Source: Heteronotia binoei (taxonomy: Eukaryota). Taken from it: a stretch of 64,000 bases of DNA. Numbering within the stretch: position 1 is the stretch's first letter; each line of letters begins with the position of its first letter. The stretch is taken from positions 74,896,001-74,960,000 of the forward strand of contig NC_083235.1 of NCBI RefSeq assembly GCF_032191835.1, written 5' to 3'. Below the pieces are notes generated by a model. That model was not told the DNA's origin. It did no database searches and was given only the letters and a program-made list of their open reading frames with translations. Positions 1 to 64,000 of this stretch are shown piece by piece. The translations under genes and the position numbers were made by a program.

Positions 1-574
1 CCCCCGAAGAGACTAGTATTGAGAAATCCATATTATACCCCTTGAGTTCTATAGCCGTGAGAGGAATCCTACTGGGAGAGGTGGTCTGTTGTACCTGAAA
101 ACAACAGGTACCTCTGTTGTACCTGAAAACAGATAACAGCCGAAACCTTATTTATTTATTTAGACTATTTATATTCTGCCCTATCCCAGAAAAGGCTCAG
201 GGCGGATAACATCATTATAAAAGCCATCTAAATAACAATTAAAATATATCATATCAATAAAACAATACAGTTAGATCATAAACAGTTAGAGTAGGGTTTC
301 CAACTACCCAGCCAAAAAATGTCATCTCCCTTTTATAGTGACTTAATAAAATACTATTTACCTCCTTGCCAAAAAAGTCATGGACATTTCCACATATTTA
401 AGCCACTATTAAAGGAACAGGATATTTTTCTCCAGGCCTGTTGGCAACCTCCCTCAGAGTAGCCAGTTATAATACTGTAATACCTTGAAAAGTCAGGCTA
501 TGAAATGCCCAGCATTTCACACCTGGATCTACCAACATTCCACAAATAAGAAAAAAGGAAAGGTCCCCTGTGCA

Positions 575-1135
575 AGCACCAGTCGTTTCTGACTCTGGGG
601 TGATGTTGCTTTCATGTTTTCATGAGAGCCAGTTTGGTGTAGTGGTTAAGTGTGCGGACTCTTATCTGGGAGAACCGGGTTTGATTCCCCACTCCTCCAC
701 TTGCACCTGCTAGCATGGCCTTGGGTCAGCCAGAGCTCTGGCAGAGGTTGTCCTTGAAAGGGCAGCTGCTGTGAGAGCCCTCTCCAGCCCCACCCACCTC
801 ACAGGGTGTCTGTTGTGGGGGAGGAAGGTAAAGGAGATTGTGAGCCGCTCTGAGACTCTTTGGAGTGGAGGGCGGGATATAAATCCAATATCTTCTTCTT
901 CTTTACGGCAGACTTTTTATGGGTGGTTTGCCATTCCCTTCCCCAGTCTTTTACACTTTCCCCCCAGCAAGCTGGGTACTCATTTTACCGACCTTGGAAG
1001 GATGGAAGGCTGAGTCAACCTTGGGCCGGCTACCTGAATCCAACTTCTGCCAGAATCAAACTCAGGTTGTGTGCAGAGAGTTCAGACCACAGTACTGCAG
1101 TACTGCTGCTTTACCACTGTGCGCCACGGGGGCAC
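575..1135 (-). mobile_element. Sauria SINE (Squam1), split by a Squam3-type SINE
   Basis: Diagnostic body (plus strand GCAAGCTGGGTACTCATTTTACCGACCTTGGAAGGATGGAAGGCTGAGTCAACC), tRNA-like head near 1100-1135 and BovB-like tail at 575-623. An uninterrupted tail copy at 53522-53640 shows that 623 and 906 were contiguous. Confidence 0.85.
624..903 (+). mobile_element. Squam3-type CORE SINE (tRNA head, CORE, L2-like tail)
   Basis: GAGAGCCAGTTTGGTGTAGTGGTTAAG head, CCTTGGGTCAGCC / CACCTCACAGGGTG CORE, GTGAGCCGCTCTGAG...GGGCGGGATATAAAT tail and (CTT)n end. Near-identical copies at 48913 and 58593. Confidence 0.85.
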
Positions 1136-2809
1136 TTCCACAAATAGAGCTGCTACCAAAAGACCAATATAACAACTGGCCACATATATGAGCCTAGAGG
1201 AAAGAAGCAAAAACCATTTGATGTAGCTGGAATATAAAAGGTTCTCTGTTACATGAGGTAACTGAGAAGGTTGGGGGGGGGGGGGGGGGAGGAAGGGCCT
1301 CAGTTATGCCAGCCCTTCTCCTTACTCCCAAGGGATACAAAAAAAACCTGGGTAACAACTACTACCTTGAGGAGCTTTTCCCATCTTGGGGTAATTTTGA
1401 TCTCTCTCTGCTTTTAGAAGAGAATATACTCTAGCAGTTTGGTGTTTCCTTCTCTGTCCCTTTGGGATATTACCTTCCAGCAGAGTGTGGGGTAGTAAAC
1501 CATTGCCATGCTTCAGCCAGAGTCATTAACATAACCAAAAGCTTAAGTGTTCTGTGCTTAGACCTGGATGTCTCCTTCTCCCCAGCTCCCCCCTTTTTGC
1601 AAACTGAGTCTGAAGCTGCGTTCCTGAGCACCCACAGAGAGTAGTCCCATTAACTTAAATATCTGGGTGAATTCTTGGGTGGAGGGCATTCTCCACAGAG
1701 CTAATGTCAGAAAACAAGCTGAAATGTGAATCAGAATATGATCCTTATTTTTAAAACAGAAGTAATTTGTCATGGACTCCAGTGAAAATCAAACTTCACA
1801 AGTTTAGCTCACATCTCCTTAGGTCTCTGTAGGTCTCTCCTAGGTCTCTGCAGGGCTGGGAAATGTTATGAGGATATTTATGTGCATTCAGAAAATGGCA
1901 CAATTTTACAAATATTTTTTTCCCCTATGTTCAGAAGACATTGATTTAAGAAATGTGTGACAACCAAGCTCAGTCAAAAACAGATACAGTGGAAAAGTGA
2001 AGTTAGTATCTTCTTTTGACAGCGTTAAAAATCCTGCCTGCATGCATTGCACAGTTATGCAGAGTCTGAATCAACAGACTGCCGCTTCTGTTCTGATGAA
2101 GCTCTACCAAACCATAAAGAAAAATGCTTGGGGGGTGGGCCTTAAAAGAATGTGCAATGTATTACAGACTTTCCTCACATGAAGGAAACTCAGAATTTCC
2201 AAATATCTTTTATTCTAAGGGGAAACTGTCAAGCATCGATATTTCGTAATAATCAAGCTTTTGTTTTTAATCAAAGACTTGCTTTATTGAAACTCCACAA
2301 CTTGCTCCAAGGACGGATTCCTTGGAAGTAATGATTGACACAGTATTGAATAGTATCTTACAGACTACTTCGAAAGGCAGGGTTAAAGATAACTTCAAAA
2401 GAATAACATAAAGATGCAAATTGAAGGTTCAAAAGCTACTCGCTAGTATCTCTTTTATGACTAAGGAATGCTAACATCTCCATTTCTCACACATTCTCCG
2501 CTAGCTGATAAGACATGGCTTTGTGAATCTGGGGGAGAAGCACTTTACACCGATAATACAAGGTTACACTAAACATCCTGGATTCAGAGGGATTTATTAT
2601 GCATCCACAGGGGGGGAAGGGAGAGAGGGGCGGGGGGGGGAAGAGAAGAAAGGTATGGATAAACCAGCACTTAGAAATAGCATGCTTGACAGAAACACAG
2701 TATTTTTAAATGCATCTAGTTGTGCAACATCGTAATTCTGTTGCAAACTTTTCTTATTTCAGCAGCTTAACATCCTATAGAGTTAAACTGTAATCTTATT
2801 ATTGTAACA

Positions 2810-3044
2810 GATATGAACATATGAAGAACATATGAACATATGAAGCTGCCTTATACAGAATCAGACCCTTGGTCCATCAAAGTCAGTATTGTCTACTCAG
2901 ACTGGCAGCGGCTCTCCAGGGTCTCAAGCTGAGGTTTTTCACACCTACTTGCCTGGACCCTTTTTTTTGGAGATGCCAGGGATTGAACCTGGGACCTTCT
3001 GCTTCCCAAGCAGATGCTCTACCACTGAGCCACCGTCCCTCCCC
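2810..3044 (-). mobile_element. tRNA-Ala-derived SINE with CR1-like 3' tail
   Basis: Head GGTGGCTCAGTGGTAGAGCATCTGCTT...GGTTCAATCCCTGGCATCTCCA with A/B boxes and tail AAGGCAGCTTCATATGTTC. At least seven copies in the window. Confidence 0.85.
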
Positions 3045-3841
3045 ACCTTTTGAGAATGGAATTATCTCCCTAATACATGCATGGCCACCCAAATACAACA
3101 ATCATAACAATGGCATGATATACACACAGTAACACAGAGCAGTGCTATGAAGTTGAGACACAGTTCTATGGAGAACAGCACCAGTACAACCTGTTATAAT
3201 AAAGCAGTCGCATAGTTCTCATGAAGAATGATGTGACACACCTTAACCAGGCCCAGGTATATGTAAAAGGAGCACCACTGTTTGATTCCATTAAGGTGTC
3301 CAGGGACTGCAAGCTTTTAAGCTCTGTTCACAATGGATCAATCCACTGTAAAAAGCAACTCCTGACTGCTGCAATAGCAAAATACTTCTATTCCAGGCTT
3401 ATGTTCACTTGTTTAGAACTTTCTGAACTTTTAAGAGCTTCTTTTCCCTGAGGTTAGCCTGTCTAACAAAGTAAATTGTTTTGGTTCTACAGAATCCAAA
3501 TTAAGACTTTTTGATCACTTGAGAGTTCAAGAGAAAACAGGAAATCCATACAAGAAACAGGACTGAACTGGAATGAGATGTCGAATCATTCCTGAAAGTC
3601 GTTTGGGTTTGTAAGCCTGGTGTTTTTAATTTTTTTTTTTTTTAATACACACACTTTCCTTTATATGGGTTTTTAAGGCTTCAAAACAACCCTAAGCAAG
3701 GCAAGAATGTGAATTGAATTTTATTTTGTACTAATAGTTCATAACATAGTTGCTGAATTGTTACCTGCCTTGCATTTAGGGGATAGTGTACATATCAAAA
3801 CAGGCAAATTGCATAAATGCAGCAAACACATTGACACTTAC

Positions 3842-3959
3842 CATTGGTATAGGTGTTCACATAGTACCTGCGGCCCTGGGGAGACATATAACTCTGCCAG
3901 CCAGGAGGGAGATGGCCATTCTGAGAGTCTTCTGTCTGAGGAGTGATTTTCCTAGGTTT
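3842..3959 (-). CDS. GAS7: GAS7 internal coding exon (first part of WW domain), phase 0 to phase 1
   Basis: Translates KPRKITPQTEDSQNGHLPPGWQSYMSPQGRRYYVNTYTN, matching mammalian GAS7 KPGMVPPPPGEESQTVILPPGWQSYLSPQGRRYYVNTTTN (recalled). Bounded by ...TCTGTCAACAG acceptor and ATG|GTAAGT donor. Confidence 0.93.
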
Positions 3960-6499
3960 CTGTTGACAGAAAGACAGAAGAACTACGTTAAGATGGCTTA
4001 AAAAAAAACGCAAAAAAAGGCTGAACAACACACACACAGTATGAAATTCTGAGGTATCCCCTGCAGTTCCTGAGGGCAGGATATAGGACTCAGGGAAGTA
4101 AACATCACTAAGAACCCAGACCATTTATCGTGCTATCTATAGCCTGGGAAATGTATTCTGGCAATCTCTGCAAAGCACAGACATTCCCCTAGGGGCAAAG
4201 GAACATGGTGGAATGTTGCAGAACCTGTACTGTCACCTTGTCAATCCGACATGTTATTGCATATGCCTTTTGAAAAGGAGAAAAACACAGTGCTCTGTCT
4301 CCAAAGAAGAATCACCACAAAATAGATTCAGTATGTTTAGCCTGCATGAATAACAGCATGACCTGTTGCTTGTTGTGAATATGTTGTACATCTAATGTTT
4401 GTAAGATCTGTCCATCTACGTACTTAAGACAAAGCATAATACATTTTCTATTTATGTGTACATCTTCTATTTATACATTACTTCATTTATGGTACCTATA
4501 TACCATCATTTTCCATGGAATATAAGACAGCATTCATGAAGAGATTTCCCGACCAGACAATAACCAGGTGCAGACACGCTTCACTTCAATGAAGTTGCAC
4601 TCTCTCTCTCTCTCTCTCATATGCCTTTCAACCAATCCCTAAGACCCACTATGAAGCCTACTATGGCAAACAGGAAATTTCCATGAATATTCTCATCTGC
4701 TATAAATGTTTACAGAATCAAAGTGGTCCGTTATTACCTGTGCAATATGGACTGTACTAGTGGAATTCATTTCCAATTGTGGGAGCAAGATGTTCTGCTC
4801 TAAGGAAAGGTGATCATCACTTCCATAAGACCTTCCATCACTTCCTTAAGACTGCCACACTGAACACTAAAAGGAATTTATAATTTTTCTTAGATTAAAG
4901 AGGGTTTTTTCCCCCTCTTCAAGCCTCTTCAAATTATAATAGCAAGAAGGATCGCTTTGCACTGTTTGATTTTCTCAGCTCAGGGAAAAACAATTTCGAA
5001 CAGTGGTTCCCAGCCCTTATGGTATGGTGGCCCACAGGTTCATTTACTTTGTATGGCAACCCACTTAAAAGCAGAGCATGCACACATCAGTAAAACTGCT
5101 TTGTGACCAACCCCATAGAAGAACAAGATAAATGAAACTGTGAAGCAGTAGAATTTAAAGTTTTGAAAATTTGATGTTATCTTCATTACCTACCAAAAGT
5201 TGGTATACCTAGCTTTTGGCTCAATCAACACTCTGGAATCCAACAGAACCTGATGTTCTAAGATAGACTACATCCCTCCCTAGAGCATAATTCCTTATAT
5301 GTGGCCATCAGGGACTTTCGCTGTGGCGACAGGCATGGGAGACAGTGAGACAGAACTGAAAAGGTACCAGGGAAAGGAGAGGGGCAGCAGATAGAGAAAA
5401 ATACAGAAGAAGCAAGGGAATCATTAAAGGTGCACTTAATATATATATCACAACATGGAGTGGGGCAATGGAGCAGCAGACAGTTGACAAGTATGGCTGA
5501 ATCCAAAAAGGACTGCGATTAGGAGAACCACTGATTGGGAATGGCATATAATACAGAATTAGCTAGTGTTTCCATTCCACTCAGTTCGACTATTGAGAGC
5601 TATTAGGGGGTCCCTCACAGACAATCCCTCCTTATGAAATCAAGAATCAGAACAAACATATTCACACAAATTGCCTAGTACCAAGGATCCCCCACCCAGA
5701 GTGGCCAGGACCCTCAGAATTTCTTCCTAGCACTTCCCCCCATCAGCAGCCCTATACCAGATTTGTGCCTTCACATCATCTTTTCCTGACCAAACAGAAG
5801 CAATATGCCGCCGCGGAGGGAGCATAGAGACCTTTTCAGTTTCTTTCCTTTGGCAGGGATCAGATGTAAAAAGAAACTGAACTAGACCTCTAGCTCACCA
5901 CCATAAACCTTCCCTTTGCAACTAATATCAGCAAGGTGCAGAGCAGAAAGGAATGCTCCAAAATGACAATGAGTATCTGTATATGAACAACTTTTGCCTA
6001 TGTACACCCACCTGAGAATCTTAGAACTGGCTACTCCAACATTTGCCACAGGAAAAGGCATTGAACAAAATAGTAGGTCACCTGCAGAGTAACAATGATG
6101 TAACACTATGGCCCTTAAGTCTTATTATCATAGTAGTGTAACAGCATTATTCATTGCAAAAGTATGCAATGTTATTCTTGTGCACCCAATGTTATTCTTG
6201 CACACAATGCTGCTATACAGTTGCCAGGTGCTCATCTATTCTGCACAAACTTCTGTCAGGTACTTAGAAAGTATTCCAATATGTGGCCAAGGCCACAATC
6301 CACTGTCTTGGGCTCCCCTTCAATAAGCAAAGGCTCTAAAGACTATCTGGAATAAACCTGGGCTGTTCTTTTCCCCTATACAAATATCCCAATATGACCT
6401 TTCCTTTTTCCCCTCTACAACTGGAGTTGCTGATGCAAGGCTCATTCTCCTTACTTTTTACTTAAACAGTGACACTGACTGGTCAGGGGCTAGGTAGGA

Positions 6500-7917
6500 A
6501 AATTACTGACCTGGTTATTCTGCAAGAATGAGACTGATTTAATAGCTCCATTCAATAAACCTGGCCATCTTAAAAGCAAAAAACTGAAAGCGCAATCACA
6601 GACGATTCCTAAAAGAAGAAAACATGGTAAAAGCCTAAAGAAGCTGAGTTGGCTCCATAAACAGCTCTCTAAAGACCTGAGAAATAAAAAAGATTCCTTT
6701 AGGAATTGGAAGGAGGGCCTTATAACCAAAGATGAATATAAACAAATCACCAGTGCTTGTAGAGAAAAAGTTAGGAAAGCTAAAGATCAGTACGAGCTTA
6801 GGCTGGCCAAAGATGCTAAAAACAACAACAAAAAAGGTTCTTTTCTTCTGTTCAAAGTAACAAAAAGAGCAAGGACATGGCAGGCCCACTGTGAGGGCAA
6901 GAAAGTGAAATTGTAACAGGTAATGAAGAGAGGATGGAACTGCTTAATTCCTACTTTTCCACAGTCTTCTCTTCTGAGGGAAACAGTGCTCAAAACAGAA
7001 CATATAAAGAGGGTATGAAGTTCCAGCCTAGAATCAGCATAGGGGTAGTACATAAACACCTAGTTTCTTTAAATGAAACTAAGTCTTCAGGGCCAGATGA
7101 ATTGCATCCAAGGGTTCTAAAAGAGCTTGTGTATGTAATTTCTGAGCCTCTGACTATTATTTTTGAGAATTCTTGGAGAACAGGAGAGGTGCTGAAAGAT
7201 CGAAGGCGGGCGAATGTTGTCCCCATCTTTAAGAAGGGGGGGGGGGGAGAGGATTCGGGTAACTACCGACCCGTCAGCTTGATGTCTATACCTGAAAAAG
7301 TTTTAGAACAAATCAAACAGTCGGTCCTGGAACATTTAGAAAGAATGGATGTGATTCTTAAGAGCCAGCATGGGTTTCTCAAGAACAAGTCATGTCAGAC
7401 TAACCTGATCTCTTTTTTTGAGAAAGTGACTTCCTTGCTGGATCAGGGGAATGCTGTAGACATTGTTTATCTTGATTTCAGTAAGGCTTTGATAGGGTTC
7501 CACATGCTATCGTTGACAAGTTGGTAAAATGTTGTTTGGATCCTGTTACCATTAGATGGATCTGTAACTGGTTGACAGATCGCACCCAAAGAGTGCTTGT
7601 GAATGGCTCCTCATTCGCTTGGAGAGAAGTGACAAGTGGAGTGCCTCAAGGATCTGTCCTGGGACCTGTTTTGTTCAATATCTTTATAAAAGATTTGGAT
7701 AAAGGAATAGAGGGAATGCTTATTAAATTTGCCGATGATACTAAATTGGGAGGGGTTGCAAATACAGTAGAAGACAGAAACAGGATACCGGATGACCTTG
7801 ACAGGCTGGAAAACTGGGCTAAAATCAGTAAAATGAATTTTAACAGGGATAAATGTAAAGTTCTGCATTTAGGTAGGAAAAATCCAATGCATGGTTATAG
7901 GATGGGGGAGACTTGTC
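6500..7917 (+). mobile_element. CR1 LINE ORF2 internal fragment (linker + RT), frameshifted
   Basis: Motifs KSSGPDELHPRVLKEL, NYRPVSL, QHGFLKNKSCQTNLI, VYLDFSKA, SGVPQGSVLGPVLFNIFI, KFADDTKLGG, FNRDKCKVLHLG across ORFs 6934-7527 and 7521-7940. Ends abruptly after GET. Confidence 0.95.
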
Positions 7918-8571
7918 CCAGAACACCGCCATTTTACTAGCTAAACAGAAACAGCTTCAAGACAACATGAAGTATGACCAACAATACAAAAAGGTGTAGC
8001 ACAGACCAGTTACGGTACTGAAAAATAGATCACTGATCATTTACTTAGTCTTGGCAAAGTAGAACCTCTAGCTAACATCCATCTGTGTATGTCTGTCCTT
8101 GCAGAAAGTGAGAAATGGAGCATTTTACAAAATACTGCTCAGCACACAACCCAATCCAGATATGTACATATGTTGTTTTACAAAAACACAATGTGGGGGC
8201 TTCTGTGTGCCAAAAAGCTAAACTATACATCAACTAGCTTGAAGAAAATAATTGGAGCTTCACAGATGGTTACAGAAATTATGCACAACTTAGAACAGAA
8301 GAATTTTAAAGTAAGGATTCTGATGTTTCGGTTAAGGAGATCTGTAAACAAAGTACAAAGTATGTGGCTGTAGGATACAAATCCAGCACTAATAACAGCA
8401 ATTTATTAAAACATATAAATAACTACTGTAAGATAACAAACAACATTGTACATCTGCTTTATTCAATAGAAATTCAAAGGTTCCCCTCAAGCACGACACA
8501 TTGAGTATAGCGATAAGGCAATAATAAATCCAGTTCACAACTCCTCTTGGAATTGTAAGATAAGAATAATC

Positions 8572-8572
<1 letters not shown>

Positions 8573-8645
<73 letters not shown>

Positions 8646-8660
8646 AAGAAGAAGAAGAAG
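8573..8660. repeat. Compound microsatellite (AAT)n(AAG)n
   Basis: About 14 AAT units directly followed by about 15 AAG units. Confidence 0.97.
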
Positions 8661-8970
8661 GTAAAGATGTCTTCTGACCTTCTCCTCTGGCCAAAGAGTG
8701 TGACTTACCCGCCTAATCTAATCAAGACCAACTGACCACTACTGTGTGTGAAGGAGCGCTGTGATTAGTTCCCATCGGCCATGTGACTTGCTAATCCAAT
8801 AGAAATTCTCCATGAATTGTAAAGGTAACCAGGTTCCATCCATGTGACTGCAAAATCCTCCCCTTCCTTTCTCCTCCCACACAGACTCAGAGAAGAAGCA
8901 GCCATAGTTTCAGGAAGCACATGGGAAAGAGGGTAAGTAGTTTTTCAGAATACACTGCAAATTTTTTTTT

Positions 8971-9200
8971 TAAAAAAAACAGCAGCCAGTAAATATGGGG
9001 CTAACTATCCTAGCAATTTTTTAAATGCTGCCAGATTTAATCAGAGTGCAGACCCCTTCCTCTCTCCCTTGCAACACCCCCCTTCCCAAACTTTACAATA
9101 AAAAACAACAGCCAGTAAATATGGGGGCTAAGCATCCTAGGAATTTTAAAATGCTGCCAGATTTAATCAAAGTGCAGCCCCCCTTCTTCTCCCCCTTGCA
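8971..9200. repeat. Two diverged direct repeats of about 125 bp
   Basis: CAGCCAGTAAATATGGGG...ATGCTGCCAGATTTAATCA.AGTGCAG occurs at about 8983 and about 9108. Confidence 0.85.
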
Positions 9201-9372
9201 ACCATCAGCCCTTCATTTCATGGTGGCATTCCTGGGCATGTACTAAAAACACTGATTTCTTTAAAACGGTTCTTTTTTATTTACAGGCTTTTTTCATTTA
9301 CAGAGTTGCAGTCTATTTAGAAGGTTTATTTCAAAAACAGACAGTAAAAGGCAGCTGCAATCTCTCTTTTAT

Positions 9373-9822
9373 TTACATCACAGAAATGCCATTTTTTTTC
9401 TGGTGCAGAAAAAAGGAATGAAAATGCAAATCTTTGATATAGCCTTGAACATATTTAACCATTGCACTGACAGTTGGAGACGTGTCAAATTTGCGCAAAA
9501 CTCTTGAAACAATTTTGAAAATTGTTTCAAGAGTTTTGCGCAAATTTGACGCGTCTCCAACTTTATTCAATAAATCAAATATTTGGTCCATATTCTCTTG
9601 AGTGAAGAGCAGACATTTCAATGAATAGGCAACCGAGGTCACAACTTGCATTATCGAATGTATTGACATTTCATCAATTACAAATTTCACCTTGCGGTTT
9701 ACTATTTGTTCAGACCAAGAAACACATGCGTGAGATTTCTGCCCGGGCGATTGAAGCTGGCATAGACCGCAGCACGAACTAATGCTGACATCGCTGATTT
9801 CCGTTTTCGGGGTGGTATACAG
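9373..9822 (-). CDS. 149-codon open frame with putative Zn-binding motif CGLCQLQSPGQKSHAC
   Basis: I extended the ORF-track frame upstream by hand to the TGA at 9823-9825. Motif at 9724-9771; stop TAA overlaps AATAAA. No ATG before the motif. Confidence 0.45.
   Translation of the reverse strand: MYTTPKTEISDVSISSCCGLCQLQSPGQKSHACVSWSEQIVNRKVKFVIDEMSIHSIMQVVTSVAYSLKCLLFTQENMDQIFDLLNKVGDASNLRKTLETIFKIVSRVLRKFDTSPTVSAMVKYVQGYIKDLHFHSFFLHQKKNGISVM
9472..9562. repeat. 91-bp near-perfect palindrome
   Basis: 45-bp arms around a single G at 9517, with one mismatch (GACGTGTC vs GACGCGTC). Confidence 0.95.
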
Positions 9823-9834
9823 TCAGAATCTTTT

Positions 9835-10248
9835 TCAGTTAAAAGCACTATGCAAAGTCTGTTTCCAATAACCTTTTCTACTTCCCCACCCCACTATCCC
9901 CCTTTCCCAAATTACCTGTTTCATAGAGTTCTCGCTTGGAATCAGCTCTTGGGAATCAGGAATCTCTTGGAAAACCTGGGTGCTGTAGGGAATAAGTTCC
10001 TGAGTGTCTGGGAAATCTTCCAGGAGGCCTTGCAAAATTTGGGAAACGCCATTTTTAGCTAGCATGTCAGCTGTTGTCTCCCCGCTGTCCATACTAACGC
10101 GTGTCTCTGTCAAAAACACGCCCCGGGAATGGAGCTTTGCAGGAACAAATTCTTCATCCTCAGAACTGTTCACATATCTCCTTTTAAAATTTTGTCTCAC
10201 CAATGGCAGCGGGCTTGAAAGTACCAAGGGTCTGGCCGGAGTTTCCAT
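9835..10248 (-). CDS. ATG-initiated acidic, SQ/TQ-rich ORF (METPARPLVLSSPLPLVRQ...)
   Basis: ATG at 10248 in good Kozak context (GACATGG), repeated DTQELIP/DSQELIP motifs, basic KRR followed by acidic SSEDEE. Same frame as the downstream ORF. Confidence 0.45.
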   Translation of the reverse strand: METPARPLVLSSPLPLVRQNFKRRYVNSSEDEEFVPAKLHSRGVFLTETRVSMDSGETTADMLAKNGVSQILQGLLEDFPDTQELIPYSTQVFQEIPDSQELIPSENSMKQVIWERGIVGWGSRKGYWKQTLHSAFN

Positions 10249-10519
10249 GTCCTCAGCAAGAGCCTGTGCATGTGTGTTCAAGCACAAATGGCTTCTTTCC
10301 TAAAATAACCTGGTGGGAGTGGGGGTGGGGCCCCCCAGCCCATTTGCTTTTGACCAGAGGTCAAACACTAGGCGTGTTGTTAGAAGGGTCACATGGACCT
10401 ACTCAGGCCTTCTCAGTGGCGGACCCCATTTTCCGGGGTGGGCTGCCACAGGCGGAAGTTCAATGACGCTGCAGTGGGTGGTGCTGGAGAAGGAGGAAGG
10501 GGAGGGGGCTACACATGTG

Positions 10520-10960
10520 ATTTCTGTCCTGCTCAATTAATATGCAGGGTTACTACGTCACAGCGGGGTGGACGTAGACGTTGATTGGCCTAGCTACGCC
10601 ATGTGGTGTGAGTCAGTAAGGCCATTTCCTGGAGGAGGTGCTTAATTAATTAAATATGCGGGGTACCTACGTCATGGTGGGGCACAGATGGTGATTGGCG
10701 GGGCTAGGTCACGTGGGGGTGGGGCTAGTCAGGACACCTCCTTGTGGGAGGTGCTTAATTAAATATGCGGGGTGCCTACATCATGGTGGCACCCCCAAAA
10801 TAGGTCACTTCCATCCTCCATTTGACACAGTTTCTGGTCACGACTCTGGGGTCATGACCTGGGTGATGTCATTGGGGTCATGACCCTGATGACGCAGTTT
10901 CAGGTGACGTCACCGGATGTGACCTCACTGGCCACACCCCCTTCATTAATAATGTGTGGG
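10520..10960 (-). promoter_or_regulatory. Dense promoter/enhancer motif cluster with three ~40-bp repeats
   Basis: TTAATTAA(A)TATGCGGGGT-like unit at about 10533, 10640 and 10752; CCAAT (ATTGG) twice; GC/GT boxes; TCACGTG; TGAGTCA; TGACGTCA with adjacent CCGGATGT. Confidence 0.55.
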
Positions 10961-11945
10961 GGGGTCTATTTGCTACTAATATGCATTACACAAGCATGGA
11001 AATTAATATTACCCTGTCTAGGAGAACAAACTGGCTTATCCATAATTCATAACCATGGTATCAATTCTGTCCGCACAGTAACTTACACATGCAAAAATGC
11101 AATGCAAATCCATTATGCTGATCTATACTGGAATCCTTTACTCATATGCCTTAGGATCTCATGTCAGTTTCTACATGCAGGCATCAAGAAGAGCACCTAG
11201 TATTATTTTTTATTTCCTTTCACAGCAGGAGACTGCAGGATGCTACAGTTTGTTAAACTTGAGTATTGCAATAGCAGTATTGCGCGCATAAGTGTAAGGA
11301 ATCATGGCAAGAACCTTTACCCTTGCAGCAAAAATCTGATTAAAAAATAACCTTGCCCTCCAAACTCTGGTCCTAAGAATCAGTGTTTTATTTTATCAGT
11401 CTGATTTTGCTTTAAATCCTAACCATCAGTTTCTTGTTGGCAAGCACATTTGCCCCAACATTTGTTACATTTTTCCAAATACAAAGAATTCATTCTCCCA
11501 CACAAGTCTCAATGTTCTTTTCCATTTCCCAGTATACTTCCCACCCCACCTCCACTCCAGATGCCAGGACCTGCCCTCTCTGCAATGCTTGGCCACCTGC
11601 ATTACAACAATTTAATAGATGCAGCAGTAGGCACTTAATAAAGACGCTTTGAAACACGCCTTCTTTTTTATAAGTGTGCTTCATCTTAACAATTCACAAA
11701 ATTAGCTACATCCTTCACCCTTCAGTTATTCCTGTTTGTTTCAACCAAAGCTCTGTGAATTATATAATGACGAGTCCTGCCCCAGACTCACACAGCATCA
11801 AAGAAGGTTCAGAGAACAGAGGTGACCAAAGATATAATTATGACTAAGCCTGAAGATGAAGGGTGTCAATGGTATCTAGACACATTTTGTTTTTCCTCTA
11901 AATCATCAACACATCTTGTTTTTCCTCTAAATCATGCCGTCTTAC

Positions 11946-12108
11946 CATATGTGCTATTGCCAAGTCCCTTGCAGAAGTTCAATCCTTGGCAAAAGTTGGT
12001 TGGATTTGTTCCCCCTTTCCAAGGCAAGAGAAGACACTGCTCACTGCCCACTCTGTTTTCTGTCTACAGAGAGTCAGTGTATAGCAACAAAACTCAGAAA
12101 TGAAACCA
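11946..12108 (-). other. Candidate alternative GAS7 exon ending in the start codon (ATG|GTAAG)
   Basis: Strong donor directly after ATG gives phase 0, as the WW exon requires. Pyrimidine-rich acceptors at 12108 or 12063; no other ATG within; in-frame stop 11 codons upstream. Confidence 0.35.
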
Positions 12109-12417
12109 CTGAGAGAGAGAGAGAGAGCTGTTGGTCGTTCCCTTCACCCATGTTTGTTGTTTGGAAATAAAAAGGGTTAATTCTAGAGAATTTCCAGATG
12201 TGAAGCTTCTGGAAAGCTTTTTCCCTTTGCCAGCTCTTAAATGTTTGCGTAGGTGATGGAGAGCACAAAGCCAGGGTCTGTGCCACTAACTAAGTGGCAC
12301 TCCATGCACAGACCGGGCAAACAACAACTGCTTTGTTAGCTTGCCTTAGTTTGGCCCCGGCCTCTTTAACCTTCTCTGCCCTTCTACTGTCTCACTGGGA
12401 AACGTCCCTGAACTTAC

Positions 12418-12461
12418 ATCAAGCCAGCCCTTTGTACGGATTGACCAGCCTGCATTCTGTA
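12418..12461 (-). other. Candidate 44-nt 5'UTR exon
   Basis: TTATTTTGCTTGTTTTCCAG acceptor and GAT|GTAAGT donor. Confidence 0.35.
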
Positions 12462-13559
12462 CTGGAAAACAAGCAAAATAACATGACCAAATGGACATGG
12501 TATTCACCACCCACACAAAATGTGCTCCCATTTAAGTAATATGGGAGGCAAAATAGAGGCAAAAGTACATGTAACCTGGCTGCAAACTGAAAGCAAAGTT
12601 TCTTGCCCTGCTTTGAACTGGCTCTACAAGAGCTTCAACATACCAAATTCTAATTGGCTACACAGCATCATCATAAAACCAATGCCAGATAAGAAGAAAG
12701 TATTGCTCTCACTGACTAGCTAGAATCTCAGTGCCAGGAACAAGAAATTGTGAAGAAGAAATGGCACTCCATGCATATGATGCAATGTCAGCAGTCAAGA
12801 AGAACTGTGAATAATAGCAAAAAAGTTCAGAAAAGCTAATGTAATGCTTTGGGGGGAATTTTCAGTATTCCTCATCCTCAATTTCACACTAAAATGTTTC
12901 CTGGAGAACATTTAGAGTATTTGTGTGGTGGGATCCAACCAGCTTTTCCACTTGTGAAAAAGGGAGAAGGCATCCCTTTTCACCTTGCAAAAAAAGTATG
13001 CTGAGGATCCTGGGACCTACATGGACAAAAGATGCCCCCCCCAAAAACCCACTTAGAATGGGGGCTGCAGTATGGAAAGACAAGATTGAATGAAAAAGCT
13101 GGCTGGATCCAGCCCATAGTACAGTGATTGTGCAATTGCTTCCCACATTTTGGAGGCTGTTCCTTGTTCCACTTCATGTTGGTTCATGGCAAACAACTCA
13201 CACAACAGTCCCAAGTCCTATTTTTAAGAGAAACGAAGCTTATAAATAAAAAAACAATGTACAGCCCATTTAGTACATGGTGTGTGTGTGTGTGCATGCA
13301 CGCTTTGTTCAGAAGCAGTAATTGCTTTGGCCACCCTGCCTCATAATCAGTGCCAAGAGAGACAGACATGGTGCAGCTATCCTGTTGGGGATTTTTTTGC
13401 ATTTTTATGTGCCTGTGTGTTTGTGTGTGTGCGTGCATGTGTGTGTGCACCTGGAAATCATGGCGAAATCTGGTGACTGACTCCTTCTGGGGAATGGAGG
13501 ATACTCTGAGACGTGGTTGAATAAAGCCTGCCCCTGCCTCCCAGCTCTGCTATTTCAAG

Positions 13560-13640
13560 GAGATCTCTCATCCAAGAAGTTGCCAGGGTCAACCTAGCTT
13601 AGCTTTGGAGACTTGATGAGATCGGGCTTGCCAAGTCAGG
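13560..13640 (-). mobile_element. Degenerate 5S rRNA-derived SINE head
   Basis: Reverse complement resembles 5S CCCGATCTCGTCTGATCTCGGAAGCTAAG...CTTGGATGGGAGA. Confidence 0.6.
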
Positions 13641-13789
13641 GCAGTGCAGCTATCTTTCTAATCTAGATCTCATGGCAGGTTTCAACACAATTGACCAATA
13701 TATCTGCCTAGGGTTGGCAGCAGGATATGAGTATAGGGAAAGCCTAACTTCCAGAGGATTCATTGTAAGCCACATATAGTGTTCACAAC

Positions 13790-13983
13790 CAATACTCCCT
13801 CTAAGCTGTGGAGTCTTGTGAGCAAAAATTCTACTTTGTGAGCTACTGACATTAAAGCTGTGAGCTACTGCATACATTAGTTTGCTCTGGGGCCATTTTT
13901 CCTGAGCTAAGACAAAAATGTGTGAGCCGGAGACTAAATAACTGTGAGCTAGCTCACACTAACTCAGCTTAGAGGGAACACTG
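13790..13983 (-). mobile_element. hAT MITE (CAGTGTTCCC-type end)
   Basis: Perfect 8-bp TSD TTCACAAC at 13782-13789 and 13984-13991; second copy at 18592-18785. Confidence 0.9.
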
Positions 13984-14261
13984 TTCACAACTGTAACACT
14001 AGGGTGTCATGTGCAGACAGTCAAAGCACACGAGATTTCCCAGAGAAACTGTCCCTTTAAAATTTCACCATATATGTCCCTTTTATTGCCTAACCAAGTC
14101 TCTGTTGACTGACTCTTGCCATTTTTCTCACAGCACTCATAAGCAAGCGCTTGGGGGCTAGAACAAAGCTTAAGAACTCTTATAGCCAGTGGAACCTTTA
14201 CGACCAACTAAGTTTTATTCTGTTTTATTCTATTTTATTGCACGCAAGCACATTTCTTCAC

Positions 14262-14400
14262 ATACACATATCTGAAGAAGTGCGTGTGCACATGAAAGCT
14301 TATATCCAGAATAAAACTTTGTTGGTCTTAAAGGTGTCACTAAACTCAAAATTTGTTCTGCTGCTGCAGACCAAGATGGCTACTCGCCTGAATCTATTTT
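14262..14400 (+). mobile_element. Penelope-derived terminal-repeat fragment with vestigial minimal hammerhead motif
   Basis: ATAT-CTGAAGA-AGTGCGTGTGCACAT-GAAAGCTT-ATAT followed by TTGTTGGTCTTAAAGGTG, as recalled for reptile Penelope pLTR repeats. Confidence 0.65.
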
Positions 14401-15799
14401 TACAGCCAGTCACTGATCTATTTTTCTCATTTTTAAAAATTACTTTAGCATCCTGAGGTGGTTATAATAAAATAAAATCATATAACGAAAAGGATGTGAG
14501 GGCAGATATTGCTAGATTTTTAAGGGGACTACAGTACTATAGCAAGTAATCCCCTCACAGCTGCTTAATGGTCAACAGGTGATCTTTTAGCAATGCAAAG
14601 TGGTCATTCTGTAGAATCACCCAGCAAGTGGCACAATGTAGCGTTTATTTACACGATGGACTCAAGATGGATATTGATGATGTCTCTTAATGACAGATAG
14701 GGAGGAGTGAGTCACACCCACTCTGATTGCATGTTTGTAGTCATCTGCATTCTCCATAGCGATGAGGCAAATCTACTTCCCTCTTGCACTGCTTTTGCAT
14801 TCTTTTTCATCTGTCTGTCTAGTACATTTTTATCCCACCCTGCCTCCTAGGAATTCAGAGCAATTTACACGGCTCTCCTCTCCTTCACTTTATTCTTACA
14901 AAAAGCTGAGAAATGGTGATTGGCCCAAAGTCACCCAACAGACTTCAAGACAGGAGTAGGAATTTGAGCCAAGGAATTTGAACCTAGTCCAAAATGTTAA
15001 CTTCCATACCACATTAGCTTTTGTGTTTCTTGTCATGGTTTCTTCTCTCCATGCTCATAGTATAGACACCAATCTACTTATATGACTGCTTCCCACAACT
15101 AGTAAAGCTGCTGTGGCCTATGAAAGCTATGCCTGTATTGTACAAGACCTCTTGGTTGTTTTTCCTGCAACAGACTAATGTAGCTATCCCAGTCTCTTTA
15201 TGCAGTTCTTTTTGTAGCAGCAAATAAGAGCTGACTCCTAGTTTATGTAAGGGAAATGTCAACATCTATATGGCTATACATTGTGCTACATTCAGCCCAG
15301 GGTCAGTATTATTTATTAGACAAAAAGTTTGATTTGGGCAGGACAATCCTGGATTCCTATTTCTATTCAAAGCTCGCTGAATAAGTCTGAGCCAGACACT
15401 AACGCCCAGCCACATTTGACAGGGCTGATGAAAACATAACTCTCCATATAGGCCAACTTCACCCCTATCTATTTGGAAAAAGGACTGGATACAAATACTA
15501 TAATTAAGAGTGCAGATCAGGAAAAACCTTTAAAATACTGCTTTAATTGTCTTCTATCTCACCAAGGAAGTTCCCGACTTCCTAGTTGGAGAAAAAAGGC
15601 TTTTAAACATATGGTCTTAGAAGTCAGAAAGGTTTAGATTGGCCTTCCCAAAATTGTACCTTTGCTTCCAATCAATCCTCACATGATTCTCAGTTCCTAT
15701 CTCACTTCTTCCACCCACCTATTGGTCTCCATGAGAAGTACTCCCACCCATAGCAACTGCAGTCTATACCTTGGGGGGGGGGGGACCTAGAACTTACCC

Positions 15800-17335
15800 G
15801 TGAATGCGGCTTCGAAAAGACAAAGAACAACTTTGAACATTGGCAACAATTTGAATTAGACTGAATGTAGATACTCAAATCAACCCGGATTATAATTGAA
15901 CATGTGTTAATGAGACTATTATCTGGCTATAATATGATTTGAACAAAAACGAGATAAATTTTAGAGAGATTTGTCTTTGCCACCTGAGTGCAACTGAAAT
16001 GGCAACTATCAAAACACACGGCTGGAGGAGATTTGAAGAGACAGACTAACTGGGTCTCTGAGTTACTTTTCAACTTGGATTAATAGGCTGAGTTATTTGG
16101 TAGAGAAAAATGGCATCACCAAGCAAAATGTTTTATAAAAAAGATATAGTGGTCACTATAACTTCTCTAAAGCAAGATCTTGATTCATTAACAGAGTTGA
16201 TAAAAAAACAAATGGGAGCTTTTATGTTGAAAGCTAGCGAAATCTCAAATCTACATGAGCAGAGTGTTAAAGAGATCTCGGTGACGTCTGTGGAATTGGA
16301 AATGGAGAGTGATCCGCTGAGAAATGAACAGAAGAAAACCAAAATGGAACCTTATTGCGCAGTTAAAAAGAAGGACTGGAAATCAAGACTGATTGAAGTT
16401 TTTTCGAGAGGAACAAGTAGCGTGGGATCCTTACTATTTTTACCGAGAGGGATGACTGCACTAAGGAGAGAGAAGGTACATCTCAGCAAAAAAATCAAGA
16501 CATGGAAAACTTTCAGGAAGAAGGGTCTTTGAAATGTTTCTCTCTCTGTGGGTAATTGGATATGGAATTCTCAACAAGAACTGACATGCAATTTTAAAAG
16601 GCCAAGTGAGATTTTTGAGTCATATTAAGTTGTTCCTCCAAGAGCAATATAGAGCAAGTTATAGGATTGAAAAGTTTTGAAAATAATTTTATATCAATAA
16701 ATAGTTAACTTGGATCAATTTTTAAAAAGGCAGACAACACAATTATTCTGTAATCTGGTAGATCTGCTCTTAATATGTTTGAAGAAATTGTTTATACTGA
16801 GACAGATAAATTACTATGTTTTTTTTCCCTGCTTATTACTTTTCTCTCTCTCTACGTTTTATGATATTTTAAATCTGATTTTTTTTCTTTCCGTTTGAAA
16901 TAAATAAGTTAGAAGGATAAAGATATTTATTTCTTATGCTCATTTTAATAACATTGTTAAAATAACAGGTTAGTCTGTATTTTTAATATGGTTAAGCTTA
17001 GCTAGTTAGTTCTGTGTTGAGACTTCTCTGACTTTTTTATACTTATATGTGCTGAAGAAGAATAGTTTAGACTTGTATTTTAAGTAATAGTTTAGTAAAA
17101 AGTGCATAATGAAAGATAAAGATGATAAAATATAAGGGGAAAATTTAATACTTGCAGAAAGAAAGAATTGGGTATTTCATTTGGAGGTAGAAATGTAACT
17201 GATATATTTGCATTTTTCTTTGTTTCTGGTCTCCCACTCTGTATCCACCCCTCCTCCTCTTTAATGCTTCTGTATCTGTGCTTATGCTTTTTCTTTTTAT
17301 AGTTTAAATCAATAAAAATTATAAAACAAAAAAAA
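15800..17335 (+). mobile_element. L1-like remnant with a 140-aa coiled-coil-like ORF (16110-16532) and A-rich tail
   Basis: ATG-initiated heptad-like ORF, AT-rich 3' region, AATAAA and poly(A) at about 17310-17335. No RT motifs. Confidence 0.4.
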
Positions 17336-17389
17336 CTTCTATGCGGCCTCCATAGAGTCTGCAAAGTCGCGCCCAGTCCAATCATTTAG

Positions 17390-18128
17390 AGGGATTCGGT
17401 CTCTGACAATTTTGCCATTGAGCAACCAAAAAGATAGGGAATTGGATATTGGCTCTGAGGCTTTTTAGACGTATTTTGCAGATAAAATCTTGACTCTCCA
17501 CCAGGACCTCCCAGCCACGGTTGATACAGTATGTGAACTGGAAGCCCCTTGGCCATCAGATGGTGTGGAGAAACACCATTTTAGGCCTGTGCTTGTCTGG
17601 GAGTTGGCTAGAGGAGTCTTAAACTCTAGGCAAGGCTTTGGCTTAGTCTATTCCTCCTTCCCTCTTGTCTGGAAGCATCACTTCTGAGGAGACCTCCTAG
17701 AGAGACAGGAAGTCTTTCAGGCTGGTCTCCCAGAAAGCTGCAGGAGGGAAAACCAGTTCCTTGGAGGATGCAGACAGGATCCTTGCTGAAGTGAAGCCTA
17801 CCACTTGCCCCCTGGGCCCCTGTCCATCCTGGCTTCTGAAGGCTTGCCAGGATATCAGGGACTCTCTGGGCAATATTGGTAATCTGTCCCTGACAAGTGG
17901 GACATTCCCAGAGATGTTAAAGGAGGCTGTAATTCGGCTGCTTCTGAAAAAAGCCTTCACTGGACCCTAGAGTACTAGCTAACTACCACCCAGTTTTGAA
18001 CTTGCCATTCCTGGGAAAGGTAGTTGGGAAAGCGGTGGCGGAGCAGCTGCAGGTTTTCCTGGATGAAACATCCACCTTGGACCCATTCCAGTCCCGTTTC
18101 TGCGCGGGCCATGGGACAGAGACGGTAC
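17390..18128 (+). mobile_element. L2 LINE ORF2 fragment (RT N-terminal part)
   Basis: VKPTTCPLGPCPSWLLKAC, NLSLTSGTFPEMLKEAVIRLLLKK, followed by decayed NYxPVxNLPFLGKV and DPFQS...GHGTETV motifs. Confidence 0.9.
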
Positions 18129-18495
18129 TATGGAAAGTAAGGGGACACTTAGTGATTTTTGATAAAAGCTGAAGGAGGTGGAATAATGGACTAGAATTTA
18201 TAAAGGGAATTTTTTTTATATTGAAAAATGAAGATGAACTTATAGAGTTAACTTTTCTTATTTTATATTTTTATTTCTTCCGTATTGATATAAGGTTCTA
18301 AAGTGGGGATTCTTGATTTGTTAAGTTACCTTGTTTCTTTTTTCTTTAATTTTAAAACACCGGCGGGGCTCAAGAAAAAAGGAGGGAGGGGAAGGGGGGG
18401 AAAGCAATGTATTGTTTTTATTTTGTATTATTTTAAAATTTCTTTTAGATTTCTATAACAATATATTGCTAATTAATAAAATGGTTTAAAACAAG
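18129..18495 (+). mobile_element. Probable L1-type 3' end fragment
   Basis: AT-rich tail with G-rich tract and AATAAAA near 18475. Confidence 0.4.
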
Positions 18496-18591
18496 AAACT
18501 GACCTTCCATTTTGTGTATGCAAGCGTTTGTGTTGATCAATCTCATTTTATGTAAACTGGAGGAGTGCAACCTGGATTAGGCCCATATGAC

Positions 18592-18785
18592 CAGTGTTCC
18601 CTTTAAGCTGAGTTAGCGTGAGCTAGCTCACAGTTATTTAGTCTCCAGCTCACACATTTTTGTCTTAGTTCAGGAAAAATGGCCCCAGAGCAAACTAATG
18701 TATGCAGTAGCTCACAACTTTAATGCCAGCAGCTCACAAATTAGAATTTTTGCTCACAAGACTCCACAGCTTAGAAGGAGTATTG
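18592..18785 (+). mobile_element. hAT MITE (CAGTGTTCCC-type end)
   Basis: Reverse complement of 13790-13983; TSD CATATGAC/GTTATGAC (6/8). Confidence 0.85.
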
Positions 18786-19471
18786 GTTATGACACATATC
18801 TGGGAGGTGGAGCTGACCATGTCAACTCTGAGGGTGTGGAGTTGGACAATTTTTCCAGGACGACTTGGACAAAGACTCAGAGGCGTTGAAGGCTTTCTCC
18901 CACAATGCTGCTGTAACTTTTGATGCCCTATCGCGCCAAGCTTTGTGGGTAAAGCTTTGGTAGGCCTTACAAATGGGGACATTGTGCCCTGCACTCAACC
19001 AAAATAGACAGAGGTCATTTTTGTTGGTTTGGGTCATCTTTGCCCCATAACGGGTGCATTTTTTGAATAGGGCTTTCTGAGCCATGGTACTAACTCAGCC
19101 AGAATAACCCCAGTGAACTAGGGAAGCAATTCCTCACCAACACAAGAAACTGGAGACTTTAAAAACATAACCTTCTCCTTTGGCAGGAAAAAAGGAACTG
19201 AGGGTGGGGGCAAAGTTGCGTGGAAGTATGTGGTCCCTGGGCAGGGACAAGATTCTGCCTCTGGCTTGCAGTGCCTCCTGGAGGCTTTTAGCTGTAAAAA
19301 CCTCTCCAGTAGCAGGCCTGCTCATGAGCAGTCGCCAGGTGTGCCTGCATATAAGACTGATGATGAAGTGTGAGGTTTTGTTATGGTTTTTAGGAATATG
19401 TTAAAGATTTTAAAATCTGTATGTAGAACATGAAAGCAACCAGTGGGTGCCTGAAACACGCATATTATATG

Positions 19472-19979
19472 TAGGGTTGCCAAGTCCAATTTAAGAAATA
19501 TCTGGGGACTTTGGGGGTGGAGCCAGGAGACATTAGGGGTGGAGTCAGGATCAAGGCTGTGACAAGCATAATTGAACTCCAAAGAGAGATCTGGCGATCA
19601 CATTTAAAGGGACGGCACGCCTTTTCAATTCCTTCCTTACATAGGAAATAATGAAGGATAGGGGTACCTTCTTTTGGGGCTCATAGAATTGGACCCCCTG
19701 GTCCAATCTTTTTGAAACTTGGGGGATATTTTGGGGAGAGGCACTAGATGCTATACTGAAAATTTGGTGCCTCTACCCCCAAAAACAGGCCCCCCAGAGC
19801 CTCAGATACCCGCAGATCAATTCTCCATGATTTTCTATGGGAATAAATCTCCCTAGGGAATAACAGAGTTCCCAGCAAACATTTCCGTCCCCTCCCCCCA
19901 CTTTCTGATGTCCCTGAAGCGGGGGGAGGGTCTCCAAACCGGGGGATCCCCTGCCCCCACCTGGGGATTGGCAACCCTA
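19472..19979. mobile_element. hAT MITE, TAGGGTTGCCAA TIR family
   Basis: TIRs TAGGGTTGCCAA...TTGGCAACCCTA; perfect TSD ATTATATG. Confidence 0.92.
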
Positions 19980-21304
19980 ATTATATGTTACTCTCAGAGA
20001 GCGTGGCAATGGCAAAAAAAAGCGGTTGCTGTTATGTGAAATTACCTCATCTATCATTATATCGATCTCCAAGGCATAAGAAAGTGCACATCTGCCATTT
20101 ATATACATATTCTACTAACTAGTCTTCACCAAGCCTCATATTTCAGAGAGCATTCACACGTATGCCTGCCAGCAAAGAGCTAATACAGTGCCCCCTCGGA
20201 TACTCATTTCACGGAATACTCTTAAGAGAAGGTGATGCCACTTAGCTCAGCGTGGTCGATAAAACTGGTGGGTACTTCAAAATGTTTCTATAACCATGTG
20301 TACGTGCGGGGGGGGGGGGAACCCAACCACAAACACGAAGAGAACAGAATAAAACAAGAAAATTCTTACAATGCATGTCGTGCCTAAAAAGAGGAAGGCA
20401 GTTTTACATGGTCATCAACTTCTGTAAATGGACCCCAAACATTAACAGAAATTTGTCAACCCAATGAATTTGTTTTGCTTTAAAGTAGTAACACCAAACA
20501 GAAGTAAAAGGGTGGGAAGAGCACCACAGATCTTCTGAGAGGGGCGGAGCCCTTGAGGTGTTCTTCCGACAATTCGTCTTCCCCCACAGAGACAGATATA
20601 CATAGCTAGGTAGGTTATGCTGGGGCCAAATGCATGCTGCCTTTTTCAGATTTATCACTCATTTACATCTGCGCTGCATGGGATCCACATAGACATAGCT
20701 TTATCTATCCCTAATCTCAGTATAAACCCCATCAGGACAATTTTAGAAGCTGAAGTAAGACAATGCAGAATCCCAAAACAACAGGAAAAAGGGAGAAAAT
20801 CCAATAAATAGCATGTAAAAGAGCTCTATTGTTAGAGGAAAAGGGTTGGTGACCACTAGGGATTTTTTGTAGCAAGAACTCCTTTGCATATTACACCGCA
20901 CACCCCTGATGTAGCCAATCCTCAAAGAGCTTACAAGGCTCTTAGTACAGGGCCTATTGTAAGCTCCAGGAGGATTGGCTACATCAGAGGGGCATGGCCT
21001 AATATGCAAAGAAGTTCCTGCTGTATGTGGGCCATGACAGGTGTGGGTGGGTGTGAGAGAGAGATGCACCCATAACAGGGAGTGGAGGGAGAAAGAATCT
21101 TTCATGTCTGTTTAATGGGTGGGGGACTGTGTGCATTGAAATGTACTGGCTAAAATATTGACTGCAAGCTCATAGTACACTTCTTCTGCCGATCAGTTGT
21201 TGTCTTCCAGAAAATTGTAGCATAATGAAGCTTGTTGCCTTTAACTCCATACTGGTAGTACTGCAGTATAGATTAAACAGATCAATCTGGTAGAAATTTG
21301 AACA

Positions 21305-23420
21305 CAGAACAAAAGAGTTGGGCCATATAGGCCACCTAGTCCAACCCCTTGCTCGATGCAGGACCAGCCTAGAGTAGGAATGTACGCCAAATTCCAAAAA
21401 TATTGGTATATACTAGGGTTGCCAATCCCCAGGTGGGGGCAGGGGATTCCCTGGTTTGCAGGCCCTCCCCCCCGCCTGCAAACCAGGGAATCCTGGGGGA
21501 AGGGGAGGGAAATGTCTGCTGGGAACTCTATTATTCCCTATGGAGATTTATTCCCATAGAAAATGATGGAGAATTGATCCACGGGTATCTGGGGCTCTGG
21601 GGGGGGGGCTGTTTTTTAAGGTAGGGGCACCAAATTTTCAGCACAGCATCTAGTGCCTCTCCCCAAAATATCCCCCAATTTTCAAAACAATTGGACCAGG
21701 GGTCCAATTCTATAAGCTCCAAAAGAAGGTGCCCCTATCCATTATTTCCTATGGAAGGAAGGCATTGAAAAGGTGGGCGGTCCCTTTAAATGTGATGGCC
21801 AGAACTCCCTTTGGAGTTCAATTATGCTTGTCACAGCCTTGATCTTGGCTCCACCCCTAATGTCTCCTAGCTCCACCCCCAAAGTCCCCAGATATTTCTT
21901 AAATTGGACTTGGCAATAAACATGCATGCAACATGAATACCAACGAGCTGCTTAATACTTCTTTATGAACATACATAAGCATAACAAAATGTGCAATACG
22001 TATACTTAGTTGCCACCTAGTAAGTCCACAATGCATTCACATAAGCTACAAAGTCCACAGCGTTTTCACAAATCAGTATTGAGCAAGGTAACGAATTAAG
22101 ATGCTCCAGAAAGACCACAAGTTGGACATGCTTGTAATAGGTGTGTTTCGATGGTGTATCTTCGTCTACAACACAGCTCTTCTGGAACTGAACATAAACA
22201 GTATTGTACAATAACTAAATCAATAATACATGACATTAAACCATACCGTTCAAAACAACACATCTCCATAATAAACAATTTACAAAAGGATTTTGCAGCA
22301 TACTCAACTCACCCACAGACGGGTTATTCTGTAGGCGTGTGCATGTGAATTTCCAAGGCAATCACTTTCTAGCATGGCCGTGTGCCACAGTCTAAAATTT
22401 TTTATATCTGGAACTAAACAAGAACATGATGTTGATGGAATCAATCCCCTTATGCAAAAACATAAACATAAATGGACAAAAACATGCAACCATTTTTATA
22501 ACGAACCTTACCCAGTCCTCAATAAGCTTATGTGAATGCATTGTGGATTTACTAGGTCGCAACTAAGTATATGTATTGCACATTTTGCTATGCTTATGCA
22601 TGTTCCTAAAGAAGTATGAAGCAGCTCATTGGTATTCATGTTGCATGTTTAATGTTTATTGGATGAAGTATCGTATTTAGACTGATGCATTTTGAGTGAT
22701 GCAAGCACGGCTTTCTCCCAGACCTGCCTGGGGATTGGCAACCCTAGAGTGGAGTGGGTTGAAGTCTTTCCTCTCCATTTAAAAGGATCACTGCATGCTG
22801 CTCTGATCCTTTTCCATGGGAGGGAAAATTCAAATCCCTTGGTTTTGCTTTCCCTGCTGCTATGGGTGGCTGGGGAAGAGGTGACTGATCAGGGAGGCAT
22901 GTTTAAATGTCCCCCTTCCCTTCCCCAGCTGGCGCACCATAGCAGGGCATCTGGGGAAGAGAAGACGAATTGGGGAGGTATGCCTTGCATTCCATCTCCG
23001 AGCTGCGGCCGCTCAAGGGAGGGAAGGCAAAGGTCAGTTTCCATCCCCTCCCCTGGGAAGTAGAGGGAACTGAAGCTGACACCCTCCCTTCCCTTTCCCA
23101 GCCCCACCACCTGGGGAATGGAAGGCCAATCAGGGACTCTGAATAAAAACTGAAAAAGATCAGCTATTTTTCAGGATCACCTTATCAGTAGGTAAATCAG
23201 ATTAGAGAATACCAATGAGGTCTCTTTCAGTTATTTATTCCATTCGGCAAAGCGGAATGCACATCTTTAGCTTAGGGCATCCCTGGCAAGTGTTTGTCCA
23301 ACTGCTGCTTAATGACTGCCAGTGAGGGGGAGCTCACCATCTCCCTAGGTAGCCGATTCCACTATTGAATAACTCCTACTGTAAAAAATTTCCCCTGATA
23401 CGCAGTCGGTACCTTCCTGC
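21305..23420. mobile_element. Nested cluster: CR1-type 3' fragment interrupted by an old hAT MITE (21375-23269) containing a TAGGGTTGCC MITE (21414-21916) and an inverted-repeat element
   Basis: CR1-like halves CAGCCTAGAG| and |GCTTAGGGCATCCC; degenerate TIRs TAGGAATGTAC / GCACATCTTTA; TSD GCCTAGAG/GCTTAGGG (6/8). Confidence 0.6.
21915..22660. repeat. Long inverted repeat (about 133-bp arms, about 90% identical) around a 477-bp spacer, probably Penelope-derived
   Basis: Arms 21915-22047 and 22525-22660. Spacer carries GACGAAGATACACCATCGAAAC on the minus strand. Confidence 0.85.
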
Positions 23421-24958
23421 CCTTTATTTAAACTCATTATTGCAAGTCCTCTCCTCTGCTGCAACAGCAACAGCTTCCTGCCCTCCTCTAACTGACAGCC
23501 CTTCAAATACTTCAAGAGAGCAAGACAGGAAACGTGGAAAACTGTACTTCAATGCAGATGGCAGATTAAAATGACATAGATCTGTCACTGTAAATAAGTA
23601 GGTATCAATCAGGTAAGAGGAAATTATCCACGAGTGCAAGGATATAAAACTCATTTTTAGATGCCCTTACGTTTCACATTGAGATAAAAATTTTATGGAA
23701 GATTTCCACAGATGATGGAGGGCTGATTTCTGCCGATCCCTTCCATTCCATTGCCGACTTCCAATGCCCACCAAACCAACATGCCTAGAGGTTCCCTGCC
23801 TTCCAGGAACATCGTTTGGGGCTGCAGCAGAGAGGAGAGACAACGAAGTCACACTCTGCTGATAGAAGTCCTTCTGCAGCAGAAATTTTCGGCAGCATCC
23901 AAACCAAAATGTTAATTCAATGCAAACACACCGTTCATGAATAGTTTATCACATAGGACATTCTACTTCGGTAGCGTGCAAGAGATGGCTCAGGAGAAAC
24001 CACAAGGCCTCAGTAACACCCATGAATCTGAAGCCTACAGTGAAGAGTAACCTAGGACTGTGACAATATCCATTTCCTTCCCCAGCACCCTACATTTTTA
24101 TGTTGCTAGAATTTTGGTTCATCCTAGCATCTTTATAGAACATCAGGTTTCCATGGCACCTGATATACTGTGTGATATTGGACTTATATTTAGAAACTAG
24201 AACAAGGATCACATGAGCACCCAAATGGATATGCTGCTGTTGTTATAGCAACCAACTTCTCTGTGCGATTACGCAAGTCGAGATTGTTTTTAGTCAGAGA
24301 AGAGAATTCACAGTTGAACAAAGACCTCCTCAAAAGTCTTACGGTTCCAGGGATTTGACCCAACGTAGGACAGACGTTAATTATTTCTTAGTATTAAAGA
24401 CTAGTGGCAGACAGAAGCACAGCAACATTTCTGCAGCATTCATTACTGTGTGCTCTTCAGTCACTGTAAAGTTGGAGAGAACTCAGGAGGAGCAAACATG
24501 ATGGTGCAGCGTGGCCTGTGATGACCCTTTCGAGAATCACTTGCCCTAATCCATGAGCATGTACCAAGCCCAGCCTGTATGCACCACTTCGTCAACAAAA
24601 ACCACATTCTATGGCATCACTGCATCGTTCAAGCTCTCTAAAGGGCTTTGTTACCCTCTTAACTATGGCCTCTTGTTTTCCAGTAACCCTGAAACCGTCA
24701 GTCACAATGCAAGGACCAGGCCAGCTGCAAAGTGAAAGCTTTATGGAGGACTCGCATCGCACTGTCAGGGGCTCCACCACATGAACCATCAGGGAGAGAA
24801 ATCCAAGTTTCATAAGCAAGAAATGCTCAGCGCCAAAGAAGTTTGCAGAACTGTATGTCTTCTTCACTGCGGCTTTTGCCTGCACCTGAATGGGTGGGAG
24901 ATAATGCAGCTGCCTTAGTATGGTTACTTACAATTCTATTCCAGTTTCCCTAAACACT

Positions 24959-25184
24959 GGGGAGGACGGTGGCTCAGTGGTAGAGCATCTGCTTGGTAAG
25001 CAGAAGGTCCCAGGTTCAATCCCCGGCATCTCCAACTAAAAAGGTCCAGGCAAATAGGTGTGAAAAGCCTCAGCTTGAGACCCTGGAGAGCCGCTGCCAG
25101 TCTGAGTAGACAATACTGACTTTGATGGACCAAGGGTCTGATTCAGTATAAGGCAGTATAAGGCCTCATATGTCTTCATATGTC
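24959..25184 (+). mobile_element. tRNA-Ala-derived SINE
   Basis: Same family as 2810-3044. Confidence 0.85.
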
Positions 25185-25859
25185 TACTGGATAAAAGGTG
25201 GGCCAAGCTGAAGATCTGACTTGGGTGGCAGTCTCACATAAGAAATGCCTCAGACTTGGTAAACTGCTCTCCTTTCTGTTTACCCAGAGCACAAAATCAT
25301 GAACACAGCACTAAGACAGCTCTGCACTGAGTCAATATGAGATCATCTATTAGATCTCAATGTGAAGTGATTCAAAGTTCTTGATTTCTATGTCCAAAGT
25401 CAGTCTTATCAATAAAAGACATTTGCCAAGGGTCTAACATTCCTTGTTGCAAGCACTACAAAACATGCTTCCATGATTGAAGGGGTATCTACCTTCAAAT
25501 CATATTTATGTCATCACAGCCTCTTCCCAACTTTACAGATTCCTGTGTTTTTTACCATGTATATGAAAATATGTGCTGACTTCCTATGCGTAAAGCATAT
25601 TTTAAGTGTGGGGTGCCAAAAACTGCTCAACCGCAGAAACTGCACTGTTTAACAGGAAACACTCATATAGGGAAGAAACAGTCCAAAAACAAAGTGAGGG
25701 ACAGAAAACATTAGCATGTATTGAACTCTTCATATGTATAGGCTAAGCAGACAAATGACATTTTTAACTTAGCAAAACAACACATTGGCTGAGGCAGTGG
25801 GTGTCCAAGGACCTATGTCAACATGGAACTAATCAAACCGGCAGAAATTAGTGTCAGAA

Positions 25860-26040
25860 TGTCACCATTGCTGCCAGATTAAACTAAATTATGAACTTTT
25901 AAATACATTAACGGGTTTTTATGATGTTAAATTTAAGTTTTATTGTTAAATTTAAAGTTTTTACATTTATTATTGTATATGTATAAGATATTGTTAGCCG
26001 CCCTGAGCCTGCTTAGGCGGGGAGGGCGGGATACAAATAC
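25860..26040 (+). mobile_element. L2 3' UTR/tail fragment
   Basis: GTTAGCCGCCCTGAGCCTGCTT...GGGAGGGCGGGATACAAATA, matching the tail of the L2 at 58040-58090. Confidence 0.75.
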
Positions 26041-27936
26041 AGCTAGATCGGTAGCTGAATCAGATTAGAAAATCTGATTCAGCCAAGCAAGTGCCCCCCA
26101 AAATACTGATAAGGTATTTATTTGGCCTGGTATATACTGTGCATACACCCCTCGTTCTGGTACCTTATCCAGCTTGCCTTTTGAGGTCCTTTCAGTTGCC
26201 CCACGGGGGAGTAAGTTCATACTTCCTGCAGCCAGGCTCTTCAGTCCTCCTCTGAGTACTTCTGCCACACTTTTATATTCAGCACATCAAAAGAGGCTGC
26301 TCCCAGTCCACCAGTGGCAGCACGGTATCACACCCAGCCTGACCATATTGAGTTCTGACTGGGACAATAGCTACATAAAGCTGATACTTGGCTCCAGAGG
26401 CTGTTCCTACCTTATATCAGTCAGGTTGGGCAATGGCTCTTTTTTCGTTATACCCTACTTCCCCCAGTGGGGATCCAAAGCAACTTATAACCTCATTTTG
26501 CCCTCCTCCATTTAACCCTCACAATAACCAATCCATAAGGCAAATTAGGCTGCAAGTGACTGACCCAAATCACCTAGAGAACTATCATGGTAGAATGGGA
26601 ATTCAAATGCAGGTCTCTCAGATACTGTTCTGACACTCTAAATACACCTCCATGCTGGCTCTTGACCAAATATAACTTTTATTTTTTCTTTACTTATTTT
26701 TTTATTTTACCACTTTTTTTGTCTTATGTACATTCTTGGTTGAGGCTACAGAAATTGTTTTTGACAAATCTTTCTGTCTCCATACTGTGGAGCAATAGGC
26801 CTGCTCAGGCCTGCAGACTCACCCTGCCTTCCAAGGTTTTCACAACACTTGGGGAGGCTTTTCTTGGGTAACCACTGCCACCACCTGACTTTCGTAAGAA
26901 ATTGCCCACCGGGAGGGTCAGGACTCCCAGCTTTCCTTTCAAGTTCTAAGGCCTTGCCTCTGTGTCTCCTGCTGCCCAATGACTGGTCACCACGGTGACC
27001 ATTTACTGCCCTGTGAGTCACTGGAGGAATAGCCACTTGCCAACTGACTGTCTTCCCCGGTGCCCCTTTTAAAATTGTATGTCTAAGATGTTGGAGGTGT
27101 TTGTGGTACAGAGAAGCACTACCAGCAGGAAAAGTTATAGAGTACTTATTTAAAAGAAAATGTTCACAAGCATACTTTTAGCACGGCACCAGACTGAGTG
27201 TGGGTTTCAAAAGAAATGGGTAAAATGCAATTCCTCTGGCAAGTCACACACCAAGAAACCCGGAAGAGGTGCATGTTCACCCAAAAGGTAACTCCTTAGC
27301 TTATGAAGTTACAGATCTCTACCGAGTGTCAATACATTGAAGCTTCCTTTAGCTGCCCATGCCAACTTATAGCTCGTGGTTACTTTCTCCAGACCTTAGT
27401 TAAAAGTTCTGTCTGCTCTGATGGACTCAGCACAAAAGAGACAGTTTCCTCCTTGCTCACCAGAGTTTCATCAGCTTTCTCTCCCACCCCCCCATCCCCC
27501 AACGACCAGGTCATCAGAGAAACTTTTCCTGAAGTCTCCAGAATTTCCTTCCTGAAGTCTCTCTAGTATTTAACAGCTCCAAATTAGAGATGGGCACAGA
27601 ACACGAAAATGGTGGTTTCCTGGGTTGCCCAATTTGGTGGTTCATTTTATTTCAGTTTCCTAAATGATTTGTGGTTCACTGGTTTGTTCCGTTTGGAAAG
27701 ACGCAGAATGCCCCAAGTGGGCTAGAGATGCCAAACCTGTGGCAAACTCTTCAGCAGACTCTCCTCGACCTGCTTTCCAAGTTTGGTGCAAATTGGATTT
27801 TTGGGGGCCGAACTACAGCCCCCCAAAGCAGGTGCCCCCAGTAAACTGCTCTCCTAGGAGCTGAGGAAAGAAAGGAAAGCCGCTCTGCAGCTTCTGGTCG
27901 GTTTCACTCCCAGGAAGCTTGGAAACTGATTAGAAG

Positions 27937-28852
27937 AAACAGGTTGCTTACCTGTAACTGATGATCTTCGAGTGGTCATCTGTGCATCCACACCCATGGG
28001 ATGAAGCTTCGGCGCCGATCCCTGATCAGTAGTACCCAAGACCGGGATTTTAATGTGCCAACGCCCCGTGAGCATGCGCAAAGCCCCCAGTACGCATGCT
28101 CACGGGATGGCGTGGAGATCCCGCCAGTTCCTTCTGACCGCAGTCAGTCACAAAAATGACCAACAGCAAAGGGGAAGGAGGGCGGGTGGTATGAATGCAC
28201 AGATGACCACTTGAAGATCATCAGTTATAGGTAAGCAACCTGTTTGTCTTCTTGAGCTCTCCTGGCAAATGTGTGGCCACCACAAAGATGTTTGTTCTGA
28301 TGCAATCTTCCCATAGGCTCATTGCTAAAGCGCACAGTTTTCTTGAGACCGTGCCTCCCTGCCTGTTGACATAGGCCATAGCAGTAGTGTTGTCTGTTAG
28401 AATGGCTACAGTCTTGTGTTCCAACAGGGGCCTGAAGGAAGTGAGGGCTAACCTGATAGCAGTCAGCTCTAGGTACTTGTGGTGCTGCGCGAAAGAAGCA
28501 TTCAGATCATCCAGATGAGCCCCCCAACAGAGAGGCATCTGTTAATATCGTCACCAATGGGAACGGAAGTTGGAATGAAGCTCCCTGGCAAAGGTTGTCT
28601 CTCGCTTTCCACCATTCCAGAGAGTGGAGAACTAAAGCAGGGATGGGTAAGGACCTCCGCCGAGAGTCCCGCAATGGATTGAAGCACCTTAGGAACCACA
28701 GCTGTAGTGTCCACATGCGAAACTTCGCGAAGCGGAGAACATTCGTGGTGGCTGCCATCAATCCCAGGAGACTCTGGAAATGCAGCAATGTCCCCCTCTT
28801 CTGAAGTTGCAGTTGAGAGACCAGAGCAATAATGTCCGATGCTCTGCTGCGA
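27937..28852 (-). mobile_element. DIRS-type tyrosine-recombinase retrotransposon remnant (RT C-terminus/RNase H fused to terminal inverted-repeat structure)
   Basis: LGLMAA...LQLWFL...SLEWW...TDASLLG/WGAHL...LELTAIRLAL..F...TDNTTAMAYVNRQGGT.S..L...HLPG, with a frameshift near 28525. 54-bp inverted arms at 27937-27990 and 28192-28245. Confidence 0.9.
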
Positions 28853-28960
28853 GCCCTCTCCAGCCACACCCACCTCACAGGGTGTCTATTGTGGGGAAGG
28901 AAGGTAAAGGAGATTGTGAGCCGCTCTGAGACTCTTCGGAGTGGAGGGTGGGATATAAGT
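28853..28960 (+). mobile_element. 5'-truncated Squam3-type SINE
   Basis: GAGCCCTCTCCAGCCACACCCACCTCACAGGG...GGATATAA. Confidence 0.85.
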
Positions 28961-29299
28961 GAATCTGTCATCAAATTGTGACTGTTGCAAGCCACCCTCA
29001 GCCTGTTTGGGGAGGGCGGGATATAAGTGCAATAAATAAATAAATGAAGTACTTCCTGCTCAACTTTAAAGGCGTGCACACACACACATTTTAAAACCGA
29101 ACTTGTTTCTAAACCTGAGGGAGATCTAAAAGTACTGGTGGCTGTGGGGGTGGGGCTTCCCCCTGCCGGCCACCCGGCTGGGGGCGGGGGGACGCCTGTA
29201 AAACCGGGGAATCCCCCGCTGGGACCTGGGGATTGGGAAGCCTAGGCTGAATATTTCATTTCTACCAAAAGGGAATTGGCAGCTGGCCATGGATCCTAA

Positions 29300-29472
29300 A
29301 GACCAGTCAAAAACTGTCCTAGCAATTGGTCTTAGGAAAGTCCCAGCCATGTTCAAAAGGCTGGTGTGTAAGTGGTTAACAGAGTTCAAAGGATTACTCT
29401 TGTTTGTATCAATTACACTGTGCATATAAGAGAGGAGAATGTCATTGCAGATGTACTCTCCAGAACCACCTA
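29300..29472 (+). mobile_element. Possible Gypsy-type RNase H C-terminal remnant
   Basis: Frameshifted YKRG/ENVIADVLSRTT* resembles the G.EN..AD.LSR motif; an LTR-like region may follow. Confidence 0.35.
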
Positions 29473-29689
29473 AAGGTAGAGGATGTTAAAACAGGTTGTT
29501 GATGCATTTTAAATATTGTATATTATATATAATAGTATATAAAGTTTAACTTTTGGTATTAAAGCAAACAAAAATGTAAAATGCACTCACGTTTCACCTA
29601 TTGCACAGGAGAGGATTGTGGGAACCTACCCTGAAGCAATGAATTCAAAGGGTGGGACGTGACAGACTTCATTTTTTAAAAGCTTAGAA

Positions 29690-29852
29690 CTGCTGTACAA
29701 ACAGTTAGGGAGCAGAGGTCCATCAGTGGCTATTAGCCACAGTGCGTGTGTAAATATATAATTTTTTTTTGGCCACTGTGCGACACAGAGTGTTGGACTG
29801 GATGGGCCACTGGCCTGATCCAACATGGCTTCTCTTATGTTCTTATGTTCTT
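29690..29852 (+). mobile_element. CR1 3' end fragment
   Basis: GGTCCATCAGTGGCTATTAG...GGCTTCTCTTATGTTCTTATGTTCTTA; same family as 43176-43420. Confidence 0.85.
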
Positions 29853-32800
29853 AAACAACTGAAGGACTGTGGAGGGTTAATTCTTCACAGAAACAGAAAG
29901 CCTCAAGTGACAGGCTGCTCCATGCAATCTGATTGGTTAGCATCAGCTGAGCAGAAAAAGTCCAGAGAGATCTGTATGCTGAGGAGAGATTTAGTCAGAT
30001 TTCTGCCTTGACTGAGTTGAGTATTGACAGACTGATTTCAGTCTTAAAGAGCTCCCATTTCTTCCCTCAGGTTCCTGGGCTGAGCAAAGAGACAAAATGT
30101 TATACTGTGACAAGATGGGACAGCCAGATTTCTTCAGGAAAGAAGCAAACAGACAGCTAGGGCTGCTCAGTCACAAAATTGAAAGGAAAATGGAAGAAAA
30201 ATCTTTCCTCTGAGTGAAGGAAGTGGACAGGGCCATCATAGTCACCTTTTAATGATCTCCCAGCCATTTGCCTCACACTTCTTTTATTACCTGATTGCGT
30301 AGACTCCATAATTATGGCATCCTAGACACAACAATAATACGCGATTGCACAAGGTCTTCCTGGCGTCTCTAAGATGTCAGAACCTTAAGTCTACCCTAGC
30401 CAGGAGGAGAACAGGAAGACCAAGGCAGCAGTGGGAGCTGAAGAATTAAAATTTGGATATTAAAGCATAACTCAAGACAAGGCTTAGAAAATCATTGCTG
30501 ACTGTTGTAAGTTTTTTAAAATGGTTCCGTTTTCATAAATGTAATAAAGCTACCCCCCAAAAAAGCAACCGCAGCAAACACTCAAAAAGTCAGAAATAAA
30601 AAGGTTATTCTTCCATTTTGGAAGAAGGTTATTTTCTTCCATAAAAAGGTTATTCTTCCTCTCATAAACGTTGATAAACTTTCACTATGAGGAAGTTTCC
30701 TCACAGCGAGTCTTTAACAGGCAGTCCTTACACATTGTAACTTCAGTCTCAGCCTAATCGTTTCAAGTAACTATCATATTTATATTGCTTAATGCAATTC
30801 AAATGTGATCAGTCTCTCATTATTTCTTACTCACTTGCATGCTTTTCAACCCAACAACATAATTATAGAATAACTCCCTACAATCCAACAGTAATTAACC
30901 CAGATAAAAGGAATCAAGCCCCAGGCCCCTGCACACTCGACCACGTAATGAGGTCATCAGGAGCAGAGACTATTCCAGCATGAATCAGACCCTGCTTGGC
31001 ACTATACTCACTTCGCACCACTTCCTGAACAGAGGGGGACTGGATTGTATGTCTGAATCATGCTAGGCGAGGCAACTGGCTTTGCTTTGCTTGAGTTCTT
31101 AGACACTCAACACATTACTAGATTTACCCAAAAGGAAGACTAAGTCTTCCCCTGCCAAGGGGTGCCATCGAGAAAAAGATGGAATCATCTTACATTCACA
31201 TACAACTTGAATATATGTACCCTAATAATATTTGAGGGGTATAATAATTATTTAGGCAGGTCACCTTACAGCAATCTAGCACCAGAGATTGCTATGCATA
31301 ATTTGTGTATTCATTATTTATTTTACTTATTTTGATTTTTAAACAGCTGTCCCCTGCAGATCAGACCTCAGGGTGGTGTGCATCAAAATGCTCATTAAAA
31401 AAACCAATAAAAGTTTAAAATCACAAAAATAATAGTAATACCAGTCGGATGGCAGTAAAGCTACCAGGTTAAGTCACTGCTTCGTGGCGGAAGAGGAGAG
31501 GCAGGAAAAGCAGGAGAGCCAGCCAGATAAAGAACCATCGCTGCACGCATCCAAGCACTTGGTGGGACTTCTCTGCCTTGCAAGCCATGCAGAACTGCAG
31601 TAAGTCCCATAGGGTACAGTTGTTACTTGGCAGAGAATTCCACCAGGTTTGGGAAAAAGAGGAGGAGGAAACTAGGAACCAAAAGGATCAGTCCAAGACT
31701 GATTTCCCTCATTTCAGCCACTCAACTGGTGCAAGGGTTCTCCCCCCCCCCCCCCCATTTCAGCCACTCAACTGGTGCAAGGCTCTCCCACCGCACGCCC
31801 CACTCCCATTTCCAGTTGATGCTGTCTCCAGTTTGTGCGCAGACTGTTAACAGCCCGTTCTTTACACATACACAAGCACATCTGCTTCACTTGACACCTG
31901 TTCTTTCAAAAGATATTTTCTGCACAGGATGCTATCTGTACAAGAAGTTTCTTGTGTCTGAAAGGGAAACAGCGCAAGAGCTATTCAGTCTTTTCATCTG
32001 TCGATGATTGCATGAGACAGACCCTTGCAACAATTAGTATAACAAGAAGGTTCTGCTCCTATTCGGATTTTTTTTTTAAAGTTTGTTAAAGGTTCCAGCC
32101 AGCTCATTTTCAAAACAACAACAAAAACAGAAGAGAATCATCCAGAGCTCCACCTTTCTTTAAGGGAGGTGAGATTGTTAGAGATATGAAAGTTTTTTTT
32201 TTTAAAAAAATTTTTTTAGAAGAATCCAAGTGGAGGACCTGCCAGAACCTTGCAGGGAGGGGGCATTCCCCCAACTCTGCTTTCCCCTCCCCCCTTCATG
32301 CAGGCTCCCTCTTGCTCCCCCCTCTCTCCCCTCCCGCCACCTCCTGCCAGCCCAGCCCAGCCCATCTTCACCATCGCTGTCATAGTGCTGCAGCTGCTCC
32401 ACATTGAGAGCCCAGAGGAGCAGGCCCAGGCAGAGCAGTGGCAGCCTGTGGCAGCAAGGAGAGCCAGAAGAGCACCCTAGGTGAGGGGACGGGGCAAAAC
32501 GCCTGCTCCCCTCCCTTCCCTTGCTGGGTGAGAAAAAGGGAAGGGAGGGTATCCTGCTGGCCTTATGGAAGCTGTGGCAGGGACCCAGCGACAGCGGCTT
32601 TCAGGGTGTCCTGACAGCTGCAAGAGGGACCTAGCTGCTACCGCAACAGCTTGTGTGGTGTCTTGGAGGGCACAGGAGGGACTTCTGAGGAAGGGCGCAG
32701 GAGGTGGTGGCTTCTGAGGAAAGAGCAGGCACCGCACCCTGCGCTTCTGCCCTGCAAGCCATGAGATCGGGGCTTGCAGGGCCAGAGGAGGCGGCTCCCC

Positions 32801-34264
32801 ACTCACAAAGAGCAGGCACTGTGCAAGCCTGCCCTGTAAGCCCCGAGACTGGGGTTTGGAGGGCAAGAGCAGGCAACCCCCTCTCAGAAAGAGTGGGCAC
32901 TGCATGCACTTGCCTCACAAGCTTCAAATTTGTAGCTGGGGGTAGGCACACACTGTGCCCATGGGGTCATGGAGGATTGTTGGGGGTGGGGCTTCCGCCA
33001 CCCACCAACTGGCTAGCGTCAGGAAGAAGCCTCCAAAATCAGGGGATCCCCCACCCCCTGGGGACTGGTATCCCCGGGTGGAAGCCTTGAGGGGACAGAT
33101 TTTAGGGAGAGAAGAAGTCTCAGCAGGGTATAATGCCATGAAGTTCATCATCCAGAGCAGCTGTTTTCTCTAAGGGAACTGATCTTGGTCATCTGGTGAT
33201 AAACTGTAATAGTGAGAGATCTCCAGGTGTCACCTTGAGGTTGGCAACTCTACTTATCATGTTTGCATAATTGCATTTTTTGTTGTTTTGGTAGCCATCT
33301 TGAGTCTGAGGAGCTAAGGCCACTTGTAAGTATTTTAAATAAATAAATAAATAATGATAACCTTCTTGCCTAAAAGTAGTTAAGCATCTAAGAAGCAAGG
33401 TAAGGAATACTTTACCTGATGCATGGTCCATTAGGACAGCATTTGGTCTGGTTAAGGATCTCAACTGTATTCAAGACAAATTATTTTGGTGTGTACCTTT
33501 GGGAAACATACAGGGGTTTTAGCAACTTGCCAGCTACAATATCTCCAAAAATAAATTTTAATTGCTGTGTATCTTATTCACATTTCCAGTTTTTAGCTGT
33601 ACATTTAACATGATTTAAGGGTATGTAATAACATGAATTACTAGTATTACGGGATTGCATACTCAGAGATTACACAACTTCTTTTTTAACCACAGGCACA
33701 ATGAAAAGTACCTCTTCTGGCTGCCACCTAATTCACATGAAGCATGAGTTTGGGGAAACAGGAAGGCAAAACAGAATATAAATTACATGGCAACATTGGT
33801 TACTAAATAGGAAAGTAACTACAAAAGTACATAGACCAGAAAACAAAATTATGATATAGAATTATTATCAGTGTCACATTGCCCCCATAAATATGCACAA
33901 TTTTATAGGAATACAACAGGTCAAAAATCAAACACATCCCAAAAGTCTTCTTTACAATCAGCCATTCCACAAATTTTCAAGATCTGTGTATCCTGTGTAA
34001 GTCTCATCTTACAACACTCCCCTTTAACAAACTTCTAAAAATCCCTCAATCTTTGACACATTGCACCTTTATAAGAGATTTATATCTTGATGTGAGCAAC
34101 ATGAAATGAATGCCTTATGATCTCTACGTTTATGTCTATAATTGGGTCTTTCAAAGTTTGCACTCTGTATTTAGTAGACAGAACTATAACTTGGACAAAA
34201 CTTTGCATCAATTTCCAACTGATATTTTAATTGGAAGAATTGCTGAGAAATCTGTTGTAATTTA

Positions 34265-34500
34265 GACCGTGGCTTCTGACTTTTTTCGTTTGCCTCAAAT
34301 CACAGTTGTCTTATTGCAATCCCATGGGGTTTTCAAGGCAAGAAACTTTCAGAGGTGGCTTGCCATTGCCTGCCACCATGTCAGGAGTCAAGACTCTGGG
34401 ATTCCTTTGTGGTCTCCCATTCACATACTAAGCAGGGCCAGGACTGCTTAGCTTCCAAGATCTGGCAAGATCAGGTTACCCTGGGCTATCAAGGTCAAGG
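34265..34500 (-). mobile_element. 5S rRNA-derived SINE with Sauria-like tail
   Basis: Reverse complement CCTGATCTTGCCAGATCTTGGAAGCTAAGCAG...GAATGGGAGACC follows 5S rRNA; tail GGTGGCTTGCCATTGCCTGCC resembles the Sauria/BovB tail. Confidence 0.7.
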
Positions 34501-35759
34501 CCGCTAACCATTGAAACTAGGTAAATGTTTGTTGTTGCTTTTTTAAAAAAACCATCTAAGCAAGGACAGTTGGGTTTGCATTAGGAGCTGGTGCAGAAAA
34601 TCAAGATGCTGCATTCTGTGGAACTGAGTCCCTGTAAGAATATTCCATCTGGACCCATATTTGGATTTCTCTCATGCGCAGTGTCTCACTTCAATGTTGA
34701 ATTTGGAGAAGTTTGTCTTCTACCAGGTGAGGCTTACTGTCTGGGGAAGAGTAGAGGAAGCTTCACTGTGTTGCTTGAATTACCAATACAATCAGAAAGT
34801 ATTGGCTCTGTCAACACCATTATGTGATACACAATGTGTTTGGATTTTAGGGACGAAGGGCCACAGCTCCAGTGGTTTTGAGCAGGCATCAGAATGCCAG
34901 CTTGGTTAAAATTGAAACAGCTCTCAAGTAGGATTTGACCAGAGAAGCTAAATCTAGTTGTACTATTGAGACCTGGTTGGATGAGGTGGGAGAAGTAAGC
35001 CATTCTTAGCTATGCCCACCAGGAATCTTAGTGGTACAGCAGCCAAGAACCAGTGGCCAGGGAGGGAAATTTATTTAGTTCATTTGTACCCTTTCTTTTC
35101 TCACCAATACAGACCCAGAACGGCTTTCTCTGTTCTTGTCTTCTCCATTTTATCCTCCTTCATAGGTTAAGATGAGAAATTATGACTGGCCCAAGACCAC
35201 CCAGCAAGTTTCTATGGCATGAGTGGGGATTCAAACCCAGATCTCTCAGATTCTAATCCAACACTTGGGGCGGATCATTGGTGAAATGCCACTTCTCAAG
35301 TCAACTGTCTCCTACCTGAACTTCAGGAGGTGATGCTGGACTTGGTGCTGAGGCCATGAAGATGAGGTGACCTCAAAATATATGCTGAGGCTCCTCAAGT
35401 AGCAGTGGTTCAGGACTTTGTGGCCACTATAACATCAGAGCTCTATCTAAGAACATCTAAGATCACGTGAGCCACACATGAAGCAGGTCATACTCTCACT
35501 GTGGTATTCTGTTCTGATCAAAAGCAAGATGGTTTGAAAGTGGAGGAATTTTAATCTACTCTGTTGTTATGATAGTTTCTTTACCAATTTACAGAGGAAT
35601 TCAAAAGGTTGAGAGGGGGCTAGTCATTCACAGGCTGATGGCTCCACATAGATTCCAAAACATCTCTCCCAGTCATAGCTGCTGGCAGTCATAGCTGCTG
35701 ATTTGCTGTCACCACTAACAAGAAGGCCTATTAATGTACTCTGACCCATTTTTAACCAT

Positions 35760-36025
35760 TACCGTTTTCGCACACAGCTTACCTCGCAGTCACAATCCTG
35801 TTCCCTCCGCAGCATCCGGTCGGATTTCGGACCTTCTGCGCCGGAGTTACAGGAAGTGCCGCAGCTTCTGTGTAGCAAACGTAAACTGTGTTTTAGCGGT
35901 TTACGTTTGCTACGCAAAATCCGCAGCACTTCCTGTAATGTCGGCGCAGATGGTGCGAAATTCGATCGGACACTGCGGAGGGAACAGGATTGTAACTGCG
36001 AGGTAAGCTGTGTGAGAAAACGGTC
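35760..36025. mobile_element. Fold-back palindromic MITE (possibly PIF/Harbinger)
   Basis: ACCGTTTTCGCACACAGCTTACC...GGTAAGCTGTGTGAGAAAACGGT; self-complementary over about 266 bp; possible 3-bp TSD CAT. Confidence 0.85.
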
Positions 36026-38173
36026 CATGTTTGAGTGGATTCATCTTGCATGTGCCTCTATTTGCGTTCTTTATAGGTCATTGTTTCATTTATTCTCTCC
36101 CTTTTATTCTTCACTGTTGGTTTGAATAGGATTTTAAGTGGGTGCTGAGAGTTTTTGTTAAGCATTTGGGTGGAAAAGTGGGATTAAAATATTTTAAATG
36201 AAGTAAACACTAGCGTTGCATGTGTGGTCCAGTATAAACTAATAAATGCAGGTTTATGATCTTCAGGGAATTGATATGGGGGCAGTCTACAAATAAAAAG
36301 GGTCAATGGCACTGCTCTGACAATAGATAGTCTAGAAAAACAGATGTGGCGTGCAAAAACGATTAAGTATACAGGCTTGTCAATCCACACTTGAAACTTA
36401 ACAAGCTGTTTCATCTTACAAAAAATTTCTGAAGAATTTAGGTATTATTCACCTACATAAAACATCCTTCTTACCTCTTTGTGAATGTCATAAACATTAC
36501 TTAGTGAAGATTTCCACTGAAGTGTGTATAAAGTAAATTAAATAAATATATCAAATAAAATTCATTAAGTGTGGAGTTGCAACTCATTGGGGGGGGGCAC
36601 CGTTCTTTTATATTGCTTCTCCTGTCCCTCCCCCAGGATGCTCTCCCTTTTTTCACCCTCCCAAGTACTTTCTCTTGATTCTCCTGCTTCCCATCCAGCT
36701 GGCACATTTCTCCCCTTTTCATCAGCCACTGATTCTCTTGTTTCCCTTACCCTTAATAGCCTCCTCCTCCTGGGTTCACCCAGCAGTGACACCTCTCTCA
36801 CCCTCCTACAGCCTCTTCCTTTCCTCCTCTACTGCTTTCTCCTGTTGCTGCCATGCCAAGTACATGTCTATCTTGAAAGGGGGGGGGGGGAGTTCCTTTA
36901 GTAGGAATATTTACAAATACTTAAAGATCAGGATAAACTAAACACTATGCAGGACCAAGAGTATTCCTATGCAGGAATCTTGATACATGTTGAATTTATT
37001 GATGGCAAATATATATATTTTTTTCTTTCCGACAGTAAGAATAGAATGCCAAAATAAAAACTAGTCAGAAACCTTCAAAGAAAAGGGAACTAACCCTCTG
37101 CAGAATTACAGAAGCTGTCAAACTACATTATTTTAAAAACTCTACACTTATTAATTTTTAAAGTGAAATTATGTAAACAGAACATAATCTACATATACAA
37201 ATATAAGGAAAGGGTGTGTACAGTCTAGTAAGCGGTATAATAAGGACTGAACAAGCCACTAAATTCACAGCTATGACAAAATATTACTTTGCAAGCATGG
37301 AACTGTTCTATGAACAAGAGACAAACCACAAAAGGAAACTAAAGAGGTCAGAAATATGGGCAGGAAATAACAAAAAGAGATTCAGCTTGGAAAAATGCAG
37401 CTGGGGGGAAATCAGCCAAACAGAACTATTCAGAGTAAGGGAAGTCTTGGGGGGGGAGGGAATACAACACAATTATTACATTTATAACCCAACCCACCTT
37501 GCAGCTGGAGAGCATGTGTCCCTTGCAAAAAGAAATGAAGAGGGAGGCAGAGAAAGTGAAATCATACTTTAATACATGAGGAAAGCATCCTATAGAAAGA
37601 AACCTATTTTAGCTTCAGTAGCTTCATTGTTGGCTGGATGATGGACTTCCACCCCCAGCTCCAAGAAGAAAAAAGCCAGTAAGGGCTGTGAAACAATATT
37701 CTAGCAGCTTCTGTGCATGAGTGCAGTATTAGTTCAATGCAATTTAGGATTGACATTCCAGTTCAAAAGTTTACACAGCCTGGTAAGCATGACCAGTTTT
37801 GTTTTGTGTGTGTGTTTTAACTTTAAAGAATACTTTTAATATGACGGATGATCTCCTTGGGCTCTTTTGCTAATATTCTCTATGGATGAACAGCTGGCTT
37901 TGTTGCTTCCTTTTTTTCCTCTCAGAGCTCCTCCACATTACTCAATTTCATACCTTCCAACATTTCACTACAGAAACAGGTACAGTTATGAGGATGAGTG
38001 GGTGGAGCTAGGGCAGAATCCAGGAGCCTAAAAGAAAAAATTGGCAAAAAATGGTGCAGGCCAATACAATCCACGCTCAAATGTACCAAAGCAGAAAGTG
38101 GTAGCTAAATGTGCTTGAAACTAGGTGTCTTCCCACAGCAAAAGCTAGGGGACAAGCTACAGACCACCAGGCT

Positions 38174-38378
38174 GGGGAGGGACGGTGGCTCAGCGGTAGA
38201 GCATCTGCTTGGGAAGCAGAAGGTCCCAGGTTCAACCCCTGGCATCTCCAAAAAAGGGTCCAGGCAAATAGATGTGAAAAACCTCAGCTTGAGACCCTGG
38301 AGAGCCGCTGCAAGTCTGATGACTTTGATGGACTGAGTGTCTGATTCAGTATAAGGCAGTTTCATATGTCCATATGTC
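38174..38378 (+). mobile_element. tRNA-Ala-derived SINE (small internal deletion)
   Basis: Same family as 2810-3044. Confidence 0.85.
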
Positions 38379-38454
38379 CAGGCAAGTTTAATGCATTTAA
38401 TACACACTGCAAAATATTATCTTCTGAATATGTGAACCACATTAGGTGTACAAC

Positions 38455-38956
38455 TAGGGTTGCCATTCCCCAGGTGGGGACAGGGGATCCCCCGGTTTGG
38501 AGGCCCTCCCCCCGCTTCAGGGTCATCAGAAAGCAGCGGGGGGAGGGAAATGTCTGCTGGGCACTTCATTATTCCCTATGGAGACCCATTCCCACAGTGA
38601 ATAAGACTTGATCGGCAGATATCTGGGGCTCTGGGGAGGCTGTTTTTTTGAGGTAGAGGCATCAAACCTGCAGTATAGCATGCAGTGCACCTCTCCAAAA
38701 TACCCTCCAAGTTTCAAAAGGATTGGACCAGGGGGTCCAGTTCTATGAGCCCCAAAGAAGGTGCCCCTATCCTTCATTATTTCCAACGGAGGGAAGGCAT
38801 TTAAAAGGTGTGCGGCCCCTTTAAATGTGATGGCCAGCACTCCCTTTGGAGTTCAATTATGCTTGTACCAACCTTGCTCCTGGTCCCACCCCCAATGTCT
38901 CCTGGCCCCACCCCCAAAGTCTCCAGATATTTCTTGAATTGGACTTGGCAACCGTA
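38455..38956. mobile_element. hAT MITE, TAGGGTTGCC TIR family
   Basis: Perfect TSD TGTACAAC on both sides. Confidence 0.92.
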
Positions 38957-39661
38957 TGTACAACAGATTCATGAGTCTAGGGACCTGGATCTCTGGCAAA
39001 CTTTTACAAATTAACAAGGGAAGAAGCAGCAGGTGAGGGAAAGATATGTAATTCCCCCAATCTGTTGCTTCTTTCCTCTCATCCACCTCTTCCCCAATCA
39101 TATTTGCTTATTTAGCTTTTTTTATTAAAAACCACACTCTTGTGCCAGGGGATTAGGGTGATGCACATGGTTCTTATGCTCACAGCCACTGTACCTTCAC
39201 AACAAACCTGTGAGGTTGTTTAGGCTAAGGCCGTGCGATTAACTCAAGATCACCCAGTGAATTTTCATGGCAGAGTAGGGATTTGAACGTGGGTCTCTCA
39301 AGCGCAGCGTTCTAATTATTATGCCACACTAGCTCTTGTAGACATAGCAAAACACTAGCAGAAGGCAACTGTCTGGAGAAAGGCAGAACCACTAAGAAGT
39401 AGAGCACAGTATTAAGACCCCAGCCGCCAACCTTTTTACCCATCCTTTCATTACTTTTTAAGTGATTGGCTGTGATCCCAGGCCGAGATCCTCTGCCAAA
39501 CTTCTTGCTTGGCATGGAATCCTCTAGGTATCAAAGACATGGCACTGTCCACATCAGTTCTTAAGTGCCATTACTGGCTACAAAAAAATGTTATTAGCGG
39601 AAAGATTTACAAGGAGGTAATTAAAAGATACCATATATTTGAACTTTCTAAAGCATTAACA

Positions 39662-40647
39662 CAGGGGTGTTGGATTCATTTGTTAGGCGGGCCAGATCTG
39701 ATATAGATGAGATCTTGTCAGGCCAGGCACTGTGTGTCATAAAATGTAATGCCAGGGAGCAGAAATATAAACTTTATAAAGGACACAGATAAACATGATT
39801 GATTTTTTTAAATTAAAACATTAGCACTCTTGCAATATTTTGTTTATTTACCAGCCTCTGATAACTGACACCACTTACTCTGAGTTACTGCATCAAAATC
39901 TTTAGACAATGTCTGTGCTGCAGCAATCTTGATTATGCTGTTCAGGTGTTGTTCAAGTGTGTATCTGTAAGTTGCAAACCTACTTCTGATTTATTGCCAT
40001 TCATTACAGAAATCTCATGGTCAATGCTCTGTGTTCTAAGACCCAGAGGAAAACATGAAATGGATGGGCATTGTGAGCTTTTGTACATAAGTTGCTTTGT
40101 GTGTGGGTCAAGAACATGTGAAGGCACCATGACACAGACTGAAGGCTATGTATTTATCTACAAAGGTATAGTCTTCCCCAATTCTTATGATGCAGTGTAA
40201 GAATAAAGACAGCCATGTATAGTGGTCAGTATCAGACTACTATACTGGGAAGCCTAAATTCAAAATCTCCACCTCACTGGTTTCTTGTAATTCCTCATCT
40301 AAACAGTTCACATTGCTTTCCTACTGAGAAAGATTGGATCATGAGGGCATGAATACAGTGAAAATTGATTGGGAGAGAGTTCTAGTCATGCCAGGCTCTT
40401 TCAATCACACAGCAGAGCTACAGAGCCAAGCTCCTCAATTGGCTGAGGCTTTTCCTCCCTCCTCTTCTCTTGGGGAAGAGGGAAAGAGTGAGGAGAGGGT
40501 GCTTTGCTCAGTTGCCTCAATCCCATGGAGAAAAACAAAAATGGCAACAGATGCAGGCGAGAGGGAGAAGGAAGCAGACCAACACAAGCCACATAGAAGC
40601 CTTTGGGGGCCAGATCAGGCCCATAAACTGGACATTTGACACTCCTG
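39662..40647. mobile_element. hAT MITE (CAGGGGTGTC-type TIR)
   Basis: CAGGGGTGT...TTTGACACTCCTG; TSD CATTAACA/TGTTAACA (6/8). Confidence 0.7.
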
Positions 40648-41568
40648 TGTTAACAGTTTAACCAATGTAATTTGGGTAGAATGTTTTTATGTGTTATTGC
40701 TTTTTTTGGTATTTGTATTTCATGCAAGATATAAATATTTTAATAAAGAAATAAAATAAAAATATCCTATCATTTAAGATGATCAATGCTGGGAAAAACT
40801 ACAACTTCAGAGGCCACCTGAAGTTGTTTTTTTCAATTTAATGACTATTTATTTAGACATTATTTAGGATACTTCTATGCCACCTCTTCAGAGTCCTGCT
40901 AAAGGCAGCTCACAATTAAAAGTTTGTATTTCTAACTGAAGAAATTAAATATACCTTCCTCAAAACGTGTAGATTTGGTTCAGAGTATTATAGCAGATTT
41001 TGTTAGAGAACTGAGTATGGAAACACAGCTTTCTAATTCCACTTCTACCTCCACTTCTGTGCTACCTCCATTTAATATGTAGCAACAACTCATACTAAAA
41101 TAGCCTTCTACAGAAAGAGGCAGTGCCTTTATTTGGAAGCATATGGGTAAAAACTAGATTCAATGGAAACAAAATCAAGAACAAAGAGCTTCCCCTTTCT
41201 CCCTCAGGAAAAATTCAGTGGGCATCTGAAGAGTGTTTCATATAGATTGTCCTCCACCCCATGCATAAAATGCATAAAGAGTCGTTTTTCTACAAACTAA
41301 ATTCCTAATAATAATGAAGCTGGTGGTGCTACATAATTTTTGCTCCCCCTTCCCAAGCTCAGGTTTTGCCATATGCCAACTGCCAGACTCTTTCTTCCCA
41401 AGTATATCACTTGGCAAAGAACAGTAATATAAAACAATGTTTCTTGTTAAATATTTAGATTTGAGACCATCCCATCCTGAGGGCTCATAGTATACAAAAG
41501 AAAACGGAAATGAAATCTCATAGTGAAACAAGTCTCCACACTGAGTCAAAAGCTCTAAACATTTTAAG

Positions 41569-41688
41569 CAGAGCTTTTTTTGAGCAGGAACACAAAGGAA
41601 CACAGTTCCAGCTGGCTTTGTATCAGGGGTGTGTGGCCTAATATGCAAATGAGTTCCTGATGGGTTTTTTCCTACAAAAAAAGCCCTG
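41569..41688. mobile_element. Short hAT MITE (CAGGGCTTTTT-type TIR)
   Basis: TSD ATTTTAAG/ATTTTAAT; relatives at 49453-49651 and 20857-21030. Confidence 0.8.
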
Positions 41689-42202
41689 ATTTTAATCATG
41701 CATTTGATTTTTACCCTGCTTTTGCTATGCTATGGGAACAGTGAACCTGAGAGCACACTAGGGATGTGAATCCAAGTCACAGTACACACAGGCTGTGTAT
41801 ACTCCAGGAGATGGTTCAATCAAGAGCATACCTATAGCATTCAGTGGGGTTTTTTGTATGCCTAAGAACAAAATGTTAACCAAAATATAAAAGTTAAACC
41901 ACACTAAAAATAATACCGAATAAAACTATAAATTTCAAATTTAATCAGTTGTCTCACCACGTGGTCCAGAATTGATCAAGTAAAGTCAGAGCCTCTGTGC
42001 CAAGAGTTGTGTGTAGTGCACTGAAACTGGTGCTCAGCTTAAAAATGCTAGGAACCAGATGATGCAATCCTGGCCCAATCAAAGCACATGATGTAATTAG
42101 AACAAAGGTAATGAGGGAAGATAAATTGGAAATTACAGGTACATTACAGGTAAAATGGAAAACTTAAAAAGCTACAAAAATAATTTCAAAATTTTCTCTC
42201 CA

Positions 42203-44670
42203 TTATACACAAAACCAATCAATTTCCTCATTCAAACCATGAGGTGTTAAAGCCCCTAGAGTGTGAATCCAAAATGTTCCTCTGGCCTTCAGACGTTGCG
42301 CAAGCTGTAATTTTGGAGCATGTATTTGTTCCAAGACAAAGACCTGCAGGTGCTTATCAGAGTGATTTGATGAAGCCCAGTGTTTCACCAAGGGAGCATA
42401 CTTCCTTTGAAGACGGAGGTTACTTCTGCGCTCACAAATCCTGGTTTTCACAGTCCTAGCCGTATAGCCAATGCACATTAAGTCACAGCAGATTATACAA
42501 TAAATAACAGATTTGGAATTACAATTAAGGAATGACTTAATGAAATACTTCTTCTGCTTGGTAGAGTCAAGAAAAGAATCAGTGCAACGCATTAAAGTGG
42601 AAATAGAACAGCCCCCACATGGAAAGCTCCCTACTGGTCTCTCCCTGCCATCCACTCCCCTCTGTCTTGTTTGAATGGATTTTAATCTGCTGTTAACTAA
42701 AACATCCTTCAAGTTCTTAGATCTCCTATATGTAAAAAGGGGAGGAGGGCGGCATCTGGGAACCTTGGTGAGGAGATGCCAGTGTTTCATATAATTTCCT
42801 TTACCTGTCTTGACCTCCCATCAAATGTTAAGGGGATAATTCGTCTCTCAGTTTGACTTTGTCTAGTTTTAGGTGCCAATAAGGATGACCTGCAGGTATT
42901 TTTTGCTTTGTGATAAGCTTGTTTAACTATTCTGGAGGAGTAACCTCTCTCCCTAAACTGTCCCATCAATAAAGAAGCCTGTTTAACAAAATCAGAGTAC
43001 TGGCTGCAATTTCTTCTCAGTCTCAGCATTTGAGAGTATGGTAGATTCTTCTTTAAATGTTGGGGGTGGAAACTGTCACTGACAAGTAAGGAATTAACAT
43101 CAGTTGAGTTTCTATAAGTGTCAGTCTCGATCACATTGCCCACTCTCTTCACTACCACATCCAGAAAATTAATGGCAGGAAGGAAGTACTTCTTCACCCA
43201 AAGGGTGATTAACATGTGGAATTCACTGCCACAGGAGGTGGTGGCGGCCACAAGTATAGCCACCTTCAAGAGGGGTTTAGATAAAAATATGGAGCACAGG
43301 TCCATCAGTGGCTATTAGCCACAGTGTATGTGTGTATATAAAATTTTTTGCCACTGTGTGACACAGAGTGTTGGACTTGATGGGCCGTTGGCCTGATCCA
43401 ACATGGCTTCTCTTATGTTCTTAATGGTATTTTTATTACAATTCATCTCAAATTTAATACTATCATGTACACGATTGATGAATTGTTGAAATTCAACCAG
43501 TAGTTCTGAGACTCTCCATATTAAAAATATATCATCCAAAAATCTTTTATACATAATGATGTTGTTTACATAAATGTTATTATCATTCAGGATATACTTG
43601 TTTTCACAATTGTTCATAAACAAATCTGGCAACTCTGGTGCAAATTTACAGCCCATAGCTGTCCCAGATATTTGCCAAAGAAACTTATTTTGGAATTGAA
43701 AGTAGTCTCTCTTTATCTCAGCTGTTTGGCATAGGAATGCAGCAGGAGGGTTAGTTGGATCCTCTCTCCCATCACATGTTATCTGCAGTACCTCCAAGGC
43801 CTCTCCCTGAGGTATATTAGTATATAATGAGACTACATCAAAAGTCACAAATAACATGTCTTCAAAATCCATTCTTATTTTACTGATATGTCCTAAAAAT
43901 CCATTGTATCTTTCAAATAAGTCCTGGTTTTGGAAATGAAAGGTTTTAAAAAACTATCAAGATAACAAGCTAGGGGTTCAAGGATTGAACCACATCCTGA
44001 GACGATGGACCTCCCAGGTACTGGCATGGTCCTTTTATGAATCTTGGGCGGGAGGTAAAATTGTGGAATTCTGTTATCTGACTGTAACAGGAAATCATAG
44101 ATGGATCTTGTTATATACCCTATAAGGAAGGCTTCATCTAATACCTTCACAATTTCTTTCCTGATTTCCAAAGTAGGGTCCTCCTTGCTAATCCTATAGT
44201 GAAGGCTATTGTTCAGTGGTCTTTCAGCTTCTTTAATATAATCCACTCTATCCCATACAACCACTGCTCCCCCCTTATCTGCCGGTTTATATACTATATC
44301 CTCATAAGACATAAGTTTTTTCAGAGCCTCTACTTTCACTGTGGTCAAATTATGCCATACTCTCACCTCTGTTTTATACATTTCATTTAAATCTTCCAGA
44401 ACCATCTCCTGGAATGCCATAACCCTAGAGTTTTGTGAGGGGAGGATTAAAGGTGGATTTTGGCTTAAATTGTACCTCTGTATATATTCTGGGTTCTAAA
44501 TTGTTCTTAAAGTGATCAGCTAGTCTTATCTTCCTGAAAAGGTGTTGAATTTCAATCATGAGTTTAAATTCATCATGCTTGGGAGTGGGAACAAAGGAGA
44601 AACCTTTAATAATTTGACCGCAATGGGTTCCTAGGAGTGAAAGCAACTGATTTACTAGGGAATCCACAAA
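42203..44670 (-). mobile_element. Penelope-like retroelement (Neptune-type), RT + GIY-YIG endonuclease, decayed
   Basis: GFSFVPTP; KPADKGGAVVVW; PQFYLPPKIHK; FDVVSLYTNIP; GTAMG; RFLDDIF; INFLDV; LPYSQMLRLRRNCS; Cys linker FPCGGC; VIYCI...IGYTAR; FWIHTL...PHGLN. Pieces lie in different frames. Confidence 0.95.
43176..43420 (+). mobile_element. CR1 3' end inserted in the Penelope RT
   Basis: RKYFFTQRVINMWNSLPQEVV...FKRGLD tail; TTAATGG duplicated at 43169-43175 and 43421-43427. Confidence 0.92.
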
Positions 44671-46513
44671 AGCCTCAATAAATATATTTACTCATACGCA
44701 AGGCTAGTTTTTCCCCAAGGGATATATTTACAAAAAAATTAGTTATTTCTTGTATATATAGCCCTTTTAGGAGATGTTATCTTCCTTGCAAGTAAATATG
44801 GCTACGGTCTGTCTCTCACGCTTTCTTTCCTCTCTTCCTCCATCCTATCTCTGAGGATGCTGAGGAGGCACAGCAGACTCCACCCTTCACTGCCCTATTC
44901 CCAGCAACAGCAACAACCCTGTGAGGTAGGCCAGGCTGAGCAGCCAGCCCCAAGTGACCCAAACAATAGGTTCCTGGCTCAGGAGGAGGGTGGTCTGAAC
45001 CTGGCTGTCCCAGATCCCCCTACCGCTAGTTCTCATCCCCCCCATATTTCCCACAGAAGTGATGGGGCTGAGGGGAAGGCCTAGGGATGCCAGTTCCCAG
45101 GAGGCAGCGAGGGTCCCCCCAGTTTTTAGGGCTTCCCCCAATGCTGGCCAGCTGACTGCCAGGGGGAAGCCCCATCCCCAACAGTTGTCTGCAGCCCTGC
45201 ACAGCAAGAGGTGAGTTCGCCTCTTGCAGGGCAGGCACATGCGGCACCCTCTCTTTCCAAGCAAGGGTTGCCAGCTTCTGCCTGACAAGAGGCAAATTTA
45301 CCTCTCACTGGGCAGGCATGCGTGGGGTGTGCACAAGCTGTGTCCTGGAGGTGATGATGTCACTCTTTGTGATGTCATCATGTTGGGGATGGCCACACCC
45401 CTCCTGGAACGCCCCCAAAATCCCTCCGCTAGATTGGACCTGGCAACTCTAAGAAGGCTGTTTCAAAAACCTCCAAGGGGTGTTTTTGTCATACTGTGAC
45501 CCCTTTTGTGTTGTGGTCTGAGAACAGGTGTGTGGGAGAAGGGAGGCCACAGTCCCTCAGCCGCCCTCCCAGTTTCGCAGCTGTCCAGGCGTGCAGCGGT
45601 GCTCTTCTTTCCCTTTGCTCCTCTGCTTGCTTCCAAGGCAAGACATCTTTCCCCTTAGAGTGGCACACACAAGATAGCCCAATTGCCTCCCAATCCACGT
45701 GCTGTCCTCCTCCTCCTCCCTCCTCTGCTAGCCACATCCCTTCATCAGCAAACCCCCACTCTCACCATCTCCTCTCTCAGTTGCTGTTTGGAGCACATTT
45801 GAAAGCAAATTTGTTTCCACTCCAGTAGGAAATCCCCCTACAATCCCCCTACAAGACTTACTGATTCATGTATCCTGCGTAGTTCTTAGTTTATAACATT
45901 TTGAAGTTCTTCTGTCTTCCCATAGCACATCTAAACCTTCTTTGGGATGCCACGTAGAGTGTGGATTATGCCAGATGAATGGACCCTTGATTCCTCCCAG
46001 AGTGCTTGCTTTTTCCAAAATCACTACAGAGGACACGTTCCCTCCCACACACACACCTTGCCTGTTTTTGAATTGCTAACATGGCTGTCCTGGTATCTAA
46101 GGCAGGAAGCAGTTTTTTCAAATGTGAATGATAACCAGATAAGCAAGGACTATTTACCTGAAATCCAACAGATGTGCATTCCTCTGTTTCTATTAGGCTT
46201 CCTAATCCCCAGGTCCCAGTGGGGGATCCCCCGGTTTTACAGGCTTCCCCTCGCCCGCAGCCAGCTGGCCGGTGGGGGAAGCCCTGCCCTCACAGCCACC
46301 ATGCAGCTCTAGATCTTGGGCAGGTTTAGAAATGTGTGTGTGTGTGTGCCTTTAAAGTTGAGCAGGAAGTACTTCATGGGAAGGGTCAGCAACACAGTCC
46401 CTCGGTTTGTTTTGCTTTTGTTTCAGAGCAAGAGTGTGTGTGTGTGAGAGAGAGAGAGCGCAGTGTAGCCCCTGTTCTTTTCAGATGTGGTTGTGGAGGA
46501 ACTAGACCCAGTA

Positions 46514-46549
<36 letters not shown>

Positions 46550-46679
46550 GGTTGCCAATCCCCAGGTTGGGAGCCCCCACCCCCGCTCTAGGGTCATCAG
46601 AAAGCGGCCGGGGATGGGGGGGAGGGAATGTCTACTAGGCAATTATTCCCTATGGAGAACGATTCCCATAGGGAATAAT

Positions 46680-47090
46680 TGTCAGGCCCAGAGCCAAAGA
46701 AAAGACAAGTAGAGTTCAAGATCTTTATTTCAGCATCATGGGCATACACAAGCGTTGTCAGAACTGACAAGCCCACCAGTTCCTCCAACTTATAAACCTT
46801 TGCCCTGACCGTTATAATTCAAGCCAAAGCGCGCCAAGCCAAAGCGGGGGTTTTGCATGGGGTTTCTATTAAGCTCTCATCACCACAGGTGTCGTTATCA
46901 GTTCTCGGGTCGCATCTCCTCCTATTCATGGCCTTGGTTACGTAGCAACTAGCCAGCTCCCAGACATACCATCCTCCCTTCAGATAAGCAACAAGCAGCA
47001 ACTACATCAAAGCAGCATAGCTAGCACAAGCACAGTATCGTATAGCTGGATACATATGGCAAGAAGAACAAGATGGAGTGACTCTTGCCA
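46680..47090 (-). mobile_element. Solo LTR (411 bp)
   Basis: TG...CA ends, 5-bp TSD ATAAT/ATTAT, minus-strand TTTATAA and AATAAA about 50 nt from the 3' end. Confidence 0.8.
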
Positions 47091-47422
47091 ATTATGGGGA
47101 ATTGATCCGCAGGTATCCGGGGCTCTGGGGGGGCTGTTTTTTGAGGTAGAGACACCAAATTTTCATTATAGCATCTAGTGCCTCCCCAAAATACCCCCCA
47201 AGTTTCAAAACAATTGGACCAGGGGGCCCAATTCTATGAGCCCCAAAAGAAGGTGTCCCATCCTTAATTATTTCCTATGGAAGGAAGGCATTTAAAAAGG
47301 TGTGCTGTTCTTTTAAATGTGATGGCCAGAACTCCCTTCAATTATGCTTGTCACACCCTTGCTCCTGGCTCCGCCCCAATGTCTTCTGGCTCCACCCCCA
47401 AAGTCCCCAGATATTTCTTGAA

Positions 47423-47636
47423 CATATGAACATGTGAAGCTGCCTTATACTGAATCAGACCCTTGGTCCATCAAAGTCAGTATTGTCTTCTCAGACTGGC
47501 AGCGGCTCTCCAGGGTCTCAAGCTGAGGATTTTCATGCCTACTTGCCTGGACCCTTTTTGGAGATGCCAGGGATTGAACCTGGGACCTTCTGCTTACAAA
47601 GCAGATGCTCTGCCACTGAGCCACCGTCCCTCCCCC
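47423..47636 (-). mobile_element. tRNA-Ala-derived SINE inside a MITE
   Basis: TSD TTCTTGAA at 47415-47422 and 47637-47644. Confidence 0.9.
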
Positions 47637-48207
47637 TTCTTGAATTGGACTTGGCAACCCTAGTTTCTATGAATAGTTCATACTCAGGCATATTAGCCTC
47701 ATTATTGAAAAATCAATTATCCAGCCTCTCCACCTGTAGCAGAAGCACCTGTCAACCAAAAACATGGGGGAGGGGAGAGAAAACTCTCCTTTGGTGAATG
47801 AGTCAAAAGACATCATTCGAAAGACCAGCAAGAAAAGCTGTCAAACACCTTCTTTGAAAACTTTCTACTATCATGCTTCTATGTGGATACTATGGTTGTA
47901 TTCAATTTCCCCCCATGCCTTTAAAGTCTTGTTTTCTAGCTTTAAGGGGAATTGCGAAGGGGGAGCTGGGAACACATCAAAACTTCAAATAAACGCACAG
48001 CCTCCTAGAAACTGCTATCACAAAACACAGTCCAGTAAGCCAACTGGAAAGGAAGCTTTTATTTACAACTCACATTTAACTCCAGATGACACCACTATGA
48101 GCATAAACGAGGCCTGCATCACATTATTCATAGATTTCCCAAGCCTATGACCTCAGATACATTCCAAGCATGAAGCCTTGCTTAGGCTTTTGCCAAGTCC
48201 TTTAGGG

Positions 48208-48348
48208 CAGGGGTGGCCAACGGTAGCTCTCCAGACTTTTTTTTTTTGCCTACAACTCCCATCAGCCCCAGCCATTGGCCATGCTGGCTGGGGCTGATGG
48301 GGGTTGTAGGCAAAAAAACATCTGGAGAGCTGCCGTTGGCCACCCCTG
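48208..48348. mobile_element. Palindromic hAT MITE (CAGGGGTGGCCAA TIR)
   Basis: Fully self-complementary; perfect TSD CTTTAGGG. Confidence 0.92.
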
Positions 48349-48912
48349 CTTTAGGGGGTTGATGCAGACACATGCTTGCAACATCTGTCACTGCACAAAG
48401 CCAATCAATAAGGCACACGCACGTCCCTATAACATCATCCTTTATTAGACACACTTCTCTCCACCCCACTATATAAGTACACACAATTCTTCATCTCGCT
48501 AAAACTACCAAAGAAATCTCTTCCCATGCTTTCAAGCATCTGTATCTATCATCAGTGATCAATTCACCCGCCATCCTCTAACCAAAACACACTCAATTTT
48601 TTGCTTAACTTCTCAATGTAGTGGGAAATTTGTAATGTTAAGGGCGATGCAGGCAAAAGAATAGTCAGTTTGTCACATATTCCACAGGGGTATAAACATT
48701 TTGGGTATTGTAACTACTATAAGGTGGGGGCTTGTGGCACTAGCCAACTGGCATAGCAGTAGCTGGCCTGGGTACTGTATACGATGATGTGGGCTCTCGT
48801 CTACAAAAGTGTATGTCACAAGAAATCTGTTAAGTCTTTAAGATGCCAAATGGCTCCTTTGTATTTTGTCACATGGTTTCAACTTCAGCAGGGTGCATTC
48901 CTTGGGCTCCTT

Positions 48913-49196
48913 GGAGAGCCAGTTTGGTGTGGTGGTTAAGTGTGCGGACCCTTATCTGGGAGAACTGGGTTTGATTCCCCACTCCTCCACTTGCACCTGC
49001 TAGCATGGCCTTGGGTCAGCCATAGCTCTGGCAGAGGTTGTCCTTGAAAGGGCAGCTGCTGGGAGAGCCCTCTCCAGCCCCACCCACCTCACAGGGTGTC
49101 TGTTGTGGGGGAGGAAGGTAAAGGAGATTGTGAGCCGCTCTGAGACTCTTCGGAGTGGAGGGCGGGATATAAATCCAATATCTTCTTCTTCTTCTT
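48913..49196 (+). mobile_element. Squam3-type SINE, full length
   Basis: Near-identical to 624-903. Confidence 0.88.
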
Positions 49197-49452
49197 TTCT
49201 TGAAACTGAAGTAAAATCACCTACAAAGGCCTTCACATGACACAAGAATTCTCTATTTCAGTTAATCCTGGAGATTCTTGAAATCATTTCTATATTTAAT
49301 GGGTATACCTTAAGAATCTGACTCAATTATTTTGCTTCTATATTTTTGAAGCTACACTCTGCTCAATCAGAATACTTGACATTTATCAGGCAAGAACAGC
49401 CTAACTTCTGCATTTCCACCCTGCCTACAATGTTAATAATTCAAGATATCAG

Positions 49453-49651
49453 CAGGGCTTTTTAAGAGCAGGAACGCACAGGAACGCAGTTCTGGCTGGC
49501 TTGGTGTCAGGCAGTATGACCTAATATGCAAATTAGTACCTGCTGGGTTTTTTACTACAAAAAGTCATGTGTGAAACAATGGTGACATCAGGGGGTGTGG
49601 CCTAATATGCAAATAAGCTCCTCCTGGGCGTTTTCTACAAGAAAAGCCCTG
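49453..49651. mobile_element. hAT MITE (CAGGGCTTTTT-type TIR)
   Basis: TSD GATATCAG/GATATCAA. Confidence 0.8.
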
Positions 49652-50044
49652 GATATCAATATCACCAAAATGGCTTGCTTAGCTGTACAAACAGAAGCAA
49701 CAGTGCAGAACTTATTTTTAAAAAACAAACATATCATCTTATCAATCTAGCAACAAGTATATTTTTAGATCTTTCACAAAAACTAGTTCAAGGCCTTATG
49801 GTACCATTTTCGTTATTACTCTTAAGTCCAGCATTGCATACATTATTAATTTTCAAAATTGCTCATTCAAGAAAATTGCACCATCTTACTACAACTAGAC
49901 CTTTTTTCCTAACTAGTTGCCTGAGCCCACTAATTGTTAAAATAACTTCCATGCCACCTAGCCGTGTCAAAAAGTGAATGAGGAAGTGTTGTTCAGTGGT
50001 TAGGATGCTGGATAGCGACTGGGGAAAACAAGGTTCACAGAATA

Positions 50045-50345
50045 ATAATAATAATTTTTAATTTATATCCCGCCCTCCCCGCCGAAGCAGGCTCAGGGCA
50101 GTTTACATAGCATAAAATACAAATATTACAATGATATAATAATAAAATACCCCAATTACATCATAATTATATTTCTCAATTAAATATACTGTTACATTTA
50201 AAACCAACAGTTAAAACTAACAATTTAAACCACAGATTAGTTTGGTGCGACGATCTTGATATAACACAGTTTTTATATGACGACGGTAACATTCCCCATT
50301 AAAAAGCCAGCTGGAAGAGGGTGGTCTTGCAGGCCCAGCGGAACT
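50045..50345 (-). mobile_element. L2 3' end fragment
   Basis: TTTATATCCCGCCCTCCCCGCCGAAGCAGGCTCAGGGC tail plus the end of ORF2 (AAAGCCAGCTGGAAGAGGGTGGTCTTGCAGGCCC). Confidence 0.8.
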
Positions 50346-51815
50346 GGGGACTAAATGAGCAGCTTCCTGCCCCAGACCTCAGTAAGTGGACATGAGGCAC
50401 AGCTGGCTTGCTGGTAGGCTGCAGGGCAAACGGAGCTGCAACTATATGCTGAAGGAAAAGACTTTTACCTCTTTTTCTCCATGCTGTATGGGAGAGTTGA
50501 AGAAGGGGCAGAGGAACTAGGAGTTCCCCACAAACTTTCCCCCAACTCTAATTTTATCTCATGTGCAGCTGTCAGGAGATCAGGACCCTTCAGACTGTAC
50601 AGAGTGTCCTTGAGTGGGAGGGTGTAATTAATTTGGATCAAAAGAACCACCTCCCAAGTAATCATTCATCTCCTCCCCCTAAAACTCTTTAATTACATTG
50701 TCTTAAAAGCCCAGGGTTCTAAAAGCCTATTGAAATCTTGGGTAAATTAGGTTTTGTGGATGAGCATCATATGGTAGACATCTCCCAACTGCAGCTGGCC
50801 TCATGAAAAAAATCAGGATCTGTAAGGATTCCAAAAATGATGAATGGATAACAGACTCGTTTTTCTAGATGAGCAATCTTATTATTTTCCCTCAAAATGA
50901 ACACAAGTCAGCCTTATACTCAGTCACATCTAATCCAATATTGTCTGTTCCATCTGGCAGCCATTATCCATGGCCTTGTGCAATGGTCTTTCCCAGTACT
51001 CCTACTATCCAAAATCCTTTAACTGGGATTCCAGGGACTGAAACTGGATCCTTCTTCATGCAAACCTTAGAACTGTGGATTTGCCCTGGAAACAGAGAGA
51101 GTACCCTATATTTTTAACTACTATCAACATCCTTCCTTCCTATGCAAGAAAATAACAATGCATTTTTGTGTTTCTTCAATTACAAGCATTTCTCCAAAGC
51201 ATACTGACTTTGGGCCAATGTACCTACCACTGTGCATGGCCAGCAGGTATTTTAGGACCTGGGCAGGATTATTTGTGCAACAAAGTGGTCACATGAACCA
51301 CTTAAGGAGCACCAGTTGCAGATTTTGCACTCTTGTTTAGAAAATATCATTGCCTAGTGATGCCGGACTCCCAGTAGGACCTGGGAATCCCCCAGAATCT
51401 CAGCTCATCTCCAGAATACAGAGATCAGTTCCCCTGGAGAAAATGGAGACTCTATGGCATTGTGCCTCACTGAGGTCCTTCCCAGGCTCCATCTCCAAAT
51501 CTCTGGCAGTTTCTCAACCTGGATCTGGCAAACCTTCCCCCATCCCCTGCCAGTGGCCAGGGGGGGACCTGGAGGCCTAGACGTGACAGAAGTGTTTCTG
51601 TGAAGACCAGCTTCTAAGGTACAGTATGTTGTGTGGTATTAAACACACACAAACCCAAACTTATAAACAACTGAAAATGAAACACTCACCCCCCTGCCCC
51701 CAGTGACATGAATGGCCTTGTTTCTTGGCTCAAGCCCTTGGGTCTTCTTTTTAACCTGTATTCCACACAATGCAAATGGGACAGCAACACCCCGACATAA
51801 AGTTATTTATTTGTG

Positions 51816-52390
51816 GACATATGAAGCTGCCTTATACTGAATCAGACCCTCGGTCCATCAAAGTCAGTATTGTCTACTCAGACTGGCAGCGGCTCTCCAG
51901 GGTCTCAAGCTGAGGTTGTTCACACCTATTTGCCTGGACCCTTTTTAGTTGGAGATACTTGGGGATTGAACCTGGGACCTTCTGCTTATCAAGCAGATGC
52001 TCTATGACTGAGCCACCATCCCTCCCTTGACTGGCAGTGGCTCTCCAGGGTCTCAAGCTGAGGTTGTTCACACCGATTTGCCTGGACCCTTTTTAGTTGG
52101 AGATGCCGGGGATTGAACCTGGGACCTTCTGCTTCCCAAGCAGATGCTCTACCACTAAGCCACCGTCCCTCCCTTATCATATGAACATATGAAGCTGCCT
52201 TATACTGAACCAGACCCTTGGTCCATCAAAGTCAGTATTGTCTTCTCAGACTGGCAGTGGCTCTCCAGGGTCTCAAGCTGAGGTTTTTCACACCTACTTG
52301 CCTGGACCCTTTTTTGGAGATGCCAGGGATTGAACCTGGGACCTTCTGCTTCCCAAGCAGATGCTCTACCACTGAGCCACCGTCCCTCCC
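51816..52390 (-). mobile_element. Three head-to-tail tRNA-Ala-derived SINE units
   Basis: Units 51816-52026, 52029-52173 (tail missing) and 52178-52390. Confidence 0.88.
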
Positions 52391-53521
52391 CAAAGTAGAG
52401 TGCCTCGATAGTGGATAAGAATTTTGGGGCGCACCCCATTGTTTGTAAAACTGCCAATAAGTACTTAGGTTCGACCCTGCCAAAAGCCTTTCCATCTATT
52501 ACCTTCTCTCTGACAATGACAAACTAAAGCCAAACTAAAGCTGTTCTATATATTAAAAGATTCTTACTTAAACTAGATTTTGTTTCTTTTAGCAACATTG
52601 CAAATTTTCATAATATAACAACAACAAAAAACCCACCTTATACTATTCCGGTGGGGGGGGGGAATCAAGTCACTGTATTTTTTCTTCTTACGCCTGATAG
52701 TTGCCATGGACACCAGACACCAGAAAACTTTGTATGTATCTGTCTCTAATTAGCCACCCCCACACTGCACCATGGCAACACAGCTAATATTGTCCTCTTA
52801 AGATTACTGGATTGTTTTTTATTATTATAGCATATAGTTTTTTAACTCGTTCTGGAAGGGTTAGCAGTTTCTTAAAAAGGGACATGGTAGAATGCCTTTT
52901 ATTTTATTGTTTTTAAGGAATGAAGAACAAAGTTCGTACTATAATCAAATATGATAAGGGGATCTCGTCACACATCTGCTGGCTCTTGTGACCCAACGTA
53001 CCAGTGAGGTTTTTATCTCTTTCCCATGTTCTGTTTTGTATTGTACGAGAGTGACTTAAACAAACTCAAATAAGGTTCACTTGCTGCAAAGCTGTTTCAC
53101 AGGGGATATGTTTGCCTCTAGCAAACACCTCCTCTGATTTACAACAGTAAATTGCCAGCTACTCTGCATTGGACAGGAGACATGAAAAAAGCATGTATGT
53201 ACACTAACTTATCCCGTTTTACTCCATCCAGGAGAGTGTCCTGGGCCCACAGCTTTCATTGACAAACTACTTCATAGCCTGCTTTAAGAATATTTTCTCA
53301 TATATATTTTTTTCCCTAGCAGTGTGCATTCTATGCCATTAGGACACCACCAAAAATACTTGGGAAAAGCACTGCTATTTGGAGAAATTTGAACTCGCAA
53401 GGGTGGAATCACACAGTCATAGTGCCTTTCCTGCTGGCCATTTCTGCTGATCAACTACAGGACTAGGAACAGGTGCTCAGAAGAACTCAAGCAAGCTAGC
53501 CAGTTGTTGTACAACCTGTTA

Positions 53522-53640
53522 AAAGGTAAAGATAGTCCCTTGTGCAAGCACCAGTTGTTTCCGACTCTGGGGTGACGTTGCTTTCACAACGTTTTCATGG
53601 CAGTCTTTTTACGGGATGGTTTGTCATTGCACAACCTGTT
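53522..53640 (-). mobile_element. Sauria SINE 3' tail fragment
   Basis: GGTAAAGATAGTCCCTTGTGCAAGCACCAG...GTTTTCATGGCAG. Confidence 0.8.
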
Positions 53641-54242
53641 ATACAGCCCTTATTGTTCTCTTTACTTACACTCTTTTCTCCTTCATTTCTTCCAACAGCC
53701 CAAAAAGACACATTTATCCAAAATACGTCACAGTGATGTCAATGATGCTTACTCCAACATAATTGTGCACAGAACACTCATAACCTTACTTCCCTTGATC
53801 TAATTCATTCTTTAGTACCAAGATTTGACATCTTCCTGCACTGCATCTCCAGTTTTATTCATATAACTCAGCTTTTTCTCACACGTGTTTTACCAACTCA
53901 GCTGGCTGATGAGGAACCTCTTGTAACTTCTTCAGTCTTATACACCTAGATTGTGTTCCTCAAAGTCTCCATGCTTAAACCAGAATGATGGTAATAGAAA
54001 TGAAGCCTAAGCATTCCTCCTTTCAACAACATATGTTACTGTCAATAGGAAAACCTAGAAACAATGAAGTGAGTTTCACAAATTCAAATTTTCTGGCCCT
54101 CTAGGCAGTGACATCAAACAACCCTCTCTTACATATGTTCAAAGGTTACAGTTTGCATATTCTTAGCAATAGCACAACCACTGTTCTTAGTATGGAAGAA
54201 GGAGAGTGAAGACAGATTGTTCTACCATATAATAATCAAGAA

Positions 54243-54829
54243 CAGGCCCGGTGGTACCAAGTGGGCCAGGCAAGCGGCCACCTAGGGCACCACTTGGACT
54301 ACAGGGGTGACAGGCATCCCCTCCCCCCTCTCTCCACATGCGGCCTCCCTTCCTGCACATAAATGCAGAGGCTAGCGGCAAGAGGCAGTGCAGCCGGAAG
54401 GAAGCAGTGTGCCCGCCCAACCTCACCGCTCTTGGCTCCTCCTCATCGCCGCTTTCAGCCAGAGGAGCTTCTCGCCACCACTGCCAAAGGAGGGAGGGAG
54501 GGAGGAAGGAAGGCTGGCAGGCAGGCAGTGGCAAGAAGAGGAGCTGCAGGCAGCAGCCACCCAGTCCTTCCTGACGGGGGCGGTGGTGCAGTGGCAGGGA
54601 TGTTCCCCGTCTTAGCAAGCCAACTGAGGGCAGGGGTGCCCTTGGCTCAAGTCCACTGCCACTGCACTCACCCTCGCTGCCTCCAGCCCCCCCTCCCAGG
54701 TGCAGGCTTCGGTGAGTTGCAAAGCCTTGGCTTGGTGTGCAGGTGTGGGGGGGAAGGAAGGGCATGCCGGGCAGGCGGCGGGGCGGGAGGGCCTTGCCTG
54801 GGGTGGCAGAACTGCTAGTGCTGACCCTG
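54243..54829. mobile_element. GC-rich hAT MITE (CAGGGCCGG-type TIR)
   Basis: TSD ATCAAGAA/ATCATGAA; related to 62112-62540. Confidence 0.7.
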
Positions 54830-55059
54830 ATCATGAAGCATGTGATGCAATTTCAGCATGATCTTAAGCACAGGGAAATTTTAGGGGGCCTAAGTAGCAG
54901 ACCCAAAATGCAAACAGGTATATATGAACAGTTGGCTGTAATATAATTTTTGTTCTTAAAAAAGACAGGAATGAATGGAACAAAAAGGTAGAAGGTGTCA
55001 TTCTGGTGGGCATTAAACGTCATGCTCTCAAAAAATATTTAGTTTCTACACTACCTACA

Positions 55060-55553
55060 CAGGGGTGTCAAATGTGCGGCCCACAGGCCAAATCAGGCCC
55101 CCGGAGGGCTCTTATCAGGCCTGTGAGTAAGACTGCTTCCTTCTCCCTCTCTTGCTTCTTTCAGTTATCACAGACTGTTAAATAAAATATTGCAAGAGTG
55201 CTAATCTCTTAAGCATGTTTTATTTAAAGTTTTTTTTTCTGAATTCCTATGTGAGACAAGATTCTGGACTAGATGGACTATTGGTCCAATTCAGCAAAGC
55301 CCTTCTTATGTTCTTATGTAGACCTCAGCCTCTATACCGTGTTGTTGACCATCCAGAGGAACTAGTTGGCCACTGTGTGAGACAAGATGGAAGGTTTTCT
55401 TTAAAAAAAAAAAGTCTTTGTGCTTGTCTATGTCCTTTATAAAGTTTATATCTCCACTGTCTAACATTACATTTTATGACACACACAGTCCGGCCTGACA
55501 AGGTCTCATTTATGTCAGATCTGGTCCTCATAACAAATGAGTTTGACACCCCT
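55060..55553. mobile_element. hAT MITE (CAGGGGTGTC TIR) with an internal CR1 tail fragment
   Basis: CAGGGGTGTCAAA...TTTGACACCCCT; CR1-like CTTCTTATGTTCTTATG at about 55255-55318. Confidence 0.7.
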
Positions 55554-56875
55554 CACCTAAAGCATAAGCTTTGCACACTAACCAATAATACAACTACATT
55601 CTCACATCATGACAAGCCTCTGTAACAAGTGCAAATATTGGCTGTTTGCCATGCTGGTCCACTCCCTCCTTTCTCCTCCTCCATGTCTCCTCTAGCACAA
55701 CTGGAAGCTTGCAGGCTTAGGAAGGCTTTAATAAAACTCCAGTTTGCTAGAAGGCCTGAATACTGATTTTCCTTCCTCCCTGCAAGCCAGGATTTTAAAC
55801 ATCGGAAGGCAATGGCAAACAAAAGTCTCTTGCCTTGAAAACCCTATATGGTCACCATAAATCGGTTGCAACCTCACAGCACTTCACACCCACACACAGG
55901 GGTTATAATCCCACTATACAGGGAGGAAACCATCTCCAGTTTGCCCACCATAGGGATGCAAGCCTCCAGGTGGGGCTTGGGGATCTCCCAGTATTACAAC
56001 TAATTTTCAAACTACAGAGATCACTTCCCTCGGAGAAAAGCACGGGTATCAAACATAGTTGCCCAGGGGACAGAACTGGCCTGCCCAGGGCTCTTATCTG
56101 GCTCGTGGGCAACTGCTGTGAAGGAGGCAATAGGAGGCTGCTTTGGGGGGTGGTATCAGTGGGCAGAGCAATTGTGGCTTCAGTACAATGGAACAACCTT
56201 GTCTGCAGCAGTCAAGCACAATCCCTTCACTTCAAGAGCAGCCTCCCTGATAAGCTGGGAGTCACTGTAGCTGCATTCATGCCAGCTCAGGGGCCCAAGG
56301 AGAGGTCACGTGCCTCTTCACTTGGCCTGTAGCTCCATGGATGCAGTCCTGGATGGCTGCAGGGATCAGCATTTGCATGTGGGGAACGCAGAGAATCCTC
56401 TGCTGAAGCCACCACCGTACTTGCACTCCCCCCCCCCCCCCAGCAGCTTTGCTTTGGCCCATGGGAAGCAATTTCCTGCAGTTCCTTCCACACATCAGGG
56501 GCTTAGTCCTACTACCAAGCATGCAGCTCATCAGCCTGGCCTCCCTCCCCCATGGAACATCCAGAAGCCTTCATCGGCAGATACCACACGGGGGGGGGGG
56601 CAGTGCTGGCAATCTCCAGCCTGGGTGGCCTAGGGCCTCTGCCACACAAGCAGCTTTCTGGGCGCAGTGCCCCCTCCCCCATCAGATGCTCTGGCAGCCT
56701 TCAGCCTGGGTGGCTGTTGTTGCACGGGAGTGGCATCACTTGCCAATGATCTCTGGCTTGAACTCCCAATACTGCCCGGCATTGGATCACCTGCCAGCCT
56801 CGGCTGGAAGTGGCAGCTGCTGCATGGGTGTCTCCAGCTTATCAGGCTTTGCTTGGTCTGGGTCCCATCATGCAT

Positions 56876-58115
56876 TGCGGAGTGCCTCAGGGGGCAGTCC
56901 TCTCCCCGATGCTGTTTAACATCTTTATGCGCCCCCTTGCCCAGATTGCACGGAGGTATGGGCTGGGTTGCCATCAATATGCAGATGACACCCAGCTCTA
57001 TCTATTGATGGACGGCCGGGCTGGTGATGTCCCAGCAAATTTGGACCGGGCACTACAAGCCGTGGCTGACTGGCTCAGGCTGAGCGGGCTGAAGTTGAAT
57101 CCGGCGAAGACTGAGGTCCTTTGCGTGGGCCGCGGCGGACCGGGAGGGGAGACTACTTTACCGGCCTTTGACGGTGTGCCACTGGTACCGGTGCGCAAAG
57201 TCAAGAGCCTGGGGGTGCTACTGGAGTCCTCCCTATCAATGGAGGCCCAAGTAGCTGCCACTGCTAGATCCGCCTTCTTCTATCTCAAGAGGGCGAGGCA
57301 GTTGGCCCCCTTCCTGGAACGCACCGACCTGGCAACTGTGATCCACGCAACGGTCACTTCGAGGTTAGACTACTGCAATGCCCTCTACATGGGGCTGCCC
57401 TTGTACCGAACACGGAGACTCCAGGTAGTCCAGAACGCGGCGGCCAGGCTGCTGGAGGGACTACCACGGTGGGAGCCTGCACGGCCTGGGCTGCGCAATC
57501 TGCACTGGCTGCCGGTTGTCTACCGTGTTCGCTATAAGGTGCTGGTTATTACCTTTAAAGCCCTATATGGCCGAGGACCTGCCTACCTAAAGGACCGCCT
57601 CTCCCCATATGTACCCCGGAGAGCACTGAGGTCTGGCTCTCAGAACTTATTAACAATCCCTGGGCCAAGAGAAGTTAGGTTGAAGGCCACTAGGGAGCAG
57701 GCCTTCTCGGTGATAGCCCCTCGCTGGTGGAACGACCTCCCAGAGATGGTGCGAGCCCTGCGGGATCTGAACCAATTCCGCAGGGCTTGCAAAACATTTC
57801 TTTTTCAGTTAGCATTTGAGTCACCATGTGGCAACTAAGACGGAACCTGATTAATGAATGAACAGACACTTAACCATCTTAAATACATCATTTTAGCACC
57901 TATTTTTATATCTTATATGTTTATATGTTTTTATGTATTTTAAATAATTTATTGTAATTAATGTTTAAGTTGTTATGTTTTATGAATCACGGGACTCCCA
58001 TGTCTATTATTGTTTAATGTGAATCATGAGACTCCCGTGTCTGTTAGCCGCCCTGAGCCCGCCTAGCGGGGAGGGCGGGATATAAAAATAAAATATTATT
58101 ATTATTATTATTATT
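56876..58115 (+). mobile_element. Young 5'-truncated L2 LINE (RT C-terminal half, 3' UTR, (ATT)n tail)
   Basis: Uninterrupted CGVPQGAVLSPMLFNIFM...HQYADDTQLY...LKLNPAKTE...VKSLGV...SRLDYCNALY...LHWLPV...FKTFLF; TSD ATGCAT at 56870-56875 and 58116-58121. Confidence 0.95.
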
Positions 58116-58592
58116 ATGCATGTGGCCTTGCACCTGGGCTACCATGCCCCTGCAGGTGGGGAGGTTCGTTCAACTTGTCTTCTCAGTCCCCTTCCATGGC
58201 AGCTCGGACACAAGGGAGAGCTTGCATCACCCAGCCGTTTTGTGTTTTTACCCTGGGGCCTGGGCTCAAAGCACTGGCAGTGAAAGCAGGCTTGCCCCCC
58301 TCCAGGCAGTGCAGGGTGTCTGCCCAGTGCTGCAGTTGGTCTCTGATCCGCTCATGTGGATTTTCCTCTGCACACACATCTCCCAGCCTATGGGGTGGGG
58401 CTACCATTCCCTAGGTCCTGGCGGGGCATCCCCTGGCTTTTGGAGCTTCTACCCACCACCAGCCATGTGGTCGGTGGAGGAAACCCCACCCCCACAAACT
58501 GACATCACACATCTATCAGGGCTGCTCCCACCCCATTTTTAAAAACCACCTGTTGATTTTAGCCAAGCAAAGTGTGCTTATTCATCTTGCCA

Positions 58593-58878
58593 GGAGAGCC
58601 AGTTTGGTGTAGTGGTTAAGTGTGTGGACTCTTATCTGGGAGAACCGGGTTCGATTCCCCACTCCTCCACTTGCACCTGCTGGAATGGCTTTGGGTCAGC
58701 CAGAGCTCTGGCTGAGGTTGTCCTTGAAAAGGTAGCTGCTGTGAGAGCCCTCTCTAGCCCCAACTACCTCACAGGGTGTCTGTTGTGGGGGAGGAAGGGA
58801 AAGGAGATTGTGAGCCGCTCTGAGACTCTTCGGAGTGGAGGGCGGGATATAAATCCAATATCATCTTCTTCTTCTTCT
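58593..58878 (+). mobile_element. Squam3-type SINE, full length
   Basis: Near-identical to 624-903; TCTTGCC on both flanks. Confidence 0.88.
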
Positions 58879-59437
58879 TGCCCTGGCAGGGGCTCTCCCC
58901 TCTCTCCTCCAGGCCACTTGCACAGGGAGCCCAACTCCGCTAGCTGCTCGATCTCTCAGTGGCCAGGGCCTTGCTCTGCTGAGGCGGCCCCTGGGACTTC
59001 CCTCGCTGGTTGACTACGCAGGAAGGAGGGAACCCTGTGCTTCCTTCCTTTCACTGCCTCCTCCTGCAGGCTAGCAAACAAGAAGGAATAAAGGAAATGT
59101 TAGGCAGACAATCACCGCCTAGCCACATGCCACATGCTTCCTTCCCCTCTGCTGCCTCCTCCTCCTGTGGGCTGGCAAGAGAGGAAGAAGGGGGAAGCCA
59201 TGGTGAAGGAGAAGCCCAGCAGACAGTTGCTGCCCAGCTGCGTACCCCACGCTTCCTTCTCCTCAACCAACACCTCCTTCTGCTGGCTGGCAAGCAAAGG
59301 GGGAGCCATGGTGAAGGAAAAGCCTGGCGGACAGCTGCCACCCACCCGTGCACCCCACATTTCTTTCCCCACCGCTGCACCTCCTCCTGGCGAGTGAGGG
59401 GGAGCTGCTGTGAAGAAGAAGCCCAGCAGGCAGTCAC

Positions 59438-59852
59438 TTATCCTCTGCTGCTGCCTCCTACTGCGTTTCCTTACCCTTTGCTTCTGCCTCCTACTGCGTT
59501 TCCTTATCCTCTGCTGCTGCCTCCTACTGCGTTTCCTTACTTTTTGCTGCTGCCTCCTACTGCATTTCCTTATCCTCTGCTGCTGCCTCCTACTGCGTTT
59601 CCTTATCCTCTGCTGCTGCCTCCTACTGCATTTCCTTACCCTTTGCTGCTGCCTCCTACTGCGTTTCCTTATCCTCTGCTGCTGCCTCCTACTGCGTTTC
59701 CTTATCCTCTGCTGCTGCCTCCTACTGCGTTTCCTTATCCTCTGCTGCTGCCTCCTACTGCGTTTCCTTATCCTCTGCTGCTGCCTCCTATTGCGTTTCC
59801 TTATCCTCTGCTGCTGCCTCCTATTGCGTTTCCTTACCCTTTGCTTCTGCCT
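59438..59852. repeat. 33-bp minisatellite, about 12.5 units
   Basis: Unit CTTATCCTCTGCTGCTGCCTCCTACTGCGTTTC with few variants. Confidence 0.97.
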
Positions 59853-62111
59853 TCTCCTGCAGGCTGGCAAACGAGGAGGAGGGGAGCTGCAACAATTCCA
59901 GAGAAGGATGGCAGCCTGGCAGGGCAGGGGCAGACCTGGGGGTTGGGATGCCAGAGAGGTATGCAGTGAACTTTGCTGCCATAGTGCTGCCACCTCCCCA
60001 TTGGAGTCCTGGTGGTTGGAAGGGGCTGGTTGCTCTGCATGGGTCCTCCACTGACCCGATGCAATGATGTCACTTAAGGGTGATGCCAGCACACCAAAGA
60101 CATCCCTGCCCAGTCCTGGAATGCCCCCCCAACCCCCCCACCAGCAAGACAAAGAGACTTGGCAACCCTACCATGGGGCCTTACAGTGAGGAGACACAAA
60201 CTCAAAGCTTACCAGCTGTTGTCCTTTATAAAAATTTGTCTCTCCAGTACCTGACATTACATTTTATGGCACATTGGCCCAGCCCAACAAAGAGACGTTT
60301 ATGACAGATCTGGCCTTCGTAACAAATGAGTCTGACACCCCTGCTTTAGAAGATAGACTCTACAGCCCCACATTGTGCCCCACTGGGGGCCCTCTCTTCC
60401 CCAAGCTCCACCCCCCAATATCCAGGAGTTTCCCAACTCAGATGGCAACGCAGTGGCCAGGTGAACCTAGTTATTGCCAGGGCATCTGCATTAGGATGGC
60501 CCTAAACTGTCCTAGTTTAGGATAGTTTAGGAATGAGAAAGAGAAAATACATCTTTTAGCATCATTTGCAAAACCAACCAAACTCCATATTATGATACAC
60601 AGAACCACTTTCTAGGATTTCCCTTACCATCCAGAGGAATGCATGTTTCTTTTGTGCTTGGTACCATATTCCACCACTTACATTTTGCTTACTTCCAGCG
60701 AAATACAAATCTCAGCATATATCTAAACACTTTCATACAAAGCCATGATGAAGCTATTCTTATACAACAGTGAATGAGCCCCAGCGGCTATCTCTGTGTT
60801 ACCAATTAAAGAGAGTTAATTCCATGGCCAGACTCTATTCTGCAGAGCAATAGAAAAGAAATCAATTTACTTGAACTCTCTCCTAAACAACAGAGGAAAA
60901 TTTTTATTTTCCATCACAAGTCCAGATTTCCTCTTCAGTGCCTCAGATGTAGGGTACTGAGGTCAAAAGCTTGCTGAAGATAAAAGAATGGTGAATCTCA
61001 CTTACAGAAAATGGTGTCGGATTATATAACAGATACATAGATAATATAGATATACATACATACACACACACACTCTATGTCAGATATACTGTCAGTTAAT
61101 TTTTGCCACTCAGCTGCAAAAACATCTGAATTGATTTATGCATTGAAATACCATAGCACACTGGAGCATCCCCACCCTCAAAAATGATACTCCTATGAAG
61201 GAAGATGGGGATACTGGAAATGATGAATAATTTGAAATAGTGAGTCCAAATTTATTGTAACAACTTTAAAAAGATATAAAATGATAGAAAGGCAGATGTC
61301 TTAAGGCTGCCAACTCTTGGTTGGAAGATTCCTTAGAGATTTGGAGGTGAAGCCTGGGGAAGGGGAGGGACCTCTGCGGGATATAATGCTAGGCCAATAT
61401 GGAAGCAAGAGAGGTCTCTTCAAACAAGAGTGATGAGACTGGGCTTCATTTTTAGCGCTAAAGAAGTACTTTTTCCAGCTCAGAATCACTAATGATATAT
61501 TCTGTCCGCACACAACAGACAAGGGCAGGATGGAGGAGTAATACCGCAGTGAGCTGCTCCATTAATTTTGTTTTTAATTCGGAGCTGCAGACACTGACAC
61601 TGGAAAATTTCCAAAATTTCTAAAGCCTAAGAACTCAACCACACACATACTCAACTGTTATTCCCCCACTCCCCCCTCCCATCAAAAATAAAGCTTTCAA
61701 AACAAATATTAGCCAGTTCAAGCACCACACTTGTAACCTGAAGGAAATAGGTGCACTGGCAGGGAGAACAGTCTCATCACAAAATGCTACAAATTCACAC
61801 TAAGAAACTCTGCGTTAGAACTTACACCACAGCTCACTAACAACCAAATGCACCCTTGCCTTGATGCAAACTGCAGTGCTGATTTGGGTCAACAAATTCC
61901 AAACAGCTCACTAGTTTCTTGCCTCCAGCCTGCATTTATCTATATCTGCACTCAGACATCATTAGTAAAAATACGCAAGAACGAAGTTTGTAATTGGGCT
62001 AGAACCCACATGCCTTCATCCTACGGTAATCAAAGTTAGTTTCCAGCCACAATTCTCCACGTAGGAAGAAAAGGTGGAGGGTTGAAGCACACGCGTATGT
62101 TGAAAAACAAG

Positions 62112-62540
62112 CAGGGCTGGCGTGACCAGTAAGCCAGACAGGCGGCCACCTAAGGTGCCCACCCGGCTACAGGGGCAGGTGGTGGGTGCCCTGCCACCCT
62201 GGTGTCCCTTCTCCACTGCCGCTGCACTCGCCCTTGCCACCATCCACCTCTCCACCACCATCTTCCCCATCACCGTTCAGCCTGGCAGCCTGCAGGCAGG
62301 CAGCGGCAGGGAAAGGGCTGAGTGGGGGTGGCACAGTGCTGCAGCAAGGGAGGGCCAGTTCCTAGTGCCTCCAAGCGCACATGCCACGCCACTCTCACTC
62401 AGCCTTCCTGGGTCTGTGCTTCTGCCCGACAGACCCAGGAAGGCTGAGCAGGGGCGGTGGGGCAGAGTGTGCACTTGGAGGCCCTCAAAGCCATCCCTCC
62501 CTTGCTGCCTAAGGCACCAAAACCCCCGGCACCGGCCCTA
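62112..62540. mobile_element. GC-rich hAT MITE (CAGGGC.GG TIR)
   Basis: CAGGGCTGG...CCGGCCCT; TSD AAAACAAG/ACAACATG (6/8). Confidence 0.65.
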
Positions 62541-62612
62541 ACAACATGTCCACTTTGCACACATTTTTACTTGCTGCGAAGTGTGACATCTGAATACTGC
62601 GTGTATATGGAC

Positions 62613-63412
62613 TAGCCTTCCCAAATCCCCCGCCTTGCCTGGGGACCCCCGATTTGGAGCCTTCTCCCCCCCCCCGCTAGCCAAAAATCTGGAAAGCGGG
62701 GGGGGGGGGGAATGACGGCCCTTCCCACCCAGCCCCGATCTCAGCAGCTTCTCCTTGCCCTGCCCTTCCCACCCAGCCCTGATCACAGCAGCCTTTCTTC
62801 AGTTTTTCCAGGCTGCTTCCCACCCTAATCAGCTGGCTGGAGGGGGGGGGGAGGGAGCCCCGCCCGCAAAGGACAATGTGCCTTTGCACCTCCAGAGGCT
62901 TGACTTGAACGGCTTCAATTTATGATGGTGTGTCTCTGTTTCTGTGAAGAAGCTGGCAGCAAATGGTGAGTAGAGAGGCTGATCCGCTGCTTCAGACTAG
63001 CCAGAAGGGTGGGGGGGGAGGGGGAAACGTCTTAATAATTCCCTATGTGATCGATTCTCATAGGGTATAATGGGGAATTGTTCTGGAGGTTTTGGGGGCT
63101 CTGGGGGAGCTGTTTTTTGAGGTAGAGGCACCAAATTTTCAATATAGTATCTAGTGCCTCTCCCCAAAGTACCCCCCAAGTTTCAAAACAATTGAACTAG
63201 GGGGTCCCAAAAGAAGGTGCCCCTATCCTTCATTATTTCCTATGGAAGGAAGACATTTAAAAAGGTGTGCTGTCCCTTTAAATGTGATGGCCAGAACTCC
63301 CTTGGAGTTCAATTATGCTTGTCACACCCTTGTTCCTGGCTCCGCCCCCAGTGTCTCCTGCCTCCACCCCCAAAGTCCCCAGATATTTCTTGAATTGGAC
63401 TTGGCAACCCTA
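62613..63412. mobile_element. Long variant of the TAGGGTTGCC-family hAT MITE
   Basis: Ends TAGCCTTCCCAA / TTGGCAACCCTA; perfect TSD ATATGGAC. Confidence 0.9.
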
Positions 63413-64000
63413 ATATGGACAGAAAGATTCTTTGAGGCACACTGGGTCAGAAGGTGTGGTCAAAGATTGATAGGAACTCCAGGAAGCACCTTCAGCTGCT
63501 GTCCCAGGCTACAGAACTGCCTCCCCCCCCCCCCCTGCAAGAAGTCAGTGCCACCTTTACAGGCCTTCCCATTCCAAGAGGCCTTGGAACAAATGACTGA
63601 CTGAATGCCACATCCTGTTTGACTATCTCCTACAGATGGCTCTTACGATGGTATTTAAATATGTTTTTTTTAAATAGTTTTACGATGATTGTAAGCCTTG
63701 GAGGGATAATCTGGCCTTTTTGCTTCAGGTGCACAGACATCAAAAGCCAACGTAGCATTTCCAGCTCAATGCAATACTCAATCGGAAAAGTCTGATGTGT
63801 TAGTTGCAGGGTCATTATCACATGAGCCAGAGAGTCAGAACTCATCTGTCCTAGGCAAGCCGCCAGTGCAGACAAATTAAACCTCTTGTTGAATCACTGG
63901 CTGCCAAATTTGCTTGCCACATATCCCAGCAAGTTTTGCAAAAACATCTCAGTCCCAACTGAAGTGGTAGCCAACACTGAACTTTCCACATTCAACTCCT

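Follow-up and report, generated by a model that had tools for sequence, protein, structure and literature searches.

Composition and setting of the island

The question raised by this locus is whether an island of about 2.3 kb (positions 8661-10977) in a 64,000-nucleotide stretch of Heteronotia binoei DNA (contig NC_083235.1; hereafter the window) is the remnant of a Maverick. The original prediction regarded it as one end of a Maverick/adintovirus-like element whose core had been lost. Our analysis upholds this for positions 9235-10977. With a probability of roughly 0.85, we consider them to be what survives of one end of a gecko Maverick (a Polinton of the beta-adintovirus type), given a Maverick-type end motif at a sharp boundary, the AGTAG starts of squamate Mavericks and two links of the resident gene's family to Maverick polymerase (PolB) in turtles.

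The island was described as CpG-rich, and its observed/expected CpG ratio is indeed 0.40, compared with 0.24 in the remaining window and 0.24 and 0.14 in flanks of equal size; such a value was attained by 8 of 571 non-overlapping sliding windows. However, the excess is limited to positions 9400-10977, the ratio at 8661-9400 being 0.13. As had been claimed, the island is unlike the repeat families of the window: a blastn self-comparison (E<=1e-4) gave no match outside the island. As to its borders, the predicted right end at 10977 proved exact, but a left edge at 8661 was not established.

The left edge adjoins an (ATA)n(AAG)n microsatellite (8560-8660, forward strand). Farther left lie a broken LINE reverse transcriptase (6895-7937, forward strand; Pfam RVT_1, E 4e-17 and 5e-5), which we take to be CR1-like, and a WW-domain exon of GAS7 (3842-3959, reverse strand; best match 2ysh, GAS7, E 2.7e-11). 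The LINE and this exon occupy the space to the left of the island, and the exon sets a ceiling of less than about 7 kb on the size of the element. The proposed location in a GAS7 intron is thus backed by a genuine GAS7 exon, but no further exon upstream of it, or elsewhere in the window, was found, so the intron call depends on the exon at 3842-3959.

A Maverick-type end and its terminal region

On the reverse strand, the island begins with AGTAGC (10972-10977), which agrees in five of six letters with the Maverick end AGTAGT. We compared positions 8665-11800 with contigs from two public sequencing runs, X1 and X2, which share only 6-7% of sampled words and represent relatives. On the island, 18 and 37 contigs were aligned in the two runs, with identities from below 90% to over 99%; these contigs allow no conclusion on copy number or expression, and even the RNA library X2 was not taken as evidence of expression, since contigs cannot prove transcription. 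Of 22 bins within the island, 18 had depth in at least one run (the four bins without coverage being no evidence either way), compared with none of the eight bins past 10974; the edge of the element lies precisely at 10977. Moreover, a contig of run X1 carries an exact ACTACT where the window reads GCTACT, followed by a different flank. Directly past the end, the word TAATATGCA (10977-10985) matches the core of repeat units inside the island, and the X1 contig has a similar word in its own flank. The actual end of the element could therefore lie a few bases outside 10977.

Ends of this kind have been described before. In the available sections of Barreat and Katzourakis (2021, PMC8097293), vertebrate Mavericks end with (AGT)2//(ACT)2 or (AG)3//(CT)3, and the gecko Paroedura is among the squamates whose Mavericks end with AGTAGT/ACTACT. 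Among the first 30 of 370 lepidosaur rows of the supplement, 12 have terminal repeats, and 11 of these 12 start with AGTAG. Terminal repeats are 46-1447 bp long according to the same source, and those of the Anolis Polinton measure 584 bp (PMC3014272, in part).

These lengths, together with motif enrichment, suggest that the non-coding region next to the end (10380-10977, reverse strand; inner limit undefined) likely represents one terminal inverted repeat. A promoter-motif cluster predicted here was confirmed for three kinds of motif, each count being raised by tandem units: TGACGT occurs four times (shuffle mean 0.19), GTCAC[AG]TG twice and TTAATTA-type words six times, and none of these counts was attained in 300 shuffles. 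We presume these to be CRE-like, E-box-like and TAATTA words, respectively. By contrast, CCAAT and the GC box showed no enrichment (counts attained in 95 and 150 of 300 shuffles).

The internal tandem repeats that had been predicted were recovered as well. Besides two units of about 126 bp in the left part of the island (see below), three units of about 110 bp with a common 35-nt core lie at 10535-10865, and contig joints in runs X1 and X2 (back by 110, skips of 146-240) indicate that their number varies between related copies. A sub-terminal unit of about 72 bp (10890-10962) is single in the window and doubled in one related copy, as seen from a joint leading from 10961 to 10890. A parvovirus-type hairpin at the end was also considered and rejected, the terminal 211 nt folding no better than shuffled sequences (z -1.7).

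Two ORFs as pieces of one broken gene

Two compact ORFs on the same strand had been reported. Both are open from an ATG on the reverse strand (9835-10248, 137 aa, and 9373-9669, 98 aa), but they turned out to be pieces of a single broken gene. Two gecko proteins each span both of them: P0001 of Heteronotia binoei (269 aa) aligns to 10092-9394, and P0002 of Gekko japonicus (342 aa) to 10251-9376. Along these proteins, the window copy falls into three ordered pieces in two reading frames (10251-9916, 9878-9759 and about 9762-9376, all on the reverse strand), so that the frame shifts twice. The 5' piece (9916-10251), which corresponds to the first ORF, encodes a motif of basic and acidic-serine residues and a low-complexity linker; its identity to P0001 is 95% over 59 aa, and that to P0002 is 46% over 89 aa. 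The middle piece (9759-9878), in a different frame, is 65% identical over 40 aa to P0001 and matches the family HMM with E 1.5e-6. The 3' piece (9373-9762), containing the second ORF, encodes the remainder of a zinc-site-like motif and a helical domain; it is assigned by phmmer (E 1.6e-48, 79% to P0001), by the family HMM (E 1.4e-36) and by its place in the tree. Stretches present in relatives are absent from the window copy near 9916-9832 and at about 9762, where the cysteine motif starts. From the three pieces, the missing stretches and the alignments to P0001 and P0002, we conclude that this is one pseudogene, and the broken gene is likely inert.

The opposite view, two separate working mini-genes or an exapted gene, could appeal to the two open ATG ORFs, to a fold-back in the second one that keeps the frame (see the last section) and to intact polyadenylation signals. 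The chance of it appears exceedingly small, since relatives have one ORF where the window copy shifts frame twice and lacks the two stretches, and the ATG of the second ORF is an internal codon aligned to an internal Leu of P0001. The signals themselves lie at 9276-9375 on the reverse strand, in the same sense as GAS7. The stop codon (9373-9375) overlaps an AATAAA (9368-9373), exactly as predicted, and further AATAAA signals follow at 9325-9330 and 9276-9281. A contig of run X2 covering 9235-9399 joins this stretch to the end of the gene.

A protein family of lizards and turtles and its probable link to Maverick polymerase

With a 149-aa stop-to-stop stretch as a query against 1.84 billion representatives, phmmer returned 24 matches at E<=0.001, 23 of them with a common domain; the remaining one (P0022), a repetitive protein, was a spurious match and was dropped. 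Three proteins with an incomplete motif (P0009, P0018 and P0020) were retained as family members by HMM. Sixteen of the 23 true matches were named, every one from a lizard or a turtle, and seven were unnamed; no named mammal, bird or fish occurred among the 23. The family is often multi-copy, with six near-identical members in Anolis carolinensis, 3+3 in Hemicordylus and three in Chelydra. It is characterised by a zinc-site-like CxxC-x9-HxC and a helical domain. Among 33 proteins shorter than 400 aa, the pattern CxxC-x6-Q-x2-HxC was present in 30 and a basic-Y/F-I-S-acidic motif in 15, the N-terminal half being absent from many records. In a tree of 23 rows, built from the conserved domain only, the window copy was sister to the Heteronotia protein (support 99/98) within a five-row group including Gekko (96/98), which points to a gecko-like host, and the tree as a whole roughly tracked host groups.

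No Pfam family was common to at least two of 20 alignment members at E<=0.1. A match to Npa1, seen in the window copy only and far below the cut-off, was discarded. Sequence searches of the PDB gave no match for alignment A1 or P0018, Foldseek gave none at E<=0.001 against the PDB and viral models, and the ESM Atlas gave no usable match for the window segment (best 0.86, to RhoGAP, with low recognition) or for P0012. A word-index protein search found nothing with the window segment and, with alignment A1, four matches that were all already known. One further weak Pfam match, to Shotoku_capsid (E 0.006; 16 bits, where the cut-off is 27), might be read, together with the existence of a hairpin, as a sign of an endogenous parvovirus- or anellovirus-like element (Shotokuvirae). 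However, only the window's own sequence, out of 20 alignment members, has this match. In addition, the domain is predicted to consist of helices alone, and the hairpin is copy-specific and lies within the gene. With the family assigned as above, we rate the chance of such an origin as virtually nil.

The link to Mavericks comes from two turtle records. In the Chelydra gene model P0018, the family domain (65% identical to P0012) is continued by a 99-aa stretch that resembles a polymerase, its identity being 82% with PolB of the Terrapene box turtle adintovirus and 81% with a Chrysemys polymerase (PF03175). Malaclemys has the family gene LOC128839849 and, as LOC128839848, a PolB piece 94% identical to Terrapene PolB; the two have consecutive gene ids, adjacent protein accessions and equally long contigs. 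Consecutive gene ids are usually assigned to neighbouring genes, and from this adjacency we infer that the two are neighbours. Both records indirectly suggest that the gene family is carried by Mavericks, and the order in the one gene model is family domain, then PolB. Viral contigs scanned for the family, PolB and the end motif yielded no locus, nor did metagenome contigs. In the portions of the literature at hand, accessory regions have been mapped between the ends and the core genes of Mavericks (PMC8097293), and Oncoid genes lie upstream of PolB (PMC8502044). The window thus contains, at a Maverick-type end, a decayed homologue of a gene which the two turtle records indicate to be Maverick-linked.

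These findings also bear on whether we are dealing with a reptile host gene family, or a gene of another transposon kind, the window copy being decayed and the end motif present by chance. Every named relative carries the annotation of an uncharacterised host gene, and a host gene family would likewise yield a protein tree in rough agreement with host groups. Yet the members are multi-copy and scattered across chromosomes, two of them are linked to Maverick polymerase, a related copy has the exact ACTACT end and no mammal, bird or fish is named among the 23 matches. We consider a host origin very improbable.

As to function, relatives with an unbroken gene are predicted to encode a nuclear early regulator. 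It would consist of a disordered N-terminal half, bearing the basic and acidic-serine motif of CK2 type, and of a helical C-terminal domain that binds zinc. Our preferred guess, held with about even confidence, is that it would bind DNA or chromatin proteins. Binding of Rb seems improbable because the family has no LxCxE (LxCxE/D being found in only 1 of the 33 proteins shorter than 400 aa). Among solved structures, the REC lobe of TnpB, Cas12f and Fanzor2 is a conceivable counterpart, although the likeness may go no further than a common helical bundle. At a long shot, the accessory family might be a free-standing, zinc-bearing relative of the DNA-recognition (REC) lobe of TnpB/Fanzor nucleases, which the Mavericks of lizards and turtles have retained as a DNA-binding regulator in the nucleus. 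In that role it would recognise the variable tandem units of the terminal repeats, and in geckos it would be spread by a short non-autonomous element.

Missing parts and proposed history of the element

In agreement with the original prediction, neither a core gene nor a second terminal repeat was detected in the window. Using 21 reptile PolB proteins, tblastn (E<=0.01) gave no match, nor did the PolB profile in 2711 six-frame segments; PolB was linked to the gene family in turtles only. Pfam integrase, ATPase, protease and major and minor capsid families were absent from all 125 frames of at least 88 aa and from 46 shorter ones near the island (of the 120 frames measuring 72-87 aa, 37 were included in the scan). 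An nhmmer search with 10300-10977 recovered only this region itself and a weak internal palindrome, and a motif search for a second end produced only chance-level matches. An inverted match of the left part to the right end, as expected from a decayed second repeat, scored 34, which was attained in 10 of 200 shuffles. The hexamer flanking the right end recurs only within internal units (8992, 9118, 10539, 10653 and 10762) and at no boundary. As polymerase and second repeat are missing and no target duplication was found at a boundary, we classify the locus as a Maverick-derived fossil and not as a complete Maverick.

The following history seems the most likely. A full-length element, in which the order would have been end, promoter, accessory gene and polymerase (judging from the turtle records), would have inserted itself upstream of the WW exon of GAS7, presumably by means of its own integrase. 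Its core and far end, i.e. everything past the first accessory gene, would then have been lost by deletion, and the remaining accessory gene would have decayed into the three pieces seen today. With 96% of vertebrate Maverick loci degraded and gecko Maverick fossils already listed (PMC8097293, available sections), the element belongs to a known kind and is in this sense ordinary.

Left part of the island and related copies

The left part of the island is of a different character. It contains a CpG-poor repeat (8661-8935, forward strand) with two E-box-like motifs, a CCAAT and a splice-donor-like site, of which 8722-8926 is covered by a contig of run X1 with 28 differences. Next to it are the two direct units of about 126 bp (8974-9226; 88% alike over 104 bp), likely members of the element, with slight depth in run X2 at 8980-9084. 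The island may accordingly be composite, with 8661-8935, and perhaps everything up to 9230, being a separate repeat that adjoins the Maverick fragment. This is a serious possibility, which we place somewhat short of even odds. It would fit the CpG ratio of 0.13 in the left part and its lack of any protein or polymerase match; moreover, no contig joins 8926 to 9235 among the 16 of 64 pieces listed, and no inverted match of the left part to the right end exceeds chance. On the other hand, a rare motif of the GTCACATG type is found in two copies each in the left part and the terminal region, compared with 0.05 per kb elsewhere, and the left part occurs in the same two runs, X1 and X2.

Both runs contain numerous divergent variants that vary in unit number. 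These raise another possibility, namely that the fragment belongs to an amplified non-autonomous Maverick derivative, consisting of the ends and one gene and moved in trans, whose far end was lost here. The low number of core-gene loci, only 2-3 per gecko genome among the rows listed in PMC8097293 (in part), would be in line with it. Nevertheless, contig depth is not copy number, the window holds no second end and non-autonomous Polintons were reported absent from Anolis in the available text of PMC3014272. Such a derivative would be in keeping with a Maverick origin but would imply another history; we regard it as unlikely.

Comparison with known elements

The closest counterparts of this Maverick end are the squamate and turtle members of the vertebrate Mavericks/Polintons, as far as these are covered by the available sections of Barreat and Katzourakis (2021, PMC8097293). 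They have in common with it the AGTAG- end, a long terminal non-coding region, an accessory gene adjacent to the end, decay and gecko hosts, whereas the window copy has one end only, no core gene and no target duplication. Since the locus lacks core genes, a core-gene search as used in that study would miss it. In turtles, family members likely adjoin a polymerase 82-94% identical to PolB of the Terrapene beta-adintovirus (Starrett et al. 2021, PMC8502044, in part). The family also resembles the Oncoid class of that paper in a CK2-type site, a CxxC and a putative position upstream of PolB, but differs from it in that LxCxE/D is present in only 1 of 33 proteins and that one CxxC with HxC takes the place of paired CxxC. 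The Polinton of Anolis carolinensis (Novick et al. 2011, PMC3014272) is another squamate element with its 584-bp repeats, at fewer than 10 copies, in a species with six near-identical family members. In contrast to the window copy, intact Anolis copies carry eight ORFs, and the available text mentions no accessory gene.

We found no description of the family in the literature consulted, including the accessible portions of PMC10812802, PMC9683012, 10.1101/2024.03.25.586562 and 10.1101/697771, and two short motifs of the family did not occur in the available supplement text of Starrett et al., although its members may already bear an Oncoid or Adintoc label in the sequence files of Starrett et al. 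Lizard and turtle RefSeq genes now called uncharacterised (for example LOC132583558, LOC107108088, LOC100558607 and LOC128839849) are likely to represent this Maverick accessory family, which matches neither a Pfam model nor, at all closely, any solved fold and has been retained across squamates and turtles. It could serve as a probe for Maverick ends overlooked by core-gene searches. Copies that differ in terminal unit number and by local inversions may in turn hint at how Maverick ends change.

A palindrome within the broken gene

Not mentioned in the original prediction was a near-perfect palindrome within the 3' piece of the gene (9472-9562), with 45-bp arms of which 44 of 45 positions are paired, the next best palindrome in the window having 15 bp. 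Rfam returned miRNA-type matches below threshold on both strands, as a perfect hairpin would, and a miRNA identity was rejected as an effect of the structure.

The relic lies in the sense of GAS7 and would bring three polyadenylation signals, promoter-like motifs and the 45-bp hairpin into the predicted pre-mRNA. An influence on GAS7 isoforms, hypothetical and derived from sequence features, would therefore be testable.

One arm of the palindrome is a copy made by fold-back, which leaves the reading frame intact and might have arisen by template switching in the window copy. The other 19 rows of alignment A1 all show a gap of 12 residues at this place, and one contig of run X2 skips this arm.

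Accessory gene and its surroundings

Within one contig of the public sequencing run X2, which carries a related copy of the element, the alignment switched strand at window positions 9700-9762. This would represent a second local inversion in the accessory gene, occurring in another copy. It comes alongside the fold-back of the window copy itself (9472-9562).

As for other reptiles, the Anolis gene model P0031 contained a host-like N-terminal stretch, presumably cytidylyltransferase-like, fused to the accessory family; a further copy of this family thus likely sits within an Anolis host gene. Three turtle models of the Maverick DNA polymerase PolB (P0054, P0056 and P0064) possessed 270-320 additional N-terminal residues, which did not match the accessory family. 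These N-termini might indicate a further ORF or exon between the accessory gene and PolB.

To the left of the accessory gene, an exon-like stretch ending in AG|GTAAGT was detected at 8885-8937 (plus strand). It was preceded by E-box-like and CCAAT motifs and was oriented toward the accessory gene and antisense to GAS7.

The word TAATATGCA at 10977-10985 spans the right end of the element and is identical to the core of the internal unit at 10538. A similar word was present in the flank of a contig from the other run, X1, and TAATATGC occurred in 9 copies across the window, on both strands. The word at 10977-10985 may reflect a target preference, a slightly longer element end, or chance.

Other repeats and retroelements

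A series of long frames on the minus strand (41241-44691) contained a reverse transcriptase (RT) match at 43318-43953, followed downstream by a cysteine-rich frame which we take to resemble a GIY-YIG region; this is likely a fairly young Penelope-like element. The 358-aa RT frame at 56762-57835 (plus strand) is a young LINE piece; the kilobase that holds it has the highest CpG o/e of the window, 0.65. At 35719-36122, similar peptides were encoded on opposite strands (35813-36002, plus; 35783-35972, minus), and the region appears to be an imperfect palindrome or MITE-like pair. Finally, a minisatellite of 12.8 copies of a 33-bp unit (59437-59860, 92% matches) contained long open frames on both strands and a Pfam Colipase-like match, the latter likely a composition effect.
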